Notes: a model not told the origin generated them from the sequence alone. A DNA stretch of 64,000 nt from Macrostomum lignano (GCA_002269645.1 NIVC01002989.1:1-64000), one strand, 5' to 3'; positions 1 through 64,000 are shown, counted from the stretch's first letter. Program-made: numbers and translations.

Positions 1-665
1 CCAGCAGGAAGGCGGGAAACAGAAGGGGATGGAGCTCGTCAATCGAGATCAGCATCACTTGGGAGTTTTTAGTTGTCATGAAATTCGGGAAAGCATGGGA
101 TTCGGCGGAGTCTCTGATTTCCTCATCCAAACCGTCAAGTAGAGGAAGTGAGTTGAACCCTGGGACACAGCTCTGAGCGGTTTAGTGCCTCCGACAGCAA
201 TCTTTTGTGTCAGATTGTATGCCCCCTCATCCATCGGAAAAGCTGGTTCAAGGCATTTAATTTTTTGTCCATTCAATTAAACAAAATTTCCCTATTCAGC
301 TTCATGTGCTGTTTACGAACAGCCTTTGCAATCAGCTTGCAGCAGCACCAGCAGTGCCACGGCTGCAGCTTGCTACGTGATCAGAACTAAGGCAATGGTG
401 GATGAGAACAATGACGTACGAGTAGGTACCCCCCCCCCCGCAGAAGAGTGTCTCCCTCCCCTCACCATGCATCTTTTCACGTTCCCCACTCGCCGGCTGC
501 AGATCCAATGTGAGCGGAGCGCAGCTTCTCAAAAAATTGACTGCATTGCGCGCGCGGCGTCACTACGTCACGGCCTTTTTTCACCTGCATCCGCTACTGG
601 CATGGCCCCCAGGAGGAGCGGGGAGAGAGAGACGAAGTGACGGGAAGTGGAGAGGCCTTCTCAGA

Positions 666-697
<32 letters not shown>

Positions 698-2423
698 CGT
701 TTCTGCCGTTGCTGGTTTGCCGCTGCTGTCATGTTGTCTGTTGCTAGGCTGTTACGGAGTGCAGGATAGAGATAGAAAGGACGGCCCGAGAATATGAAGA
801 CAATTTTGTTTTGCATTTCAGCTGGCTCAGCTGGTGGGTAGTGCTTAAAAATGGAATGCCACACGCTTTTAATTTCCTGGAACCATGCGGCAGTCTTAAT
901 CAAAGAGTAGTACGGTTGGTTTTTTGTATCTCTGCTCTGTATTTCTTGGAATGGAATTATTGGCCTCGTTCCTTCTCTCTCTCTCTTTCTCTCTTTCTCT
1001 TTTTTGTCTCTCGCGAGCATGTTCAGAGATTCGTTTATTCGTTTCATCTCTTTTCAGTTTTTCTCGAAGCCCGGTGACGATGGAGATGAAGTCTGCAAAG
1101 TCTGCTGAGCAAGATGCAGATGTAGGCGAATGGTTGGGAGGCTGTGTAGGGAATTGAACACGAGCATCGGGGCAGAAAAGGACAGGTAGGCAGGTAGGAC
1201 AGAAGCCTTGCAGTTCTTGTCCAGAAACTCGGACTGCAGAAGAAACAGAAGAAAAAACTGCATGAAGGAGCAAGCAAAAAGAGCTCAGAAGATGGGAAAT
1301 CAAAGGGAAGCGTTGGGTTGCTCAGTGAGCAGCAGCCGCTGCAACTGGCCATCTCTCATCACTCTTTGTATTCGGCGTAGGCAAAAGGCTCAGTGAAAAT
1401 GGCGCCACCGTGCGACTTCGTTTCGGGCAAATTTTTCTGGCAGAAAGAAAAATAAAATCTACGCTAAGTAGGAGGGTTGGTTTGGATGAAGCCGAGGTTG
1501 AATAGATAGGCAGAGGCACAATGCTAGAGAGACAGGCAGAGCAGAAAGCATGAGCGGAAATGATGGCAGCAGGCCGCTCCAATCCAATTCGTGACTAGAT
1601 CGCAGACGCAGAGGCAGCTCCATCAGCAGAGATGAAACAATGGAGTTGCTTTTTTCCAATTGCTGGCTTCGACTTGCTTGGCTCAGATTCTCTATCGGAA
1701 CTGTGATAGAGCTACCACAGCTGAGACAAGTTCAGAAAGCTCAGAAACCCGAGACGAAGTTTTGCCGCCAAAGTTCCATCCTTTCTGGGGCATTGACAGA
1801 TCAACCTTTCGGCCCATAGCAACTGTAGTGTTCCAACTGTGCAAGCTTCAGTGCACGCTTCAAACGGTCCGCAGCGGCAGGGAATAGCTTTAGTCGCCTA
1901 CCATTATCTAGTGGGACGCAGGTACGCGGGTCTCTGACTGCAGAATTGGTGGACTGCAGCTTCAGACATGTCTGGCGCTGCCTTTAACCCCGCTCCACCT
2001 CTACCTTCCTTCCTGTGGTGACATTTCCCCGCGAAAATCCCATCCCCCTTGGACGAGGAACCCGAAGCTCTGCACTCGATAGACACGGATGGGGAGGAAG
2101 GCATAGCGCAAAGAATTTTCGGCTTTCGCCCAGCTTGGAAACGCAATGACTCACCGGGCATGCACTGCTGGATGGGATAGAGATTCGGACTGGTCCGTTG
2201 TTGGCTTTCACTCCTCTGCTTCTACGCACTGAATTCACCCCGAAGGTACAAGAGCAAGCGCCACTGGGCCATAGATGGCCAGGCTGGAAGAGGTCTCTGC
2301 CCCTTCAGGATCCAAGCTCTGCTTCAGCCGGTCCGGTGCCAAAGAAAATCACAGAGACCAGAACGGCTTTTCTGGAGCTAGACTTGGTCCTAGGACAAAT
2401 ACTAAAGACGAAGCTTGAACAAA

Positions 2424-2866
2424 ATGACGCAGGATGTGGCGACTCAGCCATCGTCGGCTCAGAAGCAGCCAGCTCGGCGGCGAGCCCGTCAGATGAGGGG
2501 CTATCATGGCGCTCGTACTGACGCTGCCATTCCGCTGACCTTCAAAGATCCCGACCCGGAGTCTCCACCGCCTCCGAATCAGTCTGCTGCTGCCGCGCAG
2601 CCGCAAGCTGCTGCAGCAGTCAGCCGACACTGTCGAAAGAGTCAACTGGAGCAGTTGCGAAGCGACCTCGAGAAGCTGGGCCAGCAGCTGGCCTCACTGC
2701 GCGGCGGTGGAGCGGGCCCAGCGCAACCAGATCCAGCGAAGCAGCCTGAGAAGTCGCCGCTGAAGCTCCAGGCACCGAAGAAACCATCGCCGCCACCGTC
2801 GCCACCGAAGCAAACATCGCCAACGCCCCCACGCCGCAGTCATCTCCGCCTTCGTGGAGGCGAAGG
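2424..2866 (+). CDS. Probable N-terminal Pro/Ser-rich, coiled-coil extension of the CLK, in a different frame in this assembly
   Basis: ATG 2424 in aacaaaATG context; protein-like sequence ([21 protein letters not shown] repeats); one extra C in the C5 run at 2826-2830 fuses it in frame with the kinase (586 aa). Confidence 0.55.
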
Positions 2867-4183
2867 ATGGTGGCAGCGGCAACGACAGCAACAGCTGCAG
2901 ACAAGGAGACCAAAGAAACTTCTAAAACTGAGACAACAACTCAGAATGGAAATGGCGTTGAACAACCACCAGTGGTTGAGGAGGCGACTTCGACGCGAGT
3001 GGAACGGAGGAGGCCCCGGCGTCGCCGGTCCCTAAACGAGGACGAGTCAGCACCCACGGAGCCCGCAGAGCCGGCGGAGCCTCGGAGGCGAACCCGCCGT
3101 GGCGCTGGCCTCCTGTGCAAGGAGAAATCACCTTATCGAGATGACTCAGACGGCCATCTGATCTATGCGTTCGGCGACGTACTAAAAGATCGCTACCGGA
3201 TCGCTCGCACACTTGGCGAGGGAACCTTTGGCAAGGTGACGGAGTGCACTGATATGCAAGACCTCTGCCAGACTCGCGTTGCGGTGAAGATTGTGAAGAA
3301 TGTTACTAAGTACCGTGAAGCAGCCATGCTTGAGATCAACGTTCTCAAGAAACTTGAGGAAAACGACCCTAACGGAAGGCATCTGTGCATCCGACTACTG
3401 AGTTGGTTCGACTTCTTTGGCCACGCTTGTCTTGTGTTTGACTTGCTTGGCAAGTCAGTGTTTGATTTTTTGAAGGAGAACGACTTTGCTCCCTACCCAA
3501 TTGAGCATGTGCGACACATAGCCTACCAGCTGGTGTACTCAGTGGCTTTTCTGCACGCCAATCAGCTCACCCACACCGACCTCAAGCCTGAGAACATCCT
3601 GCTGGTGAAGTCCAGCTACACGACTTTCTACAATCCGCGCCGCAAAAAGGAAGAGCGAATGCTTGACCGTACCGACATCCGACTGATTGATTTCGGTTCG
3701 GCAACCTTTGACCACGAGCATCATTCGAGCGTGGTATCGACCCGTCACTATCGCGCACCGGAGGTCATCCTGGATCTTGGCTGGGCGCAACCGTGTGACG
3801 TCTGGTCCATCGGCTGCATTCTGTTTGAACTGTACACCGGCTTCACCCTGTTCCAGACGCACGAAGATCGCGAGCACCTGGCCATGATGGAGCGAGTGCT
3901 CGGCCATGTGCCCTACAGAATGACTCGAGCCTCGCGAGCCGGCCTCTTCCGGCATGGCAGGCTCGATTTCGACCATCACGGAGTTGAAGGCCGATTTGTG
4001 CGCGAGAACTGCCGCCCGCTGCATAGATACCTGCGAGATGAGACGGTCGATTCGCGCAACCTCCTGGATCTGATGCAGCGGATGCTGGAATTCGAGCCGG
4101 AGGAAAGGACGACGCTCAAAGTTGCGCTGCATCATCCGTTTTTCGCCTCGATACCGCCGGAATCAGTTCTGCACTCGGGCTAG
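2867..4183 (+). CDS. CLK: LAMMER-family dual-specificity kinase (CLK/Doa-like), single exon; true start probably ATG 2424 via a 1-nt frameshift near 2826-2830
   Basis: [52 protein letters not shown] and the diagnostic [11 protein letters not shown]; DDSDGHL before the kinase domain; no intron; TAG stop at 4181-4183. Confidence 0.96.
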
Positions 4184-5640
4184 GCTGTGGCCTGGCAGCT
4201 CTCTTTTGAAAGCAAAAGCATGTACACGCGTTATAATCAAAGGATATAGTAATTTATGCTTATAGTACCGAACTGCGCAAATAATTAGACAATGCTTTTA
4301 TGTAAATAGCCGCATCAGTAGAAACAAGATTTCTGTAATTGTTCTTGCATGCTTCAGAGGTTTTGCTTTGCCTTGCTTTACAGTATTATTGCAGACATCA
4401 AGGGAGCGATCGTTTGTCAAGTTTTTGTGGCCCTCAGCTTCTGCAGAACTTACGTTTCTGAATAACTCTGCTATATTCTTTCACACACAGCGTGGCTCGT
4501 TACCGCACCATCTACTTTAACTGCCAGAAAGCTTTTTTAAAACACCAAAAAAAACTTTTGCCATGCGGTGATTTTTAAGCGCAGACACCTGACGCTTTGG
4601 ACGTCACGCACCTGCCCAGACCAATCGGAAATAACGGCATAGATTGGAATCTTCTGATGGATCCCGTTGCAGAACTTACCTTCCTGTAGACAGCTTTAAC
4701 TACTGATAACTTTACCTCCAGTTTTTGCTATTGCCAGCAATCCGACTGCATATTTATATTGCGCCTGTTTTGCCAAAGGTACGTATCCATCAGGCATCTC
4801 TCCTGGCCTCCTCCGCAAACTTTGCGCAAACTCCGTGAGCACGAGTAACTTACACAAACATTTCTTGAGCAGCTTGAAAGTCAAAGAAAAACTTTGGCTT
4901 AGAAAAAACTCAGCTAAAAATAAGCTCCGCGCGCATTAGCCTTTTCGTTGCTACCCGAAATAACTTTTGCGTATATTTTCTGAATCTGTGCATTACGCAA
5001 CTACTGAATGCCATATGCGGTCCGTACTCGTACTTGCTCAATTGTATGAGGCGGTCGTTTCTAGCTGCTGTACGCTGCGAATTGGTACGAAAAGTGGAAC
5101 TTTGCTAGTTCAACCCTGACAGTTTAATAATTCTTGTCTTGTCTCACCCTCTCTCCCTTGGCCTGTGCAGAGCTGCTCAGCTGAAACCAACCGTGAATAT
5201 TTACTCACCGATACTAACCTACTGTTAGTAGAGCTGCTTGTTGATTACTTAAAAAAACGATTTTACTGCTCGAAACTTGAATAACATTGAAAAATGAAAC
5301 GCGTTTATTTATGAAGAGCTTTAAGTTTCTAGTTTTGCAGTTTTACAGGAACAGAAAGCTTGAATAAAGTTTTTCTTGTACTAAAGCAATTAAAATAGCA
5401 AAAATGATCGAGCTTTTGTACTTTTAGAGTAGCCAATTCCGTCTACAGTTGACTGCCAAGCGATCGGGTGCGCGCGGAACTCCACATGAGTTCAACAAGC
5501 ATTCAACTCTATTGTTAGAAATGTCAAATCTAAAAGTAACACTCTGACAAGGTCGATCTCGTGTCCACACACGTGTCACGGCACAATACATGCTGATGCT
5601 TCCCCACGGCACGGTACAAACAATGCAGTGTTTTCCATTG

Positions 5641-6069
5641 TCACGCGTCTCCTTCCTTAGCTACGGGTTTCTCCTTCCCAGGGAACTCGAGCGTCCTCGG
5701 TTGCCAGGCCAAGCAGATGGACAGCAACCTCTCTGGCGGCTTGCGCAACATCGGGCCCACGAGTGGCCGGAGGTTGTCCCATTTTGGCACCGACCGGTGC
5801 CCCATCCTGTCAAGCATCGCGAAGTCCTCTCTGGCCGTCACCCAGAAGCCTCTGTGCATCAGGGCGCCCTGCACGATGGCTTTGTCAGCGTTCAGACGGG
5901 CTAGGAAGCGTCTGTCCTCGCCTAAAATCCACGCGAGCAGCCAGGCGCGCCGCTCTTTCCGCAGGCTGAGCTCGAACAGCTGGGTCAGGCACCTGGCGAA
6001 GTCGCCGCGTCGAAACACGGCCAGCTGGAGGAGATAGCGATTGCTGGAGCTCATCCCGCTGCCTGACAT
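5641..6069 (-). CDS. Uncharacterised 142-aa protein, possibly remotely YcgL-like
   Basis: Strong G/C bias at third codon positions; ATG at 6069; acceptor-like aattcag just upstream (~6112); globular, non-repetitive composition; TGA stop. Confidence 0.65.
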   Translation of the reverse strand: MSGSGMSSSNRYLLQLAVFRRGDFARCLTQLFELSLRKERRAWLLAWILGEDRRFLARLNADKAIVQGALMHRGFWVTAREDFAMLDRMGHRSVPKWDNLRPLVGPMLRKPPERLLSICLAWQPRTLEFPGKEKPVAKEGDA

Positions 6070-6880
6070 CAGGCTGTTAGACTTGTCCGATGACACCGCC
6101 GAGCTCACAATCTGAATTGACGATCCAATGCAAATAGTGTGCTAGATAGCGCGATGCTACCGTATAAATGGAGTGACGATGGAGTGAAAAGCTAACTTGA
6201 CGCGTGAAAAGCTGTCACAGGGCACAGTAACTCACAGTGCATGATCTAGTATCACGAGCATGCAAAAGTGCTGTCACTTGTCGTGGCATCTTGGTCACCA
6301 ACCTGGTACAAAGCTTGTGTTGTTGGTTAGGATGCCAAGATGAGAGTGACGGCACTTTTGCATGTTCGTAGTACTGTTGCTGAATAACACCGGATAAAGC
6401 TAGTTCACGCGCCTTCAAATGAGGTAAAATTTTCCTGATGCGACTCTGATATGATTTTTCGTTTCTTGGTGGTACATGAGTCGTGTGATTTGATGGCTCA
6501 ATCGATCGGGGTTTTGAAAGAGCCTTTACGAGCGTAGTTTATTATTAGAGGCAGGCGGCTGTGTGCACCCTGGCGCACTTTAAGCGACATTGTCACACAA
6601 CCGGCGAGAGGCATTACTGCCAATTCCGCCGACTCCCGGATAGCGCGTGGATACGTACGCAGTCACATACACAGACACACACTCACAGGCATGTACACTT
6701 CACTGTGCCCTGGGGGTTAGCCCTCAATGGCATTAACTGCACGAGCAGACCCAAGCCGAGATTCAAATTTAGCCTCAAATTAATGTGACTGCACTTGGAA
6801 TCGAGCCTGGGCCGCTGGCACATCAGCGCCGCGCTAGACCACTGGTCAACGGCCCCCCAAGAGCAGTTAGTCTGACGTAT

Positions 6881-7126
6881 TTAGTCGGTTAGTTTGTCCT
6901 CAGGGAGGGTCGATGGCACTTTTTTGACACTGTCGCCAGTCAAAGCGACTGAAGATTTTGTGATCGGTGGTGACGTTTCCTTAGCAAAAAAATCGAACAA
7001 AAGACTTGCCCTCAATGAATCGAAAGCCGGCTCAAATTGTTCGGTCTCGGAGCACTTGATGAAGATTTTGCAGCGATTCTTTTCCAAGAAATCGCCTAGA
7101 CGAACCGGTTCCGCTTCAGCCTCCAT
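6881..7126 (-). CDS. Putative 81-aa small protein (MEAEAEPVRLGDFLEKNRCKIFIKCSE...)
   Basis: gccATGg Kozak context at 7126; natural-looking composition; no recognisable domain. Confidence 0.35.
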   Translation of the reverse strand: MEAEAEPVRLGDFLEKNRCKIFIKCSETEQFEPAFDSLRASLLFDFFAKETSPPITKSSVALTGDSVKKVPSTLPEDKLTD

Positions 7127-7397
7127 GGCTAGCCAGCGTGAGGGGCGTGGCACCGGGATGAGGAGGCAGTCAGCCTAGTGAATCTCACTGCTGCAACGCT
7201 ACATATTGAGCTTTGCGTAGGGCCAACCTATGATTACGCAAGTCCTTTAGTCTGTGGCAAATCTAAAACAAGAAGTTGTTGTTTCCCTGACTACTTTTGA
7301 ATCAGATTGCACTGCAGTTGTCACCGAGAATACGAATGGTCTCAAGCGTAGCCTTTATTGTGCTAGTGTCTGCTAAAAAACCACAGTGCACTAGATA

Positions 7398-8017
7398 TAA
7401 TGGGTGTCTCAATAAAAAAGAACCTCTGATCGGATAAGTTTTCATCGAGCTTCGCAACTCATGAAAAATAGTCATTGTCTACCTCAAAAACCATAGGCAC
7501 AATCTACCATTGTCCGACTCCAAGACCATAAGGCACAATCTACCATTGTCCGACTCCAAGACCATAAGGCACAATCTACCATTGTCCGACTCCAAGACCA
7601 TAGGCACAATCTACCATTGCCTGACTCCAAGACCACAGACACAATCTACCATTGTCCGACTCCAAGGCCATAAACACATTCTACCATTGCCTGACTCCAA
7701 GACCATAAACACAATCTACCAGTCTGACTCCAGAACCATAGAAACAATCTAACATTGTTACAGCAGCCCTGAGCCGACCTTATAAAGAAAACGTTTGCAA
7801 TCTTCAACGTTAGGATGTGCCATAGACGAAAAGGCTGCAATGTTGCATATAGGAAGCCCGAAACCTGTTTTTATCAGGTATCAATTGAAGCTTAAACTTT
7901 ACAGACAAAAAATTACAAACGTTTACAACTGAACTGTTGACTTTGGAACTTATCTGATGAGAGGGACTGTCACGATATACATTTATTTCGGCACCTTTTT
8001 ATTTGAGAAACCCAGTG
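7398..8017. mobile_element. Degenerate non-autonomous Tc1/mariner-type element (MITE)
   Basis: Left TAATGGGTGTCTCAATAAAAAAG matches the reverse complement of the right end (CACTGGGTTTCTCAAATAAAAAAG); TA on both flanks (7396-7397, 8018-8019). Confidence 0.5.
7495..7740. repeat. ~38-39-bp tandem repeat (GGCACAATCTACCATTGTCCGACTCCAAGACCATAA), ~6 decaying copies
   Basis: Direct inspection. Confidence 0.9.
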
Positions 8018-8627
8018 TACTACATGTATGTCTCGTTGCGTGCTTTATGATGCAGAGCAGCCTCAGCAAGTGCCTCTCTTGTTTGTATCCAGCTACTAAA
8101 AGTTGCTGCTTCGATTTCCGCGGCTGATCCAAGCCAGAAAATCTTTTTTTCTGCCAGTTTCGCTAGAAGCTGAGCCCCATCAATGCGGACTTCCATTGGA
8201 TGCGGTTGCCCTCTAGAAAAGCCTTTGCTAGCAAAAAATTGATTGATTGATTTCATATTTAATCTTGAGTTCGTCTCAATCGATTGGACTCTAAATAATA
8301 AAATACTATTGGCAATCTCTTCGAATCAAAATACTGCTAGAGAAGTCCCTGCCCTGCTGTGAGCACTGCTCAATCCAGACTTGACCTAATTAATCCCATC
8401 TCTCAGGCCTGGGGATTCGGTTTGGGGCAGCGTTTTAAGAATAAATGAGAATGGGGGCTGGTCAGAAACCTTTAGCCGGAGTGAATCTGAGGTAATTTTT
8501 GGCCTAACAAGAGGCTTCTCACATCCCACGAGCATTTAGAGCATTCAAAGTTAAATTTGAGCGAAATTGTTGAGTATGCGCTTAAAAAGCAACTTTACGT
8601 CTGATAAGATCATCCATGTACTTACCG

Positions 8628-9266
8628 CAGGGGTCGGCAAACTCCTGCCCGAGGTGCCACATGCGGCCCGCAAAGCCATCTTTCTCCATCTTGCCCTCGG
8701 GTCCTTTGAAACTTTACAATAGAAATCCGGACCGCTCAAGGTTTGTGTCTCTTCTCATCTGCCTTCTCTCGAATCTCCTCTCCTCTCTTCTCTTTTCTCT
8801 ACTCGGCTACGCGGCTATGCTCTGGGTTCTCTATCTGGCCCTTGAGGTAAAAAAGTTTGCCGACCCCTGCTCTGGGTTCTCTATCTGGCCCTTGAGGTAA
8901 AAAAGTTTGCCGACCCCTGCTCTGGGTTCTCTATCTGGCCCTTGAGGTAAAAAAGTTTGCCGACCCCTGCTCTGGGTTCTCTATCTGGCCCTTGAGGTAA
9001 AAAAGTTTGCCGACCCCTGCTCTGGGTTCTCTATCTGGCCCTTGAGGTAAAAAAGTTTGCCGACCCCTGCTCTGGGTTCTCTATCTGGCCCTTGAGGTAA
9101 AAAAGTTTGCCGACCCCTGCTCTGGGTTCTCTATCTGGCCCTTGAGGTAAAAAAGTTTGCCGACCCCTGCTCTGGGTTCTCTATCTGGCCCTTGAGGTAA
9201 AAAAGTTTGCCGACCCCTGCTCTGGGTTCTCTATCTGGCCCTTGAGGTAAAAAAGTTTGCCGACCC
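8628..9266. mobile_element. Non-autonomous hAT (Charlie/MER58-like) MITE whose right 50 bp is tandemly repeated 9 times
   Basis: Perfect 15-bp TIR CAGGGGTCGGCAAAC (8628-8642) / GTTTGCCGACCCCTG (8855-8869); internal GCGGCCCGC; 50-bp period from 8820 to 9266; no 8-bp TSD found. Confidence 0.75.
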
Positions 9267-9364
9267 AACATGCTCTGGGAGCTCATTGTTCATTTTTCAT
9301 TTTTCGCTCAAGGTGGCTCGTATAATTTAAAAAATCACTTCAAGAGTTTTGTAGCCAAATTTAT

Positions 9365-12300
9365 TCAAGCCAGCAGCGTCTGCAGCGAGTCCATGCCGAT
9401 CAATATGGCCGGATTGCTGCGAAAGTAGGAGCAGAAATCTTCCCAACTGATGACGCCGTCCCCGTCGGCGTCCAGCTGGCGGAAAACGGCCTCCGCTCGC
9501 TCCTCCACCGTCGCCGAAGTCACTGGCGGACGGACTCGATGGCCGAGAAGGTCGTAAACGGAGCTCACCACTTCGAAGACCTCCCGCCTGTTGATCTCGC
9601 CGTCCTTGTTGGTGTCGTACATGTTGAAGATCCACCCGAGGCGTTCTTCCCGACTGCCTTTCAGCAGGGTGTTGAGGCATAGGGCGAACTGCTCAAAGCT
9701 AACGGAGCCCGTGCGGCCCCGATCAAAGCCGCAGAACACGAAATGGGCGAAAGTGTGCGCATTTCCCAACGGGAAGATCTGCGCCAGGATTTGTTCCAGC
9801 ACCTCCTCTTGCATCAATCCTAAAGGTGGGAGCATTAGAGTGAGTCGTAATCGAGTTGAAAAAATCTACACATCTGAATGCTGAACTCAAGCCACAATAT
9901 TCGTATTTTCTGCCGCAATGTAAATTCCTATCGATCTATCTCTAATTCGTTCCAGCCAACCCCTAACAACCCAAGCCCTGTCCCTGCCTGTGCAAACCGG
10001 CCAACCTCACTCCACTCCTGCCCCTCCAGCAACCCCAGGCTCTGTCCCTGCCTGTACAAACTAGCCAACCTCATTCCACTCCTGCCCCTCCAGCAGCCCC
10101 AAGCCCTGTCCCTGCCTGTGCAAACCGGCCAACCTCACTCCACTCCTGCCCCTCCAGCAACCCCAGGCTCTGTCCCTGCCTGTACAAACTAGCTAACCTC
10201 ATTCCACTCCTGCCCCTCCAGCAACCCCAGGCTCTGTCCCTGCCTGTACAAACTAGCTAACCTCATTCCACTCCTGCCCCTCCAGCAACCCCAGGCTCTG
10301 TCCCTGCCTGTACAAACTAGCTAACCTCATTCCACTCCTGCCCCTCCAGCAACCCCAGGCTCTGTCCCTGCCTGTACAAACTAGCTAACCTCATTCCACT
10401 CCTGCCCCTCCAGCAACCCCAGGCTCTGTCCCTGCCTGTACAAACTAGCTAACCTCATTCCACTCCTGCCCCTCCAGCAACCCCAGGCTCTGTCCCTGCC
10501 TGTACAAACTAGCCAACCTCACTCCACTTCTGCCCCTCCAGCAACCCCAAGCCCTGTCCCTGCCTGTACAAACTAGCCAAACTCACTCCACTTCTGCCCC
10601 TCCAGCAACCCCAAGCCCTGTCCCTGCCTGTACAAACTAGCCAAACTCACTCCACTTCTGCCCCTCCAGCAACCCCAAGCCCTGTCCCTGCCTGTACAAA
10701 CTAGCTAACCTCATTCCACTCCTGCCCCTCCAGCAACCCCAAGCCCTGTCCCTGCCTGTACAAACTAGCCAACCTCATTCCACTCCTGCCCCTCCAGCAA
10801 CCCCAGGCTCTTTCTCTGCCTGTACAAACTAGCTAACCTCATTCCACTCCTGCCCCTCCAGCAACCCCAAGCCCTGTCCCTGCCTGTACAAACTAGCCAA
10901 CCTCATTCCACTCCTGCCCCTCCAGCAACCCCAGGCTCTTTCTCTGCCTGTACAAACTGGCCAACCTCACTTCACTTTGGCTAGTAAACATTTTTTTCTT
11001 TTATGCCTCATGCTTCACTCATGAGCGTATATGATTGTTTCTCCTATTTGTCTCCCTGCCACAGTATCTATGCAGGAAAACTGAACCACTGGTATAAAGA
11101 AAAATAAAGAAGTTTCCGTATTTTTTCTTTTGCAATTTGTCTTGAAAGACACTATAGAGATACTGAGCCGGAGAAGGCAATGCTAGTCAAAGTGGCCAGA
11201 TTAGAATGCCAATGGTGAGAATAAGAAAATGACTTCAAGGCACTTCAACCAGGGAGCTAAAATAGAACCAGGACTGGGAGCTGAAAAAAACACTGGCTGA
11301 GCTTTCTCAATGCTGCAGCAGCCACTGAAAAAAAGCAAACTGACAAACTGGCAGTCCCGTCACGAAGTGCGGAGAGAGATAGGAAATTGGATCCGACACT
11401 CTCCCGCTTGGCCTTCTTTGCTACTTCTTAGGCAGCTCCCCTATTCCTTCTTTCTCAGATCCGGTCCTACCCCCCTCTAAGCTGTCTCTCTCCCAATCCC
11501 CCAGCCTATTCCCTGCGCTGCGATCCCAGCAGCACAGTTGCTACGCGACGGCAGATGCGCTCGATCGAGAAATTTGGAAGGGAATCGAAAGCTTTATAAT
11601 TTAAGTACCGGATCAAGCAAATGATTTAGCTATAATTACTATTTAGCTATTATTCCCATCATTTTCCTAAAAGCTTCTATCTGTCATATTTCCAACCAAC
11701 AATGTCTCTGACTAACGACTAATGATAATTAACTAACCTCATGGCTCCTGACCTCATGGCTCCTGACCTCATGGCTCCTGACCTCATGGCTCCTGACCTC
11801 ATGGCTCCTGACCTCATGGCTCCTGACCTCATGGCTCCTGACCTCATGGCTCCTGACCTCATGGCTCCTGACCTCATGGCTCCTGACCTCATGGCTCCTG
11901 ACCTCATGGCTCCTGACCTCATGGCTCCTGACCTCATGGCTCCTGACCTCATGGCTCCTGACCTCATGGCTCCTGACCTCATGGCTCCTGACCTCATGGC
12001 TCCTGACCTCATGGCTCCTGACCTCATGGCTCCTGACCTCATGGCTCCTGACCTCATGGCTCCTGACCTCATGGCTCCTGACCTCATGGCTCCTGACCTC
12101 ATGGCTCCTGACCTCATGGCTCCTGACCTCATGGCTCCTGACCTCATGGCTCCTGACCTCATGGCTCCTGACCTCATGGCTCCTGACCTCATGGCTCCTG
12201 ACCTCATGGCTCCTGACCTCATGGCTCCTGACCTCATGGCTCCTGACCTCATGGCTCCTGACCTCATGGCTCCTGACCTCATGGCTCCTGACCTCATGGC

Positions 12301-13440
12301 TCCTGACCTCATGGCTCCTGACCTCATGGCTCCTGACCTCATGGCTCCTGACCTCATGGCTCCTGACCTCATGGCTCCTGACCTCATGGCTCCTGACCTC
12401 ATGGCTCCTGACCTCATGGCTCCTGACCTCATGGCTCCTGACCTCATGGCTCCTGACCTCATGGCTCCTGACCTCATGGCTCCTGACCTCATGGCTCCTG
12501 ACCTCATGGCTCCTGACCTCATGGCTCCTGACCTCATGGCTCCTGACCTCATGGCTCCTGACCTCATGGCTCCTGACCTCATGGCTCCTGACCTCATGGC
12601 TCCTGACCTCATGGCTCCTGACCTCATGGCTCCTGACCTCTTGGCTCCTGACCTCATGGCTCCTGACCTCATGGCTCCTGACCTCATGGCTCCTGACCTC
12701 ACGGCTCCTGACCTCATGGCTCCTGACCTCATGGCTCCTGACCTCATGGCTCCTGACCTCATCACACAATGACCTCATCACACAATGACCTCGTCACACA
12801 ATGACCTCATCACACACTGACCTCATTACACACTGACCTCATTACACACTGACCTCATTACACACTGACCTCATTACACACTGACCTCATTACACACTGA
12901 CCTCATTACACACTGACCTCATTACACACTGACCTCATCACACAGTGACCTCATCACACAGTGACCTCATCACACAGTGACCTCGTCACACAGTAACCTT
13001 ATAAATCTGATACCTAACTTTGCACTTTTGAAGTCCCTATATATAACCACATATGATCTAATATATAAACTCCATAATCCCTGATCATTGACCTTTATCC
13101 GATACTGAGACATTCCAACCGTACCGTACGGGCACTCAGACTTGAAGCGCCTGTAGATCGCTTTGAGCTCCTGGCTGGTGAACCGAGTCCGCTGAACCAG
13201 GCTGGCCAGGCTGACCGTCCGCGGCCTCCTGGCGAACAGCGTCAGCTCCAGCTGGCTGGCCTCGTCCGGCAGGTGGCCGCCAAGCACCGCGGCTGATTTC
13301 CGGCGCACCTGGCCGAACAGGCTGGACGGTGCCGATGTGAATCGGCGCAGAAATCGTTGGAGACGGCCGCCAGCGCCCGCGCTTTCCATTGTTGGCAGCG
13401 CGATGGCGCCGGATCGCTGCTGGCGCCGCTGGGCCAACAT
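9365..13440 (-). CDS. KCNIP: Kv channel-interacting protein-like neuronal calcium sensor, 256 aa; exons 13440-13125 and 9819-9365
   Basis: [22 protein letters not shown] joined by a phase-1 intron (GTACGG...TTTAG, 13124-9820) to [28 protein letters not shown]; EF-hand loops [39 protein letters not shown]; no N-terminal MG myristoylation motif. Confidence 0.92.
9965..10975. repeat. 64-bp minisatellite, ~16 copies, in the KChIP intron
   Basis: CCCCTCCAGC recurs at 10021, 10085, 10149 (period 64). Confidence 0.95.
11737..12995. repeat. 15-bp array (ATGGCTCCTGACCTC, ~68 near-perfect copies to ~12762) grading into a 16-bp array (ATTACACACTGACCTC)
   Basis: Direct inspection; the two units share TGACCTCAT. 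Confidence 0.97.
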
Positions 13441-13462
13441 GATTGGCTGCCTGCTTTGGTGA

Positions 13463-13758
<296 letters not shown>

Positions 13759-14114
13759 CGTACAACACGCGACAGTTATGGGGCCGCATCAAGTGTTAGA
13801 AAACGCACAGCTGTCTCAGCCAATGACAGGTCTCATAGCACATTGGATAAATGCTGCATGCGTGGGCCTCAGTCTTCTCAAACATGGAAATAATCTTTTC
13901 TCCTGAGCAGCCAATCAAAGCTGTCTTTATGTAATCCATTCAAATATTTATTTCTCATCCCCCCAAATTTCACTGCATTCGGAAATTTGATCCCTTTAAA
14001 AGGAATTCCAATTCGTCTGACATCCAACTGTCGTCAGATGTCTTCTCTCTGCGTTTTTTCTCCACTGTCTTCCCCAGGGAAACCTCTGCTCTCGGATGTG
14101 GATGTGGATCGGCA

Positions 14115-15400
14115 GTCCAATGTCCACAATCCAATGTCCACAATCCAATATCCACAATCCAATGTCCACAATCTAATGCCCACAATCCAATATCCACAAT
14201 CCAATATCCACAATCCAATATCCACAATCCAATATCCACAATCCAATATCCACAATCCAATATCCACAATCCAATATCCACAATCCAATATCCACAATCC
14301 AATATCCACAATCCAATATCCACAATCCAATATCCACAATCCAATATCCACAATCCAATATCCACAATCCAATATCCACAATCCAATATCCACAATCCAA
14401 TATCCACAATCCAATATCCACAATTCAATATTCACAATCCAATGTCCACTATCCAATATCCACAATCCAATGTCCACAATCTAATGCCCACAATCCAATA
14501 TCCACAATCCAATATCCACAATCCAATATCCACAATCCAATATCCACAATTCAATATTCACAATCCAATGTCCACTATCCAATATCCACAATCCAATGTC
14601 CACAATCTAATGCCCACAATCCAATATCCACAATCCAATATCCACAATCCAATATCCACAATCCAATATCCACAATCCAATATCCACAATCCAATATCCA
14701 CAATCCAATATCCACAATCCAATATCCACAATCCAATATCCACAATCCAATGTCCACAATCCAATGTCCACAATCCAATATCCACAATCCAATGTCCACA
14801 ATCCAATATCCACAATCTAATCTAATATCCACAATCCAATATCCACAATCCAATATCCACAATCCAATATCCACAATCCAATATCCACAATCCAATATCC
14901 ACAATTCAATATTCACAATCCAATATCCACAATCCAATATCCACAATCCAATATCCACAATCCATTATCCACAATCCAATATCCACAATCCAATGTCCAC
15001 AATCCAATATCCACAATCTAATCTAATATCCACAATCCAATATCCACAATCCAATATCCACAATCCAACATCCACAATCCAATATCCACAATCCAATATC
15101 CACAATCCAATATCCACAATCCATTATCCACAATCCAATGTCCACAATCCATTATCCACAATCCAATGCCCACAATCCAATGTCCACAATCTATTATCCA
15201 CAATCCAATGTCCACAATCCAATATCTACAATCCAATATCCACAATCCAATATCCACAATCCAATATCCACAATTCAATATTCACAATCCAATGTCCACT
15301 ATCCAATATCCACAATCCAATGTCCACAATCTAATGCCCACAATCCAATATCCACAATCCATTATCCACAATCCAATGTCCACAATACAATATCCACAAA
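14115..15400. repeat. 14-bp minisatellite (AATATCCACAATCC)n
   Basis: Direct inspection. Confidence 0.95.
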
Positions 15401-15963
15401 ACAATATTAAAAAAACTGCAAATAAATGCCACCTTTGATAGTCTACTATGAGTAGCGAATACAGCAATGGAAAATTAGGAGTCTCTAAACAATTACTGCA
15501 ACCAGACCTGAATAGCATTACGAGTATAAGAATATCATTTCAAGACAAAATTCCTATCAAAAATTTACCTGTTTTAAAGTCTACCGAATTAAAAAATGCC
15601 AAATGCAAATTTATTTGAAGACCAACTTGATTTGAAATAGAAAATATTTTTGCATCGCAGTTTTTCAATCTCCAATATATATAAGTACCCGTTCAGGATT
15701 TGGAAAGTTCCGAGACTTTTAGTCCGCTAAATTCTTTGCAACTGCTCGTGTCTCAACGCTGAGTCCTCAGGCCTTTGCGATGCCCGGGCGCTGGGAAGGG
15801 AGAGAGGAATGTGAGCTCTGCAATCTGCCTACTGGATGAGGGGCGGTGGTTAGGGAAGCGAGTACGGAAGGAATCGAGCTGAGGCGATCGCCATGATGAA
15901 ACGTGTTCAACCCAACTATCCTGTCTTATCCTTCCTTGTGGCAGTCTGTCTGCTCGGAGACAG

Positions 15964-16618
15964 AGATTAGCTAGTCATTGTGTGCTCACCTGAAAGCAGA
16001 TTAGCTAGTCATTGTGTGCTCACCTGAAAGCATATTAGCTAGTCATTGTGTGCTCACCTGAAAGCAGATTAGCTAGTCATTGTGTGCTCACCTGAAAGCA
16101 TATTAGCTAGTCATTGTGTGCTCACCTGAAAGCAGATTAGCTAGTCATTGTGTGCTCACCTGAAAGCAGATTAGCTAGTCATTGTGTGCTCACCTGAAAG
16201 CAGATTAGCTAGTCATTGTGTGCTCAGCTGAAAGCAGATTAGCTAGTCATTGTGTGCTCACCTGAAAGCAGATTAGCTAGTCATTGTGTGCTCACCTGAA
16301 AGCAGATTAGCTAGTCATTGTATGCTCACCTGAAAGCCGATTAGCTAGTCATTTTGTGCTCACCTGAAAGCAGATTAGCTAGTCATTGTGTGCTCACCTG
16401 AAAGCAGATTAGCTAGTCATTGTGTGCTCACCTGAAAGCAGATTAGCTAGTCATTGTGTGCTCACCTGAAAGCAGATTAGCTAGTCATTGTGTGCTCACC
16501 TGAAAGCAGATTAGCTAGTCATTGTGTGCTCACCTGAAAGCAGATTAGCTAGTCATTATGTGCTCACCTGAAAGCAGATTAGCTAGTCATTGTATGCTCA
16601 CCTGAAAGCCGATTAGCT
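15964..16618. repeat. 34-bp minisatellite (AGATTAGCTAGTCATTGTGTGCTCACCTGAAAGC), ~19 copies
   Basis: Period 34 (15964, 15998 onward). Confidence 0.95.
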
Positions 16619-16829
16619 AATTACTTGTTCGAGTAGATGGCGAACAAAGGGCGAGTTGTCACTCAGGAAAGAGGCGAGAGACGAGAATAACTGGTAGTCA
16701 TTTGTATTTGTAAGTACGGGCTTACTTGCAAACGATTCACCGCTGTGACAACGCTGTGAAGCTAGTGAGAGACCATTAGATAACCTTTGATGTGTGTGCG
16801 GCATCATGAGTGAAATTTCAAGTTAATGA

Positions 16830-17338
<509 letters not shown>

Positions 17339-18761
17339 AGTGGATTTGAGGAACTGGATGGAACTTAAGCATATTCGCAGTATTCAGCTTTCCTTCCTAA
17401 TCCTGATTGGCTTTCTTGCTGTTGGACTGTCAAAGTGCGTTGGCAGGGTTTGGGATCTGTAGCAGCAGAGAAGGAAGGCCAGCAGCAGCCCTGCCCCTGT
17501 CCTTCGTCTCCCCCGAGCCTCGCTTGCCGCACCCGGTGGGGGGGAGGCAGTTGCTCTATTTTCGTCCTGTCTGCAGGGGGTCCGCGACGGCGGGCTTTGA
17601 GAGGCGGCGGGGCAGGGGATGGGGAGGGACAGGAGACGCGGGTAGCCTGGGATCTGTCCGTATAGCCAGCGATCCCTTCCCCCCAGCCCCACCCAATCCG
17701 TCCGTACCGAGTGAATGCATGCTTACCAGGCCAGCCACCCTCGCCATCCTATTTTCTGGCCCTTCATTCGCTTAAAAACTCCCCTACCCCGCCCTCTATT
17801 CTTCCCACACTGCGCCCAGCAGCAATCAACTACATACCTACTGTAGTGTTGTAAAGTGTAAAGTCGACTTTGAAGAAGCCCGGGTCTCTCAGAGCCTCCC
17901 ACCGGCGCATAACCAGAGAGGCCAATCGGACACTGCAGCAAAGCGGCAACCCCCGCCCCTGCCGCTTGCTCACCACCGTGCACTCTTCTCAACACTAGTG
18001 TGCGGAGCAGAGAGAGAGAGAGAGGGAAACTCAACTCTACCTTGTCCAGAGAAAAACCCTGTCTCAACCCCTGATTGGAGAACGATCGAGCAAAAAAGCA
18101 ATCGGGACCGACAAGCACCCAACAAAAGCCAGTGACGCTTGTGCACGCGACCCGAAATAAGTAGCTGGAAATCGATACTCCCAGTCTCTGTTTTGTCGCT
18201 TCCCCTGCTTTTGATTCGATATCCCGCATTGCTGAGATCTGCATCGCAGTTTCTTGTCGCGCATTCGACAGCTTACCTGAGCAAGGCACAAACCAGTTCA
18301 GATAGAGACGGAGAGGGAACCGAGCTCTCCCTCGCTCTCTCTCGGCACCTCGGTCGCAAATGCTGCAGCAGTTATTGCCGGCACCTCTTGTCGCTGGAAT
18401 CGTCCACTTGGGACAGCTGAAATAAGCCAGTCTATAGCCAGCGAGTTGCCGGGGACGGAGACAGCTGAGAGACACAGAGAGCTCGAGTGTGCCAGCAAGA
18501 CGCGGAGGAAAGACTAGTCCAACTAAAAAAAGATCGAAGGCAAGACAAGCAATCAGGCTCTGTCTTTTTTTCTGTTTTTATTCACTGCCGCCAGCGGTGA
18601 CTGCCCTGCCGATTCGCGAAGCCCCTCCGGATCGGGACTCCCGCGGGCAGCAGCGCAGGGAAAGAACAACACTAATTCTGTTGCTACGAAAACAAAACAA
18701 AGGCGCAGTCGTCGACGACTGCTTTTAGCGCTCTGAACCTCAGCCGGACTAAGAAAAGTGA

Positions 18762-19463
18762 ATGGACGAAGGGCCGGGTGTGGAACAGCAGCAGCAGCAG
18801 CTACAGCCGCTGGAGCCTACGCAGCAGCCGCATCCGATCCTGCGAAAGAAGCGGCTCAACCAAGACAGCAACTCGGCGTCAAATCATCACGTTCGAATAG
18901 CTCCGTCGCCGACCAGCCACGACGAGAACGAGAACGAAGATGATGGGATCGTCGAGGAGCCGTGGAAAGACAGGGAAAATCCTTTTCGACCTGGCAGCGA
19001 CCTGGACCGCCAGGCGGACAGTTTGTTAAGAAATTCGCGCATATCCCGGAACTCTGTTCACCTGGCGCAGTTGGAAACCGATTCCGAGCAAAAACCAGAG
19101 CACGAAGCTGAACAGAAAACGGAAGCAGCATCAACAGAGGCGACAGCAGATCCTACGACGGCTACATTGGAGGCGACACTCCGCGAAGACACGGTCGGAC
19201 TGCTGACGCCGTCGATGGCGGTGGCTGCCATCATTGCAGACGACGCTGCTGATTCCTCTGGGCCGGACGACGAGCCAGAGGAGCTGCTGGTCGCTTCAAC
19301 GTCCGCCCCAGCCGCCGCCTCGTCCGCCCCTCCGTCGGCAGCGAATCGCCAACAGGAGGCTCCGAATGGGTCAGCATCGCCGAAAACAAAAGCGCCGACA
19401 AAGGAGGCAGCTGGTCCTGTCCAAGCCAAGGGAGTCGGTCGGGCCTGCTGCGACCTTATGTGA
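18762..19463 (+). CDS. 233-aa acidic, disordered protein with an ENPFRP motif and C-terminal CCDLM (predicted prenylated/palmitoylated)
   Basis: Single ATG-initiated ORF with coding-like codon use; poly-Q near the N-terminus; ends GRACCDLM*, a CaaX box with an adjacent Cys. Confidence 0.8.
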   Translation: MDEGPGVEQQQQQLQPLEPTQQPHPILRKKRLNQDSNSASNHHVRIAPSPTSHDENENEDDGIVEEPWKDRENPFRPGSDLDRQADSLLRNSRISRNSVHLAQLETDSEQKPEHEAEQKTEAASTEATADPTTATLEATLREDTVGLLTPSMAVAAIIADDAADSSGPDDEPEELLVASTSAPAAASSAPPSAANRQQEAPNGSASPKTKAPTKEAAGPVQAKGVGRACCDLM

Positions 19464-22434
19464 ACCTTCGGGGTCGGATCGCCTGGCCCCATTGTCCATC
19501 CCGACACTCGGCACTTAACGCGAAAAACTCCCGGTCGATTCTGTCCCGTTGCCGCACCATCTCAAACTGCTCCCCTTCTACACTCGTTTTTCCGTGCTTC
19601 GCGATCGCTTTAATCATATCCTTGTTGCTTACTTGGTAAGGTCGGGCTATCATTTCTTGAGTCACATCTGCGTTCCTAGTAACAAATCGACACGTGTACC
19701 GCATTTCATTGGGCGGTACGAGGTGATGTGCAGTATGGAGCGGATTAAAGCTGTTGCAGAAAAAAACGGAAAATTAATTTAAAAAGCGAAAAGGGACTAA
19801 TATTATTAGCTTAGGCAATAAAAGTCAAGTTTATTATCATTCATTTGCTGATACTGATCAGTTAGTATTGTGACAGCTTTCATTTTTTGATTTTCGCGTT
19901 TTTTAAAGTACATAATCTAATATTTTAAATGTGCAATTTGAATAAGTTTACGTAATCTATAAATTCGGTCATTTCATCAATTGTAACCCAGTTACATTTA
20001 ATTATTGTACTTCTCAATGCCATACTGCATGTAGTGTATTGTATTCTATACATGGATATCGGTATATTCTTGATTTTTCAGTTCCAAAAAGCATTCATAT
20101 GTAAGCATCGGTTATTTACAGTCATTGTTCCTTTTATTCGAGTCTGAATTGAAAATTCAAAAACATTTTGCTTATCTGCAGCTTTTGGGCTCTTCTGTTA
20201 GAACTGCGTCGCAGTACTGTTTCATCATCTGAAAATGCTGTTTAAAGGGAACTTGAATTGTACCAGCCCACAGATTTAAACAACTGAAAATTTACTCACA
20301 GATTCTTGCAAAGTATCATTATTAATTTTATTTTTTTCTTTGCGATTAAACCCGTAAATTTCACGATTATTATTATGCGTAAGCAAGTAAATTTGTATCC
20401 GATCGTATAAATAAATATACATTTTACATTCGTGCTAGAGACTCCTATATTCTTCACATGCGCATGTAAAATAGCACATGTTGCCATAAATTGGTTTTTT
20501 ATTTTTATTTAAACTGCTGTGTAAGAAGTATAAAGGAAGCGATTGTAAGATTGCCGTTTTTGGCGTATGAAACATTCGAAATTTGTTATTCTGCATAGAT
20601 TCTCTTCACGTGAAGAAGAATGTTAAATTTGTCCAGGACACTTCCTAATTCATACTTAATAAAATAATGCAAAAAAAAGCTTAAAATAAAGCAGTTTACT
20701 GGTAGTTTGTAAGGAATAAACAAATTTAATGCTTGTTCCTACGATTCGTACGACAGAAACTAAAGTGTCTGTAGAAGTGTCTGAATAAGTGTCGGCCAAT
20801 GTTTCATACGTCGATTTTGTAGTATATCTTGTCAATTGTCAAACGCAACATTTTGTTTAAATAACAGAACGCCAACTATTACAATCACTAACTAAGTTTA
20901 ACAGGTTACTTAAGTTAAGTTTCAACCGACGGTTTTTGCTTCAGTATAAGGCATTGAATAGTTTATATTTTTTAAACTTTGAATCAATCAATAATTCATG
21001 AAAAACATAAATTTACTTACATTAATTGTTTCCAAGACATTCAATTAGGTTACCCGTGTGGCAGTATTGTGCCCATCACGGAAGTAACATTGTCATTGAT
21101 TAAAGCGTTTGTTCCATAAAATTATACCTTGTTCGTTAGTTGCGTTAAGTGATATCGCATTGCGCAAAGCACACTGTTCAACCGGTTAGCCGAATTAGAC
21201 CAGAGAAGAGACAAACTGCACCGCGAAAAAACGAAGATTAGGGAGAAAGTCATTTGTAAAAGTTTGCCACAAACTGCACTCGCTTCCTACACGTTTTTTG
21301 GTGCGGACTTTGCTGCTTTTGCAGGGTTGAGGGGCGGCCGGCGGTCACACGGCTTAACCCCCGAGGCCTGCATGGGCTAGAATTCCAAAAACAGCCAAGC
21401 GAGGCGAGGGAGAGCATTAAAAGTGCACAATAATATGCGGGAAGGAGGCGACATTCCATTCCTTTGCACTCGGAATATATTCTCTTTCCCTCTCAGGCCC
21501 CAACCCCCCCGGATTCCTAACCCCTTAAAGCCCACCGAGACCAGCGCCTCACATAATATTAGCAAGCAGTATACACTACACCAAGTGGAGCGGAGGAGAG
21601 GTTAAGGGGAAAAGATATTGTGGCTTTTAGCATTGCAGGGCACACGCGCCCGACTACACAGGCTTGCATTGCGTTGCAAGCCCTGGATAAAGCACATACA
21701 CACACTAATTTAATGCCCAAACTATTATAGGAATTAGGGACTGTTATTTTCTAATACGGTGAGTACGGACCACGACTCAACAGTCAAGTGCAGACACATA
21801 AGACTTGAATTTCTAATAGGAAAGGGAGAGAGCGAGTGCGAATGACAGTACTGGGTCGAGTTTTTTGGCCAACTGCCAGAATAAATTACTATAATAATGT
21901 CATCAGTCTTCTTTTGCCTCTATTCATATCAGATCTTAGACAGCTCTGATTGCACACCCTGCTGAGTCAAGCCGCGTGAGTCGCGTGGCTCATTTAGTCA
22001 CAAAGCCCCAGCAATATTTGTTCTCAAAGTCAGGCCCTGTTCTCGAGTTGAGGCCGGAAAATCAAGCGCGATATGAAAATAAATGTTTGTGCAGCCACGG
22101 GCCACGTGGGAGAAGGTTCAAGATAAATGGCTATTTATATATCTGCGACTGTTTCTTCGGCAACTTTGCGTTATTATATATTGGCCAACCGGTTACGTAA
22201 CTGGCATGCACAGTTGGGGACACTCGAGTTGATTGCATCTGATTGCTGGATTTTATTTCTAGAAATTTATGGGCCAGATAGAAACGCAAAATTGCTGCTA
22301 AAGTCAAAAATTCTTTATAGCTTTTCGATTCTGTGCTGGATTGCTTGCTGATGAAAGCAATTGATTGAATGAGAACCGAATAGAAACGAATTGATGAAGG
22401 AAACGACAGCGGCGTTAATGAGGGAGGAGAGAGC

Positions 22435-22975
22435 CAGGTTCAATAGAAGAGTCAGGTCTAATAGGAGAGAGTCAGGTCTAATAGGAGAGAGTCAGGTCTA
22501 ATAGGAGAGAGTCAGGTCTAATAGGAGAGTCAGTTCTAAAAGGAGAGTCCAGATCTAATAGGAGAGAGTCAGGTCTAGTAAGAGAAAGTCAGGTCCAGTA
22601 AGAGAGAGTCAGGTCCAGTGGAGAGAGTCAGGTCCAGTAAGAAAAAGTCAGGTCCAGTGGAGAGAGTCAGGTCCAGTAAGAGAGAGTCAGGTCCAGTGGA
22701 GAGAGTCTGGTCCAGTGGGGAGAGTCAGGTCCAGTGGAGAGACTCAGGTCCAGTAAGAGAGAGTCAGGTCCAGTGGAGAGAGTCAGGTCCAGTGGAGAGA
22801 ATCAGGTCCAGTAAGAAAGAGTCAGGTCCAGTGGAGAGAGTCAGGTCCAGTAAGAGAGAGTCAGGTCCAGTGGAGAGAATCAGGTCCAGTAAGAAAGAGT
22901 CAGGTCCAGTGGAGAGAGTCAGGTCCAGTGGAGAGAGTCAGATCTAGTAAGAGAGAGTCAGGTCCAGTGGAGAGT
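22435..22975. repeat. ~20-bp degenerate purine-rich minisatellite (GAGAGTCAGGTCCAGTGGA/AA)
   Basis: Direct inspection. Confidence 0.9.
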
Positions 22976-23888
22976 CATGTCAAAAAATCTACAAACCCCA
23001 ACCCACAATCCACAATTCAAAAACTACAAACCAGAATCCAGAACTTCACCATCAAACATTTAGGCGAATGTCTCAATTTGATATCAGATTTGGTCCCAGA
23101 AACTGCGCCATCAATGCAGACAGATGCCTCAGCTGCTGCTCAAACTGAATCGGTCAAGTTGACAATCCTCTATCGCCCTCTCCCTGGCCCAACGGCAAAA
23201 TCGATCGGCGAGAAATCAATGCCCAATACTACAAACGACGCTGTTTGCCTCGAACCACCACGCGAAATCCTGGGAAAGCAAACAGCGCTGCCAAGTCCCT
23301 GGCCTCTTCCCGCGAACCCCGCCCCCCGTTCGTTTTCTCCCAAATCGAGCCTGATCCCCCATGCAATTCTCAAGCAACCTCGAGGGGATTTCTGTCTTTA
23401 TATTAGCCACGCTGACTGAGTGCGAGTTGTGGGGGACCCCAAGGTGAAAAGCAATTATATTGGCCAGCTAGACTGGGCTTAGTATCGCATACAGGAAACT
23501 CAGCTGATGTACATACAGGCCGCTGTGTGCTCCCACCGCAAACCAAGGACACCCAGGGCCAGAGCCTTAAGTAGCAACTTCCCTAAACCTCATCTTTCCA
23601 GACAACTGTAGGCCGACTGCAGCTTACTTACTGCGCTCTGATGTGCCAGCGGCCCAGGGTCAATTCCAAGTAGTCATTAAATTTGGGCAAAATTGGAATC
23701 TCTACTCGGTTCTGTTCGTGCAATTAACGCCCTTGAGGGCCAATCGAAGTTTAATAAAAGATGAACCAGAGAAACTCCACCTGGCTTTTCCGAGTAAACT
23801 GAAGCACTTCAGTCAGCCTGAAGTTGTCAGAGAATAGGGAATTTTGGGAAAGAGTTTGGATTCTGGTTCTCCTTGAAACCAGCTCATC

Positions 23889-23893
<5 letters not shown>

Positions 23894-23963
<70 letters not shown>
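23894..23963. repeat. (CT)n microsatellite
   Basis: Direct inspection. Confidence 0.97.
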
Positions 23964-23965
<2 letters not shown>

Positions 23966-24212
23966 CCTCTCGCCCAGAATGCTCCAGACTAGGAGTATAA
24001 GTGTACTTTCTGTTTACGTACTCTACATCAAAATCGGCGGGCCAGCCTCCCCCGTCTGACTGCTCTCACTCTCTCCCCCGCGTTCTGCTTGATTCGCATG
24101 ACAAAGTTTACTTATGCATTGTATAGATTGTACTAATAATAATGATAATAATAACATAAGGTAGCTGCAGACGTCTGGACAGAATACCGGGCTCTCATGT
24201 ATTACGGGACAG

Positions 24213-24479
<267 letters not shown>

Positions 24480-25834
24480 TAGCGGTCGGACATAACCAAA
24501 ACCTAAATTTCTCTTTCTCTCAAGAGCCCCAAGCCAGCAACCAGTTTCTGCACAAACAGCATTTTATTGTCGCCAATCAAATTATTGCTGGTGAATGTAA
24601 ATATTTTTATTATTTTGCAATGCTATATTGTTATTCACTGGTGTGTACAAGAAGTTATGAATAATAATTTTGCTTTTATAGGGCTAAGAGTTTTGCACGA
24701 TTTGCTTGAAATGGCTTTTGCCACTGCTTGAGCTGTGCAGTAAAGAATTAATATTCTGCAGGCGTGGGACTAATTACGTACTAATGTGAATTTATGACTG
24801 GAGCGGAATTGACACTATAGGCTGCATATGGAAGCCTACATGCAATGCATAAATATGGATTGTAAGCCCCTATCAAGCGAGGCTTCTGAGGAATTAGAGG
24901 TCCTCCTCTTTTTGTACTGTAATATCGCTGACGTCAAGGACCACTATTGACTCTACTTGGACTGGAAGCGATTGGCAGAAACGCTTCAAACCAGGTCACT
25001 ACGAGGAGGGGGGTGTCCGGAAAGTTCTGACACTTAATCCCGGAGCAAAAAACTGTGTTCATGTTAAAGCAACAGATTTCTTCTTTCTAATCACCTCAAT
25101 ATCGTATTTTTTGGTCAGGCATAAAAATTATCGTAATGCCACTGACTGGCAACGAGTGTAAAAAGGTTTGGTTTGTCCTTATACTCGTAGAAACAAATTG
25201 TTGGCTTTATTCATCATCATCGGGCTTAAAGGCAGCCTTCTCAACACTGCAGCAACACACTTCTCCTATCGCTTGAGCATCCCGTCAGTCGCATCAGAGT
25301 AGCACTGTCCTGAAAGACCATGGGATAAACCTTGCCCTCCAAATGATCCCTGCTACATGTTGGCATAAACTCGCCCCTCATACCGGTACGGTTCTTCAGC
25401 TGTGCAAAAATAAAGAAATCCGGAGCCCGTTTCGTGCTTGTAGCTTGTTTAGCTTCCAGTCCAGGGAGTCAGCAGCAGTCCCTGGCTTACATATACACCG
25501 TATTATAGAGCTATTGGATAATTTTGATTTATGGGGATCTAACGGCAGATGCTGCTTGGGGGAATGTGCACACACTACTGCGAGAGAGAGAGGAAGGGTT
25601 GGGCCGGTGACCTCAAGCAGTCACAGCATGCGGCACGCAGTGACTCAGCAGGGAACACAGCGACTAGGACTGCGGGATCGGATCAGCTTGGCATTTTTGA
25701 TAAAAAAGATTTTTTGAAAATGTCAAAATATTTTGCGCGAAGGATGTGACAAGAGAATTTGTGCGACTGGTGCCGAATCATCAAGACTATGAATTCTGTG
25801 CAGATTTTAACTGCATGTCATTGAGGTTCAAACT

Positions 25835-28692
25835 CTAACAAGGCGGATCGCAACACTATCAAGGTTGATCGCAACACTATCAAGGTTGATTGCAATTCTA
25901 TCAAGGTTGATCGCAACACTATCAAGGTTGATTGCAACTCAATCAGGGTTTGATTGCAGTTCTATCAAGGTTGATTGCAACTCAATCAGGGTTTGATTGC
26001 AGTTCTATCAAGGTTGATTGCAACTCAATCAGGGTTTGATTGCAATTCTATCAAGGTTGATTGCAACTCAATCAGGGTTTGATTGCAACTCCATCAAGGT
26101 TGATTGCAACACTAATGAATGTTGATTGCAATTCTATCAAGGTTGATTGCAACTCTATCAGGGTTGGTTGCAACTCCATCAAGGTTGATTGCAACACAAT
26201 CAGGGTTTGATTGCAACTCTATCAAGGTTGATTGCAACTCAATCAGGGTTTGGTTGCAACTCTATCAAGGGTTGATTGCAGTTCTATCAAGGTTGATTGC
26301 AACTCCATCAAGGTTGATTGCAACTCTATCAAGGTTGATTGCAACTCCATCAAGGTTGATTGCAACTCAATCAGGGTTTGATTGCAATTCTATCAAGGTT
26401 GATTGCAACTCCATCAAGGTTGATTGCAACTCTAATGAATGTTGATTGCAATTCTATCAAGGTTGATTGCAACTCAATCAGGGTTTGATTGCAATTCTAT
26501 CAAGGTTGATTGCAACTCAATCAGGGTTTGATCGCAATTCTATCAAGGTTGATTGCAACTCAATCAGGGTTTGATTGCAACTCCATCAAGGTTGATTGCA
26601 ACACTAATGAATGTTGATTGCAATTCTATCAAGGTTGATTGCAACTCTATCAGGGTTGGTTGCAACTCCATCAAGGTTGATTGCAACACAATCAGGGTTT
26701 GATTGCAACTCTATCAAGGTTGATTGCAACTCAATCAGGGTTTGGTTGCAACTCTATCAAGGGTTGATTGCAGTTCTATCAAGGTTGATTGCAACTCCAT
26801 CAAGGTTGATTGCAACTCTATCAAGGTTGATTGCAACACTATCAAGGTTGATTGCAACTCAATCAGGGTTTGATTGCAATTCTATCAAGGTTGATTGCAA
26901 CTCCATCAAGGTTGATTGCAACTCTAATGAATGTTGATTGCAATTCTATCAAGGTTGATTGCAACTCAATCAGGGTTTGATTGCAATTCTATCAAGGTTG
27001 ATTGCAACTCAATCAGGGTTTGATCGCAATTCTATCAAGGTTGATTGCAAATCTATCAAGGTTGATTGCAATTCTATCAAGGTTGATTGCAACTCTATCA
27101 AGGTTGATTGCAACTCTATCAAGGTTGATTGCAACTCTATCAAGGTTGATTGCAACTCAATCAGGGTTTGGTTGCAACTTTATCAAGGGTTGATTGCAGT
27201 TCTATCAAGGTTGGTTGCAACTCCATCAAGGTTGATTGCAACTCTATCAAGGTTGATTGCAACACAATCAGGGTTTGATTGCAACTCTATCAAGGTTGAT
27301 TGCAACTCAATCAGGGTTTGGTTGCAACTTTATCAAGGGTTGATTGCAGTTCTATCAAGGTTGATTGCAACTCCATCAAGGTTGATTGCAACTCTATCAA
27401 GGTTGATTGCAACTCTATCAAGGTTGATTGCAACTCAATCAGGGTTTGATTGCAATTCTATCAAGGTTGATTGCAACTCAATCAGGGTTTGATCGCAATT
27501 CTATCAAGGTTGATTGCAAATCTATCAAGGTTGATTGCAATTCTATCAAGGTTGATTGCAACTCTATCAAGGTTGATTGCAACTCTATCAAGGTTGATTG
27601 CAACTCTATCAAGGTTGATTGCAACTCAATCAGGGTTTGGTTGCAACTTTATCAAGGGTTGATTGCAGTTCTATCAAGGTTGGTTGCAACTCCATCAAGG
27701 TTGATTGCAACTCCATCAAGGTTGATTGCAACTCTATCAAGGTTGATTGCAACACAATCAGGGTTTGATTGCAACTCTATCAAGGTTGATTGCAACTCAA
27801 TCAGGGTTTGGTTGCAACTTTATCAAGGGTTGATTGCAGTTCTATCAAGGTTGGTTGCAACTCCATCAAGGTTGATTGCAACTCCATCAAGGTTGATTGC
27901 AACTCTATCAAGGTTGATTGCAACACAATCAGGGTTTGATTGCAACTCTATCAAGGTTGATTGCAACTCAATCAGGGTTTGGTTGCAACTCTATCAAGGG
28001 TTGATTGCAGTTCTATCAAGGTTGATTGCAACTCCATCAAGGTTGATTGCAACACTAATGAATGTTGATTGCAACTCTATCAAGGTTGATTGCAACTCAA
28101 TCAGGGTTTGATTGCAACTCTATCAAGGTTGATTGCAACTCTATCAAGGATGATTGCAACTCTATCAAGGTTGATTGCAACTCAATCAGGGTTTGGTTGC
28201 AACTTTATCAAGGGTTGATTGCAGTTCTATCAAGGTTGATTGCAACTCCATCAAGGTTGATTGCAACTCCATCAAGGTTGATTGCAACTCTATCAAGGTT
28301 GATTGCAACACAATCAGGGTTTGGTTGCAACTCTATCAAGGGTTGATTGCAGTTCTATCAAGGTTGATTGCAACTCAATCAGGGTTTGATTGCAATTCTA
28401 TCAAGGTTGATTGCAACTCAATCAGGGTTTGATTGCAACTTTATCAAGGTTGATTGCAACTCCATCAGGGTTTGATTGCAATTCTATCAAGGTTGATTGC
28501 AACTCAATCAGGGTTTGATTGCAATTCTATCAAGGTTGATTGCAACTCAATCAGGGTTTGATTGCAATTCTATCAAGGTTGATTGCAACTCAATCAGGGT
28601 TTGATTGCAATTCTATCAAGGTTGATTGCAACTCCATCAGGGTTTGATTGCAATTCTATCAAGGTTGATTGCAATTCTATCAAGGTTGATTG
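25835..28692. repeat. 21/22-bp minisatellite (GATTGCAACTCTATCAAGGTT / GATTGCAACTCAATCAGGGTTT) with higher-order repeats
   Basis: Direct inspection; identical long blocks offset by 492 bp (26119/26611) and 469 bp (26959/27428). Confidence 0.95.
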
Positions 28693-29384
28693 TAGCTCTA
28701 ACGAGGAAGTGGACTGCAGGTTGGTAAAGCGTATAGCCTGAAATGACTGAAAGAAAATGAACTATCGACTCAGTCTCCCTGCAAGTGATCGCAAATTAAT
28801 GCTCCTTAGAAGGGATATAAAGCTTGAAGCTCCTATTGACTCGGCCATTAATCCCGCGGGTTCCAACGCCACATCAGCAGGCAGCTGCAGCCGAAAAAGG
28901 GCGCTGACTGTGATATGGGAGAAATGCTAATGAAGTCGGGCGGCGTCGGTGCGAAATTCCTACAGAAAGCGCGGAGATCTCGAGGAACCCCCCTTCGGCC
29001 ACCATGCAGCTGCGGCATGCTGGACTAGGGGGGGGGGGTTGCACCGACCCATCGAGCTGAAGAAGGCGACTTGGTTAGGCCGAGTTGTGGCAGCTGAGGG
29101 AGAGAGTGAGAAATTTCGCAACCCTCCATAAACGAATAGCAATGGCCCAACAGTTCACAGCGCGCGAGATTCTGGGGGCATGAATTCATTTTTTATCTTT
29201 CTTCACCCGGGCGTTGGTGAGAAAGGCTATGCGAGAAGTTTTCAAGGCCTTGTAGCGGTTGCGTATCCTGAGGGCTTCTGAGACACCCCCACTCTGCAGC
29301 TATACAGTCAAAATTTATCCAAGTGGTTTGCTGGGATCCTGAACGGCATCCCCATTCAACAGAGGCCTCCGTCTCGCTGTCTCC

Positions 29385-30532
29385 CCGTCTTCCTGTCTCC
29401 CCGTCTCCCTGTCTCCCTTTCTCCCTGTCTCCCTCTCTCCCTGTCTCCCTCTCTCCCTGTCTCCCTCTCTCCCTGTCTCACTGTCTCCCTCTCTCCCTGT
29501 CTCCCTGTCTCCCTCTCTCCCTGTCTCCCTCTCTCCCTGTCTCCCTCTTACTGTCTCCCTGTCTCCCTCTCTCCCTCTCTCCCTGTTTCCCTGTCTCCCT
29601 CTCTCCCTGTCTCCCTCTCTCCCCGTCTCCCTCTCTCCCTCTCTCCCTCTCTCCCTGTCTCCCTCTCTCCCCGTCTCCCTCTCTCCCTGTCTCCATCTCT
29701 CCCTCTCTCCCTCTCTCCCTGTCTCCCTCTCTCCCTCTCTCCCTCTCTCCCTGTCTCCCTCTCTCCCTGTCTCCCTCTCTCCCTGTCTCCCTCTCTCCCT
29801 GTCTCCCTGTCTCCCTGTCTCCCTCTCTCCCTCTCTCCCTGTCTCCCTGTCTCCCTCTCTCTCTGTCTCCCTCTCTCCCTGTCTCCCTCTCTCCCTGTCT
29901 CCCTCTCTCCCTGTCTCCCTCTCTCCCTGTCTCCCTGTCTCCCTGTCTCCCTCTCTCCCTCTCTCCCTGTCTCCCTGTCTCCCTCTCTCTCTGTCTCCCT
30001 CTCTCCCTGTCTCCCTCTCTCCCTGTCTCCCTGTCTCCCTGTCTCCCTCTCTCCCTCTCTCCCTGTTTCCCTCTCTCCCTCTCTCCCTGTCTCCCTCTCT
30101 CCCTCTCTCCCTCTCTCCCTGTCTCCCTCTCTCCCTCTTACTGTCTCCCTGTCTCCCTGTCTCCCTCTCTCCCTCTCTCCCTGTCTCCCTGTCTCCCTCT
30201 CTCCCTCTCTCCCTGTCTCCCTCTCTCCCTGTCTCCCTCTTACTGTCTCCCTGTCCCCCTCTCTCCCTCTCTCCCTCTCTCCCTCTCTGACTGTCTCCCT
30301 CTCTCCCTCTCTCCCTCTCTGACTGTCTCCCTCTCTCCCTCTCTTCCTCTCTCCCTGTCTCTCTCTCTCTTTGTCTCCGTCTCTCCCTGTCTCCCTCTCT
30401 CCCTGTCTCCCTCTTACTGTCTCCCTGTCCCCCTCTCTCCCTCTCTCCCTCTCTCCCTCTCTCCCTCTCTGACTGTCTCCCTCTCTCCCTCTCTCCCTCT
30501 CTCCCTGTCTCCCTCTCTCCCTGTCTCCCTCT
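29385..30532. repeat. Polypyrimidine low-complexity tract (CTCCCTGT/CTCT units)
   Basis: Direct inspection. Confidence 0.95.
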
Positions 30533-30995
30533 CCGCACCTTTTGTATTTGCTTCGCACACCAGATTTTTCTCTCAGCGTAAAAGTGGTTAGTTACTTAAA
30601 AGAAGCAAGCCTAAGGTTAATCTGATTCAAGTGCTGAAGGAAATCATCATTTCCGTTCTGTGAACTGTGCAGATTTATTTTTGCAGAGCAGGTTTTGCTT
30701 TCATTACGCTTCGTTGAAATTCAGAATTTCAGTTTTGCATGGTTTTTGCCATTCGAAGATGCAACACAGACTGGCTGGTGGGGGGACCGCAACTGCGCAG
30801 CATCGAGTAGCTGCTCCATCGAATTCCTCGGAGCAGGGGGGGGGCGCAGCACAGCGCAGTGATTTGAGGTCTGCTTCCGCTTTTCTGAATCAAAATTTTC
30901 CAACTTGAATTCGATGGCTGTTCCTGTAGCTGAAAATCTGCGCAGCAGTTTAATTAAATCAGATAGTTTCCGGGAATTGAAAAAATCCCGCAGAG

Positions 30996-31330
30996 CAGCT
31001 GGCAAAGTAGCTGGCAAAGTAGCTGGCAAAGTAGCTGGCAAAGTAGCTGGCAAAGTAGCTGGCAAAGTAGCTGGCAAAGTAGCTGGCAAAGTAGCTGGCA
31101 AAGTAGCTGGCAAAGTAGCTGGCAAAGTAGCTGGCAAAGTAGCTGGCAAAGTAGCTGGCAAAGTAGCTGGCAAAGTAGCTGGCAAAGTAGCTGGCAAAGT
31201 AGCTGGCAAAGTAGCTGGCAAAGTAGCTGGCAAAGGAGATGGCAAAGTAGCTGGCAAAGTAGCTGGCAAAGTAGCTGGCAAAGTAGCTGGCAAAGGAGCT
31301 GGAAAAGTAGCTGGCAAAGGAGCTGGCAAA
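30996..31330. repeat. 12-bp array (GTAGCTGGCAAA)n grading into 12/24-bp variants to ~31680
   Basis: Direct inspection. Confidence 0.95.
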
Positions 31331-31334
31331 AGGG

Positions 31335-31772
31335 ATGACAAAGGAGATGACAAAGGAGATGACAAAGGAGATGACAAAGGAGATGGCAAAAGTGATGGCA
31401 AAACAGTTGGAAGAGAAGCTGGCAAAGGAACTATCAGAGGAGCTGGCAAAAGAACTATCAGAGGAGCTGGCAAAGGAACTAGCGGAGGAGCTGGCAAAGG
31501 AACTATCAGAGGAGCTGGCAAAGGAACTATCAGAGGAGCTGGCAAAGGAACTATCAGAGGAGCTGGCAAAGGAACTATCAGAGGAGCTGGCAAAGGAACT
31601 AGCGGAGGAGCTGGCACAGGAGCTGGCAGACGAGCTGGCGAAGGAGATGGCAGACGAGCTGGCGAAGGAGATGGCAAAGGAACTTTCAAGGCGCCAGTCA
31701 ATGCGCGCTATTTTTAGGACGCCAGCCACCATAGCTAGGGCGATAGCTGAAGCAGACGCAAGGATAGCATGA
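31335..31772 (+). CDS. Putative 145-aa E/K-rich alpha-helical repeat protein (AKELSEEL repeats)
   Basis: Open from 31311; differences between repeat units are synonymous or conservative in this frame (GCA/GCG, GAA/GAG, CTA/CTG/CTT, E/D, K/Q) but non-synonymous in the VAGK/GAGK frame. Confidence 0.45.
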
Positions 31773-32804
31773 CTTGCAGTCCACAAGCAATATTGCAAAA
31801 TCATCATTTGTACTCATTGCATTGAATCAGTACTAATAGGAAGCACAAAAAACAACCATTATTATCATGCAATTTATTAGTAATTTTAGAAGCAGAGGCA
31901 GGTGGTTGTGCCGTAAAGTCTTCTTGAAGTCAACCTTCGAGGCAGGCAAAAAGCTTGGAATGCAGGTTAACAAGAGTAGACATACACAGCGAAGCAAGTC
32001 AAGTATAGTCGCATGGCAACAAACCCGCGGACCTCTGGAGATTCCCGGATGGCCGGGGGATGAAGTTGAACTTGCTCGGTGCAACAACTCGCGCAGGGAT
32101 TCGGATTAGGTTCCGAGCCTGTGCACACGATTCCAACCTAAATCAGCGGCGCTGATGAAATCTGGCTGGCCATGACTGCTGGTACCTCAGGCCTATCTAT
32201 TTCTCTGACCCCTTCCAGCTTCAGCGAGAGGAGAAAAGACTGCTGGGACCTCGTCGACTTTCCATCAGTTTTGGCAGGCCGAATGCACAAGCATAGGTAG
32301 TTGTATACTGTGTATGGCCTCTCGAAACCACGTGGCCAGACCCTTTAAAGCCAGCGATTCAATGAGGGGAAATTTCAAAGATAATAATTACCTAGGGAAA
32401 ATTTGCGTCACATTCTACTGAGATTGGTAAGTAGTCTGCCTTGTCCAGTTCGCCCAAGGCGCGGCGCGAGAGACAAAGCGTTTCGCTAATTTTCTCACCT
32501 GATATTTAATTAGCCTGCGCGCAATTAAGCGCCCACGTGGACCACAATTAAAGCCAGGCACGGCAAATGTGCGATGACTAAAAAGGAAACGATAAAGCTA
32601 CCACCGATGCATGGGGAGGCGCAGGGACAGACAGGGCGAGCCAAGGTGCGGGACTCTGTCTGAGCTACACGCAATTTGCTGGTATCAGGTTTCAGAGTCA
32701 ACATGCCCCTCGGATACAGCAAATGTCTCTACATTATATAAATTACTCGAGATCAGGAGTGTCTGCATTGTGCCAGTTTGCATCGGAACTCGAAAAATCG
32801 CAAC

Positions 32805-33305
32805 ATGTCGTCAGCTTGCACGGGCCTCACTCTGCTCAGCCTGGCGTGCAGCTTCAGCTCAATCGGGATGCTTCTGCTAGACTCGAGCGTCATCAACGCC
32901 GAGACGGAGCCGCTGGACGCTGCGAGCTCCCTGACTGTTGGCGCGGTCGGCCTGGCAACTCTGGCCTGGTCGATCGTCTTCGCACAGCGCAGCCGAGACT
33001 CTGCTGGCCAGCAGCTGGAGTCTGGCGGCAGCGTGAGCAAGCGCAGCTGCCAAAACGCGATGAAGCTGCTGGGCCGGCTGCTGATCGCTGCTCAGGCCGC
33101 AGCGGCCGGTCTGTTGGGTTTCGTGCTCGCGCTAAGCACCGTTCAGCTGCACCGCAGGCGAGTCACTTGCACTCCGATAGACGGCCTAGGCTTAGCCGTG
33201 AAAGCGCTAGCCGAACTGTCTCTGGTTGCTATGGCGATTGTTACCATGGCAACCGTATGGCCAAGTTCAACGGAAGATAACAGCAAGTCAGCTGATGGGT
33301 TCTAA
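32805..33305 (+). CDS. 166-aa protein with ~4 predicted transmembrane segments, family not recognised
   Basis: gcaacATG start at 32805; four hydrophobic stretches (GLTLLSLACSFSSIGMLLL; LTVGAVGLATLAWSIVFA; LLIAAQAAAAGLLGFVLAL; LAELSLVAMAIVTMATVW); GC3-biased codons. Confidence 0.65.
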   Translation: MSSACTGLTLLSLACSFSSIGMLLLDSSVINAETEPLDAASSLTVGAVGLATLAWSIVFAQRSRDSAGQQLESGGSVSKRSCQNAMKLLGRLLIAAQAAAAGLLGFVLALSTVQLHRRRVTCTPIDGLGLAVKALAELSLVAMAIVTMATVWPSSTEDNSKSADGF

Positions 33306-33944
33306 ATAGACTGCATGGATAATGATAAGATTTGGAACCGCATTTTTTTATTTTGTAAAGAATTTTAAACTACTAAACAGGAATACAAAGTTTTATTTGT
33401 GTTGTGTGATTTTTTTTCATTAAAATCATGCTAAGGAAAGTTCGATCTTTTTCTTTTTGGGGGCTGTACATGTAGCTGTCAGCGCCCCTTTCGGCGTCCT
33501 TAACCCATGCAGTCAGTGCGAAAGTACTAAGACTTCAGTGCGTCTGCACTCATTTTCAGATATGACTATGTGGCTTCTGCCTTCTGATTGTCAAAATGTG
33601 ACATTTATTAAGAAACATATTCCAGTGCACGCAGACTGTATAAAGCCGGTGGGTGTGGCTTCATCGGAATTTCTTTTTCTCATCGAATCTTTGATCCTCT
33701 AGGCAAAGACAGCTAGGCGCCCAGTGGACTCAAAGAAGGCCGGGTAATAAAATGCTTCCATTGCTACACGACCGCGTCTATTTAAATGAACACATCTACG
33801 TCGGCTAGAAATCCGATTCTTGTCTGTTTCAAACTAAACACTTGTTGAGCAATCATGGTTTTCTTTCATGGAAACGTTACAGGTATGTAAGTGTACTGGT
33901 GCATACAGTGTTGTGCACAGGTTATGAATTGACAATTTTGAACC

Positions 33945-34244
33945 TAGTGGGTTGCAACCTAATGGTTTTGGACTCACGACTTGAAAGTCGGGGGTTCGAT
34001 TCTCGACTCACTCTGAACAATTTGGTTCCTTGAGCAATTGACACTTAATTCTGTATTGCTTCAATTCACCCAGCTGTAAAATGGGCACCAGCATTAGCTG
34101 AAGTAGTGGCGACACTCATGCAGTCCTTGGACTGAAAAGCCGTACGCAGCCTTCAGATGCCCCGCGCAATAGCTGCGGCTGAGCTGTCGGTTGCACATCT
34201 AGCCCAATTGGGACAGGTGTAATCAATTATTATTATTTATTATT
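33945..34244 (+). mobile_element. tRNA-derived SINE with a CORE (MIR-like) central domain and (TTA)n tail
   Basis: B-box GGTTCGATTC at 33993-34002; CCTTGAGCAA..CACTTAA...GCTTCA...CTGTAAAATGGG resembles the MIR/CORE consensus; TTA-rich tail at 34225-34244. Confidence 0.7.
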
Positions 34245-34489
34245 GTCCGTGATCAGAAAGAGAAAGTAAGGTCTGTTGTATGAACGCATGCCTGGCGTAC
34301 GCATTCGTAGGAATGTACGTACACGAAGATCAGCTTCAATGCATCAATGGTTTAACTCTCAACTCTCATCTTTTTAATTTGACTTACTTGACTTAGCTGC
34401 AGGGTGGTCCGTAGACACAGCGGGGAGGCGAGGGTCGCCCATTCCGCTAGCCCCTGAAGGCCCGCAGACAGGCAGAGGCGTGGGGCCGG

Positions 34490-37400
34490 TCAGGGTGGTC
34501 CGCCGGTCCGTCCTGCAGCGTGATCTTCCGTTGGGAAGAAACTGGCTCGTCTAGTCGCCCGAAGGAACTGGATGAGCCGTGGGATGCTGTCGGGCTGGCA
34601 GACCTCGTCAATGGACGGGTTCGGCCCGAGGTAGCGTAGCCGGTCTCTGTTAAAGAAAGGGCAGTGACAGACAAAGTGCTGAGCATCTTCATTGTCGCAC
34701 TCGCAAAAGGGGCAAATTTCGCTCTCGAGGTCGCCTCGGAGGAAGCAGTGCCTGGCGAGGTAGCCATGGCCGGTGAGGGTCATGACAAGGGCTCGAATAT
34801 CCTTCCGATTCTGGTTCAGAAGGATGTTTCTGAGCCTGTGAGACGGGCAAGGAACCGCGGCACGAGATTGCCGGCAGTTTTGGGTGCCCGCCCATCTGTC
34901 CCTGTGGAGGGAGTCAGCCCAGTCGTCGATCTGACGATTGATGACTGTCAAGGGCATAGGGACCAGGGGGGCAGGGCCGAAGAAAGAGCCAGAGCCGCCC
35001 CTCTTGGCGAGGGTGTCTGCCAGCTCGTTCCCCGGAAACCCTGCGTGCCCTGGGATCCACTTCAGCCTGACAGTATTGCTTCTGGCCAGGAGGTTGAGCT
35101 GCCGGGCGCAGTCGGCGACTGTCCGGGAGATCGTTGTGGTGTGGCAAAGGGCCTGTAAGGCCGCTTGGCTGTCGGAGTGGATGACAATAGTCTTTCCTCT
35201 CGTAACCTTGGCGTTCAGCTCTGCAGCGCAAGAGCTGATGGCAAGGACTTCGTTCTGGAAGACTGTGGAGAGTCTACCAGTGTGCTGGGCATGCGTGGCA
35301 ATTACGCGGCCGTTGATGATGATGCAGACCCCAAAGCCGGCGCGACCGTCTTTGATGGATCCGTCCGTGTAGCAATGGACCTCCTGGAAATTCCAGTGGT
35401 CATTGGCAGCATCCCTAGAGGGGATGGTGACCTTGTAGCGCTGAAAGAGGTTGAGAGTGCGGGGTTCGCCGTCAGATAGGACGTGGAGCCCGCCGCTGTC
35501 TCTCAAGTCCTTGAGGCAGAGGTCAGCGTGGGGCAGAAGCTTGCGCTTAGCCATGGCCCTATGGGGCTGGATTCGAATGCCAGCGTCAGCTAGACGGCGG
35601 GCAGTCTTAGCCGCTTCCCTGCGGACAAAGATGTCCAGCGGAGGAATGTTGAGGAAGGCGTTGAGGCCATCGTAGGAGCAGACGGAGGGGCGCTCATGAT
35701 CGTGCGACAAGCGCGCCCTTGCGCTCTCCTGAGAGCCTCTAGACAGGTCTTTATCTGCAGGGCGCTAGCCCAGATCAGGCCGCCATACGAGATAGCGGGC
35801 CTAACCATTGCAGTGTAGATCCACCAGAGGCGCTTGGGGGTGAGCCCCCAGGTGGTGCCGACAGCCCTGCGCAATTGCGCGAGGACTGCGAAGGCCTTTT
35901 TGGCTTTTGTTTGAACGTGGGGTGACCAGTTCAGCCTGTGGTCCAGGGTAATACCCAGACATTTAGTCTGCTTGCAGAAGGGGATTTCCCTTCCGTAAAG
36001 CGTGAGCGGCCGAATCTGCCACTTGGTCCTGCTGGTGAACATGATCGCTGCGGTCTTAGTCTCAGAGAGCCTTAAACCACAGCGGTCCGCCCATTGCTCA
36101 GCAGCGTAGATGAAGTTCTGAAGAAGGTCCCTGAGGGTATCAGGGGACGGACCAGATGCCACCGCGGTGACATCGTCCGCATATCCAACTTTCAGAATGG
36201 GGTCAGGCCGAACAACCCGGAGGAGCTCATCGATGACCATATTCCAGAGAACTGGAGACAGCACCCCACCTTGCGGGCTACCTTTGCAGACGGGGACCGT
36301 CCTCTGGTAGCCCAGCAGACTGGCGGTGGCCGTGCGATGGCTGATCATGTACATGATCCATCTGGTGAGATGTGAGTGCGTTTGCCTCTCACAAACAGCT
36401 CTTCGGAACGCCTCAAAGAGGACGTTATCGAAGGCGCCAATGATATCCAGGAAGATCTCCAGAGCAAAGCCATTACCAAGCACGGCCTTCTCGAGTTTAT
36501 CGACCAGGACGTGCAGCGCGCTTTCAGTGGAGCGACCCGCCCGAAAAGCGTGCTGGTTCTCGCTGAGAGGTTTGTTCTTCAGCTCAACAGAGAGAAGGCG
36601 CCAAAGCACCAGTCTCTCCATCAGCTTGACCAGGGAGGAGGTCAAGCTGATCGGTCTGAAGGATTTGATAGAATGGTAGTCCGAGCGGCCTGGCTTAGGG
36701 ATAAAGATCACCTTTGCCTCGGTCCAAGCCTGTGGGACATAACCAAGCGTGATGCATGCCCGAAGAAGGCTGCAAAGTTTGCGCAGGAAGCCTGGGCATT
36801 TAACCGCCTCTCTTAGAAGGGCCGGTACAATGCCGTCGGGTCCTGGGGCTTTGAAAGGCTTGAAGGAATTTGCCGCTCTCACAATGCGGTCCTCCGTGAT
36901 GATAGAGGCAGCCAGCGCGTGACCTCCCTCCGAGTGATCCGGAGTGGTCTGGTTAGCTGGCTCGTTGGGGAAAAACGCAGTGAGCATTACATCAAGCGTT
37001 TCCCCTGGGTTGTCCGTGGACGTACCGTCGGTGCGTTTGACCGAGGAGAGCTTAGACATTTTGTCCAGCGTGAGCGCTTTCACAACTCTGGAGGTGGGGC
37101 GTGAGCCCTCTAGCTCCTCACAGTATTGTCGCCATTTTTGAGCCTTTGCATTCCTAACCTTCCTTTTAAACTCATGAATTGCTTCATGATAGGCGGTTTG
37201 GTCTGCAGGGCTCTTAGTTTTAGTTGCTCTGCGGTGGAGTCTCTTAGCCCTGCGACGGAGGTTGCCGAGCTCGGGATTCCACCACGGCGCCGATTTTTTC
37301 CCTTTATAGGCTTTTAAAGGGCAGGACGCCTCAAAGGCGGCGGTTAGCGTCTCTGTCAAAACAGTCGCGCACTCATCCGCCTCTCGGCACGACGTGATCG

Positions 37401-38191
37401 TGGATGGTTGGCCAGGAGACCGATGGAATTCCTTCAGGGCGAGCCCGAAGGTTTCCCAATCCGTATTTCTGGCGTTCCGTCTCCACGTAACACGAGTTGC
37501 GCTACGCGCGGCCATTAGGTTGAAGGAGATGAACTTGTGATCCGAGAGTGAGCACTGGAAGCACCCGCCACGCTCCAATACTCTGGTAGAGTCTGGGCGT
37601 TGCGAGCGTAGCGTCGATCACCTCCGACCACCGTCCGTTGTCAAAGGTAGGGGTGGACCCAGAGTTGCAGAACTCGAGGGTCGTAGAGGCAACGTAGGCT
37701 AGGAGGTCTTCGCCTCTCTGATTAATGCCAGTGCTGCCCCAGTGAGTGTGGTGGGCGTTGATGTCGCCGGCAACCATGAGCTCGTAGTTTTTGGCAGAGC
37801 AGAGCTCTACCAGCGTAGCGAGGGCTCTGGGGACGACCGCAGCATCGCCTGGTAGGTAAACCGAGGCAATGAGGGTGGTCTTCCCAGGAAGAAGGTCCTC
37901 GGATTGGATGACGCAGATGTCCCTGTTGGACAGGTCCGATCTGAGCCACGCACTGAGCGTTTTGCTCGCAAAGATGCAAGCTCTGGGAGGCTGGTTGGCC
38001 TCGCGAGGGTAAGTATAAAAACAATTGTAGCCAGCAGGGGCGTTTTGAGGCTTACCTCTGAGAGTCCAGGGTTCCTGGACGAGGATGAGCCCCGACTTGT
38101 CGAGCTCGGCGTAACGCATAAGGTTGACCGAGGCTGCGACGCAGTGCTGCAGATTAATCTGCAGGCAATGGATTCCCTGGTTGCTGATCAT
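34490..38191 (-). CDS. LINE ORF2 polyprotein (AP endonuclease, reverse transcriptase, RNase H, CCHC), split by two frameshifts (~37553, ~35665)
   Basis: APE: QINLQH, VQEPW, GDINAHH, TPTF, SDH; RT: KAPGPDG, FRPISL, PQGGVLSP, YADD; RNase H: YTDGS, SDSQAAL, WIPGHAGFPGNELAD; CPFC...HFVCHC. Confidence 0.92.
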
Positions 38192-38193
38192 TA

Positions 38194-39660
38194 TCACGCA
38201 GTTGGGGAATCGTTGAGCAGGTCATCCTCCTCCTTTTCAGTGGTGGGTGACCCGCAGACCTCCATGGGAGTTTCAGCGTCCTCAGCAGTTAGGGTGGCTG
38301 TGGAGTCCTCCGCGGACGTGAGCCCAGCGTGGACGTTACCGTCGCCTCCCCTGCGTGCTTCGGTGCTGTCACTGCCCGTCCCCTCTGCCTCGTCGGTCAG
38401 GTCGATGCGGGTGGCGCCAGCCTCCTGGTGAGTCACAGACTCGAACCAGTCGGTCGGAGCCTCCCCGCTTAGAGTCTGGCCTTCTGGCTGTTGGGGTGGA
38501 GCGCGAGAAGCGCGGGCCCGCTCACGATGCGCACGAAGGTTCTTGGCCTGGTCCAGCGCGCGCTGGATCAGGCCGGACCTCCGGGTGCTCCTGGCGGGTC
38601 TGCGATTGCGATTTCCGGTTTCAGCAGCGCGAACTGCCTTACCGGGCATAGGATCGGCCGTTTGCCTCGGCTTCTTTGCCGGAGGAGCCTGGGCCCCAGT
38701 TCCGGTTTCGGAAGCTTTGGCATTCTTGGCTTCATCAGCTTTCCGCTCCTCGCAACGGAGGATGGTCAGCTGAGTCAGACCAATATGAATTGTGGACTTA
38801 GGCGGCAAGCGCTTAGCCCAGTCATCAGAGAGCCCTAGGATCACCGTAGCCCCCTTCTCCTTGCGGGAAGTGGCGTGGTGTAGGAGCCCGTTGACCTCAA
38901 GGTCGGGGTGCAGCTTTAGCAATATTTGCCTAAGCTGATCTCCGGACTTAATGGCACTGCCGGCCGGGATCCAGACGCGAAAGCGCTGGGTCTTCTGTCG
39001 TTCGCCTTCGCTGGCGAAGACGAGCTTGCCGAGCTTCTTGGGCCAGTTCAGCTTTGGCAGAAGCTCGCGTAGATTGCGGCTGCTCTCCTCCGAGCTGCAC
39101 CAGATGAAGATGCAGCCGTCGGTCTTGGCAGACTTGACCACGCTCACAGGGCGGCCCGCCAGGAGCTGGTCGATGAGCGCAGCATCGATGGTGCGCCAGG
39201 CACTGTCGAGCTCGTCGGCCGTGAGGTCCTGCTCTTCCCCGAAGACGATGACCGCCGGTTGGAGCTTGACCTTTGAGGCGTAGTTGGTGGCGGCGGTTCC
39301 CGAAGGCCCGGCCGCGCTTGTAGCAGATATACTGGGTGGCTCACCAGCGGGGGTTGTATCCTGGGGGGCAGGGGTTGCTGTGGTTCCTTTCGGCCCAACA
39401 GCAGCCTCGCCCTCCCTAGGTTCCCCCTCCGCCGGTGGCCGGCCCGCAGTACCCCGTAGTCGCCGTCGCCGCTCGTTGCGGCGTTGGTTGCGGGTGCGTC
39501 GGGCTTCAGCGGAGGGCCCGGTTGCGCGTGCGGGCATGTCACCGGCCGAGCCGGCGGCAAGCCCATCTGCCCCCGGTGGGGCGGCGCTGGTGCCAGAGTC
39601 ACCGGCCGGAGTTGCCGGGGCCCCGGCTTCAGCGGGGTTGAAAGAGGCGGATGACGCCAT
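38194..39660 (-). CDS. LINE ORF1 protein (488 aa), DUF4780-like core, no zinc knuckle
   Basis: Intact ATG-TGA ORF; central GCIFIWCSSEES...NWP...RVWIP...KGATVILGL...IGLTQL pattern recalled from LOA-clade ORF1; basic disordered termini. Confidence 0.8.
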   Translation of the reverse strand: MASSASFNPAEAGAPATPAGDSGTSAAPPGADGLAAGSAGDMPARATGPSAEARRTRNQRRNERRRRLRGTAGRPPAEGEPREGEAAVGPKGTTATPAPQDTTPAGEPPSISATSAAGPSGTAATNYASKVKLQPAVIVFGEEQDLTADELDSAWRTIDAALIDQLLAGRPVSVVKSAKTDGCIFIWCSSEESSRNLRELLPKLNWPKKLGKLVFASEGERQKTQRFRVWIPAGSAIKSGDQLRQILLKLHPDLEVNGLLHHATSRKEKGATVILGLSDDWAKRLPPKSTIHIGLTQLTILRCEERKADEAKNAKASETGTGAQAPPAKKPRQTADPMPGKAVRAAETGNRNRRPARSTRRSGLIQRALDQAKNLRAHRERARASRAPPQQPEGQTLSGEAPTDWFESVTHQEAGATRIDLTDEAEGTGSDSTEARRGGDGNVHAGLTSAEDSTATLTAEDAETPMEVCGSPTTEKEEDDLLNDSPTA

Positions 39661-40284
39661 AGCTGAAAGCGGGAAGGAGTGAGCTGAGTCACAAAAAAAG
39701 AGGAAAGAAGAAAAAGAAAAGGACCGCTAGCGACCGGACAACCCCCGGCCTTCCAGCCCATCGGCACGGTCAAACACCTTAGGCATTAGGGGGTACGTTA
39801 AGCAGTACCACGGCCTGCAGGCTGGCAGGCCAGACCCGCATACCCAAATTTGGCCGAAGCCACTGGATGGGTCGCCAGCGTCGGAGCCCAGTCTGTCCAG
39901 CAGCCCTAGGGTCTGCCTTGAACACACGCGGGGACGAGTACCCTGGGTCGACTTGTGAAACAGCGTGAGGGGGGGGGGTCTGCGGCTGCCAGCGGCAAAT
40001 AGCGGGTGCAGACCTCCCTCTCCAGCCTTGACCTGCTGAAGATAGGGGCAGGCGTGAAGCATCGCAGACCGTAGCCCATAGGCCTGGTCTGTCTCATACT
40101 TCACTGGCGTGCTGAATACACCTTCGCGTGCCATCTTTTTAATTTACACGTGAACAAACAAATAGATTAAGGTTTAAAAAAACTTCTTTTTAATTTATTT
40201 TCAGCCATTCTACTTTATTACTACGGCACAGCGAATCGCTCGCTATTTTCGCCTGAAAATCTTACTCACATCATCACCTTTCGA

Positions 40285-41242
40285 ATGCGTTACGAAACTG
40301 AACTCGTGCTGAGTTTCGTTATTTCCATCTTGAAAAGCATCGGCTATCCCCTGGGCCTGCTGCTACAGACCCTGGCCGTTATCTACCTGGTTCGCGGAAA
40401 CCATGGCTACCCTCCATCAGCCCGCAGCTGGTTCCTCCTGGTGCTGGGAGCGGACATCGGCAGCACACTCTACCGACTGTACGACCTCATTACGGTGGAC
40501 TTTAACATTACAAACCCGTTCATTGAGAATGCGGGCGTGAAAGGCAATTTCGGCCAGCTCTTTATTGCCCTGATGTGGGGCCTGCGACGAAGGAGCGACG
40601 CTTTAATACAGGGAATCTTCTGCAAGGCATTCTTCATGGTCATGTACTTCCCTATTTATCTATCGCCCATCGCGCTCACGATCAACTCGCTGATTCGTTG
40701 CTACTGCGTCAAACATCCGCTAAGAGCGGCTCAAGTGCCAACCGTTTGCGCAGACAGAGCTCTCAAAGCCTTTGCCGTGGTCTTGTCGTTGACTATTGCG
40801 ATCATTGCGGGTATGCTGTCCGTGGATGGTTGGTTTAGCTTGCAGCCAGTCATTACCACCTTGGGAGAAACGGTTTTCTATGGCGATTGTGCCATACCGA
40901 GAATGCACGCGATTAATACAGATTTCAACCTTGTATTAGTCAGCTATTGGTTTACTCTGGCCATTGTATTAATTATCTGCGTGTTGAATATCCTGTCGGC
41001 TGTTATCATCATCAAAGTTCTGTTTAGTGGCGAGATTCGCGCCTCAACTAATGATTCGAATGCCGAGATCCGGGCCGCTGCGATGATCCTGGGCATGAAT
41101 ATTACACTCTTTGTTTGTTTCTTCGGTTCTCGAATAATGTTGCTGGTCAGCGGCATGATCGATAAGATCGATCACCCATTAGCATGTTAGTTACTATTTT
41201 TTATTGACTATTTTTATTGCTTGCAATCCCTTTGATCCATTG

Positions 41243-41305
<63 letters not shown>

Positions 41306-41592
41306 CATTAATCACTCAATCAATCCATCAGTTGAAATGATTTAACAAATTAACCATAATCATATAATTTGTTCTTCAATTCTTGACTTGCTCCGCAGAC
41401 GTTGTCCTCGAGCGCACGTCCGCCTATCTGTTCAACATTCCCTACTACACTAATGTACTGTTCATTGCCGGGTTCACAAAAAAGTTCTACAGATTCTTCA
41501 TGCCTTGCCTATCAAGGAGAGAAAGTACGATAACTACGACTGCTCCGGCAACCAGCATGAAAGTCCTGAGTAGAGAGCAAGATATGGGCTAA
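40285..41592 (+). CDS. Divergent class A-like 7TM receptor, 364 aa; exons 40285-41185 and 41399-41592
   Basis: Six hydrophobic segments in exon 1 and TM7 in exon 2; phase-1 intron GTTAGT...CCGCAG (213 bp) joins HPLA-Y-VVLERT; TM3 ends NSLIRCYCVKHPL (DRY..V.HPL equivalent). Confidence 0.85.
41226..41305. repeat. (ATCA)n microsatellite in the GPCR intron
   Basis: Direct inspection. Confidence 0.95.
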
Positions 41593-44500
41593 GCTTAACT
41601 TGAAGTTAAAGCTGATCGATGCTTCAGCTGGCAAGGCCCGACTGGTTCAATAACAATAATTCATGCACATATACACGTCATGCATGCGGAAAGCAAACAA
41701 GATCAGACAATTTACTTACTTTTTAACGGATGCAACTAGGTATAAACGCACGAGTACATGGACACTGAATTTACTTAATCGGCAAACACGCGTATCAGGA
41801 GCACTATTTTTTAGATCAATTGCAGCCGGATATATGACTGACTGACAGCCGGATATATGATATTAGTAGTAGATAGATATGAAACTTTTTTATATCGGGT
41901 ATTATATGTACACCCCGTAGAACTGAGGACTAGGTCTCTCAACCAAGATTGGCATACCGTAAAGCAATAAAAGCTTTAAAGCCATACGAGCGTAAAATAA
42001 TCAATTTCTAACGTGATGAGAGGGTGCAGAGTCTCATGAAAACCCTCATTGAACCCTTTCAAATCGATTTGAAATGAGATTATTTACTTGCAAGAATATT
42101 TATTTGCAAACATTCTCGAATGTCGAAAATTGATGTAGGAGCTATTGACAGTACAAATTATTAACGAACTTGTTGATTGAACATACCCGTATGGCACCGA
42201 TAAATGCGATGAAAAAGGTACACCCTATTTATACGATCGCATCAGACAGACGAGATGTCGCATGTCTGCTCGGCATGTTTCCTGGTTATTCTTATCGGTC
42301 TCAATACATTTGAAGAACATAAAGAAATTACACATGTCAAACTAAAATAAACAAAACTAACTATTAAACTATATTATTGAAAACTTAATTATGAAGGTAA
42401 AACTGTCTCAAAATGTACTAACAGGGATTTAAAGTGATAATGTACATACATTGGTATTTTCTGTTTCTGTGAGCGATCAGTCTCCAAGTAGCATGGTTCT
42501 ACTTCTTCTAAAATACGTGCGTATTTGTGCCCGTGTTGAATCGTTAAAACAATATTAGGCACAAATTTAAACTGGATTTTTTATTACTGTCCGATGCCGA
42601 TCGCTTCACAATCCCTCCATATGCGATTTGATGTGTAGCATAAGAGTTTATAGATTTTAAATTTTGAGCCCGTAGATCTAGCAATAGCATATACTAAGCA
42701 AGGACGACTTAAGTCGTCCTTGATACTAAGTAGTGTGCACAGGGGTATCGATTCGGCTTGGACTCAATGCTCATTAGCTGGAAGATAGTTAAACAGTAAA
42801 TGCTAGATCTAATCTATAGGGTCTATATAGGGAAAATATCTAGGGTCTATATAGGGAAAAGGGTCTAATCTATATTATAGGTTTTATTGAAAAGTTTAAA
42901 TAGGTCCACATGGTATTTGTAGATAGTTAATACTAATTGGCCTATGAGAGCTAGATAGCCTGTATTTAAGATAGATTTTATAAAGTACAATCATCTAGCC
43001 CTAGGCATTATTTTTAAGAATAGACAGAGTTCTACTAGGCTTTAGGCCTATAGCGTAACCAAATTTTTCCAATATCCATATCTATAGCATATATCTTAAA
43101 TTTTTTCTTATAGCCTATCGATCTATATCTATATCCATAGCTAATAAAAATTTTATAACTGTTATACAATCTTGAGACCTAGACCCTGATAGGCCCTAGT
43201 TACCTTAGAAAGTATCTTGACTGACTTAATTCACTATCTTATATTTTGGGCCTCTAACTTTTTATAGGCCTAAGATTTGTTTCAACACATAATGCAATCA
43301 ATTTTTTATGGGATTTATTGTTCTGGTACAGGTGTATCATGATCCTGACTATAGGCCTATGGTGCAAGAAATTTTAATGATAGGCCTAGTCATTTTAATA
43401 ACAAGCAAAAGTCATTGCAATAATAAGAAAAAGATCTTTTTGATAATAGCCATTATGGTTTCAAGTAGATCTTGCTAATCTTAAGTGATATGAAACCTAA
43501 AATATGTTTTATAAAATAATAAAATATTGTTTTATCTAGGCCTTGAATTTTATTTATTTACTATTATAGAGTTAAAATATTTTATTTTTTCACCAAAAGT
43601 TAAATGTGGCTGTCACCAAAATGACTAGTTAGGGCCTACCAAGTCATAAAAATTAGAGTACTCTTGTTCAAGTGCTTATTTGATCTTTTTTATCATTGCC
43701 AACATTGTTATATCAATAGTAATATCAATATTGCTATTAGAAAAAGAATGATAATTGCCTTAGGGGTTGTTTCTATTTATCAAAATCCTAAAGGCTATTA
43801 CTAAAATTGTGGCAAGGCTATTTCCTCTATTATGCTACCACAAAGCTATTATAATGGTTCCTAGTTTTTTTACAACTTATGTTTTTACTAGAATGTTTCA
43901 TATATATTTTTTGCCTGAGCCTGAGCAGTTTTTGGCACTATCTAATATATTCCTACATGTATATTTCTTTTTACTCTTAAAATGATTTCTCTTAGTCTTA
44001 GGCATTCCTAGGATCAGAGGGTCACAACTCTAGGTGACTTATACTGTTCTAAGGCAATTTAGATTGCTCTAAAGCAATGTACCTTAGACCATTGAGATAT
44101 AACTCATTTCTAAATGGTTCTTTTTTTCCATTATTGAGGTCTTTGAAAATAAATAGTCTTGAACTGCCAAAGCAAATTCAATTAATAGCTTTTTAAATTG
44201 GAAGTTGATAGTTAAAATGCTCACAAGCAAGTTGTTTCCTCTCTCAGTTTTTGGTTTCTATTTATACTAAATTTAAAGAACATGCATAACAAATTTTATA
44301 CATAGAATATTTTCTCAAATCACTATAGTTAAAAGTTAAGAGTAGGAATTCAAATATCGTATTTTAAAAAAAGTATTAAAGCTATAAATGTAAATATTAT
44401 ACAATTTTAAAGACAATATACTAAATTAAATGAGTAAAAGATACATAATCTCATAATTATTATAACAATAATTTAAATTAGTAAGGTCTTTTAAAGATTG

Positions 44501-44701
44501 AACCCAGCACCAAAAATTGTAATATGCATTAAATTAAAAAAAGGAAAAGAAGAACATTGAATAGTTAAATTCAAGGCAAAGCAACAAAATATTTAAATTA
44601 AAAATAAAGAAAGCTATATTGGAAAAAGGTTCTTGATATAACTATTTAATATTGCTCTAAAAAACTAGTAAATTCAAGGTAAATTAAAGAGATTATATAT
44701 A

Positions 44702-45300
44702 TCTCTAACTATAAAAATCAAAACTCTGTGTGTCTGTGTGTGTGTCTGTGTGTGGACAATTTTGATCGCTATGGACTCCCAAACCGCTCAACCAAATTAC
44801 ACCTAACTTTACACCCACCCTAAACTTACTACGGAGAATGTCTTAGGCTACCTTTAAATTTCCTAGACTCAAGTCTTCCTACCTAAAAGTACAAAAAACT
44901 GCTCAAAATGCGCGATTTTTTCACTTAATCCTCCATAGCGCCGCTCCACTTCTACCGATTCTCTTCAAATTTGACACAGATAATCTTAAACTATTTTGGC
45001 ACAATCATGTAAAATTTCGAGTCTCAAAGTCAGTCCTGAGCGGTGCTGTGCACTTTTAAAGTTAGGCCGTTTTTTAAAGCGTAGCAACCACCCCAACCTC
45101 CGTCCGCCTGCCTCTCTTTCCCGATCCCGATCTGGGCCCAGATGTGTAAAAGGGGTTTCAAAATTGAATAACTTTCAGCTGCCATAAGTTTGCTCCACGT
45201 AAAGCGATTGACTTCAAACTTGACACAATTCTTCATTGACTCATTCTCTATCTAAATGTAAAGTTTCAACTCTGTAACTCAACCGAAAAAGAAACTGTAA
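44702..45300 (+). mobile_element. Probable non-autonomous Helitron (Lep1-like 5' end); 3' end undefined
   Basis: A|TC 5' end, CTATAAAAA, a GT/GTCT microsatellite, then CAAACCGCTCAACCAAATTACAC: the layout of Lep1-type Helitrons; no clear CTRR terminus found. Confidence 0.45.
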
Positions 45301-45876
45301 GCATGTGAGCATGTGAAGTTTGTCTGCTTTTTCTGTTGTTTGTGCCGCTCACTCACTCATTCCCCCAGCCCAGACGAAGAGTCAGGCGATAGGGCTGAAT
45401 GTACATAGCAAATGTACAGTGTTTTGGAATAACTTTTTAATAGCCTTCTCTGTACCCCCGCGCGTGGAGAGGCTACGTTTAGCCATGACAGTTTAGTGAG
45501 AAATTCTAACCACTGTCGTCTGTATTGGAAAACTCTGCAGCAGTTTAACAGTGGATGGCAAATCGAGGGAATCCAGCATGGTTTGTAAAAGCGAAAGATT
45601 TATGAAAAGGCGATGCAAATGCAATGCAATACAAGTATACAACCCTACTAAATTAGTCACACCATGGAAATTTAAGGTTTCTCTTAAAGGTACTTTAAAA
45701 TTTAAATGGCCTCCTAAGAAATGCGCATTTCCTTTGTTGTTAGACTGATGCAGACTGCAGTGGAGCTAAAGATACACAAATTATTTTCAGGGCTTGCAAA
45801 TTGGCAAGAAAGATGACATGATCAAGGGATGAGAACAGCCATGAGAGTACTACGTCCCACAAACTGGCTTTCCAAG

Positions 45877-45923
45877 CAGGGATGGGCAGACTTTTACCTC
45901 AAAGGCCAGATAAAGAATCCAGC
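45877..45923 (+). mobile_element. Diverged solo end of the same hAT MITE family as 8628-9266
   Basis: CAGGGATGGGCAGACTTTTACCTCAAAGGCCAGATAAAGAATCCAGC aligns with the reverse complement of the 50-bp unit. Confidence 0.7.
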
Positions 45924-45934
45924 TTATGGCTGAG

Positions 45935-47100
45935 GGGCAGTTGAGAGTGGAGAGAAGAAGGAATAGACTATTCGAAAAGAGAGGAGAGGTGAGAGAGGGA
46001 ATAAGATAAAGATAAAAGATAATAGGAGAGATGAGGGAGTGAGAGGAGAGAGTAGAGAGGAGCGAGTAGAGAGGAGAGAGTAGAGTAGCGAGTGGAGAGA
46101 AGAGAGTAGAGGAGCGAGTAGAGAGGAGAGAGCAGAGAGCTGCAGATGAGAGGAGAGCAGAGAGAAGAGCAGAGAGGAGTTAGTAAAGAGGAGAAGGGAG
46201 AGATGAGAGAGTAAATGGAAGAGAGAAGAGATAAGGTTGTACAGATGAGAGAGGTGTAAGGAGAGATGAGAAATGAGAGATGAGAGATAAAGGAGGAGAG
46301 TGGAGAGAGAAGAGACGAGACAAGAGAGGGAGAGTATATAGAAGAGGGAAGAGAAGAGAATAGAAGAAAGGAGAAAGGAAAGTGAGGAGACAAAAGAGGT
46401 GAAAGAAAAGAGTACAGAGGACAGAATGAGAGAACACATAAGACAGTAAATATGACAGATGAAAGGGGGATGAGCTGAGAGCAGAGACGAAAATGAACAG
46501 ACGAGAGATGGGAGAGTAGATAGAACAGAAGAGAGATAAGAGAGAAGAGATTACAGAGACTAGAGGAGAGACAAAGGAAGAGAGAAGTGAGTGAGGCGAG
46601 AGGAGAGAAAAGAGGAAAATGGAGGGGAGAGAGTAGAGAGGAGAAAAAAGATGGGAGAGGAGAGATAAGAGAGAGTGGGGAAGCAGAGAGAGGGGGGAAG
46701 CAGAGAGAGGGGGGGAAGCAGAGAGAGAGAGGGGGGAAGCAGAGAGAGAGGAGGAAGCAGAGAGAGAGGGGGAAAGCAGAGAGAAATGAAAAGAGATAAA
46801 AGAGAAGAGAGAAGAGAAAGGAGAGATCAGAGAGCAAATAAAGACGAGAGAGAAGAGAGGTGAAGGAAAAGACGAGAGAAGAGTGGGAGGAGAGGAAAGA
46901 GAAAAGAAGAGAAAAGAGATGAGATAATAGAGATGAAAAAGAAGAAAAATGAGGTAAGATACAAGAAAAGAGGGGAGAGAGGAGAGAGGAAAAAGAGAAG
47001 AGAGGAGAGGAGAGAGAGCAGAGAGGAGAGATGAGGGATGAGAGAGAAGAGAGGAAACAGAAGAGAAGATAGAAGTTTCAAAGGATCCAAGGGACGTAGG
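45935..47100. repeat. Degenerate GA-rich polypurine tract
   Basis: Direct inspection. Confidence 0.9.
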
Positions 47101-48684
47101 GAGAGTCAGAGGCAGAGGCCAGAGTTTGCCAATACGAGCGTACATGTTTTAGAGTCAGACAGACATTAATTGCCTATTTAAAGTAAAAAGCACACCAGCT
47201 AACAATATCAATGTTTGCCTCGAATCCTAATTGTACGCGAATTTACTCCATTTTGTTTACCTCTATCCTACTAACTATTAACAAGTTTTTGTTTGAGTAT
47301 GGGCTCAGATTTCAGAATACATGCAAAAATAGTTCCGGGGATTGGAATTCCCCGGGTTCAAATTCCGCGGGTTTCAACAGCTTGTATATATATATATTTA
47401 TACATTGGCTAAGGATTTTAGATATTGCATGCATATCTTGAAATCCCTAGGTCCTAATAAAATTTAAATCTTAGTTCCAGAAAAATCAATCTTATCTAAG
47501 CTTTAGAAATTGAAAGTGAATATTTAGAATTAGAAAAATGAATTTAGACAACAAAATCATACAAACAAAATTGAATGATGATATTCAAAGATGAATAAAA
47601 AGTAATGATAATTTATTCAAATAGGAATCACTTTTTTATGTAGGCTCATTTGCATAGAACTCAGAAAGATACACAACAAGCCTTTTGTTTGGTAGCTTTT
47701 TTGTCATTGTTTTGGACTCCTTTGATTGCTTCTTTTAGCTTAAAAAAGTCCAAAGGAGCCAAAACAAGGCTATATAAAAGATGCTAGATGATTTCTTAGC
47801 ATATATATGGCTTCATGGTAGAGCTGAGAAATGTAGGCTGGAAGCTAAGCATTATCATGATAAAAGACAGTGTCATAATGTAGCAGTAGCTTGCCAGGTT
47901 GCTTTGTGGCCAATTTGGTATTGAGCCTTATATTTTTTACAAAAAGCAAAGTTTGCATCAAATATCAGATTTTTAAGTACCAACTTTCAAAATTTGTGTG
48001 TTATTTGCTAAAAATGTATGAGACTCTTATATATACAATGAGTTGAAATTCATTATTTAGCATTTCTTAGTCAATAGTATTGTAGGGCTACTTTTCTAAT
48101 TCCTATTATTGAATATTCTAAAGCTGCCACCAAAGTTATGACAGGGGCTAACTTCTGTCCCTACAAATAATTTCACAATGCCACCAAGTTGTACTAGGGG
48201 TATACTTCTTTCTATATTAAATGTCTTAATGTTGGTAGCTGCCACTAAGACTATTCTATTAATAAATTATGAGTTTATTAATCTTAGAATAAGTCTGAAA
48301 ATAAATCTGAGTATTTGTCTGGGTATTTATCTAAGCATTGGTCTGAGTATTTGGTCTATGAATTATTCCTAGAATACTATTTTGGCCCTTACAAGTATCA
48401 TTCTTCTGTTAAAAAAAGAGAAAAGTAAAAAATGATGTATTCGAGTAAACGGCAGGAGTAGCTATGACTGTATTATTAAGGTTAAATGCCTCGTAATCTA
48501 ATTAGTACTGTCTATATTTAGATGGGTACTTTTGCAGCTTACCTTGGCTTTTGTGAAAAAAGATTATTGTTGATTTGCGGCATGTCACAGTAATAGCAGA
48601 ATATAGAGACAACACGCAATGCTCTGAGATTTAAGTACATTGCATATTTGAACAAAACCAGCTGTTATCTGTGACCACACGCAG

Positions 48685-51600
48685 AATCGATCTCGCCGAT
48701 CCGACCAGCCGTCGGACGAATTCCGCAACAGTCCGGAATGTCCGTACCGGCTCACTGAGGTGTCCACCCATCAGGACTTGGCCAGGCCGCCCGGAGTCTG
48801 GGAGCTGCGCCAGATTGGCGCGCTGGCAAAGACGCGACCCGACGAGTTGACAGCGCCGCCGCCGCCACCGGAAGTGACGTCATCAACGGCGCTGGTGATT
48901 CCCAGACGCGCGGCCGCCTGGTTCAACTACCGCTCCGTGCATCGTATCGAACGGCTGGCCTTTCCCAAGTACTTTACCGCTGGGAGCGGCTGCCGCGGCC
49001 CCGCACTGTACATGGCCTATCGCAACTGCATGATCGATACATATCGGGCCAATCCGCGGAGGCGACTCACGTTGGCTCGCTGCTCTGCTAGACTGCGCGG
49101 CGATATTAAGCAATTAGCTAAGCTGTACTCTTTTCTTGAGCACTGGGGCCTCATTAATCTGCACACGGAGCCCGGCTTGGCCGCTCCGTGTCATCTGTTA
49201 GCTACTAGCTCTGGCTCTACTACTGCTAGTAGTAATAGTAGTGTCCCAGCGAATCACCCGGCATCTCTGCGATTGACCGAATCTATGACGCCGGATGTGG
49301 CCCCGGGCCTGAGAGACTTCGGACCGGTGAGTGTAATTTTGGGTAAACGGCAGGAGTAACTATTATTGTAATATTAAGGCTAAATGCCTCAGCATCTATT
49401 TAGTAGTTTCGGGTGGAATTTTTGCGACTTACCTTGGTGGCTGGGCTCCTCTGCCGGCCAAGTTTTGCGCATGTATGTAATTTTGCGCTTCCTCAGAGGT
49501 CTTGGGAACTTAGTAAAGTTCATTCGCATGTTTATCTCAGTAATTTTTCTTAGAAGTAGTCTAGTTTTTCTTGTTCTAGATATAAGCAAGCCCATATTGA
49601 AATTCCCTATTAGGCACCGTCGATTTCAACAGCCGCCGCCTCGTCATCGACCCGGCCCGGCGCCTCGAGTTTCGGCCTTCGACTCGAACAGGCGGCTTCG
49701 AGTTTCGGCTCCCGCGGCGGCGGTCGCGGCGGCTGGTCGGAGGCGGAGGTCCTGGCCCTGCTGGAGGCTGTTGAGCTCTACGGCGAAGACTGGGCGCGGG
49801 TGGCCGACCGGGTCGGGTCCGGCCGCACCCAGGAAGAGTGCATTGTGCAGATGCTGCGCCTGCCCATTGCCGATCCGTATTTAGATGGTGCCGAGGAGGC
49901 GCTAGGCCCGCTAGCTAGCGCCGATTCTAGTCTGGCGCCATTCTCTAAGGCTGCTAATCCGGCCATGTGCACAGTGGCTTTCCTAGCCAGCTCGGTTGAT
50001 CCTCGGGTTGGCGCAGCCGCCGCTCTGGCCGCGCTAGCTGAGTACGGACGGCTTGACGCCGAAGCTGGCAGCGCCGGCGCGCCTTCCGAAGGGAAGGAAA
50101 AAACGGTGAGGAAGTACTGGGTTCGTGTCTGTTGGGATTAGCGTCAGTGTCTGTTGGGATTAGCGTCAGTGTCTGTTGGGATTAGCGTCAGTGTCTGTTG
50201 GGATTAGCGTCAGTGTCTGTTGGGATTAGCGTCAGTGTCTGTTGGGATTAGCGTCCGTGTCTGTTGGAATTAGCGTCAGGTTCTGTTGGGATTAGCGTCA
50301 GTGCCTGTTGGGATTAGCGTCAGTGTCTGTTGGGATTAGCGTCCGTGTCTGTTGGGATTAGCGTCCGTGTCTGTTGGGATTGGCGTCAGTGTCTGTTGGG
50401 ATTAGCGTCAGTGTCTGTTGGGATTGGCGTCAGTGTCTGTTGGGATTAGCGTCAGTGCCTGTTGGGATTAGCGTCAGTGTCTGTTGGGATTAGCGTCAGT
50501 GTCTGTTGGGATTAGCGTCCGTGTCTGTTAGAATTAGCGTCAGGTTCTGTTGGGATTAGCGTCAGTGCCTGTTGGGATTAGCGTCAGTGTCTGTTGGGAT
50601 TAGCGTCCGTGTCTGTTGGGATTAGCGTCCGTGTCTGTTGGGATTGGCGTCAGTGTCTGTTGGGATTAGCGTCAGTGTCTGTTGGGATTAGCGTCAGTGT
50701 CTGTTGGGATTAGCGTCAGTGTCTGTTGGGATTAGCGTCAGTGTCTGTTGGGATTAGCGTCCGTGTCTGTTGGAATTAGCGTCAGGTTCTGTTGGGATTA
50801 GCGTCAGTGCCTGTTGGGATTAGCGTCAGTGTCTGTTGGGATTAGCGTCCGTGTCTGTTGGGATTAGCGTCCGTGTCTGTTGGAATTAGCGTCAGTGTTT
50901 GTTGGGATTAACGTCAGTGTCTGTTGGAATTAGTGTCCGTGTCTGTTGGGATTAGTGTCCGTGTCTGTTGGGATTAGCGTCAGTGTCTGTTGGGATTAGT
51001 GTCCGTGTCTGTTGGGATTAGCGTCAGTGTCTGTTGGGATTAGCGTCCGTGTCTGTTGGGATTAGCGTCAGTGTCTGTTGGGATTAGTGTCCGTGTCTGT
51101 TGGGATTAGCGTCAGTGTCTGTTGGGATTAGCGTCAGTGTCTGTTGGGATTAGCGTCAGTGTCTGTTGGGATTAGCGTCAGTGCCTGTTGGGATTAGCGT
51201 CAGTGTCTGTTGGGATTAGCGTCCGTGTCTGTTGGGATTAGCGTCAGTGTCTGTTGGGATTAGCGTCAGTGTCTGTTGGGATTAGCGTCAGTGTCTGTTG
51301 GAATTAGCGTCAGTGTCTGTTGGGATTAACGTCAGTGTCTGTTGGAATAGCGTCAGTGTCTGTTGGGATTAGCGTCAGTGTCTGTTGGGATTAGCGTCCG
51401 TGTCTGTTGGAATTAGCGTCAGGTTCTGTTGGGGTTAGCGTCAGTGCCTGTTGGGATTAGCGTCAGTGTCTGTTGGGATTAGCGTCAGAGTCTGTTGGGA
51501 TTAGCGTCAGAGTCTGTTGGGATTAGCGTCCGTGTCTGTTGGGATTAGCGTCAGTGTCTGTTGGGATTAGCGTCAGCTTGCTTTTTTGGGATTGGCGTGT

Positions 51601-52149
51601 TTGTTAGGATTAGTGTCAAAAAACGGATTAGTGTCAGTAACAATTGGATTAGTGTCAGTAAACAATCGGATTAGTCTCATTAATCTCTTGCACCTGCATT
51701 GGCTGCCGCAGGCTGCAGCGGACAGCAAGAAGAAGCCAGCGGCAACCACCGCACAGCTGGAAGCCGCCGCCAGCCGCATTGCTGAGGCGGCTCTGCGCGC
51801 AGGCGCCGAGAAAAGTGCCAGCCTAGCCGAGTCGGAGCGGTCCCGGGTTCGAGCCCTGCTAGCGGTGCTAACTGACGCGCAGATGCGCCGATTGGAGCTG
51901 AAGCTGCGGCACCTGTCGGATCTGGAGGCCCACGTTCAGCGGGAGATCGACAGCGCGGAGGCGCAGTCGCAGCGCGTATTCGAAGAGCGAGTCAGTCTGC
52001 ACGAACAGCTTCAGCGAGAACATCAGCGAATCTTTGAGGAGCAGCAAATGAAACAGCAGAAGCAGCAGCAGCAGCAACAACAGCAGCGTCGGATGCAGCC
52101 GCCGCGATCGCGTCATCGACCTCACCGACCGGGCAGCGATGACGACTGA
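48685..52149 (+). CDS. SMARCC: SWI/SNF subunit SMARCC/Moira/Swi3-like, compact; exons 48685-49326, 49614-50105, 51712-52149; start codon not identified
   Basis: SWIRM (IPRRAAAWFNY...YMAYRNCMIDTYRANP...FLEHWGLIN), SANT (WSEAEVLALLEAVELYGEDWARVA...RTQEECIVQMLRLPIADPYL), PFSKAANPAMCTVAFLASSVDPRV and the C-terminal coiled coil (QMRRLELKLRHLSDLE); phase-0 GT-AG introns join these in frame. Confidence 0.9.
50126..51576. repeat. 22-bp minisatellite (GTGTCTGTTGGGATTAGCGTCA) filling SMARCC intron 2
   Basis: Period 22. Confidence 0.96.
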
Positions 52150-52234
52150 GCTGATGCCGAATGGCCTGAGTTTGTTAAGCTTCATCAACTGATGGAAACT
52201 GATAGAACCCTTCAAACCCCCGAATCATGATACC

Positions 52235-52860
52235 CTTGGAGAATCGGCCTTCAAAATCCTGAATAATCAATCTCTGAAGAATCACCCTTCACACCTTTGA
52301 AGAATCGCCCTTCACAACCTTAAAGAATCGCACTTCACAACCATTGAAAAATCGCCTTTCACACCTCTGAAGAATCGCCCTTCACAACCTTAAAGAATCG
52401 CCCTTCACAACCATTGAAAAATCGCCCTTCACAACCTCTGAAGAATCGCCCTTCACAACCTCTGAAGAATCGCCCTTCACAACCTTTAAAGAATCGCCCT
52501 TCACAACCTCTGAAGAATCGCCCTTCACAACCTCTGAAGAATCGCCCTTCACAACCTCTGAAGAATCGCCCTTCACAACCTTTAAAGAATCGCCCTTCAC
52601 AACCTCTGAAGAATCGCCCTTCACAACCTTTAAAGAATCGCCCTTCACAACCCTTGAAGAATCGCCCTTCACAACCCTTGAAGAATCGCCCTTCACAACC
52701 CTTGAAAAATCGCCTTTCACACCTCTAAAGAATCGCCCTCCGCAACCCTTGAAGAATCGCCCTTCACAACCCTTGAAAAATCGCCTTTCACGCCTCTAAA
52801 GAATCGCCCTCCGCAACCCTTGAAGAATCGCCCTTCGCAACCCCTGAAGAATGGCCTCTG
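52235..52860. repeat. 24-bp minisatellite (TGAAGAATCGCCCTTCACAACCTC)
   Basis: Direct inspection. Confidence 0.93.
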
Positions 52861-53169
52861 AACCCTCAAAAGAAATCCTAGCTTATGCTATTGTTGTGTC
52901 GCGTGTGTTTCAGCGTGAAAATCTTATTATATAGTTAATAATTGTATTTATCTTTATTGTTTAATTTGACATTTTCTAATTTATGACTGCTCGGCGCTCA
53001 GTCGCTAGTCACAGTAATGCACTTAGGCAATGTTAAAATGTTTATAGCTCGAAATGTTTCGCCTATTACAAGTGCGAATGTACAGTTTTTAGAAGTAACT
53101 GTCGTGTTATTTCAATAAAGTTACCATTTATGGCTTTTTTTTCAAATATTAGTTTAGAATCATTCATAG

Positions 53170-55572
53170 TGTTAGTGTCAGAATCTGCAGGATTAGTGTC
53201 AGTATGTGTAGAATTAGTGTCAGAATCTGCAGGATTAGTGTCAGTGTCTGCAGGATTAGTGTCAGTAACTGCAGGATTAGTGTCAGAATCTGTAGAATTA
53301 GTGTCAGTGTCTGCAGGATTAGTGTCAGTAATTGCAGGATTAGTGTCAGTATCTGCAGGATTAGTGTCAGTATCTGTAGAATTAGTGTCAGAATCTGCAG
53401 GATTAGTGTCAGTGTCTGCAGGATTAGTGTCAGTGTCTGCAGGATTAGTGTCAGTGTCTGCAGGATTAGTGTCAGTGTCTGCAGGATTAGTGTCAGTGTC
53501 TGCAGGATTAGTGTCAGTGTCTGCAGGATTAGTGTCAGTGTCTGCAGGATTAGTGTCAGTATCTGCAGGATTAGTGTCAGTATCTGTAGAATTAGTGTCA
53601 GAATCTGCAGGATTAGTGTCAGTGTCTACAGGATTAGTGTCAGTATCTGCAGGATTAGTGTCAGTATCTGTAGAATTAGTGTCAGAATCTGCAGGATTAG
53701 TGTCAGTGTCTGCAGGATTAGTGTCCGTGTCTGCAGGATTAGTGTCAGTGTCTGCAGGATTAGTGTCAGTGTCTGCAGGATTAGTGTCAGTATCTGTAGA
53801 ATTAGTGTCAGTGTCTGCAGGATTAGTGTCAGTGTCTGCAGGATTAGTGTCAGTATCTGTAGGATTAGTGTCAGTGTCTGCAGGATTAGTGTCAGTGTCT
53901 GCAGGATTAGTGTCAGTATCTGTAGAATTAGTGTCAGAATCTGCAGGATTAGTGTCAGTGTCTGCAGGATTAGTGTCAGTGTCTGCAGGATTAGTGTCAG
54001 TGTCTGCAGGATTAGTGTCAGTGTCTGCAGGATTAGTGTCAGTATCTGTAGAATTAGTGTCAGTGTCTGCAGGATTAGTGTCAGTGTCTGCAGGATTAGT
54101 GTCAGTAACTGCAGGATTAGTGTCAGTATCTGCAGGATTAGTGTCATTATCTGTAGAATTAGTGTCAGAATCTACAGGATTAGTGTCAGAATCTACAGGA
54201 TTAGTGTCAGAATCTACAGGATTAGTGTCAGAATCTACAGGATTAGTGTCAGAATCTGCAGGATTAGTGTCAGGGTCTGCAGGATTAGTGTCAGTAACTG
54301 CAGGATTAGTGTCAGTATCTGTAGGATTAGTGTCAGTGTCTGCAGGATTAGTGTCAGTGTCTGCAGGATTAGTGTCAGAATCTGCAGGATTAGTGTCAGT
54401 GTCTGCAGGATTAGTGTCAGTGTCTGTAGGATTAGTGTCAGAATCTGCAGGATTAGTGTCAGAATCTGCAGGATTAGTGTCAGTATCTGTAGGATTAGTG
54501 TCAGTGTCTGCAGGTTTAGTGTCAGTGTCTGCAGGATTAGTGTCAGAATCTGCAGGATTAGTGTCAGTGTCTGCAGGATTAGTGTCAGTGTCTGCAGGAT
54601 TAGTGTCAGTATCTGCAGGATTAGTGTCAGTGTCTGCAGGTTTAGTGTCAGTGTCTGCAGGATTAGTGTCAGTGTCTGCAGGATTAGTGTCAGAATCTGT
54701 AGGATTAGTGTCAGAATCTGCAGGATTAGTGTCAGAATCTGCAGGATTAGTGTCAGTATCTGTAGGATTAGTGTCAGAATCTGCAGGATTAGTGTCAGTG
54801 TCTGCAGGATTAGTGTCTATCTGCAGGATTAGTGTCAGTGTCTGCAGGTTTAGTGTCAGTGTCTGCAGGATTAGTGTCAGTGTCTGCAGGATTAGTGTCA
54901 GTGTCTGCAGGATTAGTGTCAGAATCTGTAGTATTAGTGTCAGTATCTGCAGGATTAGTGTCAGTATCTGCATGATTAGTGTCAGAATCTGCAGGATTAG
55001 TGTCAGTGTCTGCAGGATTAGTGTCAGTGTCTGCAGGATTAGTGTCAGAATCTGCAGGATTAGTGTCAGTGTCTGCAGGATTAGTGTCAGTATCTGTAGA
55101 ATTAGTGTCAGTGTCTGCAGGATTAGTGTCAGTGTCTGCAGGATTAGTGTCAGTATCTGTAGAATTAGTGTCAGTGTCTGCAGGATTAGTGTCAGTGTCT
55201 GCAGGATTAGTGTCAGTGTCTGCAGGTTTAGTGTCAGTGTCTGCAGGATTAGTGTCAGAATCTGTAGGATTAGTGTCAGAATCTGCAGGATTAGTGTCAG
55301 TGTCTGCAGGATTAGTGTCAGAATCTGCAGGATTAGTGTCAGTGTCTGCAGGATTAGTGTCAGTGTCTGCAGGATTAGTGTCAGAATCTGTAGGATTAGT
55401 GTCAGAATCTGCAGGATTAGTGTCAGAATCTGTAGAATTAGTGTCAGTGTCTGCATGATTAGTGTCAGAATCTGCAGGATTAGTGTCAGAATCTGCAGGA
55501 TTAGTGTCTATCTGCAGGATTAGTGTCAGTGTCTGCAGGTTTAGTGTCAGTGTCTGCAGGATTAGTGTCAGT
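53170..55572. repeat. 21-bp minisatellite (GGATTAGTGTCAGTGTCTGCA), ~114 copies
   Basis: Direct inspection. Confidence 0.96.
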
Positions 55573-55670
55573 AAGCAATCGCATTAGCGTCAGTATCTGT
55601 CATATGTGCACTTATAACTCAATGGTCCAATCTCTGCTATTCAGCCTCTCAAATCCCAACTGGTGAATCC

Positions 55671-58600
55671 ATGGCCACCCTATTGTGCGAATCACCCATT
55701 CCTTCTCTGCCGGATTTGCCTGGAACTGCGGCAATCGCTGCGGCGGGGGCGTCGGCAACCGACGGCCAGCCATTCTCTTCCATAGCGCTATTCGAATGCA
55801 CCATACACAATGCTCAAATGCTGCTTGAGTCGATGGAGCTGGCCGACTTGGTTCTGGCATTGAGAATAGTTTCTCAACTGCACGGCAGATTAGTTGAATG
55901 CGTGGAGCCTTCGGCTAGTAGGATAATCCGCTTAGCCGAATTGTACAGCAATAAGCAGCAATCCGATGCCAGCGTCGAGGTCAAATCAATGTCGGCAACA
56001 CCAAAGAGCGGCGGCGGCAGTGGCGTTTCTCTGAAGAGAAACGGTCGGCGCTCGTCAACATCGACCAACAATTCGCAGGCAGTTGGCAGGGCCGCTAAAC
56101 CAGCCTCGGTGACGCCCGCTGTGGCTAAATTAAAATCACCCTCTGCTGGCTCCAATTCGAAAGCTACTCCTAGTTCTGCTACTCATAGTAGCGGCTCGCG
56201 CTTGTCTAGGCGTCGGTATTCCGCTGCGGTTAGCAGCGCTTTGGCTTCGACTGCTGCGGCCGCGGCTGCGGCTACCCCTAGCAGCTCTTCTGTCAGGGAC
56301 AGCGCAACCAAAGGCCTGTCGGACAGCTGGAAACAGCTGCTAAGGCGGGCTTACAGACTGCTGCAGTCTGATGGCCAGGAGCTCTTCGACTTTACCAAGT
56401 CGTGAGTCACGGTTTGGGTGGGGTCAGTGGCTGTGGATTGGGGTCAGTGGCTGTGGATTGGGGTCAGTGGCTGTGGATTGCGGTCAGTGGCTGTGGATTG
56501 TGGTCAGTGGCTGTGGATTGCGGTCAGTGGCTGTGGATTGGGGTCAGTGGCTGTGGATTGGGGTCAGTGGCTGTGGATTGGGGTCAGTGGCTGGGGATTG
56601 GGGTCAGTGGATGTGGATTGTGGTCAGTGGCTGTGGATTGGGGTCAGTGGCTGTGGATTGGGGTCAGTGGCTGTGGATTGTGGTCAGTGGCTGTTGATTG
56701 GGGTCAGTGGCTGTGGATTGGGGTCAGTGGCTGTGGATTGCGGTCAGTGGCTGTGGATTGGGGTCAGTGGCTGGGGATTGTGGTCAGTGGCTGTGGATTG
56801 GGGTCAGTGGCTGTGGATTGGGGTCAGTGGCTGTGGATTGTGGTCAGTGGCTGTTGATTGGGGTCAGTGGCTGTGGATTGGGGTCAGTGGCTGTGGATTG
56901 GGGTCAGTGGCTGTGGATTGGGGTCAGTGGCTGTGGATTGTGGTCAGTAGCTGTGGATTGGAGTCAGTATCCATGGATGTGCATCTGGGAGCGATTGAGT
57001 TACAAGTGTGTTAATTAAGAATTGAGAAATTGAGAAATGAGAATTGAGAAAAAGTGTGTCATGAAGAGATTGAATGTGTCAGGAAGAGATTGAGTGTGTC
57101 AGGAAGAGATTGAGTGTGTCAGGAAGAGATTGAGTGTGTCAGGAAGAGATTGAGTGTGTCAGGAAGAGATTGAGTGTGTCAGGAAGAGATTGAGTGTGTC
57201 AGGAAGAGATTGAGTGTGTTAGGAAGAGATTGAGTGTGTCAGGAAGAGATTGAGTGTGTCAGGAAGAGATTGAGTGTGTCAGGAAGAGATTGAGTGTGTC
57301 AGGAAGAGATTGAGTGTGTCAGGAAGAGATTGAGTTTGTCAGGAAGAGATTGAGTGTGTCAGGCAGCCTATTATATTGCTCAAGCTAAGCAGCAGTTGAC
57401 TATCGCCCTACATCAGGTACTCTGCCCCTGGTAACCGAGCAGCAGCTGAGATTATTATCAATCGCGCAGTGGCTATGAGTGCTAAACCGACGCCCGATGT
57501 GAAGTCTTGGAAGAGTGAGTACACTCATGTCACTAGCTTAGTCTTAGTTCCTCACCTGGGCTTCTTACGAGAGCTTGCATCATCTCACAATAATGGTTGC
57601 AGACCTGTTTACGCGCTACCTGGAGCAGTGGTATCGGAAAACTTTAAAACCGACTCACTGCAAATCTGCTTGTCGTGTTCAGATGTCTATGGACAAGGTG
57701 AGTTGTGTTGGTTAAGATTAGTTACCTGTAGTAGTCAGTTTGTCAGTTTGTCAGCAGTCAGTTTGTCAGCAATCAGTTTGTCAGCAGTCAGTTTGTCAGC
57801 AGTCAGTTTGTCAGTTTGTCAGCAGTCAGTTTGTCAGCAGTCAGTTTGTCAGCAGTCAGTTTGTCAGCAGTCAGTTTGTCAGCAGTCGGTTTGTCAGCAG
57901 TCAGTTTATCAGCAGTCAGTTTGTCAGCAGTCAGTTTGTCAGCAGTCAGTTTGTCAGCAGTCGGTTTGTCAGCAGTCAGTTTGTCAGCAGTCAGTTTGTC
58001 AGCAGTCAGTTTGTCAGCAGTCAGTTTTTCAGCAGTCGGTTTGTCAGCAGTCAGTTTGTCAGCAGTCAGTTTGTCAGCAGTCGGTTTGTCAGCAGTCAGT
58101 TTGTCAGCAGTCAGTTTGTCAGCAGTCAGTTTGTCAGCAGTCAGTTTTTCAGCAGTCGGTTTGTCAGCAGTCAGTTTGTCAGCAGTCGGTTTGTCAGCAG
58201 TCGGTTTGTCAGCAGTCAGTTTGTCAGCAGTCAGTTTGTCAGCAGTCGGTTTGTCAGCAGTCAGTTTTTTAGCAGTCGGTTTGTCAGCAGTCAGTTTGTC
58301 AGCAGTCAGTTTGTCAGCAGTCAGTTTGTCAGCAGTCAGTTTTTCAGCAGTCGGTTTGTCAGCAGTCAGTTTGTCAGCAGTCAGTTTGTCAGCAGTCGGT
58401 TTGTCAGCAGTCAGTTTGTCAGCAGTCAGTTTGTCAGTTGACACGTTAGTCCCGCCAATCCCCCCTCTCCGCAGAAGCTGTCGCAGCGCCGCCGCAGCCT
58501 GCAGAGCCTGCTGGCGCTGAACCGCCTCTCCCCGGCTACCGGCGACCGAATGGCCGCCCTGGTCGAGCGCGACATGGTTAGCTCGGACGAAGAGGAGCCG

Positions 58601-58981
58601 GACGGCTGCCTGTACGTGAAACTGCTGCCGTGGGAGACGCTGGAATCGGCCAGGCTGAAGTCAATCCTAGACGGCCACTTTGCCGAAGAATTATCCGACG
58701 AACGCGAGAAAGCTGAGCTGGCCAGAGTCAGGCGGCATCCCGGATACGTGAGCAGCAGGCGGGCTCCGGTGGATGCTCCTGACTGGGCCGTGGACCGGTC
58801 CGAGAGCGCCAGCGCCGCGGCTGTGGCTGCCGCCGCCGCCCATCACGCCGAGGCGGCCACCGCGCCGGCCTGGGCCCGACCGGCGGATCCGGACGATCTG
58901 AACGGCTGCGCCGAGGACGACGATGACGAAGATATTATTGATGAAGCGTCTAGATTAGAGGCTGGATCTATCCTTGGATGA
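55671..58981 (+). CDS. Paralogue A, 476 aa, C14orf93/DUF4616-like; exons 55671-56401, 57417-57514, 57603-57697, 58475-58981
   Basis: GT-AG introns with matching phases 2, 1, 0 give one ORF (...LFDFTKS-YSAPGNRAAA...SWK-NLFTRYLEQWYRKTLKPT...MDK-KLSQRRRSL...MVSSDEEE...YVKLLPWE...RLKSILD...SSRRAPVDAPDWA); co-linear homology to paralogue B supports the exons; the family label is recalled similarity only. Confidence 0.8.
56420..56965. repeat. 20-bp minisatellite (GGGTCAGTGGCTGTGGATTG) in paralogue A intron 1
   Basis: Direct inspection. Confidence 0.95.
57056..57363. repeat. 20-bp minisatellite (GTGTCAGGAAGAGATTGAGT) in paralogue A intron 1
   Basis: Direct inspection. Confidence 0.95.
57735..58440. 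repeat. 15-bp minisatellite (AGCAGTCAGTTTGTC) in paralogue A intron 3
   Basis: Direct inspection. Confidence 0.95.
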
Positions 58982-59275
58982 GCTGCATCCATGGGTCTGT
59001 CTCTAATTAGAGACACCTTAGTTACAAGGTGCTGCAAATTTACCTAATTTAACAGTTTACATGCTGGGTCAAGTGTAGATTTATGTAATAATATATTATT
59101 TGCATTTTATTGTCTGTGCATCTTTTTCTCCTCTGACAATGCCCCCTCTGCCACCAGTCGAAAGTTAACCGAATCCGAGTTGCTATGCGCTTGATACTGT
59201 TTTTTATTCTTATTTATGTGGATTTGTGTGAATGTTTCATAATAATAAATACTGTTCTGCTAGAGTTCAAATTTT

Positions 59276-59506
59276 GGCTAGATTAGCAATCCATTACAGT
59301 TTCTTGGCTAGATTAGCAATCCATTACAGTTTTTTTGGCTAGATTAGCAATCCATTACAGTTTTTTGGCTAGATTAGCAATCCATTACAGTTTTTTGGCT
59401 AGATTAGCAATCCATTACAGTTTCTTGGCTAGATTAGCAATCCATTACAGTTTTTTGGCTAGATTAGCAATCCTTTACAGTGTTTGGCTAGATTAGCAAT
59501 CCATTT
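59276..59506. repeat. ~30-bp minisatellite (GGCTAGATTAGCAATCCATTACAGTTTYTT)
   Basis: Direct inspection. Confidence 0.93.
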
Positions 59507-59789
59507 CTGACTAGCTTACACAGAAAGTTCCTTTTAGTTTCTGTATTCCCGGGAAATGTTTCAATACTGTAAAAATGTACTTTGTTCACTATGTCTAATG
59601 CTGTCAGGTATGTACTTTTACTGCTGCATACAGTTTTAATTTTTACAGCGATTTCTTATTGGCTCGTTTTAATTAAAAATCAGTTTTCATAATTTCCGGA
59701 AACTATGATTGTGTCTGCGCCTTACTACCTGTTTGCACTTTCATTAGTTTGCACTTTTGTGGTAATTTGGCTTAGGTACCTAATCTGAT

Positions 59790-60625
59790 CCACTGAAGCA
59801 TTGGGGGGGCAGTGACCCACTGAAGCATTAGGGGGGGCAGTGACCCAGCATTGGTGGAGCAGTGATCCACTGAAGTATTGGTGGGGCAGTGATCCACTGA
59901 AGTATTGGGGGGGGGCAGTGATCCACTGAAGTATTGGGGGGCAGTGACCCACTGAAGTATTGGGGGGGGCAGTGATCCACTGAAGTATTGGGGGGGGAGC
60001 AGTGATCCACTGAAGTATTGGGGGGCAGTGATCCACTGAAGAATTGGGGGGGGCAGTGATCCACTGAAGTATTGGGGGGGCAGTGATCCACTGAAGTATT
60101 GGGGGGGCAGTGACCCACTGAAGTATTGGGGGGGGGCAGTGACCCACTGAAGTATTGAGGGGGGGGCAGTGACTCACTGAAGTATTGGGGGGGCAGTGAC
60201 TCACTAAAGTATTGGGGGCAGTGACTCACTGAAGTATTGGGGGGGCAGTGACTCACTGAAGTATTGGGGGGGCAGTGACCCAATGAAGTATTAGGGGGGG
60301 GCAGTGACTCACTGAAGTATTGGGGGGGGCAGTGACCCACTGAAGTATTGGGGGGGCAGTGACTCACTGAAGTATTGGGGGGGCAGTGACTCACTGAAGT
60401 ATTGGGGGGCAGTGACTCACTGAAGTATTGGTGGGGCAGTGACTCACTGAAGTATTGGGGGGCAGTGACTCACTGAAGTATTGGGGGGGGCAGTGACTCA
60501 CTGAAGTATTGGGGGGGCAGTGACTCACTGAAGTATTGGGGGGGCAGTGACTCACTGAAATTATGGGGGGGGGCAGTGACCCACTGAAGTACTGGTGGGG
60601 GCAGTGACTCACTGAAGTATTGGGG
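59790..60625. repeat. ~24-27-bp minisatellite (G-run + CAGTGA[C/T][T/C]CACTG + AAGTATT)
   Basis: Direct inspection; G-run length varies between units. Confidence 0.95.
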
Positions 60626-61225
60626 TGTGGGGTACTGTTTTCTGGTTTCTAATGAGCTTCTGTGTATTCTGTCATTAATTTTTCATTACGTTACTTTTGT
60701 ATAGTTAATTTCTAATAAAAATCGTAGTAATCGATAGGTTTGTATTCGTTTTATATTCTACTATTATTATATCTAAGCCAGAAATTCATTATGCCTTTAA
60801 ACGTGCAGGTAAGGCTGATCTATACTTGCATGACAATGAAGTTCACTTTGCAACCATTAGCTTTTTATATACACTTATTGCTGTGACGTCATATTGTGCT
60901 TATCTGATGGCCCTTCCTGTATGCCCTATCTTTTACGCTTATATATAAATTCAATATTAATTGTTAACTGTTAATTGCTTGAGTGAATTCTTTTCTATTA
61001 AACCAAGCCAGTCTTATATAATAGCCTGTCCAAATGTGCTTGCACATTTATTGTACATAGGCCTGCAACTTCCATGCCTTGCACCATTACTCACTTGAGT
61101 CCTTGACTGCCCGATTAAATTTGTCCACAGTCTGACTTGTTCATGATTTACAATTCACATTGGCTTCTGCTTTTAATCTTTTATCATTCGCTTCAGGTTT
61201 TTCTAAACATATTTCTGATTGAAAG

Positions 61226-61246
61226 GCAGACGTGCAGACAGACAGG

Positions 61247-61324
<78 letters not shown>

Positions 61325-61412
61325 CTAAGACAGACACTAAGACAGACACTAAGACAGACAGACAGACAGACAGACAGACTGACTGACTGACTGACTGACT
61401 GACTGACTGACT

Positions 61413-61463
<51 letters not shown>

Positions 61464-61630
61464 TGGCGGACAGACAGACAGACAGACTGACTGACTGACT
61501 GACTGACTGACTGACTGACTGACTGACAGACAGACAGACAGACAGACAGACAGGCAGGCAGACAGGCAGGCAGACAGGCAGGCAGACAGGCAGGCAGGCT
61601 GGCAGGCAGACAGACAGGCAGACAGACAGA
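61226..61630. repeat. Compound GACA/GACT/GGCA microsatellite
   Basis: Direct inspection. Confidence 0.95.
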
Positions 61631-61783
61631 ACGAAAGAACATCTTGCCAGAATTGAAGTCCTCTCTCCTTCACCCGTTGCAGCAAATTGCCTATTCAGCA
61701 CCGTCCTACCGACGGATTAAAGTCGAATAAACTGCAAATTCCTCGCACAGTTCATATCGTTAAATTCCAAGCTTCTCATTGGC

Positions 61784-63762
61784 ATGGCGTCAGCTACTTT
61801 TTCTATGCCGTCGCAGCCGCTCGGAGGAGGCGGCGGGAGCAGCGGTGGCGGCGGAACGTTCTCGCCGCTAACCATGTTCGAGTGCACAATATCCAGCGCC
61901 ACTATGCTCATTGACAACATGGCAGTGCGCGACCTGCTGCTGGCATTCCGCATTGTGGCGCAGCTGAACGGCCACCTCATGGAAGTGCTGGATCCCGCTG
62001 TGCAGCGGCTGGCGAGCGTGGCCGACGAGCACGCCTTGGTAAGAGAGGCGCTATTGCAATAATGCGCAATCTGAGATGAGTTCAGTATTGATTGGAGGTT
62101 TGGCAGTGTGTCCTGAGAGTTGGCAGTGTGTCCTGAGGCTTGGCAGTGTGTCCTGAGGCTTGGCAGTGTGTCCTGAGAGTTGGCAGTGTGTCCTGAGGGT
62201 TGGCAGTGTGTCCTGAGAGTTGGCAGTGTGTCCTGAGGCTTGGCAGTGTGTCCTGAGGCTTGGCAGTGTGTCCTGAGGGTTGGCAGTGTGTCCAGAGGGT
62301 TGGCAGTGTGTCCTGAGAGTTGGCAGTGTGTCCTGAGGCTTGGCAGTGTGTCCTGAGGCTTGGCAGTGTGTCCTGAGGGTTGGCAGTGTGTCCACAGGGT
62401 TGGCAGTGTGTCCTGAGAGTTGGCAGTGTGTCCTGAGGGTTGGCAGTGTGTCCTGAGGCTTGGCAGTGTGTCCTGAGAGTTGGCAGTGTGTCCTGAGGGT
62501 TGGCAGTGTGTCCTGAGGCTTGGCAGTGTGTCCTGAGAGTTGGCAGTGTGTCCTGAGGCTTGGCAGTGTGTCCTGAGGCTTGGCAGTGTGTCCTGAGGCT
62601 TGGCAGTGTGTCCTGAGGTTCGCACGCTACTGAGAAATCTTGCACCTACTATTAGCAGCATAAATGCAGTTGATTGTCAATCTCCATTCAACCTCTGCAC
62701 CTTCCAGTGCCCGCCGCCTCCGCCTGCCTTTGCTGATTCGTCGAGCACCTCGTCGAAGCCGGACAAAGCGGAGAAGCTGCTCATGCAGCAGCAGCAGCAG
62801 CAGCAGCAGTTCTCTCAGCCGGCGACATCAATGAAACTGGAGGCTTCAACGGCCGATTCCGACGACGACTGCGTGCTGATGGAGACGGACTTCATGCTGG
62901 ATCAGTCCGGCCTCGGAGGCAGCAGGCTGGGCGGCGGTCGCTCCCAGCAGGTGCTGATGGGCGCCGGCTTGTCTGGCCTGGCTGGCGACGACTCCGCACT
63001 CATGGGCGGCAGCGGCGGCGCCGGCAGCGGCGGTGTCGGCGAGCTGTCCAACGAGTGGAAAAGCGTGCTCAGGCGGGCCTATCGAGTGCTCAAAGACGAG
63101 ACTGGCAGCAACGTATTCGACTTTGCCCTGCCCTATTCGGCCAAGGCCAATGTGCAGGCGGCCAATCGGGTGATTGACAAGGCGCTAATGCTTGGCCGCG
63201 AGCGGCCGGCCAATCTGCAAGCCTGGCGCAGTGAGAATTTTCTAGCATTTTATTGAAATAAAACTACTTAGTATCAGTAGTACAATTTGCGTATTTAGTT
63301 AAAAACTAGAAATGATATTATAAAAGGGCGTTGCAGGGCCATCGCAAAGATGTGTGTTTGTGCATATTTAATGAGCTAAATATTAATTAGGCTAGCAAGG
63401 CGGGATTCGAACAATATTATTTGGCTTCGTTTCTCAACGTCTGGACAGAAAATTGTCCCCTCATTTTCTAGTATGTTAATAATTAACTAATTAACTCAAA
63501 CTAACTGCTTTTACCTTAAAAAAGTTAATGCTAATCAGAGCTTTAATGTTGATCCAATTTCGCCTGGAAAGTCTATCGTCAATAATTTAGGATAATTAAA
63601 GGAAACTTACACATTATCATAATATGAATAATCATGTTGCAACTGATGGCAGACAGCGCACTGAAGAACTACCTGAGAGTGTACTACAAGTCTACTCTAA
63701 AGCCTACTTATAAAAGATTCGAAGACGCCGCCAGGATGGCCGGTATAATGACGCTCTCCGTG
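61784..63762 (+). CDS. Paralogue B of 55671-58981, 3' incomplete; exons 61784-62038, 62708-63230, 63653-~63762
   Basis: N-terminal domain 26/56 identical to A without gaps; LSNEWKSVLRRAYRVL...VFDFALPYSAKANVQAA matches A; same phase-1 intron after W-R/K; next exon YLRVYYKSTLKPTY matches A's YLEQWYRKTLKPTH. Confidence 0.8.
62098..62617. repeat. 20-bp minisatellite (TTGGCAGTGTGTCCTGAGRS) in paralogue B intron 1
   Basis: Direct inspection. Confidence 0.95.
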
Positions 63763-64000
63763 GTAAGGATGAGGGAACCATAGGCAACATATCTTTCAAA
63801 TTCACCTTGGAACTCAATAGGAATCATTGGAGAGCTATGATATTTTTATATTGTACAAGTTTAAACGACTCACATGAGCTTTTGGAGATGAAGCGCCGTA
63901 CTAGCTTGTCCGAAGATTTTGATTGGTTTGCCGAATTTCGATGCGGTAAGCAAAGTCCGGATGATGAGGGGCGCAGCTTCCTGTTCGGGCCTTGGTTTAG

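Follow-up and report, generated by a model that had tools for sequence, protein, structure and literature searches.

Two neighbouring genes of Macrostomum lignano (here A and B), found in a stretch of 64,000 nucleotides (GCA_002269645.1, NIVC01002989.1:1-64000; the window), raise the question of what kind of protein they encode and whether they stand alone. The original prediction described them as a tandem pair sharing an N-terminal block of no recognised family (the N block) and a C-terminal module (the C module) reminiscent of C14orf93/DUF4616 and of transposon-associated DNA-binding proteins, and considered a SMARCC-like neighbour as a possible partner. Our main reading, to which we give a probability of roughly 55%, is that A and B are intact, constrained members of an expanded M. 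lignano family, supported by transcript models, combining a new N-terminal hairpin with a C-terminal domain distantly related to C14orf93 (also named RTFC), and that they would be nuclear, oligomerising proteins.

We rebuilt gene A from the sequence as four exons on the forward strand (476 aa, all introns GT..AG). Exon 1 (55671-56401) contains the start codon, the N block, the linker, and the initial 30 residues of the C module (SWKQLLRRAYR..LFDFTK), and is followed by the donor GTGAGT at 56402; exon 2 (57417-57514; YSAPGNRAAAEIIINRAV...KSWK) encodes part 1 of the C module, with junctions as in the existing models P0001 and P0002; exon 3 (57603-57697; NLFTRYLEQWYRKTLKPTHCK...MDK) begins a long basic helix; and exon 4 (58475-58981), which matches both models identically, contains the basic stretch KLSQRRR, MVSSDEEE, LLPWET, LK..LD, PDWA, and an acidic tail (DDDDEDIIDE), ending in a TGA stop at 58979-58981. 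The complete C module occupies residues 213-425, ending in P.WA. P0001 (UniRef A0A1I8IQT9) covers the last ~33 codons of exon 1, matches gene A at every position from residue 210 onward (100% identity), and reproduces three out of three junctions; P0002 (BOX15_Mlig033016g2) reproduces the last two.

Gene B has three exons inside the window, also with GT..AG introns, and its final exon lies past base 64000: exon 1 (61784-62038, forward strand) contains the start codon, a Gly-rich leader and the N block, with the donor GTAAGA at 62039; exon 2 (62708-63230, forward strand) contains CPPPPP, a Q8 run, the acidic-hydrophobic motif DSDDDCVLMETD (62855-62890), a Gly-rich linker and part 1 of the C module (EWKSVLRRAYR..VFDFALPYS..AWR); and exon 3 (63653-63762, forward strand; NSALKNYLRVYYKSTLKPTYKRF...LSV) is followed by the donor gtaagg. 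Within the window, B includes only part 1 of the C module; the complete module is visible in a second, ~98% identical copy of the locus, where the last exon (L001:37970-38353) encodes KLNRRQK...TSSDEE...LAWES...PWA, the rest of the module. Full-length B assembled from this copy has 423 aa, and the gene called at the B position there (422 aa) spans the assembled exons.

That the two genes are paralogous, as originally proposed, is borne out by both domains and by their introns. The N blocks (55773-55940 in A and 61859-62026 in B, both on the forward strand) align exactly as claimed, gap-free over 56 aa with 26 identical and 43 similar residues (BLASTP E 9e-16), and the C modules match by tblastn (A residues 175-277 vs 62918-63232, E 3e-11). 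The rebuilt exon chains have two intron positions in common: a phase-1 intron after W[KR] that splits an Asn codon, and a phase-0 intron before KL[SN].R. The linkers are unrelated, again as described: that of A is basic and S/A-rich (pI 11.9), that of B P/Q/G-rich with the Q8 run. No further copy of the family was found within the 64,000-nt window.

Could the exon chains be artefacts, or decaying pseudogenes, of a repeat-rich region? Minisatellites fill every intron, and in the Mlig_3_7 copy of gene A, whose annotation starts only at an internal Met, exon 1 contains a 1-nt insertion, both of which would fit such a view; the insertion may be an assembly error or mark a decaying duplicate. We consider this extremely unlikely, since in the window copy the reading frames are intact and the splice sites canonical, the paralogues conserve both domains strongly, and the same junctions appear in independent models: transcript support had been set as the test of the exon chains, and the junctions match P0001 and P0002, the models deposited with Mlig_3_7 being an RNA-seq-based annotation (PMC5730564). 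Synonymous changes are also in excess between the window and the 98% identical copy (pN/pS 0.22 for gene A, with 9 synonymous and 6 nonsynonymous differences; 0.10 for gene B, with 10 and 3). Judged from these substitutions, the A and B copies are under purifying selection.

The N block corresponds to residues 35-90 of A and, by BLASTP and the family alignment, residues 26-81 of B. AlphaFold2 predicts a two-helix hairpin for the N block of A (helices 37-53 and 57-99, pLDDT >90 over residues ~40-95), so that this region of ~60 aa is predicted with confidence to fold as a helical hairpin. Located near the N-terminus, it has the consensus F..L.LFE[CS]T..NA.ML..SM...DL..A.R....L.......M.P, with six invariant columns in a gap-free family alignment (A6), and a local family profile finds A residues 31-95 and B residues 22-85 at E 1e-31 to 1e-34. 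It found no match in Pfam (to E 10), PDB sequences or Foldseek, which agrees with the original prediction that it lies outside described domains. Among the relatives collected via the C module, the N block was seen only in M. lignano.

A and B are not an isolated pair; they belong to at least 15 M. lignano paralogue groups that share N block, linker and C module, often in tandem. A phmmer search with the C half of A against 1.8 billion representative proteins gave 41 matches, and a local jackhmmer search turned up about 35 M. lignano proteins that contain both the N block and the C module; for example, the hypothetical proteins BOX15_Mlig012661g1 (PAA94810.1), Mlig012439g1 (PAA91937.1), Mlig015980g1 (PAA90217.1) and Mlig011566g1 (PAA73637.1) have the same architecture as A and B. 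The paralogues are 25-50% identical, and their linkers are unrelated to one another in sequence and length, although most carry a short acidic-hydrophobic motif, (D/E)n-C followed by three hydrophobic residues; a DDDC motif of this kind is absent from the linker of A, which has the acidic tail instead. The nearest paralogue of A is P0003 (70% in the N block, 49% in the C half), and B is nearest to the P0004/P0021/P0025 group. Mixed arrangements recur: one locus (L003) contains the A-type P0003, a B-type gene (N block 90% identical to that of B) and a third member, in this order; another (L002) contains a B-type gene and then P0015; and P0010-type and P0012-type proteins carry adjacent accessions. 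The A/B pair would have originated by tandem duplication, and an A-type/B-type pair would subsequently have been duplicated as one unit. The SMARCC-like neighbour, suggested as a partner context, is not kept beside the other paralogous pairs.

The C module is an alpha/beta domain of ~200 aa around the long basic helix and an acidic SSDEE cluster, and all of the motifs originally quoted for it are present (W..LRRAYR, FDF, YS, TLKPT, MVSSDEEE, LPWE, LK..LD and P.WA). Its AlphaFold2 model has a pLDDT of 89 and a pTM of 0.64, with the helix at 60-110 of the model. Foldseek against the PDB gave a best E of 2.3 and a TM of at most 0.25, BFVD gave nothing, and a sequence profile search of the PDB gave nothing below E 0.2; two MarR chains appeared in the Foldseek search, only at E 5-8 and TM 0.13. 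In the 1.8e9-protein search with the C half of gene A, the module was found outside flatworms in Lingula (E 3e-8), in a metagenome-derived protein (1.9e-7) and in Glandiceps (5.6e-6). Similar to A, Lingula anatina LOC106158935 (XP_013390516.1), Glandiceps talaboti LOC144453630 (XP_078001082.1) and ~240-aa proteins from the metagenome GCA_013332915.1 contain the full-length module with SSDEE, LPWES, LD and P.WA. Unlike A and B, these invertebrate relatives have an N-terminal region that is coiled-coil-like by eye in place of the N block, they lack the acidic-Cys-hydrophobic linker motif, and the three whose contigs were inspected are uninterrupted ORFs.

The many copies in M. lignano could also reflect the spread of a mobile element, the family being transposon-derived or transposon-borne, rather than duplication of a host gene. 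The ~240-aa relatives P0062, P0026 and P0069 are indeed single uninterrupted ORFs, several diverged copies of such relatives exist (at least two within one metagenome sample), and one relative lies downstream of a weak zf-BED gene. We nevertheless find a transposon origin quite unlikely: A and B share intron positions, the paralogues are diverged rather than near-identical, pN/pS is 0.1-0.2, and both copies of the locus keep the same gene order. Transposase, integrase and RT domains are absent from all members, and the GenBank models omit transcripts that overlap repeat annotation (PMC5730564). Between the gene pair and the RT/RNase H element of the window (34490-37578, minus strand) lie 18 kb and two other genes. 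No signature of the suggested transposon association was seen in domain content, introns, divergence or gene order, and the same holds for DNA binding: BEN, Myb or any other known DNA-binding domain was not found by Pfam to E 10, PDB profile, Foldseek or BFVD. DUF4616 itself is without known biochemical function, so there is no basis for naming the C module a DNA-binding domain.

The resemblance to C14orf93 is supported for one part of the C module. Searched directly, neither A nor B matches Pfam DUF4616 at E up to 10, and none of the 41 relatives shows the domain among the families listed at E 0.01 or reaches the gathering threshold of PF15394 (27 bits); the best, P0062, scores 12.8 bits (E 0.059), weak but in register, compared with 1014 bits for human C14orf93 as a positive control. 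The invertebrate C-module proteins bridge A and B to DUF4616: a profile of 15 non-Macrostomum relatives finds 17 out of 17 C14orf93 orthologues at 34-43 bits (E 4e-12 to 2e-9), whereas 1717 decoys (local shuffles in 10- or 20-residue windows, and reversals) reach at most 10 bits, and therefore the proposed likeness to DUF4616 holds as distant homology. The direct signal is weak: a mixed profile (A2) scores the orthologues at 9.4-18.8 bits (decoy maximum 8.8), and hhalign gives a collinear alignment over 158 columns (z 3.4 vs column-shuffled decoys). Is the similarity simply compositional, produced by amphipathic helices that are followed by a basic one and then by an acidic Ser-Asp-Glu cluster, with the C-module family an independent orphan? 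The missing Pfam matches would agree with this, as would the hhalign probability of only 3-6%, a Macrostomum-only profile that does not separate C14orf93 from decoys, and a part 2 profile that gives nothing. The decoys, however, keep local composition, and the register is the same across every test, and we consider a purely compositional resemblance unlikely.

Taken through these invertebrate relatives, the sequence comparisons indicate that the C module is distantly homologous to human C14orf93 ~295-431, where the landmarks are FNGSESIKSSWN..., ELKGACVAYF..., KKLRSRRYR and MSDEED. Alignments of A2 begin no earlier than ~residue 254 of any orthologue, and those of the bridge profile at 245-323. 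Part 1 of the C module, the basic helix and the acidic S-D-E-E cluster are common to both, and the homology is seen only up to the SSDEE cluster. The remaining LPWES..LD..P.WA half showed no clear counterpart: searched as a separate profile, it found no true C14orf93 match above decoys; hhalign sets LRVR.LPWES, LK..LD and R..S.R.P against WVARPPRFRA, LCYHLD and RVYGPPSDRLP (human ~433-490). The N-terminal ~290 residues of DUF4616 (an MSFSATILFSPP leader, a CCCC motif and a coiled coil) are absent from A and B, which have the flatworm N block instead, and an HMM of the N block finds nothing above decoys in 17 DUF4616 proteins.

Like A and B, C14orf93/RTFC has no assigned biochemical function; it has been connected with thyroid differentiation, microglia attraction and familial thyroid cancer, and InterPro and HHpred assign it no domain; relatives outside vertebrates are unmentioned in the two reports (PMC10163356, PMC5322522). 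Its C-terminal half would belong to a module of wider metazoan distribution, seen here in a brachiopod, a hemichordate and a flatworm. Our search named C14orf93 a single time for each species, not counting isoforms; M. lignano, by contrast, has joined the RTFC-like module to a new helical domain and multiplied it into a large family with tandem copies. By itself this is an annotation-level result on hypothetical proteins, but it defines domain boundaries and conserved residues for RTFC experiments, and M. lignano is an animal tractable by transgenesis and RNAi in which the module can be tested. We suggest that paralogues probably associate with themselves or with one another (homo- or hetero-oligomerisation) through the N-terminal hairpin, and that the RTFC-like domain would then serve as effector or bind a partner, the partner being perhaps nucleic acid, perhaps not. 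In organisation only, a short helical module conserved over many paralogues beside a basic region recalls bHLH and bZIP proteins, a pattern that would permit combinatorial pairing; A and B have no sequence or fold similarity to either. A more ambitious version, which we doubt, would make the N block a module for combinatorial dimerisation, giving M. lignano a private network of at least 15 nuclear regulators that pair with one another, and the RTFC-like domain an unrecognised chromatin- or nucleic-acid-binding fold conserved from flatworms to humans. If this dimerising and nucleic-acid-binding reading were true, it would offer a first way into the mechanism of C14orf93/RTFC, a gene for thyroid-cancer susceptibility without a known domain.

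A and B are probably nuclear, oligomerising proteins; we infer a nuclear location from N-termini that are not signal peptide-like and from the basic linker and helix. A search for localisation, interaction or expression data on the A/B family returned none. By analogy with mouse 4931414P19Rik (P19), which is reported to be secreted and to attract microglia and has a predicted 17-residue signal peptide (PMC10163356), A and B could instead be secreted signalling proteins. This seems very unlikely: no hydrophobic stretch resembling a signal occurs at the N-terminus of A (MATLLCESPIPSLPDLPG...) or of B (MASATFSMPSQPLGGGGG...), neither protein has an equivalent of the N-terminal half of DUF4616, where the signal peptide is predicted, and the linker and central helix are strongly basic. 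Tagged mouse RTFC/P19 was nuclear, with predicted NLSs that start at 291 and 369 (PMC10163356, PMC5322522), that is, at the edge of, and inside, the homologous stretch, and A and B have basic stretches where these predicted NLSs lie.

We built the exon chains of two neighbouring paralogues, gene A and gene B, by three-frame translation and splice-site inspection of the window, a stretch of eukaryotic DNA whose exons are short and whose introns are crowded by minisatellites. Gene A (forward strand; exons 55671-56401, 57417-57514, 57603-57697, and 58475-58981) encodes 476 aa and ends in a TGA stop; gene B (forward strand; exons 61784-62038, 62708-63230, and 63653-63762, then a gtaagg donor) continues beyond base 64000. 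Every junction in both genes is GT..AG. The original prediction of a tandem paralogue pair is confirmed: the 56-aa N-terminal block shared by the two proteins (the N block; 55773-55940 in A and 61859-62026 in B) aligns without gaps, with 26 of 56 residues identical and 43 of 56 similar (E 9e-16), and the C-terminal domains (the C module) also match (A against B, E 3e-11, TBLASTN), with all the motifs quoted for them present. The linkers are unrelated, as had been noted, that of A being basic and Ser/Ala-rich (pI 11.9) and that of B Pro/Gln/Gly-rich. Two intron positions are common to both genes (phase-1 after W[KR], and phase-0 before KL[SN].R), each gene has one private intron, and TBLASTN found no third gene of this type in the window.

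The C-terminal 267 residues of gene A are 100% identical to the M. lignano protein P0001 (UniRef A0A1I8IQT9), which runs unbroken over all three gene A junctions. The last 214 residues of gene A are matched by the deposited model P0002 (GenBank BOX15_Mlig033016g2), which covers the last two junctions, and a 422-aa deposited model spans the gene B exons. These matches identify the DNA of the window as that of M. lignano. The GenBank gene models of M. lignano come from a genome-guided RNA-seq transcriptome, with transcripts overlapping repeats left out (PMC5730564); thus, the deposited models of this assembly are transcript-derived. We found no occurrence of the Mlig gene identifiers, which would give an expression class, in the literature and its supplements.

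A second copy of the locus, with exons about 98% identical to the window and the same gene order (SMARCC-like gene, A, B), lies on contig NIVC01002502.1 (L001; assembly Mlig_3_7), which carries P0002. The last exon of gene B, beyond the window, was found there (L001:37970-38353; KLNRRQK...TSSDEE...LAWES...LD...PWA) and completes gene B to 423 aa with a whole C module. Between the two copies, gene A has nine synonymous and six nonsynonymous differences (pN/pS 0.22), and gene B has ten and three (pN/pS 0.10); both genes are under purifying selection. Given spliced models that agree with deposited ones and this constraint, it is barely credible that A and B are pseudogenes or artefacts. In the Mlig_3_7 copy of gene A, 1 nt is inserted in exon 1 (around L001:8469) and 3 nt in exon 4, and P0002, the GenBank model of this copy, begins only at an internal Met; the insertions are either an assembly error or the sign of a duplicate starting to decay. 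A 15-bp minisatellite in gene A intron 3, GTCAGTTTGTCAGCA, is repeated about 47 times (0.7 kb) at 57742-58437 of the window and about 1277 times (18.3 kb) at L001:10257-28569; either the duplicated loci differ hugely in copy number, or one assembly has collapsed or expanded the array.

An exhaustive PHMMER search of 1.8 billion representatives with P0001 gave 41 matches to the C half. M. lignano accounts for about 20 of them, proteins 320-560 aa long that each have an N block, a variable linker, and a C module; at 50% identity they separate into 15 or more clusters, with several near-identical genomic copies per cluster. Among the relatives found through the C module, the N-block proteins with a readable source are all from M. 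lignano. Searches by word index with full-length A or a C-module profile turned up little besides M. lignano and unnamed proteins, without names or Pfam domains. Family members often adjoin one another: for example, locus L003 has, on one strand, the A-type protein P0003 (N block 70% identical to that of A), a B-type gene (90% to that of B), and a third family member; at locus L002 a B-type gene is followed by the family member P0015; and proteins of the P0010 and P0012 types have consecutive accessions on two contigs. The recurrence of the A/B-type pair at a second locus indicates that it is of old origin and that both genes were duplicated together. We consider a transposon origin of the copy number quite improbable. 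The data show A and B to be real, constrained paralogues in a large M. lignano family that has been amplified in tandem. UniRef names conflict among the relatives (P0001, P0044, P0048, P0051, P0195, P0199, P0205, and others), which are called PH, Rho-GAP, Ras-GEF, BEN, ARID, CUT, PDZ, FHA, Nse4_C, or Ribosomal_L28e domain-containing protein. We rejected these names as evidence, since they are mutually contradictory and no such Pfam domain was found; they seem to reflect a systematic error in how M. lignano entries are named.

The N block aligns without gaps in 15 paralogues over 64 columns, with invariant F, E, T, L, M, and P and the consensus FSPLTLFECT..NA.ML.ESM..RDL..ALRI...LH...V..MEP. 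AlphaFold2 (17 sequences) predicted gene A residues ~40-95 with pLDDT >90, as helices at 37-53 and 57-99, the second of them long, joined by a short turn. No match was found in Pfam (whole proteins to E 10, isolated blocks to E 1) or in the PDB, by sequence profile search or by Foldseek, nor did the N-block profile match C14orf93 or the N-termini of the non-flatworm relatives. That the block belongs to no assignable family therefore holds in all these searches, and it is an undescribed domain. From the predicted structure, a conserved amphipathic hairpin ahead of a disordered linker, it would be reasonable to regard it as an oligomerisation element.

The C module, aligned in 24 sequences (alignment A2), falls into two. 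Part 1 has the pattern W..LRRAYK.L...G..LFDF..P.....N...A..VI..A, after which comes a long basic helix that ends in KL.RRQKA; part 2 reads VL.RD.TSSDEE...LRVR.LPWES.E....K..LD...(KQR)...R....S.R..P...P.WA. Invariant positions (first-row numbering) are R101, S133, W149, K158, P194, and W200. The AlphaFold2 model (pLDDT 89, pTM 0.64) has four helices, one of about 50 residues; a small sheet of three strands follows, against which two further helices pack. Foldseek found nothing for this model in the PDB (best E 2.3, TM at most 0.25) or in BFVD, and searches of PDB sequences were empty, so nothing here supports a known DNA-binding fold, whether BEN, Myb, HTH, or another, for the proposed DNA-binding role.

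Outside flatworms, the same PHMMER search recovered relatives that have the whole C module and a different N-terminus, coiled-coil-like by eye: Lingula anatina LOC106158935 (E 3e-8), Glandiceps talaboti LOC144453630 (E 5.6e-6), and several ~240-aa metagenome-assembly proteins, of which the three inspected on their contigs are uninterrupted ORFs. The uninterrupted ~240-aa ORFs are on short metagenome contigs of invertebrate source, at loci L004, L005, L007, and L008 (metagenome GCA_013332915.1 / ERZ23486752) and L009 (GCA_029979845.1). Several diverged metagenome copies were retrieved, each with a coiled-coil-like N-terminal region and a full RTFC-like module. No Pfam domain was found in any non-flatworm relative, although one, P0062, matches DUF4616 weakly and in register, at 12.8 bits over positions 296-403 of the 524 in the profile. 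The relative P0069 lies downstream of a weak zf-BED gene.

These relatives connect the C module to C14orf93 (RTFC; human Q9H972), the protein of Pfam family DUF4616 (PF15394). The human query scored 1014 bits over the whole DUF4616 model in a Pfam check and fetched 120 orthologues, all with PF15394. Compared by hhalign with a single C14orf93 sequence, the module gave a collinear, statistically weak alignment; A2 against a 16-sequence C14orf93 alignment (A3) gave one collinear alignment of 158 columns with a probability of only 3-6% (z 3.4 against 200 window-shuffled column decoys). The A2 HMM scored 17 of 17 diverse orthologues at 9.4-18.8 bits, against at most 8.8 for 1717 decoys that keep local composition. 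A profile of the 15 non-Macrostomum relatives scored all 17 at 34-43 bits (E 4e-12 to 2e-9; decoy maximum 10), with alignments spanning human C14orf93 ~295-431 (starts 245-323 across the 17 orthologues). A Macrostomum-only profile did no better than decoys against the orthologues, a profile of part 2 alone found nothing in C14orf93, and the A3 HMM set only P0062 apart from decoys among family members. Convergence would fit the Macrostomum-only and part 2 results; with every orthologue separated from decoys by the invertebrate profile, we consider it unlikely. In our reading, the C module is, by sequence profile comparison, established transitively, through the invertebrate relatives, as a distant homologue of the C14orf93 C-terminal half, only up to the acidic cluster. 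The suggested DUF4616 resemblance stands to this extent, but by Pfam A and B are not DUF4616 members, and they have nothing of its entire N-terminal half.

The comparisons show a family that combines a new helical N-domain with an RTFC-like C-domain, and we give the statements on the family and its homology, taken together, a probability of about 80%. The genes were already deposited as hypothetical proteins; the definition of the N block and C module as two domains, the family size and tandem structure, and the link of flatworm, brachiopod, and hemichordate proteins to C14orf93 are new. The finding itself holds no surprising mechanism. C14orf93 is of a known but functionally blank kind. The result is useful for RTFC work, and M. 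lignano offers an established method of transgenesis (PMC5730564) as well as RNAi for testing an RTFC-like module.

No domain could be identified in RTFC; in tagged form it localises to the nucleus, and bipartite NLSs are predicted at residues 291 and 369; it has also been reported as secreted, via a predicted N-terminal signal peptide, and a role as transcriptional regulator is suggested only (PMC5322522, PMC10163356). The first NLS starts just ahead of the stretch aligned to the C module, and the second is within it. Genes A and B encode a strongly basic linker and central helix, with an acidic tail in A, and their N-termini have no signal-like stretch, which makes it very unlikely that they are secreted factors. 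Tentatively, and at less than even odds, A and B may be nuclear proteins in which the N hairpin would mediate oligomerisation, possibly between paralogues, and the C-domain would be the interaction or effector part.

An acidic-Cys-hydrophobic motif, DSDDDCVLMETD, is in the gene B linker (62855-62890), and similar ones (DDDCCIL, EDDCILIE, DDCVMIM, DDDCLLIG) are in the linkers of most M. lignano paralogues; it was not found in the non-flatworm relatives, and gene A has DDDDEDIIDE in its C-terminal tail instead (58916-58945). We liken it to a SUMO-interaction motif as a lead only, since it departs from the strict consensus patterns.

The SMARCC-like gene upstream of A (48760-52149, forward strand; L001:3559-6502) encodes a protein of 526 aa in its GenBank model, about half the length of human SMARCC1/2, and has SWIRM, Myb/SANT, and SWIRM-assoc_1 domains. 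A 22-bp ladder of offset BLAST alignments (~50125-51575) suggests an internal repeat of ~22 bp in this gene. We rejected a conserved linkage of this SWI/SNF-type neighbour, beside which the pair had been noted to sit, because it is absent within 10 kb of paralogous A/B-type pairs; nothing leads us to link it to A and B. The window also contains a retroelement with RT and RNase H ORFs (34490-37578, reverse strand), a rhodopsin-type 7TM receptor fragment (40285-41190, forward strand), and a protein kinase ORF (2867-4183, forward strand). Seven introns and intergenic spacers were inspected, and all but the short gene A intron 2 have their own long minisatellite. Arrays are located at 54003-55573, 56419-56968, 57053-57363, 59272-59505, 59786-60625, 61235-61630, and 62095-62618; the units are 4, 15, 20, 21, 27, or 30 bp long, in 8-99 copies with 89-97% match, and the unit sequence differs from one array to the next.
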